Shown: positions 1 to 64,000 of the stretch, in pieces
Layout of the letters: each line of letters starts with the position of its first letter
How positions within the stretch are numbered: position 1 is the first letter of the stretch
DNA from: Clostridia bacterium
Lineage (GTDB): Bacteria; Bacillota; Clostridia; Oscillospirales; CAG-272
Direction of reading: 5' to 3'
NCBI GenBank assembly: GCA_017517745.1
Contig: JAFWYJ010000062.1
Span: 54-64,053, forward strand
Length of the DNA stretch: 64,000 nucleotides
Notes under the pieces: generated by a model
What the model saw: only the letters and a program-made list of their open reading frames with translations
What the model was told of the DNA's origin: nothing
Database searches by the model: none
Translations under genes and position numbers: made by a program

Positions 1-41
1 GCGTGACAGGCTAGCGCTCTAACCAACTGAGCTACCGGACC
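1..41 (-). tRNA. tRNA-Asp(GTC), 5' part only (truncated by window edge)
   Basis: Reverse complement reads GGTCCGGTAGCTCAGTTGGTTAGAGCGCTAGCCTGTCACGC: D-arm and anticodon loop CT-GTC-AC. Confidence 0.9.
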
Positions 42-44
42 GTG

Positions 45-120
45 TGGTGGAAACAATAGGGCTCGAACCTATGACCCTCTGCTTGTAAGGCAGATGCTCT
101 CCCAACTGAGCTATGCTTCC
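45..120 (-). tRNA. tRNA-Val(TAC)
   Basis: Reverse complement GGAAGCATAGCTCAGTTGGGAGAGCATCTGCCTTACAAGCAGAGGGTCATAGGTTCGAGCCCTATTGTTTCCACCA; 76 nt cloverleaf with encoded CCA. Confidence 0.96.
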
Positions 121-151
121 GTTTGCCGTGGCGATTGCCGACGACTTGGTT

Positions 152-275
152 ATTATACCACAGTCAAGAAACTTTGTCAAGGGGTTTTGAAAAACTTTTT
201 TCGTTTTTTTCAGTTTTTTATCGTCCCATTTTTCGTTCGCTTAGATATTATATCACAGCATTTCTCTCTTGTCAA
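152..275 (-). promoter_or_regulatory. Two tandem sigma-A promoters for the tRNA cluster
   Basis: TTGACA-17bp-TATAAT at 180..152 and again at 275..247, both with an extended -10 TG. Confidence 0.8.
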
Positions 276-349
276 TACCTTTTTTCGATTTTTTTGGTTT
301 TATTTCAAAAAAATTTCGTCGGATGATAAAGACCACCCGACGGATATTT

Positions 350-1789
350 TTATAACAATTCAATCAACCGTACAATCGTCCGCCAAAAGACCTCAACCGT
401 ACCGAGATCCAACGATTCGTCCGGAGAATGCAGATCGTGCAGCGTTGGTGCGATGGAAATGATATCCATGTCGGGGACGCGCGAATAGATGATTCCGCAC
501 TCCAGCCCCGCGTGGATGACGTTGACGCTCGCCTCTTCTCCCGTGACGTCTCGGTATGCCTTGAGATAAGCCTCGCGCAGATCCGACTTCGGCGCATAGC
601 TCCAGCCGGGGTAACGGTTGTAATGCTTGGTCTCGCCACCGATCGCCGCCGCGACCGCATCCAACTCTCGTGTGGAGGCATCGAGCCGTGATTCGATCGA
701 CGAGCGCGACGCGAAAACGAAGTCGATGGCATCGTCCTCGGTGCGAACCACGCCGAGATTACGCGAATATTCCACCAGCCCCGGAATGCTGCGGTTCATC
801 TCGAACACGCCGTTCGGAATGGCGGCAAGCACCGAGATCGCGCGCACGGTGGATTCCTTGGAAAACACGACCGCCGTCTGCTCCGCATCCTCAACCGTCA
901 AAGAAAAGCCGCGATCCTCCGAAACCAACTCCGAAGCGATCAAAGCCGCCTCCTCGGAAAGAACACTCTCTGCCTCGTCAAAATCCGAAACCGCCAGCAA
1001 AGCCTCACTCTCGCGCGGAATGGCGTTGTCCTTCGAGCCGCCCTCAACCGAGATCAGACGGAAATCGCACGCGGGAAGCAATGCCGCCAGCAGTCTTCCC
1101 ATCAGCTTGTTTGCATTGGCTCTGCCGCAGTCGATATTCTCTCCCGAGTGTCCGCCCATCAATCCGCCGATCGCGACACGCATCGCCGTCCCCTTGAAGG
1201 GTTCGGTTTTCAGCGGAAGGTGCAGATCCGAGCGCACACCGCCCGCGCATCCGCAGGTGATCTTTCCAAGCAGCTCGCTGTCCACGTTGACCATGCGGCG
1301 TGCCCGAAGCAGACCGTAATCAAATCCGTGCGCGCCGTTCAGCCCCACCTCCTCGGCGGTGGTAAACAAACATTCGATGGCGGGGTGCTCGGCGAGTTCC
1401 CCGTTCAGCAGCGTCAACATCAACGCCACCGCAACGCCGTCATCGGCACCAAGCGTGGTACCCTTGGCGCGCAAAAGATCGCCGTCCACCCAAAGGTCCA
1501 GCGGATCCTTGAGAAAATCATGCTCCACGTCGGCGTTCTTTTCGCATACCATGTCACTGTGTCCCTGAAACAGGATCGGCGCGCGATGCTCCTGCCCGCG
1601 GGTTGCGGGCATTTTGATCAATACGTTATTCAACTCATCGCGCCAATACTCCAAGCCGCGCGCCTTGGCAAACGCGGTCAGATAATCGGCGATCCCGCTT
1701 TCGTGATAAGAGGGGCGCGGAATGGCGCTGATCTCCTCAAAAAAGCGAAAAAAGGCTGCGGGTTCGCGCCCGTGAATGATATATTCCAT
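350..1789 (-). CDS. pepD: Aminoacyl-histidine dipeptidase (M20C, PepD)
   Basis: Motifs QGHSDMVCEK, GTTLGADDG, EEVGLNGA, GGHSG, IHAGLECG, LHSPDE; start placed at MEYII. Confidence 0.9.
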   Translation of the reverse strand: MEYIIHGREPAAFFRFFEEISAIPRPSYHESGIADYLTAFAKARGLEYWRDELNNVLIKMPATRGQEHRAPILFQGHSDMVCEKNADVEHDFLKDPLDLWVDGDLLRAKGTTLGADDGVAVALMLTLLNGELAEHPAIECLFTTAEEVGLNGAHGFDYGLLRARRMVNVDSELLGKITCGCAGGVRSDLHLPLKTEPFKGTAMRVAIGGLMGGHSGENIDCGRANANKLMGRLLAALLPACDFRLISVEGGSKDNAIPRESEALLAVSDFDEAESVLSEEAALIASELVSEDRGFSLTVEDAEQTAVVFSKESTVRAISVLAAIPNGVFEMNRSIPGLVEYSRNLGVVRTEDDAIDFVFASRSSIESRLDASTRELDAVAAAIGGETKHYNRYPGWSYAPKSDLREAYLKAYRDVTGEEASVNVIHAGLECGIIYSRVPDMDIISIAPTLHDLHSPDESLDLGTVEVFWRTIVRLIELL

Positions 1790-1806
1790 TTTCAAAAACC
1801 TCACAA

Positions 1807-2946
1807 TTACAATCTGACCTTGCGTTCTCTCGACAAATTGATCGCACCCTCGCGGAGCATATCAAGATTGTCCAGAGATTTTCCCGTGCCGATGGCAACG
1901 CAGGAAACGGCATCGTCCGCCACACGCGTCTTGATGCCCGTCACACGGGTGACCAGCTGATCGAAGCCGTACAACAAGCTTCCTCCGCCTGTCATCACGA
2001 TTCCGTTCCGCAGGATGTCGCCCAAAAGCTCGGGCGGCGTGCGCTCGATGACCGAGCAGATCGTGCTCAGAATCGCCGTGGTCGGCTCGGCAAGCGCCTC
2101 GATCATTTCCTTGGAGCTGATGGTGATGACCTTGGGAAGTCCCTTCATCATGCAGCGTCCCTTGATCTCAACGCTCTTCGGCTCGGCGTGGTCATAGACC
2201 GCTCCGATCCGCTTTTTGAGTGCCTCGGCGGTTCTCTCGCCGATCAGCACCTTGTATTTACGGCGCACGTATTTCATGATCGCCTCATCGAACTTATCTC
2301 CCGCGATCTTGATCGATTCCGAAACCACCACGCCGCCCAGAGAAAGCACGGCGACGTCGGTCGTTCCGCCGCCGATGTCAACCACCATATTGCCGTTCGG
2401 CGCGTAAATGTCCAACCCCGCACCGATTGCGGCGGCGGTCGGCTCCTCGATCAGATAGGTCTTTTGCGCGCCCGCCTCATGCGCGGCATCGATCACGGCG
2501 CGCTCCTCCACCTCGGTGATGCCCGAGGGGATGCAGATCATCACGCGCGGCGGGAAGAACATATTTCCGCAAGCACGCTTGATGAAATATTGGATCATCT
2601 TGAGCGTGACCTCGTATTGGCTGATAACGCCGTCACGCAAAGGGCGCACCGCCGTGATGTTGCCCGGCGTTCTTCCAAGCATCTGTTGCGCCTCGCTTCC
2701 CACCTTCAGGATGCGATCGGTGGTAGTGTCGATCGCGACCACGGACGGCTCCTCGAGAACAATTCCCTTGCCCTGCACGTAAACCAGGACGGTCGCCGTT
2801 CCGAGGTCAATTCCGATGTTGCGGCTGAACTGAAAGCCGCGGAAGCGCGCAAAAATACGTTGCCAAAGATTCTTCTTTTTCGACTTCTTTTTGGGAGTCT
2901 TTTTCTGATTCGCCTGCTGGCGTTTCTTGGCTTGCTTTTCGGGCAT
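1807..2946 (-). CDS. mreB: Rod-shape determining protein, MreB/Mbl family, with N-terminal extension
   Basis: IGIDLGTA, EEPSVVA, VRPLRDGVI, VDIGGGTTDVA, MTGGGSLL; RBS AAGGAGG before the ATG at 2946. Confidence 0.88.
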   Translation of the reverse strand: MPEKQAKKRQQANQKKTPKKKSKKKNLWQRIFARFRGFQFSRNIGIDLGTATVLVYVQGKGIVLEEPSVVAIDTTTDRILKVGSEAQQMLGRTPGNITAVRPLRDGVISQYEVTLKMIQYFIKRACGNMFFPPRVMICIPSGITEVEERAVIDAAHEAGAQKTYLIEEPTAAAIGAGLDIYAPNGNMVVDIGGGTTDVAVLSLGGVVVSESIKIAGDKFDEAIMKYVRRKYKVLIGERTAEALKKRIGAVYDHAEPKSVEIKGRCMMKGLPKVITISSKEMIEALAEPTTAILSTICSVIERTPPELLGDILRNGIVMTGGGSLLYGFDQLVTRVTGIKTRVADDAVSCVAIGTGKSLDNLDMLREGAINLSRERKVRL

Positions 2947-3055
2947 GGCGGCGTCCTCCTTTCCGCAAAGCGTTCTTTCTTCCTTTCATTATACATGATT
3001 CAGATAAAAAAATCAATCTTTTTTGAAAAAAAGTCCCACGCGAGAGCAAAAAACT

Positions 3056-3817
3056 TTATCGCGTGGGTTTTTCTCGGGTTTGATTCGTGTCATTCGATGC
3101 AACCGTCAGACAAAAGACGTTTTCGGCGCCTGCCCGACGCAACAGCTGCACACATGCAGCCGCAGTCGCCCCCGTTGTGACGATGTCATCCACAAAGACG
3201 ACGTTTTTGCCTTTCACGTCGGCATTGGGGGCAAGTCGGTAAAGAGACTTCGCATTGCGCATACGCGCCTTTGTCGAAAGAGCCTTTTGCTCGGGCTTTT
3301 TTCCGAACGTACGCCCGATCAGCTTTTCACACGGAAATCCGCACAGGAGAGAAAGCTCCTTTGCCAACGCTCTTGCCTGATCGGTTCCGTGCTTCAACGT
3401 TGACGACCGTGAGCGAGGCGCCCAAGTCAGCACCACGTCGGTCTTTCCCTCCGTCAAAGCGCGCAAAGAGGGCAAAAGCTCGGATGCCAAAAAGCGCGAC
3501 GTTTGGCGGTCATTGTTCCTTTTGATGTGAAAGATCAGCCGATTCTGCACGTGGCCATGCTTGCCGTGGCGGTAAAATACCAGCTTGCGAAAACCGGCGC
3601 ACTTCGCCCTCTCCATCCGGGCCGTCATGCAGTTGCAAGCGGTCACTCGCGCGGCGCAAATGCCGCAAGTGTCCGCCTTCTCGCTCTCCCATCGCCGCAG
3701 ACAGTCACGGCACAGCGCCTCATGAGAATCAAGACTTTGCCAATCCAAGAGGCTGCCGCACGCCGCACATTTGGGCGGAAAGAGCAGATTTTGAAGGAGT
3801 CTGCCGATCCGTTTCAT
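3056..3817 (-). CDS. ComF family protein (zinc finger + phosphoribosyltransferase)
   Basis: LFPPKCAAC...LCRDC Cys motifs and PRTase loop VFVDDIVTTGAT; ATGA overlap with the recD2 stop. Confidence 0.85.
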   Translation of the reverse strand: MKRIGRLLQNLLFPPKCAACGSLLDWQSLDSHEALCRDCLRRWESEKADTCGICAARVTACNCMTARMERAKCAGFRKLVFYRHGKHGHVQNRLIFHIKRNNDRQTSRFLASELLPSLRALTEGKTDVVLTWAPRSRSSTLKHGTDQARALAKELSLLCGFPCEKLIGRTFGKKPEQKALSTKARMRNAKSLYRLAPNADVKGKNVVFVDDIVTTGATAAACVQLLRRAGAENVFCLTVASNDTNQTREKPTR

Positions 3818-6054
3818 ATCTCTCCGTCTCCCAGCCAATGCAAGAGTCCCGTGTATCGCATGGATTGACGGTTATTTTCCACCATGCTTTGCACGATCTC
3901 CTCGCGCCCGACCAGGATCACCATCACCTGCGCACGTGTGACGGCGGTATAAAACAAGTTGCGCGAGAGCAGCATCGGCGCCGCGCTTCCCATGGGAATG
4001 ATGACGATGGGATATTCGCTTCCCTGACTCTTGTGAACCGTGACGGCATACGCCATCTCCAATTCATCGAGCATCTGAAACGCATACACAACGTGTCGGT
4101 CGTCAAAGTCGATCTCCAGATTTTCCGCGGCACGGTTGATGCGCGTAATGACGCCGATGTCACCGTTAAAAATACCCATGCCCATCGTTCCGTCGGCGCG
4201 CTCCCACGCCATTTCGTAGTTGTTGCGGATCTGCATCACGCGGTCTCCCTCGCGGAAGATCTGATCGCGGTAGTGATGCTCCTGCTTGCCCGGTACGGCG
4301 GGATTCAGCGCCGACTGCAAAAGGACGTTGAGATTTTCGGTCCCCGTCTCGCCCTTCCGCGAAGGGCAGATCACCTGCGTACCGTTGAGAGCAAGCTCGC
4401 CGTAGGTACGCGGCAGGCGCGTTTTATAAAGCTGCGCGACGGTGGCGGCAATCTCGGCGTCACTCGTCCGCGGCAGAAAGAAAAAGTCGTTGTCCTTGAC
4501 GTCCAGACGCGGCATCTCGCCGCGGTTGATGGCGTGCGCGTTTGTGACGATCAGGCTCTTCTGTGCCTGACGGAAAATCTCGGTCAAGCGGACGGTTGCA
4601 AACACGCCGCTGTCCAACAGATCTCGCAAGACGTTGCCCGCTCCCACCGAAGGAAGCTGGTCGGCATCTCCGATGATGATCACGCGCGCACCCGGCTTGA
4701 CCGCGTGCAAAAGCGCACTCATGAGGTTGTTGTCCACCATCGATGCCTCGTCCACAATGATGACGTTCTCGTCCAAAAGGTTCTTTTCATCGCGGTGGAA
4801 GGCGATCGCGCCGCCCTCCTCGCCGCTGTATTCCAACAAACGGTGAATCGTCTTTGCTTCACACGAGGTCGATTCGGAAAGTCTCTTTGCCGCGCGCCCC
4901 GTCGGCGCGCAGAGCGCGGTCTTGAACTCCATGCTGTCAAAAATATGAAGCAGCGCGCGCACGACCGTGGTCTTTCCGGTTCCGGGCCCTCCCGTCAGAA
5001 GCATGACGCCGTTTTCCAGCGCGTCGAAGATCGCCTGACGCTGCTGATTGGCATATTGGATCCCGCTCTCGCGCTCCTCCTTCTGAATGAAAGATCCGAT
5101 GTTTGCAGTCTCCATCGCGGGACAAACCTTGTCCAACAGACGCAGCTTGCGCGCGATATATTTCTCGTGTTCGTAAGCGTTCGCTTCGTACAAATAGGCT
5201 TTCCCGTCAAAATTGACCGCCCGAAGCTCCCTTTCCTGCAAGAGGATCGAAACAGCGTTTTCGATCCGCTCCTCGGACGCTTCCAAAAGCTTTGCCGCTC
5301 CCGCGATCAACTTTTCCCTTGGCAGACAAACGTGTCCGTTCTGCCCCGCGTTTGCTCCCAGCATATACAAAATGCCGCTGCAAAGGCGCTCGTTCGAATC
5401 TCTCTCCAGCCCCAGCTTCAGCGCCATACGGTCGGCACGCTCAAAGCCGATGCCGTCGATGTGCTCGCAAAGCAGATAGGGGTTCTTTTTCACCGTTTCC
5501 ACGGCGTTTCCGCCCCATTTTTTGTAGATCCGTACCGTCATCGCCGCGCCGAAGAACTCGCGGAAAAAGAGCATGGCGGAACGGATGCCCGCCTTATTTT
5601 TGAAATCCTCGGAGATCGCCTGCGCGCGTTTTGGGGTAATGCCGTTGATGGCGCTCAACCAATCGGGATGATTTTCGATGACATCAAAGGTCTCGTCTCC
5701 GAACTCGTCGACGATGCGCTGTGCCGTTTTCGGTCCGATCCCCTTGATGGATCCCGAAGAGAGATAACGCAGGATGGAAGCTCTGTCGGCGGGCAACTGT
5801 TTTTCGCATTGCTCAACCTTGAATTGCCGTCCGTATTTGGGATTGTGCACCCATCTGCCATACACTGTCACGACGTCACCCTCGGCGATATACGGCATAA
5901 TGCCCGTGATGGTGATCAGATCGTCGGTGTCGGTTCCCATGTCGCAGATGGCATAGCCGTTTTCCTCGTTGGCGTAGATCACGTGCTCGATGCTTCCCGC
6001 CATGCGCAAAAGCCCCTGCTCGTCCGCGCCGATTCTGAGCTGCTCGATTTCCAT
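3814..6054 (-). CDS. recD2: ATP-dependent RecD-like DNA helicase (RecD2)
   Basis: HNPKYGRQF, HhH motif IKGIGPKTA, Walker A GGPGTGKTT, APTGRAAKRL, DEASMV, AYAVTVHKSQGSEY, YTAVTRA. Confidence 0.93.
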   Translation of the reverse strand: MEIEQLRIGADEQGLLRMAGSIEHVIYANEENGYAICDMGTDTDDLITITGIMPYIAEGDVVTVYGRWVHNPKYGRQFKVEQCEKQLPADRASILRYLSSGSIKGIGPKTAQRIVDEFGDETFDVIENHPDWLSAINGITPKRAQAISEDFKNKAGIRSAMLFFREFFGAAMTVRIYKKWGGNAVETVKKNPYLLCEHIDGIGFERADRMALKLGLERDSNERLCSGILYMLGANAGQNGHVCLPREKLIAGAAKLLEASEERIENAVSILLQERELRAVNFDGKAYLYEANAYEHEKYIARKLRLLDKVCPAMETANIGSFIQKEERESGIQYANQQRQAIFDALENGVMLLTGGPGTGKTTVVRALLHIFDSMEFKTALCAPTGRAAKRLSESTSCEAKTIHRLLEYSGEEGGAIAFHRDEKNLLDENVIIVDEASMVDNNLMSALLHAVKPGARVIIIGDADQLPSVGAGNVLRDLLDSGVFATVRLTEIFRQAQKSLIVTNAHAINRGEMPRLDVKDNDFFFLPRTSDAEIAATVAQLYKTRLPRTYGELALNGTQVICPSRKGETGTENLNVLLQSALNPAVPGKQEHHYRDQIFREGDRVMQIRNNYEMAWERADGTMGMGIFNGDIGVITRINRAAENLEIDFDDRHVVYAFQMLDELEMAYAVTVHKSQGSEYPIVIIPMGSAAPMLLSRNLFYTAVTRAQVMVILVGREEIVQSMVENNRQSMRYTGLLHWLGDGEI

Positions 6055-6151
6055 GCGCGCTCTCCTTTCCGTTCTTAGTTTTTGTGGGGAACTCTTCAAA
6101 AAAAGTCCCCCACTGTGTCATAACATACAAAGTTTTTCGCTTGCCGCCGCG

Positions 6152-6478
6152 TCAAGGATCGATCAGATAGCACTCCGCGCCATAGCTGTCGATGAGAACG
6201 GCGAATTCTTCGTCCAAGGTGTCGCCAAGCCCCACCGTACCGTCCATCAGGGCGGCAGAAATCAAAACGACCATCCGCCCACGTCCCTTTCCGACGGAGA
6301 GCGTCTGTGCCTCTCGCAACAACAGATCCATCGTTCTCGCATCCTGCTCTTCCATGATCTCGACCGCGACCGCGATCCGATCCGACGGAAACAACAGCTC
6401 CGCGAGCATCTTCACAGCACAGCAAAAGCCGAATACGGCGAGCATCGCAACGCCGATCTCTGTGATCAACCCAAGCAT
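6152..6478 (-). CDS. Small hypothetical protein with N-terminal membrane anchor
   Basis: ORF between metK and recD2, GGAGG RBS before MLGLITEIG, hydrophobic N-terminus. Confidence 0.6.
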   Translation of the reverse strand: MLGLITEIGVAMLAVFGFCCAVKMLAELLFPSDRIAVAVEIMEEQDARTMDLLLREAQTLSVGKGRGRMVVLISAALMDGTVGLGDTLDEEFAVLIDSYGAECYLIDP

Positions 6479-6548
6479 TCCACCGCCTCCCCTCCACTTG
6501 CAGAGTATGCAAGCAGGGCGATTCGGTGACACACCGTTGCCGTATGGA

Positions 6549-7736
6549 TCAGCCCAACAGCTTTTTCAGATCCTCCGCAAGGTCGCACTTCTCCCAAGGA
6601 GCGTTCACATCCTCGCGTCCCATGTGACCGTATGCCGCGACCTGACAGTAGATCGGGCGGCGCAGATCGAATTTTTGAATGATCGCCGCGGGACGAAGGT
6701 CGATCAATCCGAGGATCGCCTCCTCGATCTTTTCCTCGCTGACCTTGGCTGTTCCGAAGGTGTCGATCAGCACCGACACGGGTTTCGCCACGCCGATCGC
6801 ATAAGCGACCTGCACCTCGCACTTGCTTGCCAGCCCCGCCTTGACGATATTTTTCGCCACGTAGCGCGCCGCGTAGCAAGCCGAACGGTCGACCTTGGTC
6901 GGATCCTTGCCCGAGAAGGCACCGCCGCCGTGACGCGCGTAGCCGCCGTAGGTATCAACGATAATCTTTCTTCCCGTCAGTCCGGTATCTCCCGCAGGAC
7001 CGCCGATGACAAAGCGTCCCGTGGGGTTGATGTAGATTTTGGTTTCGGCATCCATCATGTTCGCGGGGACAACCTTCTCGATCACCTCACGAATGATATC
7101 CGCGCGAATCTGCTCGGCGCTCACGTCGGCACTGTGCTGAGAGGAGACGACGATGGCATCCACGCGCACGGGCTTGCCGTCGGCACCGTATTCCACGGTC
7201 ACCTGCGTCTTTCCGTCGGGACGGAGATATGCCAGCGTACCGTTCTTGCGCACCTCGGTCAGTCTCTTTGCCAGCGCGTGAGAGAGCGAGATCGGCAGAG
7301 GCATCAGCTCGGGCGTCTCGTCGCAGGCATAACCAAACATCAGGCCCTGGTCTCCCGCGCCCGTGTCAAGTCCGTCGGTATCGTCACCCGTCTTTGCCTC
7401 CAAAGATTTGTCAACGCCCATCGCAATATCCGGCGATTGCGCGTGAAGCGAGGTCAGAACCGCGCAGGAGTTGCCGTCAAAGCCGTACTCTCCGCGATCG
7501 TAGCCGATCTCACACACCGTCTTGCGCACGATCTCCTGAATATCGAGCGTTGCCTTGGTCGTCACCTCACCCATCACGCACACCATACCGGTGGTGCAGA
7601 AGGTCTCGCACGCCACGCGCGAGGCGGGATCCTGACGCAGCATTTCGTCCAAAATGGCATCCGAGATCTTGTCACAGATCTTGTCGGGATGGCCTTCCGT
7701 CACAGATTCACTCGTGAATAATTTTTTTTCGTTCAT
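6549..7736 (-). CDS. metK: S-adenosylmethionine synthetase
   Basis: [35 protein letters not shown] signature motifs. Confidence 0.97.
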
Positions 7737-7789
7737 TTTCCGTTCTCCTAAAAGGTTTTCAAAAATTCCAAAACATATCTCACGGCAAC

Positions 7790-7813
7790 AAAAAAGCTCC
7801 GCAAAGACGGAGC
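7790..7813 (-). terminator. Intrinsic terminator, expression platform of the SAM riboswitch
   Basis: Minus strand GCTCCG-TCTTTG-CGGAGC followed by a T run, between the aptamer and the metK start. Confidence 0.75.
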
Positions 7814-7820
7814 GGTTGGC

Positions 7821-7903
7821 TCTCATCTAACAGGATTTAGCACCTTACTTCCGCAGGTTGCTGTAACATCATCGTGCCTGTCACTACGTTACTCTTGATA
7901 AGA
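7821..7903 (-). promoter_or_regulatory. SAM-I (S-box) riboswitch, compact variant
   Basis: Minus strand CTTATCAAGAG...ACAGG...GATGA...AGCAACC...GGTGCTAAATCCTG-TTA-GATGAG upstream of metK; promoter TTGCAA-17-TATACT at 7949..7921. Confidence 0.9.
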
Positions 7904-8043
7904 TATATTTTATTGCTTATAGTATATCACAAATTCCGACACATTGCAAGTATTTTTTATTTTTTTGATCCACTTTCTATAAAAATAACAAAAATGAATA
8001 AGATGTATCTCCAAGACGCCGTTTTATTTGTGAAAAACTATGC

Positions 8044-8072
8044 TTGACAGAGATGAAGAAAAGATGTATAAT
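8044..8072 (+). promoter_or_regulatory. Sigma-A promoter of the antiporter gene
   Basis: TTGACA-17bp-TATAAT. Confidence 0.75.
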
Positions 8073-8114
8073 TGTGAAGTGCATTTAATAAATAGAAATA
8101 AGAAGGAAATTACC

Positions 8115-9446
8115 ATGAACGATTTCAACATTCTCTTCACGTTGGCGATCGCGCTGTTTGCGGGTCTCTTTATGTCGCGTATCGTCAAGCCGTTGGGACT
8201 TCCCGCCGTGACGGGCTATCTGCTCGCGGGCATTCTGCTCGGTCCCTACTGTCTCGGCAGACTCGGGGTAACGGGTCTCTTCTTTGATATGAGTCAGGCC
8301 AATCCCGCGATGGCAAGCATGGCAAGCATCGTGCAGGACGCCGCGCTCGGCTTCATCGCCTTTGCCATCGGCACCGAGTTTCGCCTTTCCTCGCTCAAGA
8401 AAACCGGACGTCAAGCAACCGTGGTGGGCATCGTGCAGGCGTTGGTCGCCATGCTTTTGGTGGACGGCGCGCTGATCGGTCTGCATTTTCTCCTCGGTGA
8501 AGATCGTCTGCCTTTGTCTGTTTGCATCACGCTGGGCGCGATCGCAACCGCAACCGCTCCCGCGGCAACTCTGATGGTTATCAAGCAGTACAAAGCAAAG
8601 GGCCCCTTGACCAACATTCTGCTCCCCGTGGTCGCGCTGGACGACGCGGTGGGACTGATCTGCTTCGCCGTTTCGATCGGAATCGCGCAGGCATTGGAGG
8701 GCGGCAGTGTCGGCATCATTTCGGTGCTGATCAACCCGCTTCTTGAGGTCGTGCTTTCACTCGTGCTCGGCACGCTGGTGGGCATCGTCTTCAGCTTTGC
8801 CGAAAACCTGTTCAAATCGAACAGTAAGCGTCTTTGTATCTCGATCACCTTCGTGCTCCTGACCATCGCGCTCTCCAAGCTGACCCACACCTTTGACAAC
8901 GGTGTCAAGATCGCCTTCTCCAATCTGCTCGTCTGCATGATGCTGGGAACGATCTTCTGCAACGTCTGCGACTCGGCAGAGGAATTGATGGAGAGAACCG
9001 ACAAATGGACCATGCCGATCTTCATCCTCTTCTTCGTCATCAGCGGCGCGGAGCTGGAGTTCAGCATTTTCAAGGACGGTATCGTGATTCTCGTGGGCGT
9101 AATGTATATGATCTTCCGCACAATCGGTAAATATTTAGGCGCGCGCTGGAGCGCACAGGCAACCAAATGCGATGCCAACATCGTTCGCTACCTGGGCGTC
9201 ACGCTTCTGCCGCAGGCAGGCGTCTCGATCGGCATGTCGATCACTGCCGCCGCCGTTCTGACGACCGGCGGAACGGTGCGCAACATCGTGCTCTTCGCCG
9301 TCATGATCTACGAGCTGGTCGGCCCGATGCTGACCAAGATCGCCCTGACCAAGGCGGGTGATATTACCCCGAAGCCGACCGAGCCCCATCACCACACCAT
9401 GGCGGAGGTCTTTGCCGACGACCTCGACGACGATCAGACCGAGTAA
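8115..9446 (+). CDS. Cation:proton antiporter (CPA2/Kef-type)
   Basis: About 12 hydrophobic segments; LPAVTGYLLAGILLGP, ATATAPAAT, VALDDA, LLPQAGV motifs. Confidence 0.85.
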   Translation: MNDFNILFTLAIALFAGLFMSRIVKPLGLPAVTGYLLAGILLGPYCLGRLGVTGLFFDMSQANPAMASMASIVQDAALGFIAFAIGTEFRLSSLKKTGRQATVVGIVQALVAMLLVDGALIGLHFLLGEDRLPLSVCITLGAIATATAPAATLMVIKQYKAKGPLTNILLPVVALDDAVGLICFAVSIGIAQALEGGSVGIISVLINPLLEVVLSLVLGTLVGIVFSFAENLFKSNSKRLCISITFVLLTIALSKLTHTFDNGVKIAFSNLLVCMMLGTIFCNVCDSAEELMERTDKWTMPIFILFFVISGAELEFSIFKDGIVILVGVMYMIFRTIGKYLGARWSAQATKCDANIVRYLGVTLLPQAGVSIGMSITAAAVLTTGGTVRNIVLFAVMIYELVGPMLTKIALTKAGDITPKPTEPHHHTMAEVFADDLDDDQTE

Positions 9447-9472
9447 ACCGTTTTTACATAACAAACAAAATC

Positions 9473-9501
9473 GCCCCCAAAAGCCGTTGACTTTTGGGGG
9501 C
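9473..9501. terminator. Probable bidirectional terminator
   Basis: GCCCCCAAAAG-loop-CTTTTGGGGGC between convergent genes. Confidence 0.65.
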
Positions 9502-9520
9502 AATATTTTTTGTTTTTTCT

Positions 9521-12115
9521 TCAGATCCGATCACGGTGGCAAACGAGATAGAGGATCTGATAGCGTTCGGAAAGCCGATCGAGGAGCCCTCTCGCGGCGG
9601 TCAGCCTGTCGTCGTCGAGATTGACGAGCGGATCGTCGAGGAGCAGGAACGGCTTTTCTCCATCTTTGTAAAGCGCATCGGTCAAGGAAAGGCGTACGCA
9701 AAGCTCAACGGCATCGCGCCAACCTCGGCTGAAGCTTTCCATGCTTCGCGTCTGTCCGCCGTCGGGGCGCAAGCCGACCTCAAACGAAGCGTTCATCACC
9801 GCCTCGGGGGCCTCCCCTCCGATCAGATCCGACAAAAATCGACCAAAGCTCGTCTGCATATCACCCAAATAACGCGTGGAAAGCGCGTTTTTCGCCTCCT
9901 CCAGAAAGCTTGCCGTTGTCTTGATCGTCTCGGCATTCGCCTTTGCCTCCGCCAACCGAAGCTTCATTTGCGCAAGATGCGCCTCAATCTCGGGAATATG
10001 ATCCACGTCGGTCTGCAAACGCTCCATGCTGCTCTTTGCCGTCGCGCGTCGGCGCTCCAGATCGGAGATTCGCGCTTGCAACTCGCGCTCCTCGACGCCG
10101 AGACGGTCGATCGCCGTCACGTCCTCGGTGTCACTCGGCTGATCCAGCCCCTTTTCGCGCACAAAGTCTGCCAACTCCGGCTCCTTGCGCGCGATCTCGC
10201 GGGAGAGTCGGTGATATTCCACCGTCTGCTCACTCACGCGCTCCAGGCATTCCCCTGCGCGCAGACGCTTCTCGGGATCGTGCTTTTTCAAAAACGGCTG
10301 CAATCGCAATTGCAATTCTCTCAAGCTTCCCTCTGCCGTCGCACGGTCAGAGGCGCGCCGGCGCTCAACCGCTTCTGCTTGCAAGAGCGCGGAGCTGTCT
10401 CGGCGCAAACGTTCCAGCTCGGCGGTATAATCCGCCTTCTGTTCCAAGCCCGCGAAAAAGCGAGCAAGATAAGCATGAAGCCGTTCCCCAATCTGCTTGC
10501 GCCGGCGATCCAGAGCCTCCAGATCCCCCGACAGACGGCGAATCTGCTGCTGACTCTCGCGCTCCCGCTCGGCGAGCAGACTCAGTTCGGTCAAAGCACG
10601 TGCGGGATCGTCGGTCGGCATACTGTATGCCGTCAACAGTTCTCGCACTTCTCGCAAAGCTTGCTCTCGTTGCTCCCGCAACCTTGCAAGCCCGGTCTGC
10701 AATGCTCGCTTCTCGTGCATCCGTTTGGCACGACTTCTCAACACGCCGATTCCCATCAAAAAGCCGATCGCGGCAATTGCCGCTCCGCCGATCAAAAACG
10801 GTATTTGCACAGAATGCAAAGCCGGTAAGAAGCCAAGCACAGCAATCAAAAGTCCAATCATCAATAACGTCACCGCCGCAGGCAATCGCGACACCTGAGC
10901 GCGGTCTTCCTTGAGGCGAAGGGCTTCGCTCTCCTTTTGCGCGCGTTCTGCCACGGATAGGCGTTCAAACGCCCGCTCGATCGCAGCCTGATTGGGAAGA
11001 CCGCGAGAAAAGCGTTTTGTCTGTCCGCGATCGTCGCACGCGCTCCGAAGCATCTCGCAACGGATGCGCAGATCTCTCAGCGTCTCCTGATCTCGCTCGG
11101 CACGCGCCAACTCCTCTTCCTTCGGCACGCCCATCGAAAATCTCTCGCGCAATCGCAAGAGTGCCGCATCCGGATCGGCGGCGATCATATCCATCCGCGC
11201 ACGCGCGGCGTTGATCTGCCCCCAAAGCTGTTTCTGCGTCTCCAAAGACTCCTGCGCAGGCGGTTCTCCGTCAAAATAAAGCCGCAACCGCGACAACCTT
11301 TCCCTCAGTGCCGTCAGCTCCGCGGTCATCTGCTGTCTGCGCTCGACGAGCGCGGCACGCTCACGCGCCAAGCCCGCGCGCTTCATCCGCTCGCGATTTT
11401 CCTCGCTCGCACGGTGCAAAGCCGCCAACTGATCGTCAAAATCCGCCAATTGCACCTCTTGCGCGCGCAACGCTTCCTCTACGCGCAGGCAACGCTCAAG
11501 CTCTGCTTGTCTCTCATAGATCTCCTGCTCCATTTCGGCGATCGCGCCGCGGTTACCCGTCATGACGTAATAACGCCGACGGCGATCCAACGCCTCAACG
11601 GCAACGTCATAATTCCCAATGTCGCCCACATCGTCCAAAAGATTGCCCAGCTTGGCGGAAATGCTGTTGTTGTCCTTTCCACCCGTCAGCATCCGCTGAG
11701 AGAGATAGGTACTGCGCTCAAAGCCGTCGGCATCGATCCCAAACAGCTCTTCGCCAAGCGCGGTGGAATACTGCGTCGAGGGAAGATTGGTCGAAAGATC
11801 GAAGAGCGCGAAGCTGTCGCCGCTCTCCTTTGCGCCAAAGCTGCGCTCAATGCGGAATCTGCCTTTCGAGGTTTCGATCTCCAAAGTGCCGCCATAGCTT
11901 CCGCCCTGCCACGGCGTATATTTTTTGCGCTCGTTCTCGTCAAGGGAGCGCTTGGAGGTGGCGGGGAGACCGTACAGCATCGCCTTGATGAAAACCGCGA
12001 GCGTACTTTTTCCCCAACCGTTTTTCTGATAGAGAACGTTCATGCCCGTCTCAAAGGAAAGGTCGAAATTGCAAAGCGTTCCGAAATTGTCCACGTGCAA
12101 GCGTAACAGCCTCAC
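9521..12115 (-). CDS. SMC/Rad50-like ATPase (YhaN/AAA_27-like) with central transmembrane hairpin
   Basis: N-terminal DNFG...NGWGKST Walker A, long coiled coils, signature-like FSRG and Walker B LLLDD at the C-terminus; coupled to the upstream phosphoesterase. Confidence 0.85.
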   Translation of the reverse strand: MRLLRLHVDNFGTLCNFDLSFETGMNVLYQKNGWGKSTLAVFIKAMLYGLPATSKRSLDENERKKYTPWQGGSYGGTLEIETSKGRFRIERSFGAKESGDSFALFDLSTNLPSTQYSTALGEELFGIDADGFERSTYLSQRMLTGGKDNNSISAKLGNLLDDVGDIGNYDVAVEALDRRRRYYVMTGNRGAIAEMEQEIYERQAELERCLRVEEALRAQEVQLADFDDQLAALHRASEENRERMKRAGLARERAALVERRQQMTAELTALRERLSRLRLYFDGEPPAQESLETQKQLWGQINAARARMDMIAADPDAALLRLRERFSMGVPKEEELARAERDQETLRDLRIRCEMLRSACDDRGQTKRFSRGLPNQAAIERAFERLSVAERAQKESEALRLKEDRAQVSRLPAAVTLLMIGLLIAVLGFLPALHSVQIPFLIGGAAIAAIGFLMGIGVLRSRAKRMHEKRALQTGLARLREQREQALREVRELLTAYSMPTDDPARALTELSLLAERERESQQQIRRLSGDLEALDRRRKQIGERLHAYLARFFAGLEQKADYTAELERLRRDSSALLQAEAVERRRASDRATAEGSLRELQLRLQPFLKKHDPEKRLRAGECLERVSEQTVEYHRLSREIARKEPELADFVREKGLDQPSDTEDVTAIDRLGVEERELQARISDLERRRATAKSSMERLQTDVDHIPEIEAHLAQMKLRLAEAKANAETIKTTASFLEEAKNALSTRYLGDMQTSFGRFLSDLIGGEAPEAVMNASFEVGLRPDGGQTRSMESFSRGWRDAVELCVRLSLTDALYKDGEKPFLLLDDPLVNLDDDRLTAARGLLDRLSERYQILYLVCHRDRI

Positions 12116-13182
12116 AGTCCCACCTCCTCACCGGTCAGTGCGCGCAAGCCGCAGGCGATCACGCGTTCCTTTTCCTCATCCTTCAATTTGGAGGCCATGA
12201 CGCGGCGAATAAATTCCCCCTTGAGCGAAACGTCATGCGCATAATCCTCGGGGCGAATCAGAAGACGGCTCTTGTCCGCGACCTTGGCGAAATAAAAACG
12301 CTCGCCGAGAAGCGCCGCCAAACGCCCCGGATCCTTGGACACCTCAGCGGAGCAAGCTCCGATGAGCTCGACCTTGACAAGATCCGATGCCGCGATCCCC
12401 TCGACTGCCGCGAGAACACGCTCCTCCAGCTCAAACTGAGATGCGAAATCCGTGACGTCGCACGCCACCGTGTGAAGCGTACGACGCGCGATCGGAACGA
12501 AGCGCTGGGAAAGCTTCCCCGCCTCGATCTCAAGCAATACGTAGCCCTTTTGTCCGCATTCGTCAAAGCCGCGTCCCTCGAGGCATCCGCTGTAACAAGC
12601 GGTGCAGCGGTTGTCGACCTTGGCGGTGCGGTATTCGTGCAAATGTCCGAGAGCCAGATAATCGATTCCTTTGTTTTTGAGCTTACCGAAGCGGATCAAA
12701 TCCTCACCCGGCACACTCTTCCCCGCGCCCGCGCGTTCCTGACCGTGCATCAAAACGACGTTGAACGCATCCGGATCAAGCGAAAGTGTCTCAACGTCGG
12801 GACGCTCGCTGCCCGTGATCACCACCTCACCGAAGGTATAGGACTGCCAAGCATCAGAGAACGTATAGAGATTTGCGGGCTTGTCCGATGCACTGCGAAG
12901 CGTGTTGCCGCGGTCATGGTTGCCCGAAAGATAGAAAAAACAGAGCGTCGGATGCGCCGCAATGAGATCCAGTACGTATTTTTCGGTCTTTTTGGTGATG
13001 TGATCGCTGTCAAAAAGATCGCCCGCGATCAGAATCGCGTCCACTCCGCCGTCGGCGGCAAGACGTACCATTTTTGCGAAGGTGGAAAGGATCTCCCCCT
13101 TGCGTTCGCGTGCTTTTTCGGCCGAGAGATTCGCCTCCATGGGAGAATCCAGGTGCAGATCGGCACAATGTATCAGTTTCAT
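12112..13182 (-). CDS. Mre11/SbcD-like metallophosphoesterase (YhaO-like DNA repair exonuclease)
   Basis: IHCADLHLD, IAGDLFD, GNHD, YLALGHLH, YSGCLEGRGFDECG. Confidence 0.9.
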   Translation of the reverse strand: MKLIHCADLHLDSPMEANLSAEKARERKGEILSTFAKMVRLAADGGVDAILIAGDLFDSDHITKKTEKYVLDLIAAHPTLCFFYLSGNHDRGNTLRSASDKPANLYTFSDAWQSYTFGEVVITGSERPDVETLSLDPDAFNVVLMHGQERAGAGKSVPGEDLIRFGKLKNKGIDYLALGHLHEYRTAKVDNRCTACYSGCLEGRGFDECGQKGYVLLEIEAGKLSQRFVPIARRTLHTVACDVTDFASQFELEERVLAAVEGIAASDLVKVELIGACSAEVSKDPGRLAALLGERFYFAKVADKSRLLIRPEDYAHDVSLKGEFIRRVMASKLKDEEKERVIACGLRALTGEEVGL

Positions 13183-13362
13183 CTCTATGCATGCACATCC
13201 TTTCCAAGACGGCAAACAGTCGCCGTCACGTCGTCTGAGAACAGTATATCATATTTTTTGTCAAAAGGCAAGAGCGTTTTGTGAGCAAATTGCAATGACT
13301 TTGTTTTTTTGAAAAAATCCTTTCCGAAAATGAATTTTTTGGAATGGAAATGCAGAAAACTC

Positions 13363-13391
13363 TTGACAAAGAGGGGGCGGTGTGGTATAAT
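13363..13391 (+). promoter_or_regulatory. Sigma-A promoter of tRNA-Gln
   Basis: TTGACA-17bp-TATAAT with extended -10 TG. Confidence 0.8.
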
Positions 13392-13421
13392 TGGAATGTT
13401 AAATTTCAAGCAATGGAATAT

Positions 13422-13496
13422 TGGGGTATAGCCAAGCGGTAAGGCACCAGACTTTGACTCTGGCATTCGTAGGTCCGAATCCTGCTACCCCAGCCA
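13422..13496 (+). tRNA. tRNA-Gln(TTG)
   Basis: TGGGGTATAGCCAAGCGGTAAGGCACCAGACTTTGACTCTGGCATTCGTAGGTCCGAATCCTGCTACCCCAGCCA; cloverleaf with CCA; T-loop reads TCCGAAT. Confidence 0.93.
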
Positions 13497-13711
13497 CGCA
13501 AAGGACACCCAAGGGTGTCCTTTTTGCGTGGCTGGGGTAGCAGGATTCGCCCTATCCCGCGCAAGCGCGGGATGTATGGGAGGAAATTTGCAACGCAAGT
13601 TTCCTCGCAACGGCTTTGCCGTTGCTTCGCATCTTGCCGCCCGAAGATCGGGGAGCTTGCTCACCAGGCGCAGGGCGCGCGAATCTTCGCCGCAGGCGAA
13701 TACCCTGCTAC
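13476..13711. repeat. tRNA-linked palindromic module, copy 1 (hairpin + inverted copy of the tRNA-Gln 3' end)
   Basis: 13476-13510 is the reverse complement of 13513-13549 apart from two extra T; ends with CGAATACCCTGCTAC (13697-13711); homologous to 15785-15964. Confidence 0.85.
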
Positions 13712-13999
13712 TCAAACAGAGATTTTTCCGCTTTTTTTCGACTCTGAAGTTTTTCGAAATTTTGTAGATGCATTTCGGGCATATTCGGGTCTGTAGACAG
13801 ATTCGAACCGGCGAAATACATTTTTTGATATAGATTCCCCACAGAAGCAAAACCGTGGACAGATTTGAACTGACGAAATCTTTACTCACTTCAAATTCGA
13901 GTTTGGTTCAAAAAATGCGTTATTGTTTTCGCAACATTTTTCTGGTATAATATAATCACCGAGCCGGAACGGAATAATTTCTCAAAGGAGAACGCCATT

Positions 14000-15070
14000 A
14001 TGAAATCCATAGGCGATAAGATAAAAGAATATAGGCAGAAGAATCATATGACACAGGAGCAGCTTGCATCGTGTCTGAATGTTACGTTTCAAACTGTTTC
14101 TAAATGGGAAACGGGCGTATCGAGCCCGGATTTGTCGTTGATTATTCCTATCACGAAAATCTTCCATATTTCTGCTGATGAGTTACTCGGTATCAATGAT
14201 GTTGAATCGGATAAGAGATATGACGAACTCAAACAGGCTTACGATCACACTTACAAAACGGAAGATTTTGCAGAACGTCAAAGAATATGTGAAATTGCAG
14301 TATCTGAATATCCCGGAGATATGAAATGGTTGATCAGTCTCGCTTGGGTGGTATCGAACCGTTCCTTTGAATATGAGGACAATGATAGATACATTGCAGA
14401 ACAGGAAAAAGCAATCAAACTGTTCGATGCAGTTGTGAAAAACTGCAAGGATGATATTATCAGAGGTGAAGCCATTCAAGGCATCACACAGCTACTCGGT
14501 TGGAGAGGGCGCAAGGACGAGGCAAGAAAATATGCGGAAATGATTCCCGAACAAACAATGATCTCTCGTGATGCGGTCTTAGAAAATGTTTTGGAAGGTG
14601 ACGAACTGATCCTGTTTAAACAAAAGCGAATCAAGGATCACATTCACGATGTTCTTCGGGATTTGTCGCTAATGCCCACAGAATATACCGATCTCATTCG
14701 TAATATCATTAATACATTGATTCCCGACGGAAATTACATCGAATATAATCATAATTTGTACTATGCCGTACGAAGACAAATCAATCACACCTTAAATCAA
14801 ACGACTAACGCTTCGACGGAACAGATTTATGGTTTGCTGAAAGAAATGAAATCGTATGCAAAAGCGTATGATGAGATTGTTTTTGCAAAGCCCGGAATTT
14901 ACAAATATACGGTTCCGTGGTTCGATCATATTGAAGAAGATACGCGTGATTGGTTTGGAAACGAGGGTGAGCCGATGACACAGGATTTTTATAAATATCT
15001 CGAAGAACTCGAAAAAAGACAGTTTGAAGGACTGCGTGATCCCGAGTTTTTCGCTTTGCTAAAAAAATAA
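14000..15070 (+). CDS. XRE-family HTH regulator with helical/TPR-like C-terminal domain
   Basis: IGDKIKEYR...MTQEQLA...VTFQTVSKWETG..SPD HTH_3 pattern; AT-rich relative to flanks; RBS AAAGGAG. Confidence 0.85.
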   Translation: MKSIGDKIKEYRQKNHMTQEQLASCLNVTFQTVSKWETGVSSPDLSLIIPITKIFHISADELLGINDVESDKRYDELKQAYDHTYKTEDFAERQRICEIAVSEYPGDMKWLISLAWVVSNRSFEYEDNDRYIAEQEKAIKLFDAVVKNCKDDIIRGEAIQGITQLLGWRGRKDEARKYAEMIPEQTMISRDAVLENVLEGDELILFKQKRIKDHIHDVLRDLSLMPTEYTDLIRNIINTLIPDGNYIEYNHNLYYAVRRQINHTLNQTTNASTEQIYGLLKEMKSYAKAYDEIVFAKPGIYKYTVPWFDHIEEDTRDWFGNEGEPMTQDFYKYLEELEKRQFEGLRDPEFFALLKK

Positions 15071-15163
15071 ATACATAGGTTTAGTTTGCAAGCATGGCGT
15101 TGCGCCCCGGAAGATAGCGGTCAAGTGCAACGCCCATCATCGCAAGGGGTTAGTCTACCCTCT
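15068..15163. repeat. Cassette-boundary hairpin site, copy 1
   Basis: TAAATACATAGGTTTAGTTTGCAAGCATGGCGTT...ACGCCCA...GGGTTAGTCTACCCTCT; ends shared with 15635-15721 and 16761-16857. Confidence 0.8.
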
Positions 15164-15310
15164 GCAAAATCTGCGTGCATCTAAATCAGCCATACACGGT
15201 TTTGCATCCAAATCGGACCCCCGGAGGGAGCCTTTTGAAAATCACTCGCGAAACGATTGAAATGTTTACAAAGTGGTGGTATAATGAAAGCAAGGAAGGA
15301 GCTGATCGAT

Positions 15311-15637
15311 ATGAACTTATTCAAAGCAGGAACGACATTACAACTCATTTACTGTTTCGGTTGCCTCGTGGTTGTGATATGTATGCCATTGTACTCTGTA
15401 TTTGATACAACAACCTTTGGAATCATCTGCTTTGGAACAGGATCGATCCTTACTTTCATTTCTACATTTAACCCAATGGGACTGATTGGAACTATCCTCA
15501 ATTTTGTTGCATGCTTCTCCTCTAACTTAAAGAAATCAAAGAAGATTTTAATATGGACGATCATTTCTCCTATTTTGATCGTACTATTTTGGGTATTAGC
15601 TGCATGCTTTTTGGTTCACTATAGCGGCGGTGTTTAA
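15311..15637 (+). CDS. Small membrane protein (about 3 TM), hypothetical
   Basis: 108 aa hydrophobic ORF, RBS AAGGAAGGAG, own TTGAAA-17-TATAAT promoter, AT-rich. Confidence 0.7.
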   Translation: MNLFKAGTTLQLIYCFGCLVVVICMPLYSVFDTTTFGIICFGTGSILTFISTFNPMGLIGTILNFVACFSSNLKKSKKILIWTIISPILIVLFWVLAACFLVHYSGGV

Positions 15638-15721
15638 TTGACATCGTTTCGTTTACAAACATGGCGTTAAAAGTCCGGTAGAACGCACTCCCATACACGC
15701 CCACGGGTTAGTGTACCCTCT
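15635..15721. repeat. Cassette-boundary hairpin site, copy 2
   Basis: TAATTGACATCGTTTCGTTTACAAACATGGCGTTAAAAGTCCG...CTCCCATACACGCCCACGGGTTAGTGTACCCTCT. Confidence 0.8.
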
Positions 15722-15784
15722 GCAAAATCTGCGTGCATCTAAATCGGACACACACGGTTTTGCATCTAAATCGGACACACACCA

Positions 15785-15964
15785 CACGCAAAGGACACCC
15801 AAGGGTGTCCCTTTTGCGTGGCTGGGGTGGACTTGGATTCGCCCTATCCCGCGCGAGCGCGGGATGTAGGTCCGCATTTTGCGAGCAAGCCGATGGGAGC
15901 TCGCTCACGATCAGTGCGAGCAAAAATCTTCAAATTCACTTGCGAATTTGAATACCCTGCTACC
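15785..15964. repeat. tRNA-linked palindromic module, copy 2 (no intact tRNA)
   Basis: CACGCAAAGGACACCCAAGGGTGTCCCTTTTGCGTGGCTGGGGTGG...GGATTCGCCCTATCCCGCGCGAGCGCGGGATGTA...GAATACCCTGCTAC matches 13495-13711 at both ends. Confidence 0.85.
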
Positions 15965-16080
15965 GACAATATTTCACACAACACCCAAACGGTGGACAGA
16001 TTCGAACCGACACACCTATGAGAAAATGTTAAAAAGCGTTAATACAAATTGTATTTAATCATCAGGCATTCTAAAAATTT

Positions 16081-16118
16081 ATCCGCATCAAGGGTGCGTT
16101 CCTTTGATGCGGATTTTT
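16081..16118. terminator. Terminator downstream of the minus-strand membrane gene
   Basis: ATCCGCATCAAGG-loop-CTTTGATGCGGAT flanked by A/T runs. Confidence 0.6.
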
Positions 16119-16137
16119 AACATTTCATTTTGTTGTA

Positions 16138-16668
16138 TTATTTCCACTTTCCCATTGACTCACGGCGTTCTTGTTCTTTTCTGTCTGCTTCGTCCTTAAT
16201 AAGAGCTTTCTTTTTGTCTTGTGCATTTTTAATTATTCGAGGAACTAACACCAATATAAACGTAAACAAGATCCTCAAAATCGTTACGGAAAGTGCCGAA
16301 GAAAGTGCTGTATAAAAGCTCTTTGCAAAAAACGCAAGCGGTATATAAAGTGGAATGGAAGCACAGAAGATGAATGCGGAAAGCGCAAATTCCTTTTTGT
16401 ATTCATCGCTATCTGTATTGGGTTTATCGTCACTTAGCGAACGCAAAAAAGCAATAAATAATTTATTTCTTCCTAACAAGAAGAGGTTGCCCTGTTCCTT
16501 ATTCACAAAGGCAATAATAGCATAAATGGAAGAGCAAATACCAAATACAATTGCCGGGGCAGAATGAAAAGAAATTGCGGCGTTTTCATTTAAGATCACA
16601 GGCAACACACAGGCAAATAAAATTACAATAGACAATATAATTAATATAACATTGCTTTTAATTTTCAT
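16138..16668 (-). CDS. Membrane protein (about 4 TM), hypothetical
   Basis: Hydrophobic AT-rich ORF, RBS GGAGGGTG before MKIKSN; charged C-terminal tail. Confidence 0.7.
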   Translation of the reverse strand: MKIKSNVILIILSIVILFACVLPVILNENAAISFHSAPAIVFGICSSIYAIIAFVNKEQGNLFLLGRNKLFIAFLRSLSDDKPNTDSDEYKKEFALSAFIFCASIPLYIPLAFFAKSFYTALSSALSVTILRILFTFILVLVPRIIKNAQDKKKALIKDEADRKEQERRESMGKWK

Positions 16669-16760
16669 AACTTCACCCTCCCTTTGGATTATTATAACAT
16701 AAAAATATGAATAAATCAATCATTAATAAGCTGTTTTTTCAAGATGATTATGTGAAATAT

Positions 16761-16857
16761 TAATTACATAGGCTTCGTTGCAAGCATGGCGTTAAAAGTC
16801 CGCAAGCCCGCGGAATCTTTTAGCTCCCATACACGCCCACGGGTTAGTCTACCCTCT
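16761..16857. repeat. Cassette-boundary hairpin site, copy 3
   Basis: TAATTACATAGGCTTCGTTGCAAGCATGGCGTTAAAAGTCCG...CTCCCATACACGCCCACGGGTTAGTCTACCCTCT. Confidence 0.8.
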
Positions 16858-16864
16858 CCAAAAA

Positions 16865-16891
16865 CGGACCGACGGGAACGTCGGTCCCTAC
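16865..16891 (-). repeat. GTAG-type REP-like palindrome
   Basis: Minus strand GTAG-GGACCGACG-TTCC-CGTCGGTCC-G. Confidence 0.65.
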
Positions 16892-16928
16892 AAGAAGGAC
16901 TTGCAACCCTCTCCCACCGCAAAAAATC

Positions 16929-16960
16929 GGGCGGAAAACCTCGAAAGAGGTTTTCCGCCC
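16929..16960. terminator. Terminator of the carbohydrate ABC operon
   Basis: GGGCGGAAAACCTC-GAAA-GAGGTTTTCCGCCC with A run on the left and T run on the right. Confidence 0.75.
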
Positions 16961-16986
16961 TTTTTCTTTCGTCTTGGGACGAAAGA

Positions 16987-18174
16987 TTAGTTTGCGATAC
17001 CCGAGTGCTCGATACCCTGTACCAGGAATCTCTGGCAGAAGGCATACAAAACAACCAGGGGCAAAATGATCAGCAAACCGCAAGTATTTCTGATTGCCGA
17101 ATAGTACAGACCTTGACCTGCATATTCGGTTTCCAGCGACTTGGGAATTTCGACCATCTTGTAAAGCATCTTCGTATCAGACGTCGGCATGAGCGTTCCC
17201 GTGTAGAAGGCATCGGTCCACTGCCAGCAGAACGCGAACAGGAACACGGTGATCATCATGGGGATGGATACCGGCAGAATGACCTGGAAGAAGGTGCGCA
17301 ACGGTCCGGAACCGTCCATGTACGCGGATTCCTCAAGCTCATCGGGCACGCCGCGGAAGAACTGACGCAACAAGAAGATGTAGAGTCCGTTCTTGAATGC
17401 AAGTCCCGTCAGAGAGAGCAGGAACATGGGCGCATAGGTCTCGGTCAAGCTGATACCCGCCTGGGTGATCTGCATCTGCACCCTGTACTTCTCCAATTTG
17501 GATCCATCGGGGATGTAAGCGCCCCACTTGATTTCGTCGGGAAGAACGTTCAGTCCTTCGAAGAATTCCTTGACACCCTCACCAAGCTCGGTGATGTTGT
17601 GTCCGAACAGCTCGATTCCGCCGCCCTTGAGCAATCTCACGATACCAAACACGTCAAAGTAGCGGAACTCCAAGAACATGGAGGTACGCAACGTCTGGTG
17701 AGGAACGATCATGGTCAGCATGACCAGCATGAACAGGAATCCTCTTCCTCTGAACTTGAACTTTGCAAAGCCGTATGCAATCAGACAGCAGATGAAGGTC
17801 TGGATGATCGCGCAGCAGAACGAAAGCGTGAAGGTGTTCAGGAGGCACTCCCAATAAGCCAGCTCATCGATCACCGCACGGTAGATATCCAAAGAGAAAT
17901 TCTTCGGGATCAGTCGCACCGTCACGTCGACGAAGTCCTGCATTGCCATGAAGGAACCCGAAATCTTCGTCAAGAACGGGAAGATGATGATGTAGGAAAT
18001 ACCAATCATCAACACCATACGGAAGATCGCAAGCACGACCTTTGCGAGAAAATGGAAGTTCAGAAATTTTGCTTTCAGTCGTTCTTTCAGCGGCGAACGG
18101 TCAAAATCCACACGGATCTTGTTTTTGGTTTCGCGCTTGACGACCGGCTTTTTTTCAATGTTTTGTGCGTTCAT
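16987..18174 (-). CDS. Carbohydrate ABC transporter permease (MalG-like) with extracellular insertion
   Basis: AYGFAKFKFRGR, EAA-like loop ELEESAYMDG, FCWQWTD. Confidence 0.9.
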   Translation of the reverse strand: MNAQNIEKKPVVKRETKNKIRVDFDRSPLKERLKAKFLNFHFLAKVVLAIFRMVLMIGISYIIIFPFLTKISGSFMAMQDFVDVTVRLIPKNFSLDIYRAVIDELAYWECLLNTFTLSFCCAIIQTFICCLIAYGFAKFKFRGRGFLFMLVMLTMIVPHQTLRTSMFLEFRYFDVFGIVRLLKGGGIELFGHNITELGEGVKEFFEGLNVLPDEIKWGAYIPDGSKLEKYRVQMQITQAGISLTETYAPMFLLSLTGLAFKNGLYIFLLRQFFRGVPDELEESAYMDGSGPLRTFFQVILPVSIPMMITVFLFAFCWQWTDAFYTGTLMPTSDTKMLYKMVEIPKSLETEYAGQGLYYSAIRNTCGLLIILPLVVLYAFCQRFLVQGIEHSGIAN

Positions 18175-18191
18175 TTCTTTACCTCCTTTTC

Positions 18192-19157
18192 TCAATCATT
18201 TTTGCGTTGGTAGAACACAAACGCAGAAAGTATGGCTGCGATCAGGGCAACCACCGCAATAACGATGAGGAAGTACACCCATGCCATTGCAGAGCTGATG
18301 ACCTTGTCCTTGTTGTAATAATCGGAGATAAACGACATCACCGCATTGTTGCCGGTGGTGAAGGAGTCGATCACGGTATAAACACCGTTTACCAAAATCA
18401 TCGGGCTGATCATCGGGAAAGTAATCTTCCAGAAGGTCTCCCACGCGGTTGCACCGTCGATCTTACACGATTCGTAAACTGCGGGAGAAATCGACTGCAG
18501 ACCCGACAGGAAGATCAACATTTGTACGCCGGCACGGTTGACAATATTGTAAATATTGTTGATTGCCGAGGTAACGTACTTCACGAGTCCCGTACCGACC
18601 TTCATGTTTGCGAAGAGCTTCTCCATGTCCATGGTGGAAATCAGATCGTTTGCGGTACTCTGTCCACTACCGTCATCAATACCGCCGGTTCCCTCCATGT
18701 AGCTGTTCATGATGTCCTTCGCTGCGATCGACTCCATGATACCGGTCGAAAGAATGACCGGGATGAAGAAGATCGCGCGGAAGGCACCTCTTCCCGCTGC
18801 CTTCTGGTTCAGCATAACTGCCATGAAGAGCGAGAAAATGAGGATTGCGGGAACGTCAAAAGCCAGCTGGCCCAAGCCCGTGACCAAGGTTTCCACGAAG
18901 TCGGGGTCCGTTCCAAGTGCATAACTATAGTTTTCCCAACCGACAAATTCCAATTCATATCCCGCTGCTGCGGTGATCTTGAGCGAGTGAAAACTCAATT
19001 TGATCGATTCATACACCATCGGAAGATAGATGACGATGAATCCGATGATAAACGGAAGAATGAAGAACCATCCTGCACGCGCCTTGCGGCGGTCAAGGGA
19101 GGCTATTTTTCTTCTCTTCGGCTTTTTTGCCGAATCCATTGCTACGTTGTTCGTCAT
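18192..19157 (-). CDS. Carbohydrate ABC transporter permease (MalF-like)
   Basis: FVGWENY, FRAIFFIPVI, LSGLQSI..VYESCKIDGA..WETFWKITFP. Confidence 0.9.
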   Translation of the reverse strand: MTNNVAMDSAKKPKRRKIASLDRRKARAGWFFILPFIIGFIVIYLPMVYESIKLSFHSLKITAAAGYELEFVGWENYSYALGTDPDFVETLVTGLGQLAFDVPAILIFSLFMAVMLNQKAAGRGAFRAIFFIPVILSTGIMESIAAKDIMNSYMEGTGGIDDGSGQSTANDLISTMDMEKLFANMKVGTGLVKYVTSAINNIYNIVNRAGVQMLIFLSGLQSISPAVYESCKIDGATAWETFWKITFPMISPMILVNGVYTVIDSFTTGNNAVMSFISDYYNKDKVISSAMAWVYFLIVIAVVALIAAILSAFVFYQRKND

Positions 19158-19175
19158 GAAGCATTCCTCCCTTTC

Positions 19176-22100
19176 TTACTGATGATGGATCACAACGTAT
19201 CCGCCGCGCGGGATCGTGTACGTGGTGACGGTTCCCGTGGTGGGATCCTCGTAATCAACGATAACAGCAAAGTTGTTGTAGTTGAGGATGAAGGATTTGT
19301 ACGCGGTCTTCTCATGGGTTTCCGCATTACGGTCACCGTAGGTCACAACCACGATTTGGTTGTTGTCCACACGGTACTTGTCGTGTGCCGTACCCTGATC
19401 GACAGACTCTTCTTCTTCCTTATCTTCCTCGGTCTCAGAACCTGCCGCCAAAATGTTCTCGGCAGTGTAGATCGCCTTTGCTTCGACCAATGCCTGCTTC
19501 AGGAGCTGATAATACTCATAGTTGCCGTTCGAACGGTCATCCATGATTGCAAACAGATCCTCCAGAGCCTCCAACGCGATATCCACAACGTAGAACTCGC
19601 TGCCTTCGGTTACATATTTGTCGCTGCCGCTCAGCGCAGAGCCGGCATCGGCAAATGCAGCCTCAGCGGAAGCCTTGTACGCATCCATCTTGGCCTTCAT
19701 GTTCTCCTTGACGGTGTCGGAAAGATCCGAGTCGTCGATGATCTGCTTCGAAGTCTCGATCTCCGCAATCAGGTCATTGCCCATCTGCAGATATTTTTCC
19801 ATCGTTCGATAGTTCAAAATAACCAGCGAAGCATAAGATCTGACCGTATTCAGAGTGCTCTGAAGATCCTTGACGGCGTCCTCGGGAGAAACGTCGCTCG
19901 TAGCATCATCGCCAACCGTATCCTTCGGCATCAACTTTTTCAGGGCAGAATTCAACTTGTCGGAAATCTGTTCGATCTGTGAGAGCATCAGCGGGTAGTA
20001 ACCCGTTTCAACCTGCTTGCCCTCCTCGTTATAGGAGTTCGAGTAGATCTCCTTGTTGAGTTCCTTGATTTCCGTCAGATATCCTTCCACAACCGAGGTG
20101 GCGTTTTCTGCCTTCTGCCAAGCATTTGCAACCGAGAGAACCTTTTCGGTCTCGATCTGCTCCTGGCGGTTCTTTTCTGCCTCTGCGGCTGCTTCCATCT
20201 TTTCTCTCAGATCATCTTCCAACTCATCGGGGTCAAGAACACGCTTGCCGATCAAGAAGTCGTGCGCGATGATCTCCTTGTTCTGAACGTCCTTGAGCAG
20301 ACCGTTCAGCTTGTTGTAGTAGTAAGCAACGTCCTCTTCCCAAATGTCATAGCGAACAGAATAGTGCTGGCTGAGCAGGAAGTCTTCCTTCAGCTCATTG
20401 GTGTTCTGATAGGACAAGAGGAAGTAGAGGCCGGCTCCGTTTTCAATTGCACGGAGGATTGCATAATCGGTATCGCCTTCCTTGTTGAACGGCGTGCCGG
20501 CAAACTGTACGTAGCCGTGCAGAACCGCACCGATGAAGGGAACCGAAGCACTCGACTTGATGTAACGGCTGGAGTCGAGGTCGACGTTGATGATGTGATC
20601 GAGGTAGCCCCAGCTGTATGCATTCGCGCCCTCGGACATCAGGCTGTAGCCCGCTTCCTTCAGGTCTTGGAATGCCTGGACGGTGTAATCCTTGCCGTCC
20701 TCACGGTTGTAAGGATCATCCTCGTCAAAGTCGGAGTTCAACGTGGTTCCCAAGGATGCGACCGACATGGAGTTCAGGCCGTATTTCTCGTAATTCTTCA
20801 TCAGCTTTTCATAGAACTTGCTGTAACGCGAAGGAGAAACCGCCAGCTGATAGAAGCTGATGTAGGTCTGCTGCGTCGCACTGTACTGTCTCAGAGAGGA
20901 ATAGCGGTTATCGATCGTCTTGACCGCGTCCTTCTTGAGGTTGGTATCGTCGAACAGCGTGTTCATATGAATGTAAGCGAAATCGAAATCGGGATAAAGT
21001 CCGAGATGCGAGGTTCCGCTCTCGTTGACCGCTGCGGCCTTTGCGATCAGCTCCTCAAAGCCGCCGGCACCGCCGACTGCCTTCTCCCACTTCAACTTCG
21101 AGGGAACGGTGGAATACATACCGCCGTTTGCAAAGCCCTTGAGCTTGAAGTTGATGTTCTTGATGCCCTGCTTGGAGAGTGCATCATACATCTCGTACAC
21201 GTTCTCAAAGGTTGTCAAGGGAGTCATCACCGAGACGGGGATGGTTGCGATCTGTTGGATGGTCTGCAATGCGCCGAACACCTCGAGATACAGAGGAATA
21301 TTGTCCTCGGTTTTCTCTTCCGTCAGCTTCTTGAGTTTGCCGGAAGAAACCAAAGAATCACGGTATGCCTCAGCCATGCCCAACCAAGTGGTGTCATAGT
21401 AAGTATAGGAAGCATTTTCCTGCTGTGCTGCCTTTCCGATGTTCTTGTCGGTCAGCATCTGATAGTGAATCGTGATACTTCCCGTGTACTTACGCTCGGA
21501 AACAACCGTCCAAGACGAGCTTCCCGTGACCGAAATCGAATCTGCCAGGTCATAGCTGTCCTTCGGCTTCGGGTTGAAGTAGTTCATCATGGAGTTGTAA
21601 TCACTCAATGCACCTGCGTGGTAGGTCGCGATCTCTGCCAAGGATTCGCCCTCTTCGATCACTGCCACAAAGCCACGCTCATAGATGTCAGCCGTACGCT
21701 CGATCTCGGCGCGAGACTGTGTCAGAGTTCCCTTCAGTTTATCCACGATGAATTTCTCGATGTCATCGAGATCCATCACGGTGTTGGAAACACGAAGCTC
21801 ATAGTTGTTGGCTTCCGGAGTGGTGAGAGTCGAACCGTTGGAGGCTTTTTTGATCTCCAGCGTTTTCTCATCCAGAACCAAACGAGAGGTGAACTTGACG
21901 TTGTAGATCTTTTCGGATGCTACCGAACCGTAAACGGGATAACGAACGGTCTTCTGATAGGTACCGGAGATCTGGTGGTATGCGTAGTCGGTTCCGTAAA
22001 CCTTTCCACGCACCGTGGTGGTCGAGCTGGTATCCAACTGCTCATAGTCGAACAGAGAGCCGGAGCCGTCGGGATAGAAGTTGTAACCGTTGCACTTTTC

Positions 22101-23111
22101 GCCGTCCGCGTTGTAAATTCCCGCGTTTCGGCTGTTGCCGGCGCCCATATAGGGCAGAATGCTGATATTCTCCAGGGTGTAGTTCGTCATGTCGTAGCGC
22201 AAGCCGTTACAAGGCAGCGTCACGCGCAGACCGTTTTTGTCCAAAGAATATTCCAGAGCCATCTTGAACAGCGGATAGCGCTCGTCGGGCGCAACGTATC
22301 CGGTCTCTGCATGGTCGGCATCCATCTGCTCGAAGGTATAATCCGTGCAGTAAGTCTTGACGTAAGCCTCACACCAGTTCAGCTCAACGTCAAAAAGGTC
22401 GGATTGAATGACCCAGATGTTCATGGTTTCACAAACCGGGTACATTTTCAAAAGTGCGGCCTTTGCCTTTTTACCTTTTGTTTTTTCCAAGTTTTTCTCT
22501 TGGTACATCAGCAAAAACTTCTTATAGTAGAATTCCTGAATATCGCCGTTCTGAAAAGCCTTATCCATCGGTCCTTTGATGAACTTCTGGAAGCTTTTGT
22601 CGGAGATCCATCTCGGAACCAACTTTCTGGTTTCCTCTCGTCCGATGGAATATTCCACACGGACACCGTTCTTGATGTTGAGAACGTTGATCTGCTGACG
22701 CATTGCAGCCTCTTCAAAGCTATACAGGTACTTGGTGGTACCGTTGTCCACGTACTGAATGATGATCTGCGAGAGGATCTGCTTCTTCGTCGCGGCAGAA
22801 CCGATCGACGATCCAACGTCATACGGATTCGAGAAAAGGATGTTGCCCGTTGCGACCTCGCGGGTTGCGACCTCGCCGCTGACAGAGTCGATATACAGCT
22901 CATAGCCGTCTTTCGTCATCATCAGCTTCATGCTGGCAAGCTTTTCCTCGGGGGTTTTGTAAAGCGTTCCAACGTATTTGCTTTCAATCACCTTATCGGA
23001 GCTTTGGTTGCCGGTAGTGGCGGATGCCTCTGCAGACACGCCAACCACCATTCCGCCGACCAAGAGAACGACTGCCAAGAGTGTCGAAAGTATTCTATTA
23101 TATAATTTCAT
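19176..23111 (-). CDS. Large secreted DUF5696-type protein
   Basis: Signal peptide; ILPYMGAG, YPDGSGSL, YPVYG, LKGFANGG, LGLYPDFDF, VPFIGAVLHGYVQFAG, LRAIENGA motifs and typical position in this operon type; family recognised from memory. Confidence 0.75.
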   Translation of the reverse strand: MKLYNRILSTLLAVVLLVGGMVVGVSAEASATTGNQSSDKVIESKYVGTLYKTPEEKLASMKLMMTKDGYELYIDSVSGEVATREVATGNILFSNPYDVGSSIGSAATKKQILSQIIIQYVDNGTTKYLYSFEEAAMRQQINVLNIKNGVRVEYSIGREETRKLVPRWISDKSFQKFIKGPMDKAFQNGDIQEFYYKKFLLMYQEKNLEKTKGKKAKAALLKMYPVCETMNIWVIQSDLFDVELNWCEAYVKTYCTDYTFEQMDADHAETGYVAPDERYPLFKMALEYSLDKNGLRVTLPCNGLRYDMTNYTLENISILPYMGAGNSRNAGIYNADGEKCNGYNFYPDGSGSLFDYEQLDTSSTTTVRGKVYGTDYAYHQISGTYQKTVRYPVYGSVASEKIYNVKFTSRLVLDEKTLEIKKASNGSTLTTPEANNYELRVSNTVMDLDDIEKFIVDKLKGTLTQSRAEIERTADIYERGFVAVIEEGESLAEIATYHAGALSDYNSMMNYFNPKPKDSYDLADSISVTGSSSWTVVSERKYTGSITIHYQMLTDKNIGKAAQQENASYTYYDTTWLGMAEAYRDSLVSSGKLKKLTEEKTEDNIPLYLEVFGALQTIQQIATIPVSVMTPLTTFENVYEMYDALSKQGIKNINFKLKGFANGGMYSTVPSKLKWEKAVGGAGGFEELIAKAAAVNESGTSHLGLYPDFDFAYIHMNTLFDDTNLKKDAVKTIDNRYSSLRQYSATQQTYISFYQLAVSPSRYSKFYEKLMKNYEKYGLNSMSVASLGTTLNSDFDEDDPYNREDGKDYTVQAFQDLKEAGYSLMSEGANAYSWGYLDHIINVDLDSSRYIKSSASVPFIGAVLHGYVQFAGTPFNKEGDTDYAILRAIENGAGLYFLLSYQNTNELKEDFLLSQHYSVRYDIWEEDVAYYYNKLNGLLKDVQNKEIIAHDFLIGKRVLDPDELEDDLREKMEAAAEAEKNRQEQIETEKVLSVANAWQKAENATSVVEGYLTEIKELNKEIYSNSYNEEGKQVETGYYPLMLSQIEQISDKLNSALKKLMPKDTVGDDATSDVSPEDAVKDLQSTLNTVRSYASLVILNYRTMEKYLQMGNDLIAEIETSKQIIDDSDLSDTVKENMKAKMDAYKASAEAAFADAGSALSGSDKYVTEGSEFYVVDIALEALEDLFAIMDDRSNGNYEYYQLLKQALVEAKAIYTAENILAAGSETEEDKEEEESVDQGTAHDKYRVDNNQIVVVTYGDRNAETHEKTAYKSFILNYNNFAVIVDYEDPTTGTVTTYTIPRGGYVVIHHQ

Positions 23112-23130
23112 TTTCTAACCTCCTGTGTCG

Positions 23131-25269
23131 TTAAGCCCGGTATTGCAGCTCGGTGATAATGTTGGTAACCAAGCTGACCAGCTTCGTGAGAAGCATACTG
23201 AACAAAAGAACGATAAATACGATACAAGCCATTGCAATGACCGTACCCAAAACGGTGATGACGTTCTTGCCCATCGAATAGTCGTGCGTGACCATCGTTC
23301 CGAAGAAGATGAGCAAGCCCAACCAAATGAAGGAGAAGGTTCCGATGGTGGAGATGATGCCCACCTCGGTCGTGGTGACGAAGTTCGAGAAGAAGGTCAT
23401 CGGGATCGTCAGAATGATCACGGGGAGCAAGCTGTACGAAGTCGCGATGAAGATGTCTCTGAAGCTTCCTTCACCCTCAAACAGCGTCGTCAAACACCAG
23501 TTTGCAAGCACGAAGAGCATCAGGGGAACCAGAACGGAGATGCACTGTGCCCAGATGGTGGAGTACATTCCCGTGGGGTTGAGCACGTAGCCCTGACCAA
23601 TGCTTTGATAGAAGAACGCGACGATGGTCAACGCGATGTAGACCAGAGATGCGCGAACCGATCCGCGGTGCTCATGCTTGAGGTCATAGAAACCGTCGAA
23701 GGGATGGAACATGACGTAGAAGCCGTACAACAGCTCCTCGCCAAAGGTCTTGCGCGCTTTTCCGTCGGTTGCCACGCGCTTGTTCACCTTGGCTGCCCAG
23801 CCGAAGAACTTGACCACAAGGACGATACCCACAATGATGCCAACCAGCATCAGGATGAACCAAGAGGACATCCATTCCTTGCGGACTTCCTTGTAGGAAT
23901 TCGACCAGTTTTCAACGTCATAAGCCGTCTCGTAATATTCCAACGCCTCCTTGAAGTCACCGCTGCGGTAAAGAGCGTTACCGATACCGACGTATGCGGC
24001 GTCAAAGTTGGAGTTTCTCTGCAGCACCTTCTCCCAACAAGCGATTGCGTAGTTGTAGTCCAGCGAGTTCTCCGCAGCGATCGCGCTGAGCAGGAGGTCG
24101 CCGTATTCGGTGCGCTCGTAAACGATAATGTTGTTGCTTCCCCTGTCAAGAACGAGCAGGGTGTCATCCTGATAAGTAACCGCCTTAATGCTGGTAATAC
24201 TTCCCAACATGGAGCCCTTATCACCGAAAGCGAAGAGCAGGTTACCGTTGAAATCGTAGGTGTAGATCTTGTTACGCTTCGCGTCGATGATCGTCCAAGT
24301 CTTTTCGGGACCAACCGCAACGTCAATGACGTCGGAGGGGCCGTTGTAGGTGGAAACCTTGCTCTTGAAATCAACCTCACCCGCCGGAGGCCAGAAGCCG
24401 TTACGCTTCATGATCTCGTCGCCTGCGGGGTTGAGAAGCTTGACCGGCAGGTCGGTGCCGCTCTTGCTCTTGCCCAAAATCGCACCCTCTACCTTTTCAT
24501 CATCGATCGAAGTGGAGGTTACGTAAATGAAACCGTCATCATTGATGGTGATGTTACAATATTCAGTAGGAACGAAGAGCTCGGAGAGTTTTTTCTGATT
24601 GTCGGTCTGGAATCTTCTCCAGAAGATCTGCCATGCATCGATCACAACCTCTTGCGCGCCGACGAAGCCGACGAACTGACCGTTGGGGTCCAGAACGATG
24701 ATACCCTGATAGGTCTTATCGGAAACTACGTAGATTCTGCCGTATTGGTCGATTGCCATTGCAACCGGCTTATAGACGTCATCCTGACCGAGCAACTGGC
24801 TTTCGGGAGCGTCGATGATCGCCTCGAAGTTGCCCTCCAAGTCAAAGCGAACCAAACGGTTGTTGTTGGTATCGCAAACCCAGATCGCCTCGTCCGTGAC
24901 GAATACACCCTGCGGTGCCGTCAAAGAGTCCTCATTTCCCTGTCCGTTGATGAACGTGGAAATCTCAAACTCATAATCGAAGTAACGGCTGAGCACCACG
25001 ATACGGTTGTTACCCGTATCCGCGATATAGACCTTCTCTCTCGAGTCGGTGACCATATCACTGGGGCTGTTGAAGTTCTTTTCCATTCCCATCTGCGTAT
25101 AGGAAACCGATTTGTTTGCCGAATATGCATCGGGAGAATAGAGCGCCTCGCCGTTGATCGAGTAGGTGTAGGTCTGATATGCCGAGGATGCGCCGGCACC
25201 CACGGTCATCGCAGACGCGATCATCAGGAAAGACAATACAAGCAACAAAACAGATGTAATTCTTTTCAT
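23131..25269 (-). CDS. NHL-repeat beta-propeller + TPR + Yip1-domain membrane protein
   Basis: Signal peptide, YIADTGNNRI / WVCDTNNNRL repeats, TPR-like NSNFDAAYVGIGNALY, FHPFDGF and five C-terminal TM segments. Confidence 0.85.
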   Translation of the reverse strand: MKRITSVLLLVLSFLMIASAMTVGAGASSAYQTYTYSINGEALYSPDAYSANKSVSYTQMGMEKNFNSPSDMVTDSREKVYIADTGNNRIVVLSRYFDYEFEISTFINGQGNEDSLTAPQGVFVTDEAIWVCDTNNNRLVRFDLEGNFEAIIDAPESQLLGQDDVYKPVAMAIDQYGRIYVVSDKTYQGIIVLDPNGQFVGFVGAQEVVIDAWQIFWRRFQTDNQKKLSELFVPTEYCNITINDDGFIYVTSTSIDDEKVEGAILGKSKSGTDLPVKLLNPAGDEIMKRNGFWPPAGEVDFKSKVSTYNGPSDVIDVAVGPEKTWTIIDAKRNKIYTYDFNGNLLFAFGDKGSMLGSITSIKAVTYQDDTLLVLDRGSNNIIVYERTEYGDLLLSAIAAENSLDYNYAIACWEKVLQRNSNFDAAYVGIGNALYRSGDFKEALEYYETAYDVENWSNSYKEVRKEWMSSWFILMLVGIIVGIVLVVKFFGWAAKVNKRVATDGKARKTFGEELLYGFYVMFHPFDGFYDLKHEHRGSVRASLVYIALTIVAFFYQSIGQGYVLNPTGMYSTIWAQCISVLVPLMLFVLANWCLTTLFEGEGSFRDIFIATSYSLLPVIILTIPMTFFSNFVTTTEVGIISTIGTFSFIWLGLLIFFGTMVTHDYSMGKNVITVLGTVIAMACIVFIVLLFSMLLTKLVSLVTNIITELQYRA

Positions 25270-25281
25270 ATTGTCCTCCTT

Positions 25282-26154
25282 TTAGTCTTTCATACCACTC
25301 GAACCCATCGTTTCGATGATGTTCGACTGAGAAATTACGAATACCAGAATCGGTACCGCCATCATCAACACGGTTGCCGCTGCCGATGCACCCTGACGCT
25401 TGATACCGCCGGCGGTGATCTGCGAGATCGCGTAGTTGATGGACTTGAGCTGTTCGGAATAGATGTAGGTCGAAGCACCCGCGTTCCAGAGTCCCTGGAA
25501 CGAATAGATGATCAGCGTCAGCCACGCGGGCTTAACCATGGGCATCGCGATCGTCCAATAGGTACGGATCTCACTCGCGCCGTCCAGACGGGCACTTTCC
25601 AGCACCGTGTCGGGAACCGCGGTATCCATAAACTGCTTCATCAGGTACAGACCGAGTGTCGAGCCCCACGCGGGAATGATGATCGCCCAATAGGTATCGA
25701 TCATGTTCAGCGCACTCATGATGATAAAGCTGGTAATTGCGGTGACGGTCGAGTGGAACATCAACGAAGTCTGAATCGTCTTGAAGATGAATTTTCCGCC
25801 CGGGAACTTGATCTTTGCAAGCGCGTATGCTGCCATGGACGCCAGGAACAGGTGTCCGAAGGTTCCTCCGACGGAGGTCAGCACCGTGTTGAACACGTAA
25901 CGCGAGAAGGGCACCCAAGAGTCGTTCATCAAGGTGAACAGATCGCGATAGTTTCCAAGGTTGGGACGGCTCACCAAGAATTTCGGAGGATACATCCACA
26001 ACTCATCCAACGGCTTGAGCGATTGGCTCACCACGTAAATCATCGGCAACACCATGAACGCACCCAGCAGCGTGAGCATGATGGTAATGCCGGCATCTCC
26101 TCCCGCCGAACGCGAGAGAACAACCTTATGTTTTCTTGTTCTTAATTTTGCCAT
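25282..26154 (-). CDS. Carbohydrate ABC transporter permease (MalG-like)
   Basis: SLKPLDEL..PP, AAYALAKIKFPG, LESARLDGA, PMVKPAW. Confidence 0.92.
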   Translation of the reverse strand: MAKLRTRKHKVVLSRSAGGDAGITIMLTLLGAFMVLPMIYVVSQSLKPLDELWMYPPKFLVSRPNLGNYRDLFTLMNDSWVPFSRYVFNTVLTSVGGTFGHLFLASMAAYALAKIKFPGGKFIFKTIQTSLMFHSTVTAITSFIIMSALNMIDTYWAIIIPAWGSTLGLYLMKQFMDTAVPDTVLESARLDGASEIRTYWTIAMPMVKPAWLTLIIYSFQGLWNAGASTYIYSEQLKSINYAISQITAGGIKRQGASAAATVLMMAVPILVFVISQSNIIETMGSSGMKD

Positions 26155-26155
26155 A

Positions 26156-27103
26156 TTACGAACCTACCTTCGAGATGGCCTTCTTGACGACTGCATTTGC
26201 GCCCACCATGATCAGGAAGAGCACCGTTGCGATTGCCGAAGAATAACCGATTTCATAACGCTGTCCGCCGTAGTCCTCGAGGTGGTGCATAATGGTATGC
26301 GCCGCGTAGTCGACAGACGGGAAACCTGCGAGTGCGGTAACAACCGCACCGAAGCCGAACGAGCCTGTAATTGCCATGATTGCACCGAACATCAGCTGCG
26401 GCTTCATGCTGGGCAACGTGATGTACCAAAGCTCCTGCCAACGGTTCTTGACACCGTCCACGGCGCCCGCCTCGTACAGAGAGCGGTCAACGCCCTGCAA
26501 ACCTGCGATGAAGGACAGGAACGAAGTACCCAGAGAGGTCCACAGAGCCACGACGATACACAAAGGCATGACCGTGTTGGCATCCTGGAACCACTTGTGC
26601 GGCTCGGTCAGAACACCGATCTCCATCAGTGCTGCGTTCGCCCAACCCTTGGAGTCCGCTGCGAAGAGCGTACCCCAAATCAGATACACCTGACCTGCGA
26701 TGGAAGGTGAATAGAAGATGAGGGTAACGATCGAACGGATGCGGGGGGAGAGCTCGTTGATGAACCATGCAACCAGGAACGACATCAGGTACGATGCCGG
26801 TCCTACGATGGCTGCGAAAATAAAGGTATTGGTACAAGCGGTGAGGAATACGTCATCTGCGAAGAACAGATTGATGTAGTTTTCGATCCAGACGATGTCG
26901 GGCATCTGGAGCATGTTAAAGTTTGTAAAACTGATGACCACCGAGAGGATGACGGGGACAACGGTGAACAAAGTAAACACAAGCACATAGGGCAGGATGA
27001 GAAGATATGCTACCCAATTGCGCTTCATTTCCTTGCGGATCCATTGTCCGTACGTCAGATCCTTTCTGGCAACAGCTTTGCGTTCTGCTGTTTTTGCTGA
27101 CAT
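26156..27103 (-). CDS. Carbohydrate ABC transporter permease (MalF-like)
   Basis: SFTNFNMLQ, AGLQGVDRSLYEAGAVDG, ITLPSMKPQLMFG. Confidence 0.92.
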   Translation of the reverse strand: MSAKTAERKAVARKDLTYGQWIRKEMKRNWVAYLLILPYVLVFTLFTVVPVILSVVISFTNFNMLQMPDIVWIENYINLFFADDVFLTACTNTFIFAAIVGPASYLMSFLVAWFINELSPRIRSIVTLIFYSPSIAGQVYLIWGTLFAADSKGWANAALMEIGVLTEPHKWFQDANTVMPLCIVVALWTSLGTSFLSFIAGLQGVDRSLYEAGAVDGVKNRWQELWYITLPSMKPQLMFGAIMAITGSFGFGAVVTALAGFPSVDYAAHTIMHHLEDYGGQRYEIGYSSAIATVLFLIMVGANAVVKKAISKVGS

Positions 27104-27141
27104 TGCTCTTTCTCCTTACTGAAATATTTTCATGAAGCGGT

Positions 27142-30100
27142 TTACTGATAAGAAGTAAGTGCCTTTGCGGCGTCATTGAAACACACGCTGATGAAATACA
27201 CTAACTGCTGCTCATTGAGGCTGTCGATTCTGTATCCGCCGTTTTGGGACTCGGCAGTCTGCTTACAAACGTTCTTGTAATAGCTGGGCATGGAAACAAC
27301 CTGACCGTTCACTTTTGTGACGTCAATCATCTTTCCGTCCCACATCTGGCTCAAAATCGTCTCAAACATGTTTGCCGCTTCACCAAGTTGAGCAATCTTT
27401 TGGTTTGCTACAGCATACTTTGCGGCTTCGATTGCCTCGGTGTATCGGGTATCACCCTCGGCAATGTACTTTTTGGTCAGGTTGTCGATGGCATTCATCG
27501 CTTGGTTCATTCTCTTGGAAGCCAACGTCTGACCGATCTCAAGCGTTTCGAGCTGGAACTCCTCACGCTTACGGGTAATCTCTTTGTTGATGGTGTTGAT
27601 GTAACTGAGAATCTCGGTGGTCGGGTCTGCATCATCGTTCAGTGCTGCGAGGAATGCGAAGTTTGCGTGACGGCCGATGAAGTAACTACCGGGGTAGTTC
27701 GGGATCGCCGCGAGGTTCTCGAACTGCTTTGCAACCTCTTCATACTCCTCCTGCGTCCAAGGCATCGTCTCAAGCGCGAGGCGGTTTGCGGTGGGATGCT
27801 TTGCGGAGTCACCGATGATGGCAACCATTTCGTTCGCATAATCGGACTGCGCCTCTGCACCCGTGTACCACTTCATGAACTTCCAAGCCGAAGCCTCGTC
27901 ATCGATGTTGGAGATCATGACGACTGCCGCAATGGTGGAGTCGGTGGTGTTGTTGATGCTCTTATCTTCGTACAGAGTTCCGGGAACGGGAACGAATGCC
28001 CATTTACCCTCGATCTCGGTTGCGAAAACCTTCAATTGGTTATAGAGTCCGGTATAGTCGGAAATGATGATCGGCATTTCACCGGTTCTGAAACGGTTTG
28101 CCGCGCTGTAGGAATACGGGAAAGAGTGCTGGGTAAACATGTTACACATCTTCTCAAACGCCGCCAGACCCTTGATCGAGTCGAGGTTGATTCTCATACC
28201 GTCATCGGCATAAAGGTCACCGTTTGACTGATACAGGAAGATCTTGTAGTTGGTGGTCACACCGATCTCCATGTTGTTCGACTCGAGGATCGATTGGGCA
28301 GTGTAGATATCTTCCCAGGTCTTGGGAATTTCGATTCCCACTTCATACAGAATGTCCAAACGAACGAACATCATCTGGAAGGTCTGCGTTTCGGGCAAGC
28401 CGTAGGTGTGAACATCACCGTCGGCATCCGCAATTTCAAGCTGGAGCATTGCCGCTCTGTTGAAGCATGCGGTCACCATTTCGTCAAAGCCTTCCATGCC
28501 CTCAATGTTGGTCAAGGCTCCGCGAATCGCGTAGTTGATGACGGTTTCGTCGGCAAGTCCGAGATAGACGTCAGGTCCCATGCCTGCCAGAATCGAAGGC
28601 AACAGCGTGCCGCCGCTGACCAGCTTGAGGTTGACTGCGATTCCCGTTTCGGGAGTGAACTTGTTGGTGGTCATGTTACGGATAACCTGAGACTGGTCGC
28701 GTCCGTATGCAAGCCAAACGTCCACGGTTGCATCGGTCGTGCCGTCATCCATCGCACCCATGCTGTTGTAGTCACGGATAAAGCTCTGGTAGAAGCTCTT
28801 GCACTCGTGCCAGAAGGTCTGGAAAAAGTTTGCCGCCGACTTCGGCTCTTCTGCGGAAGCAGGCTGGATCATGATGTAGTCCAGCTGCAGAGGCTGTGTC
28901 TTCGCATCGGTCAGGAAGGTACCGAGGTTACCGACGTAGCTCTTGAAGTTATCCAGGTTCTTTGCGATTTCATCCTCGTCGTAAGCCAACTTACGGAGCA
29001 ATCCGACCAACTGGTCGCAGGTTCCGGTGTAGGTCGACGCGGTGTCTGCCGTATCCTTGAGGAATGCGGAGATATCTTCGAGGTTCTTCGCCTGCTGCAT
29101 CATGTCGATCAGCGTGTCGGGCAACAAACGAGAGAAACCGTAGTCGCGGTAGTCATCGGGCTCGGTTCCCGTCAGCTTGATAATGCTGAGGTAGTCCGCA
29201 TTCAATGCATTCAGCGCGTTTTCGATGCGCTGAACGATCTCACCCATCGAACCGAGTGTCACGTCCCAACGAAGCGTATAGGTCACGCCCTCGCGGAAAT
29301 AGATCTGATATGTATCGGCGACCTTGTCACCGTTGGCATCGGTACCGTTGCTCAGACCGGTGACCTGCCACTTCGTTCCGTAATCATAGCGAAGCTCTGC
29401 AGCCTCAGCGAAGGGCGTACCGTTGTAGTAGCCGGCAGTCGTTCCGAACTTTTCCTTGTAAGCAGCTTCGCTTTCATAATTGGTATAAATCGAAAGCGAG
29501 CGGCTGACAAACATACCGTCCAGGTAGCTCTGCTTGTATCGAGTGAAGATCTCGTACATGCCCGAGCCATCCACATTGAACTTGTATTCCACCCATTGAC
29601 CGGGCATTGCCCACTTCTCGGTACCGATGGTGTTCAGCATCACGCGAGTGGTATCTGCAGGAGAGGTCAGAGGAGAGGTACGGTCCTCGATCGGGTAAAC
29701 ACCGTTGGTGGAGGTCTTGTTGCCAAGCTCCGCCTCGATCTTCACGGTGCCGGTTCCCTCGTCGAGGTTTCCTACATTATTTTTAATAGAAGCCAAATAG
29801 TCGGCATAGGATTGTGTCTTCGCATAGGGCTTGATGCGGATTTCCGCCAATGCCATGCTCTCGTTGACGCCATCGATCGTGATGGTGATCTGACCGTTCG
29901 CATCGGGAGTGAGAACGAATCCGAAATCGTCAGTGAAGAATCCACCGCTGTCGCGCATTGCGAAACTGGTCCACTCGGGCGTTTGCACCATGGTCGGACG
30001 CAGTTCGTTCGCGGTTGCATCGGTGATGAAGAAACGCAAGTCATACTTTTCGATGTACTCATAAATCGCCTGCGTGATGACGGTCGGGCGCTCGACGACG

Positions 30101-30879
30101 ACAGACTTGCCGTCCTCTGCGGGCGTGCAAACCAAGCCTGCGGCAACACCCTCGCTGACAACGGTATCCATCACGTCTTTCTTCTTGAGTTTATAGGTCG
30201 CGGTCAAAGGCGACGTCTCATCAGGCTTGAATGCGCCCCAAAGCTTTGCAAAGCTCAGAGAACGCGCCTCGGAGAAGGGAGCCTCTCCGTTGATGTAGAA
30301 TTCACGCTCAATCGCGGCTGCCTTACCGATGATCGGGTAATACAGCAACTCAATGCTATACAAACCCTCGGCAAGTCCCTTGCCCGCAAAATCCAACGTC
30401 CACGTCACAGAGCCGTCATTGGGCGTATAAAGCGCCTTCTTGCCTCCGATCTCTTCCACGTAGACGAGGCTCTCTTTTTTGTATCCTCCGTCTTTTACCG
30501 CCGCTTCAACAGAGTCGTAGATAGCGAGAACAACCGGATTGCCATTCTCATCCTTCTTCGTCCGATCGTAAACGGTCATCATCCATTTGTCGCCATCCAG
30601 GGTGATTTCCACTCCGTCTCTTCGAACGAAGGTCCAACCCGAAAAGGCGTCAAACGTCTGTGTTTCGGCCACGGTGGGATTTTGGAAGAAAGCGGCGTGC
30701 TTTTCGATGTACTCCTTGTAGGAGATCGTGTTCAGCTCGTCGCCGTAATCCTCGATCGACTTGTCCGTGACAAAGGAGTTGATTTCGTCTGCTGCGCTAA
30801 CAGCCACAACAGCGGTACTCACAAGAAACATGAACGCCAAAGCGAAGCAAGCAATTCTTGTGAACTTCGTTTTTCTCAT
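27142..30879 (-). CDS. Very large extracellular solute-binding protein with N-terminal beta-sandwich (CBM-like) modules
   Basis: Signal peptide after GGAGG RBS (MRKTKF); KIEAE, LNTIG..W..PGQWVEY, and C-terminal family-1 SBP motifs (GRDQ, GPDV, LPETQTF, NRFRTGEMP, AWKFMKWY). Confidence 0.88.
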   Translation of the reverse strand: MRKTKFTRIACFALAFMFLVSTAVVAVSAADEINSFVTDKSIEDYGDELNTISYKEYIEKHAAFFQNPTVAETQTFDAFSGWTFVRRDGVEITLDGDKWMMTVYDRTKKDENGNPVVLAIYDSVEAAVKDGGYKKESLVYVEEIGGKKALYTPNDGSVTWTLDFAGKGLAEGLYSIELLYYPIIGKAAAIEREFYINGEAPFSEARSLSFAKLWGAFKPDETSPLTATYKLKKKDVMDTVVSEGVAAGLVCTPAEDGKSVVVERPTVITQAIYEYIEKYDLRFFITDATANELRPTMVQTPEWTSFAMRDSGGFFTDDFGFVLTPDANGQITITIDGVNESMALAEIRIKPYAKTQSYADYLASIKNNVGNLDEGTGTVKIEAELGNKTSTNGVYPIEDRTSPLTSPADTTRVMLNTIGTEKWAMPGQWVEYKFNVDGSGMYEIFTRYKQSYLDGMFVSRSLSIYTNYESEAAYKEKFGTTAGYYNGTPFAEAAELRYDYGTKWQVTGLSNGTDANGDKVADTYQIYFREGVTYTLRWDVTLGSMGEIVQRIENALNALNADYLSIIKLTGTEPDDYRDYGFSRLLPDTLIDMMQQAKNLEDISAFLKDTADTASTYTGTCDQLVGLLRKLAYDEDEIAKNLDNFKSYVGNLGTFLTDAKTQPLQLDYIMIQPASAEEPKSAANFFQTFWHECKSFYQSFIRDYNSMGAMDDGTTDATVDVWLAYGRDQSQVIRNMTTNKFTPETGIAVNLKLVSGGTLLPSILAGMGPDVYLGLADETVINYAIRGALTNIEGMEGFDEMVTACFNRAAMLQLEIADADGDVHTYGLPETQTFQMMFVRLDILYEVGIEIPKTWEDIYTAQSILESNNMEIGVTTNYKIFLYQSNGDLYADDGMRINLDSIKGLAAFEKMCNMFTQHSFPYSYSAANRFRTGEMPIIISDYTGLYNQLKVFATEIEGKWAFVPVPGTLYEDKSINNTTDSTIAAVVMISNIDDEASAWKFMKWYTGAEAQSDYANEMVAIIGDSAKHPTANRLALETMPWTQEEYEEVAKQFENLAAIPNYPGSYFIGRHANFAFLAALNDDADPTTEILSYINTINKEITRKREEFQLETLEIGQTLASKRMNQAMNAIDNLTKKYIAEGDTRYTEAIEAAKYAVANQKIAQLGEAANMFETILSQMWDGKMIDVTKVNGQVVSMPSYYKNVCKQTAESQNGGYRIDSLNEQQLVYFISVCFNDAAKALTSYQ

Positions 30880-31115
30880 TTGCTTTTCCTCCTGCAAACT
30901 GAAATAATGGGGTTCTCCCCTTTTTGATTTTGCGACCAACCCCGAACCGGCAAAGACCGCTTCGGAACCGGCACAAATAGGGCGCGCCCGCGCACGCAAG
31001 AAAGAATTTTGCGCGTTCCCTGACACAAAAGGATCCACGCAAAAACCTAAAAAACGCCGCAAAAGCGTTCAGCCCACCCGCATTTGGGCAGACTTCCCCC
31101 CATTTTGATAGAATA

Positions 31116-31144
31116 ATCATACCACAAAATCGATTTTTTGTCAA
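31116..31144 (-). promoter_or_regulatory. Sigma-A promoter of the carbohydrate ABC operon
   Basis: Minus strand TTGACA-17bp-TATGAT with extended -10 TG. Confidence 0.65.
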
Positions 31145-31550
31145 GCAAAACCGTTCACGAAAAAATCTGTTTTTTTCATCCGCAATCGCAAAATTCATGA
31201 GTTTGACAAACAGAAGTTTCAAAAAGTTTACAACCTTTTTTATTCATCTTTCGTTCAAAAACGATTATTTTTTGCGAGCAGTAAATTTAATTTACGGCAT
31301 TTTTGTTAACAATCCGCGCAATTTCCTTAATTTTTGTTTATTTTTTCGCAACATTTTTTCTAAAAAAAGTCATATTCTCAAAACAGTAATTTTAATTTAC
31401 CCTCAAAAAGGAGAGTTGAATTTATCATTTGACAAAAAAAGCCATTCAACCTTTGTGCAATCCACACAAATTCAGGCGCTTTTTTTCTACATCCTCGCAA
31501 TTTGCACAAATGGCATATTTCTCCTATATATTTCCATTTTTCCGGCATTT

Positions 31551-32405
31551 TCAGAGTTTCTCAGCGTTTCTTGCCTCTCTCGGAGACTCTCCGAAATGGC
31601 GGCGATATGCTCGGCTGAAAACGTAAATCGAGGAAAATCCAAGCCGTTCCGCAACCTCTGTGACCGATGCACTCCACAAAAGTTCGCGCGCACGCTCCAT
31701 CCGCTTTTGATTTCGATAGGCGATCACGCCGATGCCGTAACGTTGCCGAAACAGACGTTCCAGATGATATCGGCTGTAGGAAAACATCTTTTCAAAATCC
31801 TCCAGCCTCGCCTCGAAACCGTGCCCTGCATCCAGATAATCCTTGACCTGCCGCGCAAGATCAAGCTTGCCCTCCTCCGCACAAAGGCACTGCGAAAAGC
31901 CCTTCTCAATCATATGTGTCAGGAGCATTGAAAGCGTCGCCTTTGCAAGCAAAGGCGCGTTTTTTTGCGCTTGTATCACCCCATAAAAGAGCCTCAGCGC
32001 ATCCTCGCGCTCGGCAAAATCGACCACGGGCTGCTGCGGGCATTCCTCAAACACGTCACGCGCGATCATCCGCCGCTCCGCCTCCGAAAAGCAGTCCACG
32101 TCTCTGAAGGAGATCGGGATCCGCGGACTTTCCGCCGTGGCAGTGAAATCAAAATGAATATGCGGCTGCGAAACCTCGCCCGTCAATCCAAAAAAAGCAT
32201 GCGGAATCCCCGGGCGCAGCAAAAGGAACTGCCCCTCGCAACAAAAATAATCACGCCCGTCATACATAAGCGTAAAACACCCCGACTCCACATAGATCAT
32301 TTCGTAATCAAACAGCACCCGCCGCCCGATCTCATGCCCCGCCCGCAAGACACTCTGTGTAGCGACGCGAATATAAGGATTCATCTCCCGAATTTCAAAG
32401 CCCAT
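31551..32405 (-). CDS. AraC-family transcriptional regulator (cupin + HTH)
   Basis: R..FDYEMIYVESG...LLRPGIPH cupin; SVTEVAERLGFSSIYVFSRAYRRHFGESP HTH. Confidence 0.9.
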   Translation of the reverse strand: MGFEIREMNPYIRVATQSVLRAGHEIGRRVLFDYEMIYVESGCFTLMYDGRDYFCCEGQFLLLRPGIPHAFFGLTGEVSQPHIHFDFTATAESPRIPISFRDVDCFSEAERRMIARDVFEECPQQPVVDFAEREDALRLFYGVIQAQKNAPLLAKATLSMLLTHMIEKGFSQCLCAEEGKLDLARQVKDYLDAGHGFEARLEDFEKMFSYSRYHLERLFRQRYGIGVIAYRNQKRMERARELLWSASVTEVAERLGFSSIYVFSRAYRRHFGESPREARNAEKL

Positions 32406-32510
32406 GACAACCTCGACAAGAAATGTTAAATTTCAGACAACATCCGTTATTTGTATTATAACATATTTGTGATAGAATAGCAATACAAACTTTTGATTGG
32501 AGAAAACAAA

Positions 32511-33563
32511 ATGTTAAATCAACTAACCACCAAGAAAAACATACGCAGCTTTTCCATCTCCCCGGAAAACTTCACCGGCGCCAAAGGCGCGGGTGCCATG
32601 GCAACCGAAGGGACTCCCGCCGCGCGTGAGCTTGGACAAGGCTGGAAGGTCAGCCCCAAGATCTGGATCGAGCCGGGCGAAAAAAGAACTCTGGCAGACA
32701 TCAAAGGACAGGGCGCGATCAAGCATTTCTGGATCACCGACAATTCTCAGCGCGCACGCCAGCTGATCCTTCGCATTTACTTCGACGGTGCCGAAAATCC
32801 CGCTGTGGAGGCGCCGCTGTCGGACTTCTTCGCAAGCGCCGACAACACCACCTTCCGGCCGCTCTACAGCCTCGCCATGTGCGTCAATCCGCGCAACGGC
32901 TTCAACTGCTACTTCGAAATGCCCTATTTCCGCTCCTTCCGCTTCACGCTCGAAAACATCGGTGACGAGAAATGCGTGGTTTACTATCAGATCGACTGCG
33001 AGGAAAAGGAGATCAGCCCCGACAGTCTCTATTTCCACGCGCAGTTCCGCCGCGTCAATCCCCTTCCCTACAAGGAAGTCTACACCATTCTCGACAATAT
33101 CAAGGGAAAAGGGCACTACGTCGGCACGTATTTGCATTGGGGCTCCAAGACCAATGGCTGGTGGGGCGAGGGCGAGGTCAAGTTTTACATCGACGGCGAC
33201 AAGGAGTTCCCCACCATCTGCGGCACCGGCACCGAGGACTATTTCTGCGGCGCGTATTGCTTTGAGGTTGGCGGAAAATACGCCGAATTTTCCTCCCCGT
33301 ACAGCGGTCTTCACAAGGTCAGCGACACCAACGGTGCATACCTCTCCCAGCTCTATTTCGATATGTACCGCTGGCACATCAACGATCCAATCTATTTCAA
33401 CGAGGATCTGCGCGTGACCGTGCAGGCACTCGGCTGGAGAAGCAACAACCGCTTCAACCCTCTGCAAGAAGACATCTCCTCGGTGGCGTATTGGTATTCC
33501 GACAACCTCGACGACACCTACCCCGCCCTGCCCGACAGAGATGCGTTGGAGATCATCATTTAA
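32511..33563 (+). CDS. DUF2961 / glycoside hydrolase family 172 protein
   Basis: SPENFTGAKG.G, GQGWKVSP, G.IKHFWIT, NCYFEMPY, WWGEGEVKFYIDGD..PTICGTGTEDYF, YRWHI.DPI.F, DISSVAYWY. Confidence 0.88.
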   Translation: MLNQLTTKKNIRSFSISPENFTGAKGAGAMATEGTPAARELGQGWKVSPKIWIEPGEKRTLADIKGQGAIKHFWITDNSQRARQLILRIYFDGAENPAVEAPLSDFFASADNTTFRPLYSLAMCVNPRNGFNCYFEMPYFRSFRFTLENIGDEKCVVYYQIDCEEKEISPDSLYFHAQFRRVNPLPYKEVYTILDNIKGKGHYVGTYLHWGSKTNGWWGEGEVKFYIDGDKEFPTICGTGTEDYFCGAYCFEVGGKYAEFSSPYSGLHKVSDTNGAYLSQLYFDMYRWHINDPIYFNEDLRVTVQALGWRSNNRFNPLQEDISSVAYWYSDNLDDTYPALPDRDALEIII

Positions 33564-33671
33564 GATCTCTCGCACCTCGTTTTTTGCATACGTATAACCA
33601 AAAAACAACCGCACACCGCAAAAAAGCACTCCCCACACCCCTCTCAAAAAGGTTTTGCAGGGAGAGGGAGC

Positions 33672-33715
33672 GCGAGGGAGAGGGGAGCTTTTGCAAAAGC
33701 TCCCCTCTCCCTCGC
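33672..33715. repeat. Perfect 44-bp palindrome between convergent genes (REP-like / terminator)
   Basis: GCGAGGGAGAGGGGAGCTTTTG|CAAAAGCTCCCCTCTCCCTCGC. Confidence 0.8.
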
Positions 33716-33732
33716 ATTATTTATGATTGCTC

Positions 33733-34650
33733 TCACTTCAAAAATCCGTTGATGATCTGTTCCTCAGCTTCCTTTTCGGTGAGTCCCAGCGTCATCAGCT
33801 TGATGAGCTGTTCACCCGCGATCTTGCCGATCGCCGCCTCGTGGATCAGCGACGCCTCGACGTGGTTCGCCTCGATCTGCGGCAGTGCCGTGACCTGCGC
33901 GTCATCCATGATGATGGCGTCACATTCGGTATGTCCCGAGCAACGGTTGTTGCCGTTGACGCGCGACAGGAAGGTCTGGCGGCTGTTGTCCTTTGCCACC
34001 GAGCGCGACACCACGTGTGCGCCGCAATCCTCACCGTCAAGATCGACCGTGAAATCGGTCTCGGCAAACTGATCGCCGTGTGTCATGATCTTTTCTTTCA
34101 CGATCAAGGTCGCGCCCGAAGCAAGCCTTGCCTCGGTCTTGCGACGCGTCGAATCCACGCCCTTGATCTGCGCGGTCTCCATCTCAAGATAGCTGTTCTC
34201 GTCCAAAACCGCCACCGTGGTGGGATTCATGACGTTCTTTCCGCTGCCGTCGCCCTCGCCGTAATGCTTTTCAACGTACTTCACACGCGCACCCTTGCCG
34301 AGATAAAATGCATGAATGCCGCTGTGCTCGCTCGCCTCGGAGCCGCCGTTGTGGATTCCGCAGCCCGCGACAATGGTCACGTCGCAGTCCTCACCAATGT
34401 GAAAATCGTTATACACCAGCTCTTTCAAGCCTGTTTGAGAGAGAATGACGGGAATGTGAAGACTCTCCTTTTTGGTCCCCGGCTTGATATAGATATCAAT
34501 CCCCGGCTTGTCCTCTTTCTTCACAACGGTGATGTTTTCGGAATCGTTTTTGCCGTAGAGATTGCCGTTGATGCGCAGAGAATACGCGCCCTGAGGCACC
34601 TCGTGAAGATCGGCGATCTGCGCCAGAAGACTTTTTTGAATTGCATCCAT
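33733..34650 (-). CDS. SufB/SufD-family Fe-S assembly protein (short, SmsB-like)
   Basis: HIPVI, IVAGCGIHN, YVEKHYG, SRSVAKD, GHTECDAIIM, LIHEAAIGKIAGEQL..LMTLGL.E.EA. Confidence 0.85.
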   Translation of the reverse strand: MDAIQKSLLAQIADLHEVPQGAYSLRINGNLYGKNDSENITVVKKEDKPGIDIYIKPGTKKESLHIPVILSQTGLKELVYNDFHIGEDCDVTIVAGCGIHNGGSEASEHSGIHAFYLGKGARVKYVEKHYGEGDGSGKNVMNPTTVAVLDENSYLEMETAQIKGVDSTRRKTEARLASGATLIVKEKIMTHGDQFAETDFTVDLDGEDCGAHVVSRSVAKDNSRQTFLSRVNGNNRCSGHTECDAIIMDDAQVTALPQIEANHVEASLIHEAAIGKIAGEQLIKLMTLGLTEKEAEEQIINGFLK

Positions 34651-35366
34651 CAGTCACGCACCTCCTTGGTAAAACGGCATCCCGCCTGCACGTTGAGCAG
34701 CTCGGGAAGAATCTCGCTCTTCTCGCCGTATGCCGCAACCTTGCCGCCGGCAACCACAACGATCTTGTCGGCGATGTCGAGAATGCGCTCCTGATGCGAA
34801 ATGATGAGAATGGTGCCGTGTGTACGCTCGTGCATGTTGCGAAAAACCTGAATCAGGTTGTTGAAGCTCCACAAATCGATGCCCGCCTCGGGTTCATCGA
34901 AAACCGAAAGCTTGGTGCCGCGCGCGTTGATCATCGCGATCTCAATGCGCTTCAGTTCTCCTCCCGAAAGAGAGGCGTCGACCTCACGGTTGACGTAGTC
35001 CTTGGCGCAAAGTCCCACCTCGGCAAGATAGGCACACGCCTCACCGACCGAGATCTTTTTCCCCGCCGCCATCGAGATCAGATCCTTGACCGTGATCCCC
35101 TTGAAGCGCACCGGCTGCTGAAACGCGAAGCTGATGCCATGGCGCGCGCGCTCGGTGATGGACAGATCGGTAATGTCCTCGCCGTCCAGATAAATTTTGC
35201 CCGAAGTAGGCATATAAATTCCCGCGATCAGCTTTGCCATGGTGGATTTTCCGCTGCCGTTCGGGCCTGTTACGGCAACAAAGCGATCGTTTATTTGCAG
35301 ACTGACGTCGGAAAGAATTTCTTTTCCATCCTCGGTCCGATAAGTTACGTTTTTGAATTCTAACAT
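34650..35366 (-). CDS. SufC-like ABC ATPase
   Basis: GPNGSGKST, ITERAR.GI..AFQQP, LSGGELKRIE, FDEPEAGIDLW; coupled to the SufB-like gene. Confidence 0.85.
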   Translation of the reverse strand: MLEFKNVTYRTEDGKEILSDVSLQINDRFVAVTGPNGSGKSTMAKLIAGIYMPTSGKIYLDGEDITDLSITERARHGISFAFQQPVRFKGITVKDLISMAAGKKISVGEACAYLAEVGLCAKDYVNREVDASLSGGELKRIEIAMINARGTKLSVFDEPEAGIDLWSFNNLIQVFRNMHERTHGTILIISHQERILDIADKIVVVAGGKVAAYGEKSEILPELLNVQAGCRFTKEVRD

Positions 35367-35561
35367 TGCAGTTCCTTTTCTCAGAAAATAATGATATACT
35401 ACTGTTTTTGAGAAACAATAATGGATCGTATATATTTTATACTCTTCCATACACAATTTCAAGGATTATGTCGTTTTCACCTTGTTAACTTTTTGTGAAC
35501 GCCGACCGACACCGCCGATTTTGTGATATAATTTAAAAAAACGACCGAAACGGAGCAGATT

Positions 35562-36791
35562 ATGTCAAGAACATTCCCCACCGCAAGCATCACGGAAAAA
35601 GGAGAAAAGCTTTTGCGCGGCGGACACGTTTGGGTGTACGCCGACGAGATCACCGCGCTCTCGCAAACGCCGCCAAACGGCTCGCTCGTCGACGTTTTGT
35701 CGGCAAAAGGGCGCTATCTCGGAACGGGATTTTACAATGCCAACTCCAAGATCCGCGTCCGCGTGGTCTCCAAAAATGCCAACGACCGCTTTGACGAAGC
35801 CTTTTGGGAACGCAAGCTTCGCTGGGCAATCGATTACCGCCGCGCCGTGATGGGGGAGGAGGATTTTCGATGCTGTCGTCTGATCTTCGGCGAGGCGGAC
35901 GCCTTCCCCGGCTTCACCGTTGATCGCTTTGACAACATCCTCGTCACCCAGGTCCTCTCGCTCGGAATCGAAGAGATCAAGGACATGCTTTACGCCACGC
36001 TCGTCCGTCTGCTCCGCGAGGAATTCGGGCAGAAGATCGACGCGCTCTACGAGCGCAATGACGTCGCCATTCGCGAGCTTGAGGGAATGAAGCAATACAC
36101 CGGCTTTTGGGCGGGCGAAGGACTCGCAACCGACCTTGACGGAAAAACTACGATCACAGAAAACGGGATCGTTTATGAGGTCGACTACGTCAACGGGCAG
36201 AAAACCGGCTTCTTCCTTGACCAAAAATACAACCGTGCAGCCATTCGAAAGATCGCCAAAGGTCGCCGTGTCCTGGATTGCTTCACCCACACCGGCTCTT
36301 TCGCTCTCAATGCCGCCGCGGCGGGCGCAGAATTGGTCAACGCCGTGGATATTTCCGCAGATGCGATAAAGTTAGCAATTGCTAACTCCGAAAGAAACGG
36401 GTTGCAGAACAACATGGAGTTCACCTGTTGTGACGTATTCGACCTACTCACAAAGTTAGCGAACGCTAACCAAAGAAACTATGACTTCATCATTCTCGAT
36501 CCTCCCGCCTTCACCAAGAGTCGGGACACGCTGAAAAACGCGATTCGGGGCTACAAGGAGATCAACCTCAAGGCAATGAAGCTTCTGCCGCGCGGAGGTT
36601 ATCTTGCCACCTGTTCCTGCTCTCATTTCATGACCGAGACCTACTTCAAGCAGATGCTCCACAACGCCGCCGCAGACGCAGGAGTTGGATTGCGACAGAT
36701 CGAGGCGCGCCAACAGTCCCCCGATCATCCGATCCTTTGGAACGTCCCGGAAACCGACTATCTCAAGTTTTTCATTTTCCAGATTGTCTGA
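35562..36791 (+). CDS. PUA-domain class I SAM-dependent rRNA methyltransferase (RlmI/YwbD-like)
   Basis: GHVWVY, RLIFGEAD.FPG..VDRF, GQKTGFFLDQ, VLDCFTHTGSF, ILDPPAF, ATCSCS. Confidence 0.9.
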   Translation: MSRTFPTASITEKGEKLLRGGHVWVYADEITALSQTPPNGSLVDVLSAKGRYLGTGFYNANSKIRVRVVSKNANDRFDEAFWERKLRWAIDYRRAVMGEEDFRCCRLIFGEADAFPGFTVDRFDNILVTQVLSLGIEEIKDMLYATLVRLLREEFGQKIDALYERNDVAIRELEGMKQYTGFWAGEGLATDLDGKTTITENGIVYEVDYVNGQKTGFFLDQKYNRAAIRKIAKGRRVLDCFTHTGSFALNAAAAGAELVNAVDISADAIKLAIANSERNGLQNNMEFTCCDVFDLLTKLANANQRNYDFIILDPPAFTKSRDTLKNAIRGYKEINLKAMKLLPRGGYLATCSCSHFMTETYFKQMLHNAAADAGVGLRQIEARQQSPDHPILWNVPETDYLKFFIFQIV

Positions 36792-36850
36792 TCATTCGCC
36801 CCCCAAAAAAGAGACCGTTTGGTGTGCCTGCGATAAAGCAGGTTAATAGG

Positions 36851-36885
36851 AAAAGACATGTTCAGTTTTGAGCATGTCTTTTTTC
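36851..36885 (+). terminator. Terminator after the methyltransferase gene
   Basis: AAAAGACATGTTCA-loop-TGAGCATGTCTTTTTT. Confidence 0.65.
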
Positions 36886-37035
36886 TTGCAATTCGTATTC
36901 ATTTGTGATATCATTTCTTTGAAAAACAAAGCGAAACTATACTTTGCCTCAACAAACACTTCGTGGAATTATTTTAGAAATTTGTTATAATAAAATCACA
37001 AAAGCGCTTTTGAATACTTTTTGGAGGACAATATT

Positions 37036-38127
37036 ATGTCTATTGGTTCAACCATAAAATGTCTGCGCCGTGAGAAGGATATTACACAAGAACAGCTTGC
37101 CGAGTATCTTGGAATCACTTCGCGCGCAATCTCTCAATGGGAGTGCGATCGAACAGCTCCCGATATTTCTCAACTGCCCGCGCTCTGCCATATCTTCGAC
37201 GTTTCATCTGATGTTCTGCTTGGAATCGATATTGAGAAGAACAATGAGGAAATAAAGAAATATTTGAGCGATGCGGCTGAGTTGGGCTATCAAGGGAAAG
37301 GTACGGAACGTACCGCGCTTCTCCGCGAAGCAAACAAAAAATTTCCGCGCGATTATAGGATCATGCAAAGCCTTGCTGATTCGTTGGTATGCGAGTATTC
37401 TCAAAAAGGCATCAAGGAGTATGACGAGGTGTCTGACCTTTGCAATCGAATCCTTGCCGAGTGTACCGATAGTTTGATTCGATATGAAGCAATCGACACA
37501 CTTGGAACCGCTTACGGATATGCAGGCAAAAAGGATGAAATGTTAAAACTTGCCGAGGAAATGCCGCGCACCCATTTTTCGTACGAAAACTTTATGATGT
37601 ATCGTTGGAAAGGCGATGCGGATTTTGAAAAAAGACAATCATATATTGCATATTTGATAAATCAACTGCTATCAGTTATTGGCTGTGCTTGCGGTCATCG
37701 TCACGATGATGATAAAATGATTTACTCGGCAGAAGAAAGAATTAAGTTACACACGCTGCAAGTAAATTTGCTTGAACTGCTATTTCCTGATCAAGATTAT
37801 CAGTATTTGGCTCAAGAAGGCGAGATTGCATGTAGCATGATGGCTATCACGTATATTCGAAAGAATGATTTGGAAAATGCTTGGAAATGGTTAGAAAAGG
37901 CTACGGATTTTGCCATTGATATGGACACCTACGACTTTGATGCGCCTCACACCTCGCCCATTCTTCGCGGATATTCAAGCGGAGGCTGGATCATGGAGGC
38001 AGAAGGAAATCGTTCTCAGTCTATGCTTAACTGGTTGACAACCGATAATGAGGCTGCCGTTTTGCGTTCCGATGAACGCTATGAAACACTTGTAAACCGT
38101 CTTAAAAATGTTGCAAAAAAGCCTTAA
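37036..38127 (+). CDS. XRE-family HTH regulator with helical/TPR-like C-terminal domain (paralog of 14000..15070)
   Basis: SIGSTIKCLR...ITQEQLAEYLGI...AISQWE...PDI; GGAGG RBS; shares FP.D..., C.D..IR.EAI, G.KDE....AE.MP, L.PD..Y patterns with the first copy. Confidence 0.85.
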   Translation: MSIGSTIKCLRREKDITQEQLAEYLGITSRAISQWECDRTAPDISQLPALCHIFDVSSDVLLGIDIEKNNEEIKKYLSDAAELGYQGKGTERTALLREANKKFPRDYRIMQSLADSLVCEYSQKGIKEYDEVSDLCNRILAECTDSLIRYEAIDTLGTAYGYAGKKDEMLKLAEEMPRTHFSYENFMMYRWKGDADFEKRQSYIAYLINQLLSVIGCACGHRHDDDKMIYSAEERIKLHTLQVNLLELLFPDQDYQYLAQEGEIACSMMAITYIRKNDLENAWKWLEKATDFAIDMDTYDFDAPHTSPILRGYSSGGWIMEAEGNRSQSMLNWLTTDNEAAVLRSDERYETLVNRLKNVAKKP

Positions 38128-38220
38128 TTTCTCGCCCCGCCTCGCGCGGGGCTTCGCTTTTGTGGCCACAAAAGCAGTGCTTGTCAGGAAAATTGACAAG
38201 TCATAGATGAACATAAAGAA

Positions 38221-38346
38221 AGGCTCCCTTGTGTAAAGGGAGCTGACGCCGAAGGCGGCTGAGGGATTGTTTTGAGTGAAAATCTAACATTTTACAATCC
38301 CTCCGTCACGGCAAGCCGTGCCACCTCCCTTTGCACAAGGGAGGCT
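38221..38346. repeat. REP-doublet (REPIN-like) palindromic element
   Basis: AGGCTCCCTTGTGTAAAGGGAGCTG...GAGGGATTGT...ACAATCCCTC...CACCTCCCTTTGCACAAGGGAGGCT; self-complementary ends in inverted orientation. Confidence 0.75.
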
Positions 38347-38555
38347 CATTTCCTCCCGACAGTAAAACTATAAGGTGTAACACACTATACCTTGCGTGGC
38401 AGGCATGTGAAAAGGAGTACGAACAATCGTCCGTACTCCTTTTGTTTTTTTCGGCAGGTAAACCTGCTTTATGGAAGGCATCCCTTGCGGTCTCTTTTTC
38501 TTGCTTTTTATAATAATAATTATTCTTATTCTATTTTTAATCGTAAAAAGAAAAG

Positions 38556-38583
38556 ACAGGAGCCCCTCCGGGGGGGCTCCTGT
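38556..38583 (-). terminator. Terminator after wzt
   Basis: ACAGGAGCCCC-loop-GGGGCTCCTGT with an A run on the left (T run on the minus strand). Confidence 0.7.
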
Positions 38584-38599
38584 TCAGGTCGAATGTCGA

Positions 38600-39331
38600 T
38601 CAGCTCAATGCATTCGCCTGCGCGTATTGATCGCAGATTTCATCTGCCTCACCAATGGCAACGATCTTTCCGTGATCGAGCCAGATGACGCGATCGCAGA
38701 TGCCGCGAATCTGATCGATGCTGTGGGAGACGAGCAAAACGGTCGTGCCGTGGCTCATCAGCTCCATCATGCGGGCATAGCTCTTTTCCTGGAATGCCGC
38801 ATCTCCCACCGCCAGAATCTCGTCAACGATCAAAATGTCGGGGCTGACCATCGAGGCGATCGAGAAGGCAAGACGCATGACCATACCCGAAGAATAGTTG
38901 CGGACGGGACTGTTGATGAAGTCTCCAAGCTCGGAAAATGCAACGATCTCGTCGTATTTTTCTTTGAGAAAGCTTTCGGAGTAGCCGAGGATTGCACCGT
39001 TGAGAAAGATGTTTTCACGGCCGGTCAGATCAAAGTCGAAGCCACTGCCCAGCTCCAGCATGGGAACGACGTTTCCGTGGATCTCCAAGCTTCCCTCGGC
39101 GGGCTTCAAAATGCCCGAGATCACCTTGAGCAGCGTGCTTTTTCCGGCGCCGTTGTTGCCGACAATGCCGACGACCTCACCCTTTTTGATCTCAAAGCTC
39201 ACGCCGTCCAAAGCACGGAATTCCTCGTATTGCACCTTGTGCTTGATCAAAGCCACAAGATACTCTTTGATGCTTTGGATCTTGTCGCGAGTCATGCGAT
39301 AGCAAATGCTAACATTGTTCGCTTTAATCAT
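38600..39331 (-). CDS. Polysaccharide ABC exporter ATPase (Wzt/RgpD-like)
   Basis: GNNGAGKSTLLK, LELGSGFD..LTGRENIFL, YSSGMVMRLAFS, DEILAVGDAAFQEK. Confidence 0.92.
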   Translation of the reverse strand: MIKANNVSICYRMTRDKIQSIKEYLVALIKHKVQYEEFRALDGVSFEIKKGEVVGIVGNNGAGKSTLLKVISGILKPAEGSLEIHGNVVPMLELGSGFDFDLTGRENIFLNGAILGYSESFLKEKYDEIVAFSELGDFINSPVRNYSSGMVMRLAFSIASMVSPDILIVDEILAVGDAAFQEKSYARMMELMSHGTTVLLVSHSIDQIRGICDRVIWLDHGKIVAIGEADEICDQYAQANALS

Positions 39332-39370
39332 CTGTGATGAAGATTCCTTTCCGGATGAATGTCCGCAACA

Positions 39371-40840
39371 TCAAATATTGAGAACAAACTTATCCTGATT
39401 TTTGCGGAAGACCAACACGCCGATCACAAACGGAAGCGTGCAGAGAACGATACAGTAAAGATACGCCTTCGGCTCAAGCGAGACACCGTCGATGAGAATG
39501 CTGCGCATGAAGCGAAGCACGTGATAGAGCGGGTTGAGCTTATAGACGGTCATAAACTGAGCGGGAATGATCGACTCGGGGTAAAACACGGGAGTCAGAT
39601 ACATCAAAAGCATTGAGAAAATGCCCCACAAGAACTGTGTGTCACGGAAGAATACCATCAGCGTTGCCAAAATCAAGCCCACACCGTAACTGAGAAGGAA
39701 TAGCATCAGAAGCACGAACGGAAGCAGCAGAACGGCTTCGGTCGGCCAGGTCCTGGTGATCAAAAGCATGATGAAGAGCGGCACGAGAGAGAGCAAGAGG
39801 TTGATGGTTGAGGAAAGCGTGCGCGAGAAGGGGTAGATATACTTGGGTACGTAAACCTTGTTGATCAGCGTCGCATTTCCGACAATGCTCATCAGGCACA
39901 TATTGGTCGCCTCGTTGAAGAAGTTGAAGCAGACGATACCGCTGAGCAGATAGATCACAAAATTGTCGATCGAGGTCTTGAAGAGCGTCGAGAAGACAAC
40001 GTACTGAATGCTCATCGTGAGCAACGGATTGAGGAAGCTCCAAAGCATTCCCAAAACCGATCTTTTGTACTTGGTCTTGAAATCGCGCATAACGAGCTGA
40101 CGGATCAAAAAGCTATAACGCTTAAAGGAGCGGAAAACGTCCAGAAGGATATTTTTCTTTCCCTTGGCATGGCAGCGCACCAGGTAGAGCAGATAGAGTG
40201 CCAGCAAAAGCGCACCGCCGCCGTAAACATACCAATATGCAGGTCCGAACCAATGGCGGTTGATGCCGCCGACCTTGAGGTAAAGCTCGCAAGCATTGCC
40301 GTCCTCGTCGGTCATACGCGTTCCGTTGAGATAAAGCGCCTCGGTGTCCTCGATCTCCACGGGAACGTCCACGCGCCCGGCATCCACCGAGTTGCCGTAA
40401 TAAAAGGTAATCGCGTTGCCGCGCGTTCCCTTCAGGCTTTTCAAGGAGAGGATAAAATGCTGTCCTTTCACGTTTTCGATGATCGGATCGATGACAATCG
40501 CATATTCACTGTTGTCTTTCATGTTGTCAGTGGGCAGCGTTGTCGAAAACCGAACGGCACCGTTGGCATCGAGGATTTCAACCGCGATCTCATCACGATT
40601 GCTTCGCGCCATGGTTCCCACCATCACGGTCAGGCTTTGCAGATCGTCGAATTCGCAGACGAAGGACTGTCGGATCTCCTCTCCCTCTGTAAATTCTCCG
40701 AGTGCCGCCTTACAACTGACGCGGACCGAGCTGTCCGTGGTATAGTGCAGGCTGTTTCCTGCAATGAAATAAAAGGCAACGCCCAGCATCAGATAGATTG
40801 CCAGAACGATGGCGGCAATTCGAATCGCTTTGTTTTTCAT
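39371..40840 (-). CDS. Polysaccharide ABC exporter permease (Wzm/RgpC-like) with N-terminal extra domain
   Basis: C-terminal half LV.RDFKTKYKRSVLG..WS.LNP, YLTPVFYP, LNPLY; about 230 extra aa at the N-terminus flanked by TM segments. Confidence 0.88.
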   Translation of the reverse strand: MKNKAIRIAAIVLAIYLMLGVAFYFIAGNSLHYTTDSSVRVSCKAALGEFTEGEEIRQSFVCEFDDLQSLTVMVGTMARSNRDEIAVEILDANGAVRFSTTLPTDNMKDNSEYAIVIDPIIENVKGQHFILSLKSLKGTRGNAITFYYGNSVDAGRVDVPVEIEDTEALYLNGTRMTDEDGNACELYLKVGGINRHWFGPAYWYVYGGGALLLALYLLYLVRCHAKGKKNILLDVFRSFKRYSFLIRQLVMRDFKTKYKRSVLGMLWSFLNPLLTMSIQYVVFSTLFKTSIDNFVIYLLSGIVCFNFFNEATNMCLMSIVGNATLINKVYVPKYIYPFSRTLSSTINLLLSLVPLFIMLLITRTWPTEAVLLLPFVLLMLFLLSYGVGLILATLMVFFRDTQFLWGIFSMLLMYLTPVFYPESIIPAQFMTVYKLNPLYHVLRFMRSILIDGVSLEPKAYLYCIVLCTLPFVIGVLVFRKNQDKFVLNI

Positions 40841-40865
40841 AAAGCATCCTTTCAAAAATCCGGAA

Positions 40866-41711
40866 TCAAGAATTCAGTTCCTTAAGATAACGCGTGAGCG
40901 CATCCTTCCAATCGGGCAACCGCGAAAATCCGTTCGCCTCCAGCTTGTCCTTGCTCATTCGGGAATTGAGCGGACGGGCGGCGCGAGAAGGATATTCCGA
41001 CGTGGGAATGGGATGAATCACGGTGGATTTCCCGCCCTGCCGCATGATCTCGGCAGCAAACTCCGCCCAGGAGCAGGTTCCCTCGTTGGTGGCGTGATAC
41101 GTACCGTATTTGTCGGTGACGATCATGTCGCATAGAAGCTTGGAGAGATCGTAAGTATAGGTCGGCGAGCCGATCTGGTCGGCGACCACGTTGAGATCGC
41201 GCTTGGTTTCCGCCAAGCGGAGCATCGTTTTGATGAAATTCGCGCCGTTGATGCCAAACACCCACGAAATACGAACGATAAAGTGACGGTCGGTCGCCTT
41301 TTTGACCGCCTCCTCACCCATCAGCTTGGTCTTTCCGTAAACCGAGATCGGGCCCGTGGCGTCATCCGGCTCGTAGAAATGCTCTCCCGTACCGGGAAAG
41401 ACGTAGTCGGTGGAAATATACATCATTTTCGCGCCCACGCGCACAGCGGCGGCGGCGATGTTTGCAGGGCCATCGGCATTGACGCGCTCGCAAAGCTCGA
41501 CGTTGTCCTCCGCCTTGTCCACTGCGGTATATGCCGAGCAATGGATGATCGCGTCGGGAGAATAGTTCTCGATATAGCTTCCCGTGGCGGCGGCATCGGT
41601 GATGTCAAAGTCCTCGATGTCAACACCGCGATGCTCGATCCCTCTCTCGGAGAGAATGCGGCAAATGTCATATCCCAGCTGTCCTTTTACTCCGGTCACT
41701 AAAATCTTCAT
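40866..41711 (-). CDS. rmlD: dTDP-4-dehydrorhamnose reductase
   Basis: ILVTG.KGQLG, AYTAVDKAE, ISTDYVF, YGKTKL.GE, DQIGSPTY, A.RPLNSR. Confidence 0.93.
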   Translation of the reverse strand: MKILVTGVKGQLGYDICRILSERGIEHRGVDIEDFDITDAAATGSYIENYSPDAIIHCSAYTAVDKAEDNVELCERVNADGPANIAAAAVRVGAKMMYISTDYVFPGTGEHFYEPDDATGPISVYGKTKLMGEEAVKKATDRHFIVRISWVFGINGANFIKTMLRLAETKRDLNVVADQIGSPTYTYDLSKLLCDMIVTDKYGTYHATNEGTCSWAEFAAEIMRQGGKSTVIHPIPTSEYPSRAARPLNSRMSKDKLEANGFSRLPDWKDALTRYLKELNS

Positions 41712-41742
41712 GGAAGCAAATCCTTTCTGTCTGTCAACGGTT

Positions 41743-42702
41743 TTATAAAACACCCTTCTGTATCAAACGAATGGCAAATCGGAACAGCGGCATCGGCAGT
41801 CTCAGCGCAAACAGTTCAAACAGCGAAGTCACGCGATTGAGACGGCGGAGACGCCAAAGCGCCCGAAAGCCACCCTTTTGGCGGTGAAAATTTTGCATTC
41901 GCGCCTCACTCCAGGCAAACGCCTCGTCGAGTTCGGGAAAGCTCGCCACTGCGGCAAACGCGCGCACACGCGCAACAAACACGCCAATGCGACGCGCAAG
42001 ATAATCCTCTTTGGTCCTCACCCCGGTCATCACACCGGTCTGGTTGCCGCCGTACACGCGGTAAAGCATCTGTGGCTCGGCAAGAAAATCAATGGCGCCG
42101 TCGCAAGAAGCGCGGAAGGCAAGATAATGATCGTGAACCACTGCCGCGGGAAACGGCAGATACGAAAGCGCGCGCTCACGTTCCATCAAAACGGTACACC
42201 CCATCACGAAATTGCGGTAGATGAGCGTGGGAGCCAGCCCCTCTCCGCGCAGATAAGTATGTCTGCGGCGATGCCGCTCCATCGTGGCGGCAATCTCTTT
42301 GCCCTCGCCGTCGATGACCTTGACGTTGGTGCAAACCAGCGTCGGGGAAAGCGGGCTATCCTCCAACAGCTTCACCGTATTGGTCAGCTTGTCCGAAAGC
42401 CAGACGTCATCCTGATCGCAAAACGCGACGTAAGGTTCCTCACAGTCGCGGATCAGCGCGGCAAAGGTCTCGTTGGATCCGAGGTTGGTCTCATTTCGAT
42501 GCAAAACGAAGGGGAACGCGGTGATATGCTCGCGCAAAAGGCGCTCCAACTCCGCACACGAAAGGTGGGGAGAGGCATCGTCCCGAACGTAAAGACGGAG
42601 GTTGGGATAGGTTTGGCGATTGAGCGAATCCAACAGCTCGATCAACCAATCCACACGCGCATCATAGACCGCCAAAAGAATGGCGATCGCTTGATTTTTC
42701 AT
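41743..42702 (-). CDS. GT2 glycosyltransferase (RgpB-like rhamnosyltransferase)
   Basis: VRDDAS, NLG...F, AFCDQDDVWLSDKL, N.VMGCT, HDHYL, YR..GGNQTG. Confidence 0.85.
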   Translation of the reverse strand: MKNQAIAILLAVYDARVDWLIELLDSLNRQTYPNLRLYVRDDASPHLSCAELERLLREHITAFPFVLHRNETNLGSNETFAALIRDCEEPYVAFCDQDDVWLSDKLTNTVKLLEDSPLSPTLVCTNVKVIDGEGKEIAATMERHRRRHTYLRGEGLAPTLIYRNFVMGCTVLMERERALSYLPFPAAVVHDHYLAFRASCDGAIDFLAEPQMLYRVYGGNQTGVMTGVRTKEDYLARRIGVFVARVRAFAAVASFPELDEAFAWSEARMQNFHRQKGGFRALWRLRRLNRVTSLFELFALRLPMPLFRFAIRLIQKGVL

Positions 42703-42926
42703 GCCGTTCCTCCCTCTTGTCAAAAAATCGGATTGCATACAAAATATATTATAACATAAATTACAAAAAAAAGCAACCGTTTTTTTGAAATTTTAGAAAA
42801 TGATACATTCTATCACATACGACAAAAATCGAGACTGTCTCAAAAATGCATTTGAGGCAGCCTCGTTCAATGGAATGTGTCGGGTTCGGACGAAACGCGC
42901 CGAACACGGCGATTTCACGTCGAAAA

Positions 42927-44186
42927 TCAATTTGTCGCGGTCTCCGAGCCCAAACAAACGATCACCAGCTCGGGGCGGTTGAAGATGCGCGGGATGCGCG
43001 TGTGCGTGCCGAGACCTCGGCTGATGACACAGCGGTTTTCCAACACTCCGGCGGTATATTTCGGAAAGATTCCTTGCCCCGGTGCATACACGCCGCGTCC
43101 GAACAGCCTCCACTGTCCCCCGTGCGCGTGTCCGCAAACGGTCAGTTCAACGTCGGTCTTTCTGATGTACGGCACAAAATACTCGGGATGGTGACAAAGC
43201 AAGACGCGGTATCCCTCCTCCTCGGAAAAGCGTTGCAACGCTTCCCCGTCCGGTGCATTGCGCTTGCCGTTGATGCCCGAAGTCAAGCCACCGATGCGAA
43301 GTGCTCCGTGCGCGACACTGTCATTTTCCAAAAGAACCGCGCCCGTGTCAGTAATACGTGCTCTGATCTCATCGGTCAGCGGGATCGGAGTCGGGTGTCT
43401 CCAGGGATTTCCCTTGTGATAGCAAGCGATTTCATGGTTCCCGAGCGAATAGTAGGTCGGCGCGATCTGCGCGCAGGCGCGCAAAAATCCGTAGCACGCC
43501 CCATCCGCGTCCCGCAACCCCTCGTCGTCGGTCAGATCCCCCGGAATCAAAATCAGATCGGGAGCCTCGCGCCGCAAGATCTCCAGCGTGGCCTCTCCGT
43601 CACAGTCATGCAGATCTGCCGCAACGGCAAGGCGCAAATGCAGATCGTCTCGTTCGCACGGAATTCGGTAGCAGGTGAGTTTCGGCGGCCGCTTGCTCCA
43701 CACCCGTCGCCACTTCATCACAAGAAGCACCGCAAGCACGAGTGCGCAGGCGATCACCGCCCCCGAGGTGTCGATCAGCACGTCCTTGAAATGCGGGACT
43801 CTGCCGTCGGCGAGTTTCTGATGCCATTCATCGGTGCAGGCATAGACAAAGGTCCATGCAACCGCAGCGCAGTACCGCCACCAGATCCTCCCGCGCCAGG
43901 TCAAAAGGAACAGAAAAACCGTCCCGCCCAGCACGCCAAACTCGGTCATGTGTGCCGCTTTTCTCAAATACGGATGCCAAATATTGATGATTTTTTCTCT
44001 CTCGCTCGGCGGCTTTTGCTCAAAATCCTTGACGGTTACCCCTGCGACCACCTCCATCAAGTTTCCGCTGATCTTTCCCGAATCGTCCGCGTTTTGCGAG
44101 GAAAAGAAAAAGATGAGCACCATCTCGGCAAAAATCAGAAAGAGCAGGATCAGTCGCCGTCGCATGATTTTTTTCGTCTGTTTCAT
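42927..44186 (-). CDS. VanZ-like membrane domain fused to a YkuE-like metallophosphoesterase
   Basis: IFFFSSQ.A..S, RKAAH..EF, YA.TDEWHQ....GR...KDVLID followed in frame by ADLH, PGDL, GNHE, LLCHHPE, GHAHGGQ, SRGLG. Confidence 0.85.
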   Translation of the reverse strand: MKQTKKIMRRRLILLFLIFAEMVLIFFFSSQNADDSGKISGNLMEVVAGVTVKDFEQKPPSEREKIINIWHPYLRKAAHMTEFGVLGGTVFLFLLTWRGRIWWRYCAAVAWTFVYACTDEWHQKLADGRVPHFKDVLIDTSGAVIACALVLAVLLVMKWRRVWSKRPPKLTCYRIPCERDDLHLRLAVAADLHDCDGEATLEILRREAPDLILIPGDLTDDEGLRDADGACYGFLRACAQIAPTYYSLGNHEIACYHKGNPWRHPTPIPLTDEIRARITDTGAVLLENDSVAHGALRIGGLTSGINGKRNAPDGEALQRFSEEEGYRVLLCHHPEYFVPYIRKTDVELTVCGHAHGGQWRLFGRGVYAPGQGIFPKYTAGVLENRCVISRGLGTHTRIPRIFNRPELVIVCLGSETATN

Positions 44187-44283
44187 GTTAGATCCCCAAT
44201 TTTTATTTCTGCAATTCTTCGATTGAAATTATCATATCATAAAACCCGATGAAAATCAAGTGCATTTTTTGAAAGAACGGAAA

Positions 44284-44700
44284 TTATCCGCAAAACAAAA
44301 GCAATGCAAGCCACAAAACGACGTCGGATTCGGTACCGTTTTCCGAAAGCATCAGAAGAAGTGCGAGCAACAGCAGATCGTCAAACCGCATCCCCCGCAA
44401 AAATCGAAGTCTCCCGTCAAGATGAGTCTCCGAAGCCTTTTCGGAAGGTTCGGGAAGCTCTGCTTTCGCTTCCTCGCGGGACGGTGCGAGCGGCACGTCG
44501 GGCTTCGGCGGTAATTTCACCGCCTTGGGAGGCGGCGGCATGACCGAGGTATCCTTCCCCTCCGTCGCAGGCGGCGGTGTCGGCTTTGCCACGTCCAGGC
44601 GATGCGGGGACATTTCCTTGGGCGGCGCCGTCTCGGAAAACGCGATGCCTCCGTAATTTTCGGGAACCGGCACGGGGCGGTCGTGATAGCGAGAGTACAT
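44284..44700 (-). CDS. Hypothetical Pro-rich protein with hydrophobic C-terminus
   Basis: GGGAGG RBS; VPENYGG.AF; C-terminal DDLLLLALLLML...LWLALLLF. Confidence 0.7.
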   Translation of the reverse strand: MYSRYHDRPVPVPENYGGIAFSETAPPKEMSPHRLDVAKPTPPPATEGKDTSVMPPPPKAVKLPPKPDVPLAPSREEAKAELPEPSEKASETHLDGRLRFLRGMRFDDLLLLALLLMLSENGTESDVVLWLALLLFCG

Positions 44701-44718
44701 AAATCAGCCTCCCTCCTT

Positions 44719-45207
44719 TTATGTCAACAATTGAACCGCCGCACCGAGGCGCGAAATGCGGAGGATCGAGTCGACGGCTTCCCGCCGTTGCGCGGACAGA
44801 AACGGTTTCAACGCCAAAAGTAACCGCTCACGGTCACTCACGGTCAAAGAGCCTCCCTCGGGGCCGCTTTGCGAGGGTGAGCCGTTCTGCGCGGGAAGTG
44901 TGTTCAGCAACGGCTTCATCATCGCCATGATCTCGGGAAGCTTTTCGAGCATGGCAGGATTGGAAAGAATCGCTCCCAAGCCGTCCGCAAATCCGCCTCC
45001 CGCAGAGGATGCGGCAGCCGAAGCGCTCTCCGACGCACTCCGGGCAGGATCCTCACCCGCCGCTTCCCGCTCACCCGCTGTCGGCGCAGAAGGCGCCAAG
45101 CCTCCGCCGAGCAGGCTTGCGAGACGTTGCAAAAGTTCCGGATTGGAAAGTAACGCGTTCAGCATCCCCGTCGGTGGAATCGACGTACCCTGCTTTTCTT
45201 CTTCCAT
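44719..45207 (-). CDS. Hypothetical low-complexity protein
   Basis: Two LSNP repeats; C-terminal RERLLLALKPFLS..RREAVD motif; RBS GGGGAG. Confidence 0.7.
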   Translation of the reverse strand: MEEEKQGTSIPPTGMLNALLSNPELLQRLASLLGGGLAPSAPTAGEREAAGEDPARSASESASAAASSAGGGFADGLGAILSNPAMLEKLPEIMAMMKPLLNTLPAQNGSPSQSGPEGGSLTVSDRERLLLALKPFLSAQRREAVDSILRISRLGAAVQLLT

Positions 45208-45230
45208 GATGACGTCTCCCCCTTCCGAAT

Positions 45231-45461
45231 TCAATGCTTGCGGCGATTTTTCCGATAGGTCTCATAAACGTCATTCAGCTGCTTCAGATCCTGCTCGGTC
45301 GCACCTCCGAGCGCCGCGCGGATCTGCGCAACATGATTGGGATCCAATCCAAGCGCGGCAGGATCGATCCCCGCTTCCGCGGCAACCCCTCGAATGAAGG
45401 CACTCAATTGCTCGTCATTCATCGCGAGCAGACGGTTGAGCATATTGGCATCAATTTGCAT
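45231..45461 (-). CDS. Small hypothetical protein
   Basis: AAAGGAG RBS; first gene of a three-gene minus-strand run. Confidence 0.65.
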   Translation of the reverse strand: MQIDANMLNRLLAMNDEQLSAFIRGVAAEAGIDPAALGLDPNHVAQIRAALGGATEQDLKQLNDVYETYRKNRRKH

Positions 45462-45637
45462 GGTTCTTCAAGCTCCTTTCGTCGGTTTCTTCGTTCATCC
45501 TCAGTATATGAAAAAGTCCTTGCTTTGCCACCGCCGAAAAAAGCCTCGCAAAAAAACGTGGCAATGGGTAGACAAACCGACGAGGAAATGATATAATAAA
45601 ATACACGAGGAAAAAGTTACACGGAAAGGGATCAAAC

Positions 45638-46141
45638 TTGGAAATTTTGGTTTTTTCAGACTCCCACGGAAACAAACGAAAAATGTGTCGGGCGATGGAA
45701 TTGCAACCTCACCGCGTGCGCGCGATTTTCTTTTTGGGAGACGGTCTGCGCGACGTTGACGAATCCATGGCAGACGGCGCAGAGTTGTATTCGGTGCAAG
45801 GAAATTGCGATTGGCTCTGCGCGCATCTCGCCCTCACGGAAAGGATCTGCGAGTTGGACGGCTTTCGCATCCTGGCGACACACGGACACGCTTACAACGT
45901 CAAAAGCGGACTTGGCGCGCTGATCTCTCGCGCGGCGAAGGCAGATGCCGACGTCGTGCTCTTCGGTCACACCCATCAGCCTCTCTTGGAAACCATCCCG
46001 GCAGGAAGCGTGATCGGAGACCGTACCCTGGAGCATCCCATTTATCTGTTCAACCCCGGAAGCATCGGTTACGGCGGTTCATTCGGCACAATCACCATTC
46101 GCGGAAGAGAAATTCTGTTTTCTCACGGTGAGGTTCGATAA
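45638..46141 (+). CDS. YfcE/MJ0936-family metallophosphoesterase
   Basis: VFSDSHG, FLGDG, VQGNCD, THGH, FGHTH, NPGS. Confidence 0.88.
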   Translation: MEILVFSDSHGNKRKMCRAMELQPHRVRAIFFLGDGLRDVDESMADGAELYSVQGNCDWLCAHLALTERICELDGFRILATHGHAYNVKSGLGALISRAAKADADVVLFGHTHQPLLETIPAGSVIGDRTLEHPIYLFNPGSIGYGGSFGTITIRGREILFSHGEVR

Positions 46142-46450
46142 AAAAGCGAAAATCCAAACCGTTTTCCTCTCTCGTTCGTTTGGTTTTCATTGTTTATATC
46201 ATTTTATTTATGCAATATCACGAAGCCTATGTTTCACTTATATGCCAAGGCTTTTTCGATTGTTATTTTCTTTGATTTCAGAAAGATTTGTTCAAAATAA
46301 CGATTCCGGAAAAAGCAACCAAAAAAAGAAAACGGAAACGGCATCGAGAAAGCTTTCAAAGAACTGTTTTTTCTTTTTCGAAGGACACAAAAAAGAAAAA
46401 ACGGCCGTCAAGATTGTCAATCTTGACGAACCGTTTCTTCGATGGTCGAA

Positions 46451-46747
46451 TCAGACGCTTTCCGGAACGGGAGACGCTTCGCTCTCAAGCTCGGAAAGTG
46501 CCGCCTCGTATGCCGTGATCACCGCACTCTCCACCATGCCGCGAAACTGCGCATTGATGGGATGTACGATGTCGCGATAGCTTTCATCCGGGTTCTTTCG
46601 GCTGGGCATAACGATGAAAAAGCGTTCCCTCGCATAGATGACCTTGATGTCATGAACGGCAAGCTGACCGTCAAAGGTGACCGAAACCACCGCCTTCATC
46701 GGTCCTTCGTCAAAGAGCTTCCTGACCTTGATATCTGTGATCTGCAT
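46451..46747 (-). CDS. spoVG: SpoVG family protein
   Basis: MQITDIKVRK...MKAVVSVTFD...VHDIKVI...MPSRK...YRDIVHPIN. Confidence 0.93.
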   Translation of the reverse strand: MQITDIKVRKLFDEGPMKAVVSVTFDGQLAVHDIKVIYARERFFIVMPSRKNPDESYRDIVHPINAQFRGMVESAVITAYEAALSELESEASPVPESV

Positions 46748-46907
46748 ATAAGATCCCTCCGTTTGATGATTTTTTCACTTTGTTTGTTTTTTCTGACGTA
46801 TATAGTATAAATTGTTTTGACGATGAATATTCAAGAAACGGTAGATATTTTTGTGAATTTACATTTCAAGCGCAAATTGAGTGCTTGAAAGAAAGGACGG
46901 TGGAACG

Positions 46908-48320
46908 ATGTCCGTGGAAAACACACATCACGGTGCGGCGGCAATCGCGGCGCTTCTGTCTCGTTGTCGGAGTATTTTTTTCATTGGGATCGGTGGCATC
47001 AGCATGTCGGCGCTGGCAGAGCTCTCGGCAAGCAACGGCTTTGCCGTGGGCGGATCGGACAAAACCGAGACCGAATTGACCCAACGTCTGTGTGCGCGCG
47101 GGATCAAGGTCTTCTACGGCCACGAAGCTGCGCACGTGGATGACTACGACGCGGTGGTTTATACGGTTGCCATCGACGCTAAAAACCCCGAATATCTGGC
47201 GGCAAAGCAAGCAGGAAAGCCGCTCCTTTCCCGCGCAGATTATCTGGGATATCTGATGACAGGCTTCTCCTCTCGTGTGGGCGTGGCGGGCATGCACGGC
47301 AAGAGCACTTGCACCGCAATGTGCACAAGTATTTTTTTGGCGGCGGGAGACCCCACCGTCCTTTGCGGCGCGGCACTGCCCGCACTCGGAAATTCCCCCT
47401 GCCGCATTGGCGAAGGGCGGGAGCATCTCGTGTTTGAAGCCTGCGAATATATGGACTCTTTCCTCGATTTCAATCCCACTCTGGCAGTGGTGCTCAACAT
47501 CGGAATGGACCACGTCGATTATTTTCACAGCATGGAACAGATTCACGCCTCGTTTTTGGCGTATGCCGAGCGAACGGGCGAGGGCGGCAAACTTCTCTAC
47601 AACGCCGATGACGTCGAAAGCGTGAACGCCTTTTTGCCCTTTCGGGGAAGCAAGATCAGCTTCGGATTGGAAAATGATGCCGACTTCACGGCCAAAAATG
47701 CCGTCTCGGCAGGCGGTGTGACCGCATTCGATTTTTGCCACAAAGAAAAAAAGCTGTGCCGCATCTCTCTTCGTGCCATCGGAAAACATAACCTTTACAA
47801 CGCCCTCGCCGCGGCAAGCGCAGCGACTCTTTGCAAAATCTCTCCCGAGATCATCGCGAAAGGGCTTTCGGAGTTTCGCGGCGCGTCACGGCGCATGGAA
47901 TATAAAGGTACGTTGCCGAGCGGCGCCACGGTTTATGACGATTACGGACATCACCCGGACGAGATTCGCGCCACACTCTCGGGCGCAAGAGAGCTTGGCT
48001 TTTCGCGCGTGCTGTGCGCCTATCAGCCGCACACATACAGCCGTACCGCAGGATTGTTCGACGAGTTCTCCGCAGCGTTCGCCGACGTCGACCGTGTCTT
48101 TTTCGCCGATATTTATGCCGCGCGAGAAGAAAATCTCTGGGGCGTGACCTCAAAAGCTCTCGCCGACCGCATCGGAGAAAAAGCCCTCGCCTGCGGATCC
48201 TTTTCCGCTGTCGCCGAAGCCATTCAACAAGAGGCAAAAAAAGACGATCTCGTCATCGTCATGGGCGCGGGAGATATCTATCACGTTTTCGATCTCTTGA
48301 AATGGGAATCGAAGGCATGA
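46908..48320 (+). CDS. murC: UDP-N-acetylmuramate--L-alanine ligase
   Basis: FIGIGGISMSALA, AG.HGKST, EACEY, DHVDY, DDYGHHP.EI, QPHTYSRT, MGAGDI. Confidence 0.94.
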   Translation: MSVENTHHGAAAIAALLSRCRSIFFIGIGGISMSALAELSASNGFAVGGSDKTETELTQRLCARGIKVFYGHEAAHVDDYDAVVYTVAIDAKNPEYLAAKQAGKPLLSRADYLGYLMTGFSSRVGVAGMHGKSTCTAMCTSIFLAAGDPTVLCGAALPALGNSPCRIGEGREHLVFEACEYMDSFLDFNPTLAVVLNIGMDHVDYFHSMEQIHASFLAYAERTGEGGKLLYNADDVESVNAFLPFRGSKISFGLENDADFTAKNAVSAGGVTAFDFCHKEKKLCRISLRAIGKHNLYNALAAASAATLCKISPEIIAKGLSEFRGASRRMEYKGTLPSGATVYDDYGHHPDEIRATLSGARELGFSRVLCAYQPHTYSRTAGLFDEFSAAFADVDRVFFADIYAAREENLWGVTSKALADRIGEKALACGSFSAVAEAIQQEAKKDDLVIVMGAGDIYHVFDLLKWESKA

Positions 48321-48331
48321 ATTTGTGAAAT

Positions 48332-48877
48332 ACGTTTTGTGGGGGACACGTTTTTTGTGGGGGTGCTTTTGAAAAAGCCCCCCCACACCCCCGCAAAACT
48401 TTTTGGGTAAGGGGAAAAAGAAAATCCTTTATTTGTACGCTTTGAATGAGCATTACTCGGTTCGCCGCCGTGTAATGCTTTTTTGTGTTTCAAATTTTGA
48501 TTTGTCGCACACTTTGTTCGCACAAGCCATGTAGGGGCGATTCATGAATCGCCCCTACGTTGTTTCGTTCATTTGTTCGTTGAAATGAGACACCGATAAA
48601 TCCCAATTTTGCGCCCCTTTCCGTGGGCAAAACAAAAAAGAAAGCCATTGGCACGAAGTGCCTTTAGTGCGTTCCCAAAATGGCAGCGGGAGCGATTGAA
48701 TCGTCGAGCGCACGGATAAACAATTACGTTGATACCCATGCGATAAAAGTTTTTGCGGGGGTGTGGGGGAGCTTTTCTCAAAAAGCTTCCCCACAAAAAA
48801 CGCCGAAGGCAAAAAAGGGGCGTGGGGGTGGCTTTTTTCAAAAAGCACCCCCACAAAACGCGTCCCCACAAAAAACG
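48332..48877. repeat. ~550-bp nested palindromic element, copy 1
   Basis: Inverted ends (GGGGGTGCTTTT..AAAAAGC..CCCCACACCCCCGCAAAA), core palindrome GTAGGGGCGATTCATGAATCGCCCCTAC at 48531-48558; homologous to 60631-61175. Confidence 0.88.
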
Positions 48878-48878
48878 A

Positions 48879-50852
48879 TCATTCCAGCTCAAACGCGCCG
48901 GTATAGAGCTGATAATACTGTCCCTTTTGTTCGATGAGACGCTGATGATCGCCGCGTTCGATGATGCGGCCGTGGTCAAGCACCATGATGACGTCGGAGT
49001 TTCGCACGGTGGAAAGTCTGTGTGCGATGACGAAGACCGTTCGTCCCTTCATCAGAGCGTCCATACCGCGCTGTACGATCGCCTCGGTACGCGTGTCGAT
49101 CGAAGAGGTCGCCTCATCGAGGATCATCACGGGAGGATCGGCGACCGCTGCGCGCGCGATGGCGATCAGCTGACGCTGTCCTTGCGAAAGGTTCGCGCCA
49201 TTATTGGAAAGCTCGGTCTCATAGCCCTTCGGCAAGCGCGAGATGAAATCGTCGGCGCCCGCCAGCTTTGCCGCGCGGATGCATTCCTCGTCGGTCGCGT
49301 CAAGATTGCCGTATCGAATATTATCCATCACCGTGCCCGCGAAGAGATTGGTCTCCTGCAAAACGATGCCCAAGGAACGGCGCAGATCGGATTTTCGGAT
49401 CTTGTTGATGTTGATGCCGTCGTAACGGATCTTTCCGTCGGCGATGTCATAAAAACGGTTGATGAGATTGGTGATGGTGGTTTTTCCCGCGCCCGTCGCG
49501 CCGACGAAGGCAACCTTCTGTCCCGGCTCGGCATAGAGCGTCACGTCGTGAAGAACGGTCTTGCCTTCGGTGTAGGCAAAGTCGACCTCGGTCATGCGAA
49601 CGTCTCCGCGCAAGGGCGTGTAGGTCACCGAGCCGTCCGCGCTGTGCGGATGCTTCCATGCCCACTTTCCGGTGTGTGTCTCGGATTCTCTGACCGTACC
49701 GTCGGGATCGATCTCGGCATTGACCAACGTCACGTAGCCGTCATCAACCTCGGGGACCTGATCCATCAATTCAAAAATACGCTCTGCGCCCGCCATACCC
49801 ATGACGATCGAGTTGACCTGCTGGGAGACCTGGTTGATGTTGCCCGTAAACTGCTTCGTCATCGACAAGAACGGCACGATGATATCGACACCGAATGCCA
49901 AGCCCGAAAGGCTGACGTTGGGAGTGTTTGTCACCAGGATCAAGCCGCCCACCATCGCGACGATGACGTACATGACGTTTCCGATGTTCATCAGAATCGG
50001 ACCGAGCATGTTGGCATTCGCGTTGGCGCGATAGCTCTCCTGAAAAAGCCCCTCGTTGATCTTGTCAAAATCCTCGATGCTCTGCTTCTCGTGGCAGAAA
50101 ACCTTGACGACCTTCTGTCCGTTCATCATCTCCTGCACGTAGCCCTCCAGTGAGGCAACCGACTTTTGCAAACGGAGAAAATATTTTGCCGAGCCGCCGC
50201 CGATCTTCTTGGTGACAAGGAACATAAACAGAACGCCGACCAGCAAAAGCAACGTCAGCCAGATGCTGTAATACAGCATGATGAAAAAGACGCTGAGCAC
50301 GACGATCGAGGCACGGATCATCGTCGGAATCGACTGCGCCACGAGCTGACGCAGCGTGTCGATGTCATTGGTATAATAGCTCATGATGTCGCCGTGCTTG
50401 TGCGTGTCAAAATATTTGATCGGAAGATTTTGCATCCGCTCAAACATCTCGCGGCGCATCTTGCACAAAAAGCCTTGGGTGATATACGCCGTCAGCTGAG
50501 TATCCAGCGTAATGGTAACGAGAGACACGGCATACATTCCCGCCAAAAAGAGGATGTGCGGCACGATCTCGGCACTTGCCATTCTCCACGCCTCAGCCAT
50601 CGGAAGTTTCTGCTCGGCAGCGATGCTCTGCCAATTCTCGATCAGCTCGGTCACCTTTTGCAAAAAGACCGCGGGAATTGCCGATGCGATCGCCGTGAAA
50701 AGAATGCAGACCGCGGTCATCGGAACCAGGACGGGATAGAATTTGATCAGCATTCCGAGCAGGCGCTTCAAAACGCGGGTCTTGAGCTTCGGGCGCCCAT
50801 GCGGCGCGCCCATCGGGGCTCCCTGCGGTGCCGCTTTATTCTGCTTCTTCAT
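48879..50852 (-). CDS. Heterodimeric ABC exporter subunit (consensus NBD)
   Basis: TMD + GATGAGKTT, LSQGQRQL, ILDEATSSID, IAHRLST. Confidence 0.92.
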   Translation of the reverse strand: MKKQNKAAPQGAPMGAPHGRPKLKTRVLKRLLGMLIKFYPVLVPMTAVCILFTAIASAIPAVFLQKVTELIENWQSIAAEQKLPMAEAWRMASAEIVPHILFLAGMYAVSLVTITLDTQLTAYITQGFLCKMRREMFERMQNLPIKYFDTHKHGDIMSYYTNDIDTLRQLVAQSIPTMIRASIVVLSVFFIMLYYSIWLTLLLLVGVLFMFLVTKKIGGGSAKYFLRLQKSVASLEGYVQEMMNGQKVVKVFCHEKQSIEDFDKINEGLFQESYRANANANMLGPILMNIGNVMYVIVAMVGGLILVTNTPNVSLSGLAFGVDIIVPFLSMTKQFTGNINQVSQQVNSIVMGMAGAERIFELMDQVPEVDDGYVTLVNAEIDPDGTVRESETHTGKWAWKHPHSADGSVTYTPLRGDVRMTEVDFAYTEGKTVLHDVTLYAEPGQKVAFVGATGAGKTTITNLINRFYDIADGKIRYDGININKIRKSDLRRSLGIVLQETNLFAGTVMDNIRYGNLDATDEECIRAAKLAGADDFISRLPKGYETELSNNGANLSQGQRQLIAIARAAVADPPVMILDEATSSIDTRTEAIVQRGMDALMKGRTVFVIAHRLSTVRNSDVIMVLDHGRIIERGDHQRLIEQKGQYYQLYTGAFELE

Positions 50853-52581
50853 CGCCGTCACCTCCGTTCGTTTGCTGTTCAAAGACCTCACGGTAGATCT
50901 CGCTCGTTTGGAGCAGCTCCTCGTGCTTGCCCATATCGGTGATCCGTCCGTTGTCCATCACAAGGATCAGATCGGCATCCTGCACCGAGGAAATTCTTTG
51001 CGCGATGATGATCTTCGTGGTCTCGGGAATATACGACCAAAAGCCCTCGCGGATCATGGCGTCGGTCTTGGTATCGACGGCACTGGTCGAGTCGTCGAGA
51101 ATCAGAATCTTCGGCTTTTTCAACAGTGCGCGCGCAATGCACAGACGCTGCTTCTGTCCGCCCGAGACGTTGGTTCCGCCCTGCTCGATGAAGGTGTCGT
51201 AGCCCTCCGGGAACGACATGACGAAATCATCCGCCTGCGCAAGCCGACACGCCTCGCGGATCTCCTCGTCGGTCGCGTCGGGTTTTCCCCATTGCAAATT
51301 CTCTCGGATGGTGCCCGCAAACAAGAGATTCTTCTGCAAAACCATTGCCACCGAGTCGCGCAGAACGTCGATCCGATAATTTCGCACGTCAACGCCGCCA
51401 ACCTTGACACAGCCCTCGGTCGCGTCGTAAAGGCGCGGGATGAGCTGCACAAGCGAGGATTTACTGGAACCGGTTCCGCCGATGATACCGACGGTCATGC
51501 CCGACTTGACGTGCAGATCAATGTCTGCCAGCGCGAATTTCTTCGCACTTTCGGAATATTTGAAGCTGACGCCATCGAAATCGATCGAGCCGTCCGCGAC
51601 TGCGGTCACGGGATCGGCGGGAGACGTCATCGACGGCTCCTCCCGCAAAACCTCCATGATGCGCTTCGCCGATTCGGTGGACATCGTGATCATCACGTAG
51701 ATCATCGAAAGCATCATCAAGGACATCAGAATCGCCATGCCGTAGTTGAGCATCGCCGAAATGTGTCCGACGTCGATCTCGGCAGTGGTGATCGCCAATT
51801 TCGAGCCCATGAACAGGATGAACACCATGTTGACGTACATACAAATCTGCATCAAGGGTGTGTTCAGTGCCACGATGCGCTCGGCCTTGGTGAAGTCGCC
51901 GCGGATCTCTTCCGCGCTCTTTCCGAACTTTTTCTTTTCGTAATCTTCACGGGAAAAGCCCTTGACCACACGCATACCGCGCACGTTCTCCTCGATCGAC
52001 TCGTTGAGACGGTCATATTTTTTGAACACCGCGCGGAAAGCGGGCATCGCGTAGCGTCCAATCATGATCAAGCCAAACGCCAGCACGGGAATGACCACCA
52101 CAAAGGACATGGCCAGCAAGCCTCCCATACGAAACGCCATGATGATCGAAAAGATCAGCATCAGCGGGCTTCGGATGGCGGTTCGAATGATCATCATAAA
52201 CGACATCTGCACGTTTGCGACGTCGGTGGTCAAGCGGGTAACCAGAGACGAGGTCGAGAACTTGTCGATGTTTTGGAACGAGTAGGTCTGCACCTTCTCA
52301 AACAGGTCCTTCCTCAGGTTCTTGGAAAATCCCGAGGATGCCTTCGCGCAGGTAAAGCCCGCGATTCCGCCGAAGCAAAGCGACAGGATCGCCATGACGA
52401 TCAGCAGAACACCGGTTTTGACGATCACGGACATGTCGGCGCCGCTTTTGATGCTGTTGATCAGGTTGGCGGTGACGAACGGGATCAGCGTCTCAATGAC
52501 GGCTTCTCCCACGATGAAAAGCAACGTCAGAATCACGTACTTTTTGTACTCTCGGACGCATTTTGCAAGTCTTTTCAACAT
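50836..52581 (-). CDS. Heterodimeric ABC exporter subunit (degenerate NBD)
   Basis: TMD with SSLVTRLTTDV; GGTGSSKSS, VSGGQKQR, ILDDSTSAVD, IAQRISS. Confidence 0.92.
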   Translation of the reverse strand: MLKRLAKCVREYKKYVILTLLFIVGEAVIETLIPFVTANLINSIKSGADMSVIVKTGVLLIVMAILSLCFGGIAGFTCAKASSGFSKNLRKDLFEKVQTYSFQNIDKFSTSSLVTRLTTDVANVQMSFMMIIRTAIRSPLMLIFSIIMAFRMGGLLAMSFVVVIPVLAFGLIMIGRYAMPAFRAVFKKYDRLNESIEENVRGMRVVKGFSREDYEKKKFGKSAEEIRGDFTKAERIVALNTPLMQICMYVNMVFILFMGSKLAITTAEIDVGHISAMLNYGMAILMSLMMLSMIYVMITMSTESAKRIMEVLREEPSMTSPADPVTAVADGSIDFDGVSFKYSESAKKFALADIDLHVKSGMTVGIIGGTGSSKSSLVQLIPRLYDATEGCVKVGGVDVRNYRIDVLRDSVAMVLQKNLLFAGTIRENLQWGKPDATDEEIREACRLAQADDFVMSFPEGYDTFIEQGGTNVSGGQKQRLCIARALLKKPKILILDDSTSAVDTKTDAMIREGFWSYIPETTKIIIAQRISSVQDADLILVMDNGRITDMGKHEELLQTSEIYREVFEQQTNGGDGDEEAE

Positions 52582-52884
52582 AAAATCTCCTTCAAAACTT
52601 CCTTTCCATTGATATTTGCTTATATATCGCATAAAATTACATTATAATATTTTATCATAAAGGATGGTAATTGTCAATCTGTAAAGATTCCGTTTTTTGT
52701 TTTCTCTGCCGACTTCGTTTTGTCAAATTCGTCACAATCAATTAGTTGCGCCAATTAAGCAATGAATCATTTGAACATATTTTGAATGAAATGTTAACAT
52801 TAGAAGAATGCAATTGACAATCGATGAAAAATGTGATATAATTTCAGCACAACCTGTGCTGAATTTTTTTGGAGGAGGTTTTCA

Positions 52885-53460
52885 TTGGAACAACAAACCG
52901 CGCTGATTCGTGACGCCATGTCCGAAAAAATCGTGGAAACCGCGGGCGAGATCGTCACCGCAGACGGCGTGCACAGCCTGACCGTGAGTCGGATCCTGCG
53001 AATCCTCGGCATCACCAACCGCGTTTTCTACAATCGCTTTCACAATCTCGACGAGGTGCTTTCGGCGGTCTATTGCAACACCGCGCTGAAGGTGCGGGAA
53101 AGCATATCCTCGGACAACGTGGAAGAAACCGATTTTTTCGAGCACGTGCTGGACATCGTCACAAAAACCCTGATCGCATCCTATGACACCAAAATGCGAT
53201 TTACACAATACGTCTTTGAAAACGACTCGCAATCAGAGAGCAACTTCGAGTGGTGGACGGCAGAAATCAAACGCCTGATCGACTACGCGAAGGAAAAGCG
53301 TCTGATCAAAAACGTCGATTCGGAAAGCATGAGCTATTCGATCTGGTGCTTTTGCCGCGGCTTTAACGCGGACGCCGTCGGACGCAACATCCCGCGAGAG
53401 GAAGCGATCAAACGCTTTCAATACAGCTTTGGGATTCTCTTGGACGGCATGAAAATATAA
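52885..53460 (+). CDS. TetR/AcrR-family regulator
   Basis: KIVETA......G...LTV..I...LGI...VFYNRF HTH; GGAGG RBS, TTG start; promoter TTGACA-17-TATAAT at about 52814-52842. Confidence 0.82.
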   Translation: MEQQTALIRDAMSEKIVETAGEIVTADGVHSLTVSRILRILGITNRVFYNRFHNLDEVLSAVYCNTALKVRESISSDNVEETDFFEHVLDIVTKTLIASYDTKMRFTQYVFENDSQSESNFEWWTAEIKRLIDYAKEKRLIKNVDSESMSYSIWCFCRGFNADAVGRNIPREEAIKRFQYSFGILLDGMKI

Positions 53461-53574
53461 CATTGAAAAAAACAAATCATTCGACACACCTCCGCGGCGC
53501 GTATGTTCGACCGCAGTTTTGCAAATACTGACGCCATACGGAGGAATCCGATCAGAAAGGAACGAACGATCTTT

Positions 53575-55272
53575 ATGAAAAATGAGATTTTACACGAAAA
53601 AACAGAATTCGCCAACGTGCGCGAGCTTGTAGAATGGGCTGCCGAGACTTATGGCGAGAAAAACGCGTATTCCTTCCGCCGCAATCCGCATGACACCGAT
53701 GCGGTGCAAATCAGCTTTGCACAGTTCCGTGATGACGTGCGTGCTCTGGCGAGTGAGTTCCACGCGCGCGGCTGGGCAGGAAAGCACATCGCTCTCATCG
53801 GCAAAATGTCCTACGATTGGGCGCTGTCCTACTTTGCCGCGCTCGCAACCGGCTCGGTTCTGATCCCTCTGGATCGCGATTGGACGGCTGAAGATCTCAC
53901 CGATACCATCGGAAAGGCAAATGCCGATCTGCTCTTCTGCGATGAGGATATTTCGGAAAAGGCAACCGCCATCGCCAATGCGATCAGCTTCATGGCTCCC
54001 CCCGTCCTCCTTTCGTCAAAGAAGGAAGCAAGTACGCTCATCACCCTGGTCCGCAAGGGTTATACCAAATTGGAGGCACAAGCCGAGGCCTATTTCAACA
54101 CCTATATCAATCCCTCGAAAATGTCGCTGCTGGTCTTCACTTCGGGAACCACCGGCAAGGGCAAGGGCGTCATGCTCTCGCAAACCGCCATTCTTTCCTG
54201 CATGTCCTCGGTCACGCCCTATATCGACTTTTCCGAGAAAACGCTCGGCGTTCTTCCTCCGCATCACACCTACGGCTCCACCGTCATGCTCATCGGCCAC
54301 CTCAGCATCGGTTCGGAGATCTATATTTCGGGCGGTATCCGTTATATCATGAAGGAACTCAAAGAGCAGCAGCCCGGACATCTGGTGCTGGTGCCGCTCT
54401 ATCTCGAAACCTTCTACCGCAAGATTCTTGCCAACATCAAGGAGCAGGGCAAGCTTGATCTGGTGATGAACATGATCAAGGCAAGCAATGCGATGCGCAA
54501 GATCGGCATCGACATGCGCACCAAGCTCTTCAGCGCGATCCGCGCGGCGTTTGGCGGCAAGATCAAGATGATCATCTCGGGCGGTGCTCCCATCAACCCC
54601 GACATTCTCAAATTCTTTGACGCGATCGGCATCGCGACGCTCAACGGCTACGGCATCACCGAGTGCGCACCTCTCATCGCGGTCAACCGCAGTCTGCACG
54701 TGGTTCCCGGAAGCGTCGGAAGCATCATCGACATCGACACGGTCAAAATCCGCGAGCCCAACGAGAACGGCGAAGGCGAAATCTGTGTCAAGGGTCCCAA
54801 CGTCATGCTGGGCTATTACAACGACGAAGCCGCCACTGCCGCCGCGTTCGACAGAGAAGGCTACTTCCGCACGGGTGACTACGGCAAGCTTGGAAAAAAC
54901 AACATTCTGTATATCACCGGTCGAAAGAAGAACCTCATCATTCTTTCCAACGGCAAAAACGTCTACCCCGAGGAGATCGAGAGCGTGCTGAACGCAACGC
55001 CCGGCGTGCTGGATATCATCGTCTACGAGGGTCAGAGCAAGCGCGGCATGGAACACAACGCCATCGTTGCTGAAATCTATCCCGACCAGGAATATCTGGA
55101 AAAGAACAACATCACCGACGCGGAAGCGCATCTGAAGCCCTTCATCGACGCCTATAACCGCACCGCAGTTCCCTACAAGAAGATCGGTGTCCTCAAGGTC
55201 CGCACCACCGAGTTCCCCAAGAACACGCTGAGAAAGATCCTGAGATTCAAGCTGGATACGACCATTGACTGA
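53575..55272 (+). CDS. Long-chain acyl-CoA synthetase (AMP-binding enzyme)
   Basis: FTSGTTGKGKGVML, GYGITECAP, GPNVMLGYY, YFRTGD.G, GRKKNLIILSNGKNVYPEEIE. Confidence 0.92.
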   Translation: MKNEILHEKTEFANVRELVEWAAETYGEKNAYSFRRNPHDTDAVQISFAQFRDDVRALASEFHARGWAGKHIALIGKMSYDWALSYFAALATGSVLIPLDRDWTAEDLTDTIGKANADLLFCDEDISEKATAIANAISFMAPPVLLSSKKEASTLITLVRKGYTKLEAQAEAYFNTYINPSKMSLLVFTSGTTGKGKGVMLSQTAILSCMSSVTPYIDFSEKTLGVLPPHHTYGSTVMLIGHLSIGSEIYISGGIRYIMKELKEQQPGHLVLVPLYLETFYRKILANIKEQGKLDLVMNMIKASNAMRKIGIDMRTKLFSAIRAAFGGKIKMIISGGAPINPDILKFFDAIGIATLNGYGITECAPLIAVNRSLHVVPGSVGSIIDIDTVKIREPNENGEGEICVKGPNVMLGYYNDEAATAAAFDREGYFRTGDYGKLGKNNILYITGRKKNLIILSNGKNVYPEEIESVLNATPGVLDIIVYEGQSKRGMEHNAIVAEIYPDQEYLEKNNITDAEAHLKPFIDAYNRTAVPYKKIGVLKVRTTEFPKNTLRKILRFKLDTTID

Positions 55273-55298
55273 TTTTTGATCTTGACCGGGAGGTTTTT

Positions 55299-56063
55299 AT
55301 GCCATTCGTCAGTATTATTATGCCCGCCTACAACGCGGAACGCACCGTGAAGGAATCGGTGCTGTCTGCCCTGAAACAGACCTATTCCGATTTTGAGCTG
55401 ATCGTGATCGACGACGGCTCAAAAGACCGCACCCCGGAGATCCTTCGGGAGTTGGCGCAAAGCGACGCGCGCATCCGCGTGCTGCGCAATGATCCCAACG
55501 TCGGCGTTTCCCGTTCACGTAACCGCGGCATCGCCGAAGCCACGGGCGAGTGGGTCGCCTTTCTGGACAGCGACGATCTTTGGAGAGAGGATAAGCTGGA
55601 GAAACAGCTGAAGTTGATCGAGCAATATCCCGACGCCGCCCTGACCTACACGGCATCGGCGTTCATTCTCAACGACGGCTCCCCCATGGGCTACGTCCTA
55701 CCCGCCAAGGAACGGATCGGGCGCCGCGAGCTGTTGCGGCACAATCTGCTTTCCTGCTCCTCGGTCATGGCGCGCACCGATCTTTTGCGGGAGTGTCCCT
55801 TCCCAGGCGACCGCATCCACGAGGATTACTTCGTCTGGCTGACGTTGCTCAAAAAAATCCCTTATGCCTACGGCGTCAACGAGCCGCTCCTGATCTACCG
55901 ACTCACGGAGAATTCGCGCTCTGGCAACGCGTGGAGATCCACCAAGATGCTCTTCCGCACCTACCGTGCCGTGGGAATGAACCCCATTTCCGCCGCCCTC
56001 CACGTGCCACCGTATCTGCTCTACGTCATCAACAAAAAAAGGAAGCAAAAAGCTTCCAGATAA
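55299..56063 (+). CDS. GT2 glycosyltransferase (TuaG-like)
   Basis: VSIIMPAYN, IDDGSKD, AFLDSDDLW..DKLEKQ, HEDY. Confidence 0.88.
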   Translation: MPFVSIIMPAYNAERTVKESVLSALKQTYSDFELIVIDDGSKDRTPEILRELAQSDARIRVLRNDPNVGVSRSRNRGIAEATGEWVAFLDSDDLWREDKLEKQLKLIEQYPDAALTYTASAFILNDGSPMGYVLPAKERIGRRELLRHNLLSCSSVMARTDLLRECPFPGDRIHEDYFVWLTLLKKIPYAYGVNEPLLIYRLTENSRSGNAWRSTKMLFRTYRAVGMNPISAALHVPPYLLYVINKKRKQKASR

Positions 56064-56081
56064 TACCCAAAAACGAAAAAA

Positions 56082-56122
56082 CAAAACAGGACAGAGAATT
56101 TTGAAGTTCTCTGTCCTGTTTT
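56082..56122. terminator. Bidirectional terminator
   Basis: AAAACAGGACAGAGAA-loop-TTCTCTGTCCTGTTTT between convergent genes. Confidence 0.75.
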
Positions 56123-56179
56123 TATGCGCAGAAAGTATGCCGCTTTGTTGCAAGCACCCCTTCTCTGCCTTTTTTGTTG

Positions 56180-56872
56180 TTATTGTTCCAAGGAATAGAA
56201 GTACAGCTGCCCGTCTGCATGCTTGGCAAAGGTGGCGATATAAGTTTGGGAGAGGCTCTCTCCGTCCGACAGACGGAAGAGCATGCGATAGGTGTTCGCG
56301 GTCTGCTCGATCTGCTCCGCCACAACCGTCACACCCGATCTCCACGCTTGCAACGGAGCCGTGTAAACGCGCTCGGACGAAACGTAGGCAAAAACCGCTC
56401 CGTTCTTGTGCCGAACGCTCGTTGCTCCGAAATAGCGGTTGGCGGCGCGCTCGAAATCCTCGGCAGGGATCGCCGTGGAAAGATCACCGGCAATTGCACC
56501 GGACGAGATTGACAGAGAATGGCGGTTGCCCGTATAAAGCAAATAATTGTCGCGCAAGAGCGCATTCAGCAGTGCATCGCGATAGACCGTCACCGCCTGC
56601 GACGGAGTCCGAAAGGTTTTGAGACGGAGGCTGTTGGCGGTCAAGTCTCCCACCATCTCGCAAAGCGAGTCGGCAAGAGGACCGTCGATCGGCAACGTCG
56701 ATTCGATGCGCTCGGAGCCGTAGTTTGAAACGTCGACACCCAGCACGCCGCGCACCCACAAAGGATTCGCGCCCGCCACGCAAGACACAAAAAACACGGC
56801 ACTCAAGAGCAAAAGCAACAAAAGCATTCCCTTGTTGACACGCCGCTTGCATCTGTATCCGCGATTTTTCAC
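56180..56872 (-). CDS. Hypothetical secreted/membrane-anchored protein
   Basis: Basic N-terminus then LLLLLLLSAVFFVSC; AAGGGAG RBS before a GTG start. Confidence 0.65.
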   Translation of the reverse strand: MKNRGYRCKRRVNKGMLLLLLLLSAVFFVSCVAGANPLWVRGVLGVDVSNYGSERIESTLPIDGPLADSLCEMVGDLTANSLRLKTFRTPSQAVTVYRDALLNALLRDNYLLYTGNRHSLSISSGAIAGDLSTAIPAEDFERAANRYFGATSVRHKNGAVFAYVSSERVYTAPLQAWRSGVTVVAEQIEQTANTYRMLFRLSDGESLSQTYIATFAKHADGQLYFYSLEQ

Positions 56873-57082
56873 GTCACCATCTCCCTTCCAAAAATCTCCA
56901 TCTTATATTTTATCAGATCCGCAATCTTTTGTCAATAGAATAACAGACATTTTTTTACAATATCTTGTATTTTTATTGATTTCACAACCACAAGATATTC
57001 GATTTTGTCGTAGGTTTTTTTGATTTTGTCATATGCGACGTGACATATGACATTTTTAATTAAATTTTACAATTCTTTTCCG

Positions 57083-57595
57083 TTAAAAATCCCCCTTCTG
57101 TTCTCGGCAAAGAGCCTCGACGTGACGATGCTCATCGCTCAGCAAATGCGCCAGTACCGAGCGCACCACGCGGTCCTGTGTTCTGCCCATCAAGGTCTGA
57201 TAGCGGTCAATTCCGCGCCGTTCCTCGCGGATCGAATCGGCGTACAGAGCCGCTCGCCCCCGAGACTCCCTCTTGATGCCGCTCCTGCCATCACGCTCGA
57301 TCCCCTGCACGCGCATATTTGCCTGAATCACAGGATTGCCGCCCAGTGCCAAAATCAGCTCCCCCAACATCCGAAAATGCAACATCTCCTCTTTGGCAAG
57401 CCGTTCAAACAGCGCGGCGGCATCCGGCTCTCGGCGCGCCCAAAGGAGCGAACGATAGGTATATGCCGCCACCGCGCCCAATTCCTCCATATAGCTTTCC
57501 TCCAACGCCGCCGCAAAGCGAAGATCCCGGGCAACACACCCCTCAAGCGTCGGATAAAACGCGGGAAAACCTCTTCCCTCCAAATCCTTTTCCAT
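57083..57595 (-). CDS. Ferritin-like (rubrerythrin/CotJC-like) di-metal protein
   Basis: E..A...Y, EEMLH....GELI..LGGNP, E...I..Y, DEHRH di-iron pattern. Confidence 0.75.
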   Translation of the reverse strand: MEKDLEGRGFPAFYPTLEGCVARDLRFAAALEESYMEELGAVAAYTYRSLLWARREPDAAALFERLAKEEMLHFRMLGELILALGGNPVIQANMRVQGIERDGRSGIKRESRGRAALYADSIREERRGIDRYQTLMGRTQDRVVRSVLAHLLSDEHRHVEALCREQKGDF

Positions 57596-57797
57596 CCCAT
57601 TCTCCTTTCCTTCACAAAGATCTCTCTGCGCAAAAACGCATCTTGATTCAGTTTATGCAAATGAAAGCAAAAACGTGACACAAAGGGCTTTACAAAAACA
57701 TGGTTTTATGGTATAATAAAAGCAATTCATGCGTTGCATTATGATATAATAAATAAAACGCTTTCCCGGAAAATCCGATGAAAGGAGGAACGTCGCA

Positions 57798-58394
57798 TTG
57801 AAAATTCCGAAAAAAAACCGCGACCTGACACGCTGTGTCCGCCGCCGTGATCTTTTGCGCTTGATTGGCTTTTTGCTTTGGGTTGCTCTTCTGGTCTGCG
57901 GCGCGCTCTTTTACAATCACGAGCACCAGACCTATCCCGATTACCGCCGCATGGTGGGCTGGCGCATGGCGGTTTGGGTTATTGCGGCACTCTTCTCGGG
58001 CGTTCTGATCTTTCGCATTTGGAAATTCTTTACCGATCACAGCTTTTCGGGAACCATCGTCGACACCGGGATCTCGCGCTCGTGGGGAGCATCCGACGAT
58101 CCGGGCGGTGCCGCAAACTATGATTTTCGACTCAAAACCAGCCTGAAGGTGCGCACCGAAAAAGGAGATCTCTGCCACATCCGCTTTGAGCAAAAGCCGG
58201 GATTCTACCTCTATTATCACGAGGGAAACCGCATCACGCATTTTCGCGGACTTCCCTATCCCATCAACACCGATCCCACCGCATCCAACGGCTACGTCTG
58301 CGCCGTTTGCGGCCACCATTCCAAGGACTACACCGACATCTGTCCCACCTGCCGACACACGCTGATTGATCCCGCAGAGCTGGGAAAAAATTGA
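57798..58394 (+). CDS. Hypothetical 2-TM protein with C-terminal zinc ribbon
   Basis: AAAGGAGG RBS, TTG start, two TM segments, CAVCG...CPTC. Confidence 0.72.
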   Translation: MKIPKKNRDLTRCVRRRDLLRLIGFLLWVALLVCGALFYNHEHQTYPDYRRMVGWRMAVWVIAALFSGVLIFRIWKFFTDHSFSGTIVDTGISRSWGASDDPGGAANYDFRLKTSLKVRTEKGDLCHIRFEQKPGFYLYYHEGNRITHFRGLPYPINTDPTASNGYVCAVCGHHSKDYTDICPTCRHTLIDPAELGKN

Positions 58395-58420
58395 AACCGT
58401 TTTGAAAAAAAGCAATTTTT

Positions 58421-58453
58421 ACGGGGGAACTTTCTTGAGAAAAGTTCCCCCGT
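58421..58453. repeat. Stand-alone hairpin of the G-run/CTTT..AAAG/C-run family
   Basis: ACGGGGGAACTTT-CTTGAGA-AAAGTTCCCCCGT. Confidence 0.65.
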
Positions 58454-58778
58454 CCTCTTTCAAACCGATCGTTTCGCGTGAAAAAGCAGAAATTTGATCT
58501 GTCTGTTCACCCATTTCCTCGCGCAGTACCGGATCCAAGAAGAACGATCGGTGCTTGGTTCTGTTTGTCAAAACATTACGAAAGACGGATCAAGAGTCCC
58601 CGGCGCAAAAACCGCCACAAAACCGCAATCCCCGCAATCTGTCAAAATCCCCAAAAAAGCGAATTCAAATTTGTGAAAAATCGTTCGTTCTTCTTCTTTT
58701 ACAAAGGGTGAAAAATGTGTTATAATATATTGTTAAGATAAAAAACGTAAAGAAATTTGAAAAACGGGAGAAAAAACA

Positions 58779-60623
<1,845 letters not shown>

Positions 60624-60630
60624 GACGCGA

Positions 60631-61175
60631 TTGTGGGACGCGTTTTGTGGGGGTGCTTTTTGAAAAAAGCCACCCCCACACCCCCGCAAAAACTTTTTGG
60701 GTAAGGGGAAAAAGGAAACCCTTTATCTGTACGCTCCGAATGAGCATTCGCTCCCGCTGCCGTTTTGGGACCACTAACCCAAAACGGCTTTTTATGTTGT
60801 TTGGATTTGGTTTTTGTGTTTCAAATTTTGATTTGTCGCACACTTTGTTCGCACAAGCCTTGTAGGGGCGATTCATGAATCGCCCCTACGTTGTTTCGTT
60901 CATTTGTTCGTTGAAATGAGACACCGATAAATCCCGATTTTGCATCCCCATCCGTGGGCAAAACAAAAATAAAAGCTGTTTTGGGTGGTGGTACCAAAAC
61001 AGCCGCGGGAGCGATTGAAAGGGTGACGCGCACAGATAAACAATTACATTGATACCCATGCAATAAAAGTTTTTGAAGAGTCCAGAGAAACTTTTTTCAA
61101 AAAGTTTCTCTGGTCGCCGAAGGCAAAAAGAGGGTGTGGGGGAGCTTTTCTCAAAAAGCTTCCCCACAAAAAACG
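60631..61175. repeat. ~550-bp nested palindromic element, copy 2
   Basis: Same ends and core as 48332-48877; GTAG palindrome at 60862-60889; central ~150 bp nearly identical to copy 1. Confidence 0.88.
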
Positions 61176-61185
61176 AACGTCAAAA

Positions 61186-62601
61186 TCACTTCAAAGCCGT
61201 CCGCAATCCTTTCGGATAATAATTCTTCAAACGGCCGCTGACAGCCTTTCCGCCGCCGAGTGTGACGGCGCAATCTCCGACGCGAAGCAAGACCGCCGTG
61301 TAGCCCGAAAGAGCGGGAGCGACGTCGATCTCCTCGCCTGCGAGATAGCGTGCTATGGCGGCATCATCGGGTGAAAAGAGAGCTTTCGCGTGCAAATCGT
61401 TTCCGTAAGCCGTGAAAAAATGGTGATGCGGAACCACCCGGCCTTTGCGGATCTCACCCAACGTGACACCGAGAGAGACCACGCCGAATGGCGGAATCGA
61501 AAACGCAACCGACTCGCGAATCGGCAGGTGTACGGCGTTTCCGCCGCACAACAGCAAGCCCTCCGCGGACTTTCCCGCACATTCCTTCAACAAGGACTCT
61601 ACCGCCGAGCGATCGGCTTTTCCGAGAAGCACTGCCGCATCTTTGAGCGCAGTACGCTTTTTCGGCGCATCGCCCACTCTTTGCAAAAGTGCCACAAACT
61701 GCCCCTCTCCGGGAGAGACGTGCGGATAAAAGCGGCGGCAAAGGGCGTGATCGGGGAGCGGATTCTTCGAGGCTTCTACCCCCGGTGCAGTACGTGCAAC
61801 GACAGCCTCACTGCAAGCACACAGACGAAAATCGGGATGCCGTGAGAGAAATGCCGCGACGCTCTCCTCGTTTTCTTCCATGGAATACGTACAGGTGGAA
61901 TACAGCAGATAGCCCCCCGACGCCACACAGACTTCAGCGTTGTCCAAAATCTCTTTTTGACGCACGGCGCACATTGCGACGTTCTGGGGACTCCATTCCA
62001 AGATCGCTTGTTCGTTCTTGCGATACATCCCCTCGCCCGAGCAAGGCGCATCGACAACCACCAGGTCAAAATAGGCAGGATACCATTCGGCAAGATATTT
62101 GCTGTCCAGATTCGTCACACAGACGTTGGAAAGCCCCATGCGCTCGACGTTACCAGCAAGAATACGGCTGCGCGAGGCGTTGTATTCATTGGCAAGCACA
62201 AAGCCGCCACGATCGGCGGAAAGAGCCGCAAGTTGGGTGGTCTTTCCTCCCGGTGCAGCGCAAAGATCCAGAATCCGCAAGCCGTTCCTTTCCCAAAGTG
62301 CCTCCGGCAGAGCCGCCACCGTCGCCATCGCGCCGGGATCCTGCAAATAATAGACTCCCGCGTGATGGTAGGGGTGCTTGCCTGCTTGCGCTTCCTCGGA
62401 AACGATAAATCCGTCCGACGTATAAGACAGAGGCGTCAACGAAAAGGGGGCATTCTCCAAAAAGCACGCCGCGTCGAGCTTGTGACGGTTGACGCGCAAG
62501 CCCTTGACCGCCCGCTCCCCGCACAGCGCATCATAAAACGCGCCGTATTCCGCGCCGAGCAATTCTTTCATTCGGTTTTCAAATGCGATTGGCAGTTGCA
62601 T
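61186..62601 (-). CDS. RsmF/RsmB-NOP2 family rRNA m5C methyltransferase
   Basis: HHAGVYYLQDP, LDLCAAPGGKT, VDAPCSGEGM, YSTCT...EENE, RFYPH...GEG.F, KNYYPKGLR. Confidence 0.9.
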   Translation of the reverse strand: MQLPIAFENRMKELLGAEYGAFYDALCGERAVKGLRVNRHKLDAACFLENAPFSLTPLSYTSDGFIVSEEAQAGKHPYHHAGVYYLQDPGAMATVAALPEALWERNGLRILDLCAAPGGKTTQLAALSADRGGFVLANEYNASRSRILAGNVERMGLSNVCVTNLDSKYLAEWYPAYFDLVVVDAPCSGEGMYRKNEQAILEWSPQNVAMCAVRQKEILDNAEVCVASGGYLLYSTCTYSMEENEESVAAFLSRHPDFRLCACSEAVVARTAPGVEASKNPLPDHALCRRFYPHVSPGEGQFVALLQRVGDAPKKRTALKDAAVLLGKADRSAVESLLKECAGKSAEGLLLCGGNAVHLPIRESVAFSIPPFGVVSLGVTLGEIRKGRVVPHHHFFTAYGNDLHAKALFSPDDAAIARYLAGEEIDVAPALSGYTAVLLRVGDCAVTLGGGKAVSGRLKNYYPKGLRTALK

Positions 62602-62634
62602 AGATACCCTCTCTTTAAAACCATTCGGTATTTT

Positions 62635-63651
62635 TCACACGCGCACATGCTCCACTTCAAAGCACTTCCCCTGCAAGCGGATCAGTGTGCCACCAAGCAT
62701 CTCCGGGTCATGAAAATCGTAACACCCCGTCTTCGTTCCAAATACCCAGCGAATCCCTTGATAGACGATACAAGTGTTGATCAGATGATGATGCCCGACA
62801 AAAACAGCCTCCACACGGCACTCCTTCAAAAAATGCAAAAAGCTTTCATCGGTCTCAATGGGCGCAAGCTTTTGCTTTTTGGAACCAAAATCGCCATCCT
62901 TGGCACACACGTCGCGTCCGATGGCATAAAATTCGGTTTCGCGCGAATATCCCTTCTCGATCTCCGCCCGTTCAAATTCACTCGTGGGAAAATGAAACGC
63001 CATGAAAGCGGGAATGGGTTCGCCCTGCACCCGCGCGATGCGCTCCGAGATCTCCTCAATGCGCGCGATCTGATCGGGATAAATTCCTTTTTCACGAATC
63101 ACCTCGGGATCGACGCTGTGCTTGCAACCGTTGGAATCGGTCATGTGCAACACGCGAAGAAGGCGATCCCCCACGGCAACGCCGACCGAATAGTTTCCGT
63201 TTCCCGAAACACGGCCGCGCCGAAACAAACAATATTCACTCTCCTCCAAACGGCGGCATTGCCATGCAACGCCCCGGAAGGACTCGTTGTCATGGTTTCC
63301 AAACACGGGCGCCCACGGAATCGCGAAGGAATCCATCAATTCGCAAAATCGGTGAAGCGTCGTGCCTTTGTCATCAAAGGATCCGTAGATCAGGTCTCCC
63401 GTGATAAAAATCAGATCCGGCTTGACTCGTTCCACAAGCGCGCGAATCTGATCGGCACACTGCAGATCAAACTTCTCGGGAAGCCATTCTTCAACCTCCC
63501 GCATGCTCAACCGTTCCGGCGTCCTTCTTTGGGTGGAATCGATGAATTGCATATCGGTCAGCTGCAAAAGCCGAATTTCTCGTGCCTCTTCCAATTGTAA
63601 AACAAAATCACAGCCGTCAAAGCAACCGCGACAATCGCGCATCAGATTCAT
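62635..63651 (-). CDS. Calcineurin-like metallophosphoesterase
   Basis: LQLTD.Q, ITGDL, VFGNHD, G.GNY, FH.P, FVGH.H.IN; start placed at MNLMRD after an AAAGGA RBS. Confidence 0.8.
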   Translation of the reverse strand: MNLMRDCRGCFDGCDFVLQLEEAREIRLLQLTDMQFIDSTQRRTPERLSMREVEEWLPEKFDLQCADQIRALVERVKPDLIFITGDLIYGSFDDKGTTLHRFCELMDSFAIPWAPVFGNHDNESFRGVAWQCRRLEESEYCLFRRGRVSGNGNYSVGVAVGDRLLRVLHMTDSNGCKHSVDPEVIREKGIYPDQIARIEEISERIARVQGEPIPAFMAFHFPTSEFERAEIEKGYSRETEFYAIGRDVCAKDGDFGSKKQKLAPIETDESFLHFLKECRVEAVFVGHHHLINTCIVYQGIRWVFGTKTGCYDFHDPEMLGGTLIRLQGKCFEVEHVRV

Positions 63652-63731
63652 TTCACAGATTCCTTTCTTTGCAGGTTCATTTTTCCGCATCAAGCGCCAA
63701 CGTCGGATTGCGCCACGCCTCATCGGTACGA

Positions 63732-64000
63732 ATATGCTTGATTCGTAGAAATCGTCGTAGGCAAGGCGTAAGGGTGCGAGCGAGAGGAAGCCGTAGTTAC
63801 CTACGGCAAGCCGCTTTCGAGGAGCAACGCCGTATGATTGGACAAATCTCATTGATACAGATATGCTGATTCGTAGAAATCGTCGTAGGCAAGGCGTAAG
63901 GGTGCGAGCGAGAGGAAGCCGTAGTTACCTACGGCAAGCCACTTTCGAGGAGCAACGCCGTATGATTGGACAAATCTCATTGGTACAGATATGCTGATTC
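63732..64000. repeat. 128-bp tandem repeat array (at least 2 full units, truncated by the window edge)
   Basis: GATTC unit starts at 63740, 63868 and 63996; two substitutions seen between full units. Confidence 0.93.

Follow-up and report, generated by a model that had tools for sequence, protein, structure and literature searches.

A tRNA-Gln-anchored array of single accessory genes in a gut Clostridia genome and a family of structured inserts that copy tRNA tails

The tRNA-Gln(ttg) gene of an uncultured gut Clostridia bacterium (2.17-Mb assembly, 97% complete) is followed by an array of single accessory genes that is real and fast-changing. Module A, which lies directly behind the tRNA, belongs to a family of inserts of about 180-220 bp found behind tRNA genes (Gln, Pro, Ser, Glu, Arg). 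Each member carries a new terminator, usually an inverted copy of the tail of the tRNA in front of it, one or more hairpins, and a core of about 75 nt that covaries and lies within a copy of the T-arm of that tRNA. This structured, tRNA-tail-copying insert is previously undescribed. The locus is read here as a hypervariable island that grew as DNA was inserted again and again at the tRNA tail, with no integrase in cis, similar to tycheposon and CIME islands, a reading for which we judge the chances to be evenly balanced.

The array behind tRNA-Gln(ttg)

The window is the whole 64,000-nt stretch of DNA that was analysed. Downstream of tRNA-Gln(ttg) it contains module A and three AT-rich genes, with three B hairpin repeats and module A' interspersed. 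This layout had been proposed in a preliminary description of the same DNA and was confirmed by ARAGORN and a repeat search, and the proposed AT-richness of the genes was confirmed by a GC content of 0.31-0.44 across 13800-16800 compared to 0.50-0.62 in the flanks. The features are as follows:

13363-13391, plus: promoter-like site of tRNA-Gln (12/12 consensus positions, TG extension)
13422-13496, plus: tRNA-Gln(ttg), CCA encoded, anchor of the array (ARAGORN; Rfam tRNA 63.8 bits)
13497-13528, plus: terminator hairpin, centre of a long palindrome, inside inverted repeat I2; 98% identical copy in A'
13529-13549, plus: rcX, exact reverse complement of the last 21 nt of tRNA-Gln (inverted-repeat search)
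13554-13626, plus: three spacer hairpins of module A (MFE fold), the first common to A' (D6)
13621-13711, plus: structured core in a copy of the tRNA-Gln T-arm (R1 match, 81.1 bits), ending with the T-stem 3' strand and 3 nt of acceptor
13784-13816, minus: M1, diverged tRNA-Gln-like 3' half (exact T-loop-type 12-mer at 13798-13809, minus)
13846-13876, minus: M2, second, more diverged T-arm-like copy (repeat family D3; 2-mismatch match at 13860-13871, minus)
13928-13956, plus: promoter-like site of the XRE gene (10/12 consensus positions)
14000-15070, plus: HTH (XRE) regulator, 356 aa (HTH_3 domain, E 1.4e-12)
15072-15218, plus: B1, imperfect hairpin with 72-nt tail (repeat search, BLAST)
15257-15285, plus: promoter-like site (11/12) in a shared promoter module before mem1
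15311-15637, plus: mem1, small hydrophobic protein, 108 aa, no family found
15639-15776, plus: B2 (repeat search)
15785-15964, plus: module A' (R1 match 15866-15963, 91.5 bits; repeats D4, D6, D11, D13)
15985-16011, minus: M3, T-arm-like copy (exact 12-mer at 15997-16008, minus; D3)
16081-16114, minus: hairpin behind mem2 (inverted repeat I12; terminator-like site 16084-16098)
16138-16668, minus: mem2, membrane protein, 176 aa, no family above cut-off
16691-16719, minus: promoter-like site of mem2 (10/12 with TG)
16764-16863, plus: B3, hairpin part only, without tail (repeat search, BLAST)
16866-16887, minus: terminator-like hairpin (nine pairs, then a T run on the minus strand)
16929-16960, no strand assigned: bidirectional terminator of the ABC permease operon, where the variable region ends
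16987-18195, minus: permease (BPD_transp_1 profile match)

The XRE gene has relatives at 39 loci in Clostridia MAGs, and in 28 of these its upstream region accompanies the gene; a TPR was detected in the relatives only. The promoter module of mem1 also stands before other genes in genomes G023, G036, G007 and G001. A promoter had been ascribed to at least the second gene, which does have a promoter-like site, but this was too narrow, as sigma-70-like sites precede all three genes. The hairpin at 16866-16887, earlier termed a 'GTAG REP', scored as a terminator-like hairpin on the minus strand.

The B repeats were matched in their 5' parts (15079-15101, 15646-15668, 16771-16793) and 3' parts (15130-15169, 15688-15727, 16824-16863), and the 72-nt tail is common to B1 and B2 with 93% identity. 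The search of the genome for B sites proposed earlier was carried out by BLAST of B1 against the whole assembly and returned only three copies (E 9e-80, 1e-24 and 3e-4), all of them in this locus. Copies of B1 with 88-93% identity occur in seven congeners, and 23 of 61 congeners harbor one to four B per genome, often clustered. Inspected by eye, both covarying versions of the hairpin read GTT..(stem)..AAC. Each gene had been described as bounded on its right by a homologous hairpin; however, the inverted mem2 has B3 at its promoter side, indicating that B marks the boundary of a unit and not the 3' end of a gene.

The three M motifs are inverted relative to the tRNA and their likeness to tRNA-Gln is modest, with agreement at 19 of 24 aligned positions in M1. 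The flank holding M1 occurs inverted in congener G018, where it runs into a true 35-nt 3' fragment of tRNA-Gln. Across the window the T-loop pattern (up to two mismatches) was not enriched (10 found, 17.6 expected). The preliminary inventory of A and B sites was correct, but module A had not been recognised as an insertion that duplicates the tRNA tail, and the same kind of module behind other tRNAs and the diverged inverted tail copies that bound the units had been missed.

Structured modules at tRNA tails

Modules A and A' share paired repeats (13495-13538 and 15785-15828, 98%; 13543-13576 and 15835-15868, 97%; 13698-13711 and 15950-15963, 100%), and both are terminated by direct copies of the tRNA tail. 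A' is composed of the terminator copy, the reverse-complemented acceptor tail with a variable linker, a hairpin, the T-stem 5' strand, which is that of tRNA-Gln, a core of subtype b, and the T-stem 3' strand plus 3 nt. At tRNA-Gln the tail, the terminator and the inverted tail form a palindrome with arms at 13476-13502 and 13523-13549 that are 100% complementary over 27 nt, while at other tRNAs such palindromes are perfect over 13-15 nt. Of 13 tail copies behind a core, 12 stop 0-6 nt past the T-stem, so that no single precise position can be assigned to their end.

One explanation would be that a structured tRNA-like RNA is encoded by the module and expressed by read-through from the tRNA, the gene array being an unrelated neighbourhood. 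Such an RNA would comprise acceptor 5' strand, hairpin, T-arm with expanded loop, acceptor 3' strand, CCA and terminator. In line with this, the inverted tail is identical, within the genus, to the 5' acceptor strand of the tRNA itself with the complement of NCCA in front, and a second terminator comes after the CCA with which complete module copies end. The MFE fold of 13523-13715 reached -98.3 kcal/mol (z = -4.8, plus strand), one U-G pair in a spacer hairpin is compatible with the plus strand only, and the core loops are conserved while the stems covary. However, folding of the minus strand is nearly as favourable (z = -4.2), the acceptor 3' strand is lacking from most copies beyond the 0-6 nt mentioned above, and the modules lie behind a terminator without a promoter-like site of their own. 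A search of 12500-17500 against Rfam 15 (both strands, E <= 1) gave the tRNA as the sole real match; four other matches overlapping the tRNA palindrome were far below gathering scores. In 24 aligned subtype-a rows the helices P1, P1b, P2 and P3 each show several pair types and are Watson-Crick in 88/92, 108/115, 104/120 and 118/120 cells, respectively. G-T occupies only 3 and A-C 4 of about 447 cells in these core helices, and in the tRNA-derived T-stem of the same rows G-T fills 15 of 115 cells and A-C none. Judged from this alignment, the near-strict Watson-Crick pairing fits a DNA hairpin better than an RNA, and we regard an RNA gene as very unlikely.

Within the genus, 46 of 61 genomes gave matches to the core model R1; a single genome may contain as many as 13 copies, and the copies are often in tandem. 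Outside the genus R1 matched in 3 of 120 other genomes of the order, as sporadic single copies in three other families, and it was not found in five other genera of the same family. The three modules outside the genus lack the inverted tail, which is therefore not essential. Thirty of 46 aligned R1 matches were evaluable: 24 have a tRNA on the same strand within 1000 nt upstream, and the remaining six are internal copies in arrays. The first module begins 75-125 nt behind its tRNA. Many core matches sit at contig ends.

In the genome of the window, 4 of 35 tRNAs (Ser-gga, Gln-ttg, Gln-ctg and Pro-cgg) are followed by the same module architecture, each with flanks matching its own tRNA, and behind five more stands another type of module, about 150 nt long, whose end is likewise a copy of the T-arm and acceptor of the tRNA concerned. 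Dispersed repeats of the REP/BIME type were rejected, given that all B copies are at one locus and that four of the five strong core copies in this genome lie directly behind tRNAs. At tRNA-Pro(cgg), genomes G010 and G013 have an empty site that runs directly into the sequence found after the 16-nt tail copy of the module, which identifies this module as an insertion or deletion of 183 bp with the tRNA tail as direct repeats at its flanks. By comparison, tRNA-Pro(ggg) of the genome of the window harbors a classical integrated element with a clean 30-nt direct repeat and neither inverted copy nor core, showing that the modules are not ordinary att scars. Core and module sites had no match in phage or plasmid collections, and no autonomous carrier element was found.

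Variation among relatives and the search for a recombinase

The interval from tRNA-Gln to the permease measures 3.5 kb here, and 5.9, 10.4 and 14.1 kb with different genes in G011, G015 and G023. In G023, two A'-type modules are accompanied by five B sites, and small ORFs with a GC content of about 35% lie on the left of each of these sites. In G018 an A-type terminator follows the XRE gene and B immediately, and the unit of mem1 and B2 is missing. The comparison of this interval among congeners, which had been suggested as a check, thus gave variable size and content with differences falling at repeats. Three DNA runs yielded metagenome contigs in which 13808-13818 is joined to 15248-15257, corresponding to an M-plus-promoter unit without the block of XRE gene and B1; the short sides of these joints are 20-36 nt at 90% likeness and may stem from other organisms. 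In one metagenome contig the mem1 ORF is replaced between its promoter and B2. The excised circles or junctions that had been anticipated were not seen in the metagenome reads examined.

It is unlikely, in our view, that nothing at this locus is mobile any longer and that it represents an old, decaying integration hotspot. The repeats would then be terminators and leftovers, variation would arise by homologous recombination, deletion between repeats and horizontal replacement, and the similarity of the cores would reflect gene conversion. Several observations agree with this: the mem1 and B2 difference in G018 is bounded by the 72-nt direct repeat, whose 93% identity suffices for homologous recombination; palindrome arms are partly deleted in tandem modules of G011 and G015; in G023 the tRNA has changed, but its module still has the common tRNA-Gln tail; the XRE gene occurs in many loci without B or tRNA; and none of the four tyrosine recombinases (PF00589) and the one serine recombinase of the genome of the window is near a module. 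On the other hand, the module A core is 93-95% identical to those behind tRNA-Pro and tRNA-Ser of the same genome, whereas the core at the same tRNA-Gln(ttg) belongs to other subtypes in other species. Together with the copy number in tandem runs and the patchy distribution, this likeness suggests recent spread rather than slow decay.

The claim that no integrase is present in cis was upheld for contig C8 and for the intervals of three relatives, none of which contained a recombinase. On contig C8 no match to PF00589, PF01797, PF00078 or PF07282 was obtained, and none over cut-off to PF00239 or PF01548. Integrase and transposase families were absent from 50 scanned ORF products of the window and seven related loci, a selection from about 110 listed. 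In five congeners none of 46 core matches was within 10 kb of any of 24 PF00589 matches, the nearest being 66 kb away. The suggested HUH nuclease found no counterpart, since PF01797 (Y1 HUH transposase) had no match in the 97%-complete genome; the TnpB TNB domain was likewise absent, and an IS200/IS605-derived or RAYT-REP system was rejected.

A host enzyme acting on folded DNA could account for such a setting. The CTX phage and IMEX carry no integrase of their own and target dif, and two inverted target-like copies around a short spacer could fold into a target mimic. The Xer-dependent integration of their folded single-stranded DNA is described in PMC3442271. By analogy, a tyrosine recombinase of the host (Xer-type or unknown) would recombine B hairpins and palindromes, folded as single strands, with the double-stranded tRNA tail, and single genes would be captured one by one in hairpin-site cassettes, integron-like in the functional sense. 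We consider this distinctly unlikely, although several features are in line with it: the B hairpins are imperfect, show compensatory change between two stem versions and stand at unit boundaries whatever the gene orientation; the core helices are strictly Watson-Crick, as expected of DNA hairpins; the palindromes at the tRNA tails are perfect; and integration of a single strand predicts the observed order of tail, loop, inverted tail, body, T-stem 5' copy and old tail, without an integrase encoded by the element. Moreover, the ten modules of G011 stand beside only three tyrosine recombinases in that genome, of which two fall into the XerC/XerD score class. Against this, the target here is a tRNA and not dif, no dif-like site was recognised, a crude scan for an XerD arm of the dif type being negative, no phage genes are present, and the inverted tail is missing outside the genus. 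The lack of an integron integrase and of the attC core order in B, the promoters of the cassettes and the lack of circles or excision junctions among the metagenome reads examined also argue against it.

Known systems and possible growth of the island

Integron cassettes are mostly promoterless and lie in one orientation, attC sites have inverted core sites (RYYYAAC ... GTTRRRY) around an imperfect hairpin, and CALIN arrays need no IntI in cis. The present array resembles them in its mostly single genes separated by imperfect hairpin sites, in content varying among relatives and, as in CALIN, in the lack of an integrase in cis; it differs in being tRNA-anchored and interspersed with tRNA-tail copies. 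The analogy with this class, drawn in the preliminary description, does not hold as a claim of membership: on the integron-integrase models the best scores were 83.9 bits (TIGR02249, cut-off 265) and 51.8 (NF011946, cut-off 435), the core order of B, judged by eye, is reversed (GTT...AAC versus AAC...GTT), the genes have promoter-like sites and mem2 is inverted.

CIMEs of streptococci, known from ICE/IME accretion-mobilization, are integrase-less, att-flanked units in tandem at one site that depend on a recombinase in trans. The units described here are likewise integrase-less and in tandem at one integration site, and would need such a recombinase. However, the direct att repeats on either side of a CIME belong to a known ICE family with an identifiable integrase, whereas no cognate element is known here and long palindromes and a structured core are part of the sites. 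Viewed as an integrative island, the locus has a tRNA at one boundary and variable content, and partial tRNA 3' copies bound the insert (A, A' and tRNA-Pro), yet M1-M3 are inverted and diverged, and a cognate integrase was not found in the window, among the 50 ORFs or within 10 kb of the 46 core matches in five genomes.

Tycheposon islands of Prochlorococcus are tRNA-anchored, grow by successive integrations, and have their own tyrosine recombinase and often replication genes (10.1101/2020.12.28.424599). Both kinds of island start at a tRNA gene, newcomers push older arrivals further in, partial tRNA copies are scattered, accessory cargo differs between close relatives and many genes are no longer within a functional element. 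In contrast to tycheposons, no recombinase was found in or near any array examined here, the single-gene units have conserved hairpin and promoter arms, and some tRNA copies are inverted; the passages of that account considered here contain no counterpart of the gene-less T-arm-core modules.

The favoured insertion model regards the locus as the tRNA-proximal part of a genus-wide hypervariable island. DNA would have been inserted repeatedly into the 3' end of tRNA-Gln (T-arm and acceptor strand); each insertion would restore the tRNA, supply a new terminator and leave a partial tail copy further downstream, so that older material is pushed away from the tRNA. This material would be of two kinds, gene-less miniature modules (A and A') and single-gene units with their own promoter, an M copy on one side and a B hairpin with tail on the other. 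The recombinase, not in the locus, would act in trans or be long gone. We infer site-specific recombination, the order of events, units that move as units and the enzyme responsible; a trans-acting enzyme is hypothetical. Several points run against the model: no recombinase could be tied to the system, the tail copies behind the cores do not end at one position, simple tandem integration leaves direct repeats, whereas the M copies are inverted, and an element carrying the tail of each target tRNA cannot easily move between tRNAs, which the model does not explain.

A bolder proposal, which is rather unlikely, is that the modules are a new class of small gene-less mobile elements confined to tRNA tails, each a hairpin-structured unit of about 75 nt within a T-arm copy of the host tRNA. 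They would regenerate the tRNA, bring a terminator and re-template their flanks, via the palindrome, from any tRNA that they enter. A host enzyme working on folded single strands would mobilise them, and the sites left behind would be docking points for B-bounded single-gene capture. If true, this would be an integron-like gene-capture system in Clostridia that uses tRNA tails rather than attI/attC.

Little is known about how the uncultured gut and rumen Clostridia of this group gain genes. The locus is a recurrent, tRNA-anchored place of turnover for single accessory genes without a visible recombinase, and its modules represent a small element widespread in the genus whose flanks always match the adjacent tRNA. 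The modules break assemblies and would confuse tRNA-based island finders. If the element is mobile, it poses the puzzle of how an insert copies its target in both orientations, and it could point to host-enzyme-driven gene capture in a phylum where integrons are rare.

Layout of the array and its variation among relatives

The array behind tRNA-Gln(ttg) is a real feature, and it is variable. A repeat search recovered the coordinates and repeats that the preliminary description had assigned to it, and the GC content of its genes was 0.31-0.44 compared to 0.50-0.62 outside.

Features of the array behind tRNA-Gln(ttg)
13422-13496: tRNA-Gln(ttg), with a perfect promoter-like site upstream
13497-13711: gene-less module A, downstream of tRNA-Gln
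Between module A and the HTH gene: M1 and M2, T-arm-like motifs, minus strand
14000-15070: HTH regulator (XRE) gene, between M2 and B1
Between the HTH regulator gene and mem1: hairpin repeat B1
15311-15637: small membrane gene (mem1), followed by B2
Between mem1 and module A': hairpin repeat B2
15785-15964: gene-less module A', followed by M3
Between module A' and mem2: M3, T-arm-like motif, minus strand
16138-16668: inverted membrane gene (mem2), followed by B3
Distal end, in this order: hairpin repeat B3, a terminator-like hairpin and the bidirectional terminator of the ABC permease operon

The array is located on contig C8 of an assembly (referred to as the own genome) of 2.17 Mb in 62 contigs, which is 97% complete. 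Related records are MAGs of uncultured Clostridia, Eubacteriales and Oscillospiraceae, and the metagenome runs containing the stretch (22 rows from 11 studies) were assigned to animal gut, faeces and bovine sources. Neither Pfam nor NCBIfam yielded a match above cut-off for mem1 or mem2, and as to their cargo function the protein atlas gave unnamed clusters only. Phage and plasmid collections searched with 13497-16990 in distant mode gave no match. The idea that CCA and the original terminator persist behind B3 was rejected, as the score of the 16866-16887 hairpin is that of a terminator on the minus strand, and unrelated core genes make up the distal ends in relatives.

Comparison of the tRNA-Gln to permease gene interval across relatives, as proposed in the preliminary description, revealed differences in both size and genes. 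The distance amounts to 3.5 kb in the window and to 5.9, 10.4 and 14.1 kb in the congeners G011, G015 and G023, respectively. The interval of G011 harbors a MatE transporter, a methyltransferase and a cohesin-domain protein, and that of G015 an XRE-TPR regulator with an ABC exporter, a sigma-70-family gene with a neighbouring ORF, an ArsR regulator, an SPFH protein and others. The XRE-TPR gene and the exporter of G015 suggest a regulator-exporter pair. This exporter, with fused membrane and ATPase domains, lies between the regulator and a B site (locus L047, G015:C4, 2289-5176). In G023, a series of small ORFs of ~35% GC, including a GNAT and an RHS-repeat fragment, is accompanied by two A'-type modules and by five B sites, each of which has an ORF or a pair of ORFs on its left. 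The XRE gene of G018 and its B site abut an A-type terminator directly, and therefore the mem1|B2 unit is absent there. In G001, tRNA-Gln lies 170 bp from the permease gene and is directed away from it, opposite to that of the window. At two loci, L054 (G001:C37, 4030-4404) and L051 (G036:C16, 3610-3850), a series of short hairpins, each preceded by GAAAT(C), stands behind tRNA-Gln instead of an A module.

The XRE gene with its own upstream region was found at 39 related loci, where its neighbours are tRNA-Gln in five, other tRNAs in three (leaving out a distant tRNA-Thr in locus L146) and no tRNA in most. It is therefore a widespread accessory gene and not a site marker.

Gene-less modules behind tRNAs

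Module A is an insert that reproduces the tail of its tRNA. It starts with a terminator hairpin after the CCA of the tRNA, followed by the 3'-terminal 21 nt of the tRNA in exact reverse complement (the inverted tail); tail, terminator and inverted tail form perfect 27-nt arms. The remainder comprises three hairpins, a core of ~75 nt, and the T-stem 3' strand with 3 nt of the acceptor strand. The same architecture is present in the own genome behind tRNA-Ser(gga), tRNA-Gln(ctg) and tRNA-Pro(cgg). At each site three parts fit the site's own tRNA, namely the inverted tail, the 5' strand of the T-stem plus four bases from the start of the loop, and the 3' strand of the T-stem, and the cores of the Gln, Pro and Ser copies share 93-95% identity. 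The unusual T-loop TCCG of tRNA-Gln(ttg) (TTCG in other tRNAs) is copied in A' and in relatives. In the window this loop reads TCCGAAT, with C at the usual U55 position (13469-13485), as it does in tRNA-Tyr(gta) of the own genome. That A' bears the tail of a foreign tRNA-Gln was considered and rejected: its 23-nt inverted tail occurred in none of 77 other genus genomes at up to one mismatch, and a variable linker of 1-5 nt occupies that place in relatives.

A second kind of module, ~150 nt long, was found in the own genome behind five tRNAs, Leu-tag, Lys-ttt, Val-cac, Met-cat and Leu-gag (C32:8907-9200, C53:56616-56870, C55:14880-15138, C62:5620-5885 and C62:60590-60836). These modules end in a copy of the T-arm and acceptor of their own tRNA, with one extra T in the copied T-loop for Val, Met and Lys (TTCTGA versus TTCGA in the tRNA). 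A tail module of either kind is carried by 9 of the 35 tRNAs of the own genome.

The comparison at tRNA-Pro(cgg) is the decisive one. There, the tRNA of G010 and G013 is immediately succeeded by the sequence located after the module's complete 16-nt tail copy in the own genome; thus, the 183-bp module is an insertion (or its absence a precise deletion). It has a direct repeat of the tRNA tail on both flanks and supplied its own terminator. The terminator and flank that the own genome, G010 and G013 share behind tRNA-Pro(cgg) were also seen behind a different gene, tRNA-Pro(tgg), at L109 (G011:C3) and L111 (G070:C26). Among the papers listed by full-text literature searches, none described tRNA-tail palindromic modules or a T-loop-embedded core.

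Distribution and structure of the core

A covariance model of the core (R1), trained on nine copies, gave five strong matches in the own genome and matched 46 of 61 genus genomes, with up to 13 matches per genome. Within the genus, copies often occur in tandem at ~170-190 nt spacing and often at contig ends. Outside it, three of 120 sampled genomes of the order were matched, and no match was obtained in five other genera of the same family. Upstream context was evaluated for 30 of 46 aligned matches. A same-strand tRNA is located within 1000 nt upstream of 24 of them (Gln-ttg 10, Gln-ctg 6, Glu-ctc 3, Pro-cgg 2, and Ser, Arg and Cys 1 each), and the other six are internal array copies, A' included. 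The three copies outside the genus stand behind tRNA-Gln(ctg) or tRNA-Pro(cgg) and lack the inverted tail; at their ends they have a complete tail, CCA included, and a second terminator. At tRNA-Gln(ttg), the core subtype varies between species. Two weak matches were noted in the own genome, C15:49849-49938 (E 3e-4) and C33:50374-50445 (E 0.03), the latter near a contig end among short repeats; both lie away from any tRNA that ARAGORN predicted in the surrounding stretch.

The core comprises four helices, in which compensatory changes are numerous, and its loops are invariant, e.g. the hexaloop GCTYGC. Among 24 subtype-a rows, 88 of 92, 108 of 115, 104 of 120 and 118 of 120 cells of the four helices are Watson-Crick pairs, and only three G-T and four A-C cells occur; in the closing T-stem, which derives from the tRNA, G-T accounts for 15 of 115 cells and A-C for none. 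Both strands of the module fold about equally well, and an Rfam search returned no family matching the core. In our tentative reading, the core helices are constrained as DNA hairpins rather than as RNA. Contigs of X15, the single RNA run covered, span the tRNA, 13787-13877, part of the XRE ORF, B1, the B2 tail and part of mem2; the A core lies on none of them, although such contigs cannot show absence, strand or level.

B sites, cargo units and proposed growth of the array

Searching the whole own assembly with B1 retrieved B1, B2 and B3 only, so that repeats strewn beside housekeeping genes, which the preliminary description had named as speaking against cassettes, were not found for B. The array is not an ordinary repeat landscape. 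B-like sites (E <= 1e-6) are present in 23 of 61 genus genomes, where one to four of them occur, frequently as clusters spanning 1-2 kb. A dif/Xer idea, suggested by the resemblance of the B 5' end to a XerD arm, was dropped; scanning the genome with a crude regular expression gave five unconvincing sites, none of them a dif candidate. B as a degenerate tRNA-like gene, a likeness judged by eye, was discarded, having no ARAGORN or Rfam support and no covariation in the putative acceptor pairing.

At several places the B tail abuts tRNA-tail material: in the window, CCA, a terminator copy and the inverted tail directly follow the B2 tail, and in G015 and G023 a copy of the genome's own tRNA-Gln terminator follows a B tail. 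On the minus strand, each unit therefore has the apparent order B, gene, promoter module and tRNA-tail-like copy. The last part corresponds to the M motifs, T-arm-like sequences on the minus strand with exact 12-mers at 13798-13809 and 15997-16008. In G018, the M1-bearing flank of the window is also present in inverted form and there runs into a true 35-nt tRNA-Gln 3' fragment; ARAGORN detected no whole tRNA at that locus. The conserved promoter module (15257-15285 and flanks) stands directly after an M motif and upstream of different genes in G023, G036, G007 and G001. A palindromic repeat rich in CTTTTCACT and complementary AGTGAA units was observed behind tRNA terminators or B tails in several genomes (L112, 3540-3700; L049, 6030-6180; own C55, downstream of tRNA-Val(cac)).

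This direct joint of M motif and promoter module recurs in contigs from three metagenomes, with 13808-13818 joined straight to 15248-15257, and in the window the XRE|B1 block stands between the two halves of that joint, with GCGAAA on each side. The joints, whose sides are short and which may stem from relatives, show that such a junction exists as a common form and are not evidence of excision here. A back-joint from 16790 to 15106 (run X8, depth 5) was considered as a circle junction and rejected, as it reads as a mixed-arm B site from another locus.

The own genome encodes four tyrosine recombinases, one XerC-like (C42), one XerD-like (C25) and two on C61 inside a classical element at tRNA-Pro(ggg), as well as one large serine recombinase (C53). 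No Y1 transposase, reverse transcriptase or TnpB was found in it, nor an IS110 match above cut-off, and C8 carries none of its recombinases. In the classical element (C61:5800-9260) the tRNA is adjoined by the recombinase genes (459 and 430 aa), and its tail recurs as a perfect 30-nt direct repeat at the far end (C6:~8816-8834). The preliminary description had proposed a search for recombinase genes beside other copies; in five congeners, the 46 core matches and the 24 tyrosine recombinase genes were nowhere less than 10 kb apart. Its designation of the array as integron-like was not supported.

In the best-supported picture, whose mechanism we hold at about even odds, a tRNA-anchored island would grow by insertion at the tRNA tail, and its gene-less modules and single-gene units would have lost their own recombinase or never carried one. 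CIMEs, which are integrase-less, follow the same logic. For tRNA islands with scattered partial tRNAs, the same growth logic is described in bioRxiv 10.1101/2020.12.28.424599. New here is the module itself, in which an inverted and a direct repeat, both derived from the target, surround a structured core in a T-arm copy, and which occurs behind several different tRNAs. Also new are the cargo units, in that each has the size of one gene and carries conserved hairpin and promoter arms. Growth at the tRNA tail does not explain how the flanks fit each new tRNA, the inverted M copies or the moving agent. The palindromes and the order of parts would both follow from a hypothetical mechanism in which a host recombinase acts on single-strand hairpins; passive decay with gene conversion is possible. 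The most worthwhile part to follow is the family of tRNA-tail modules.
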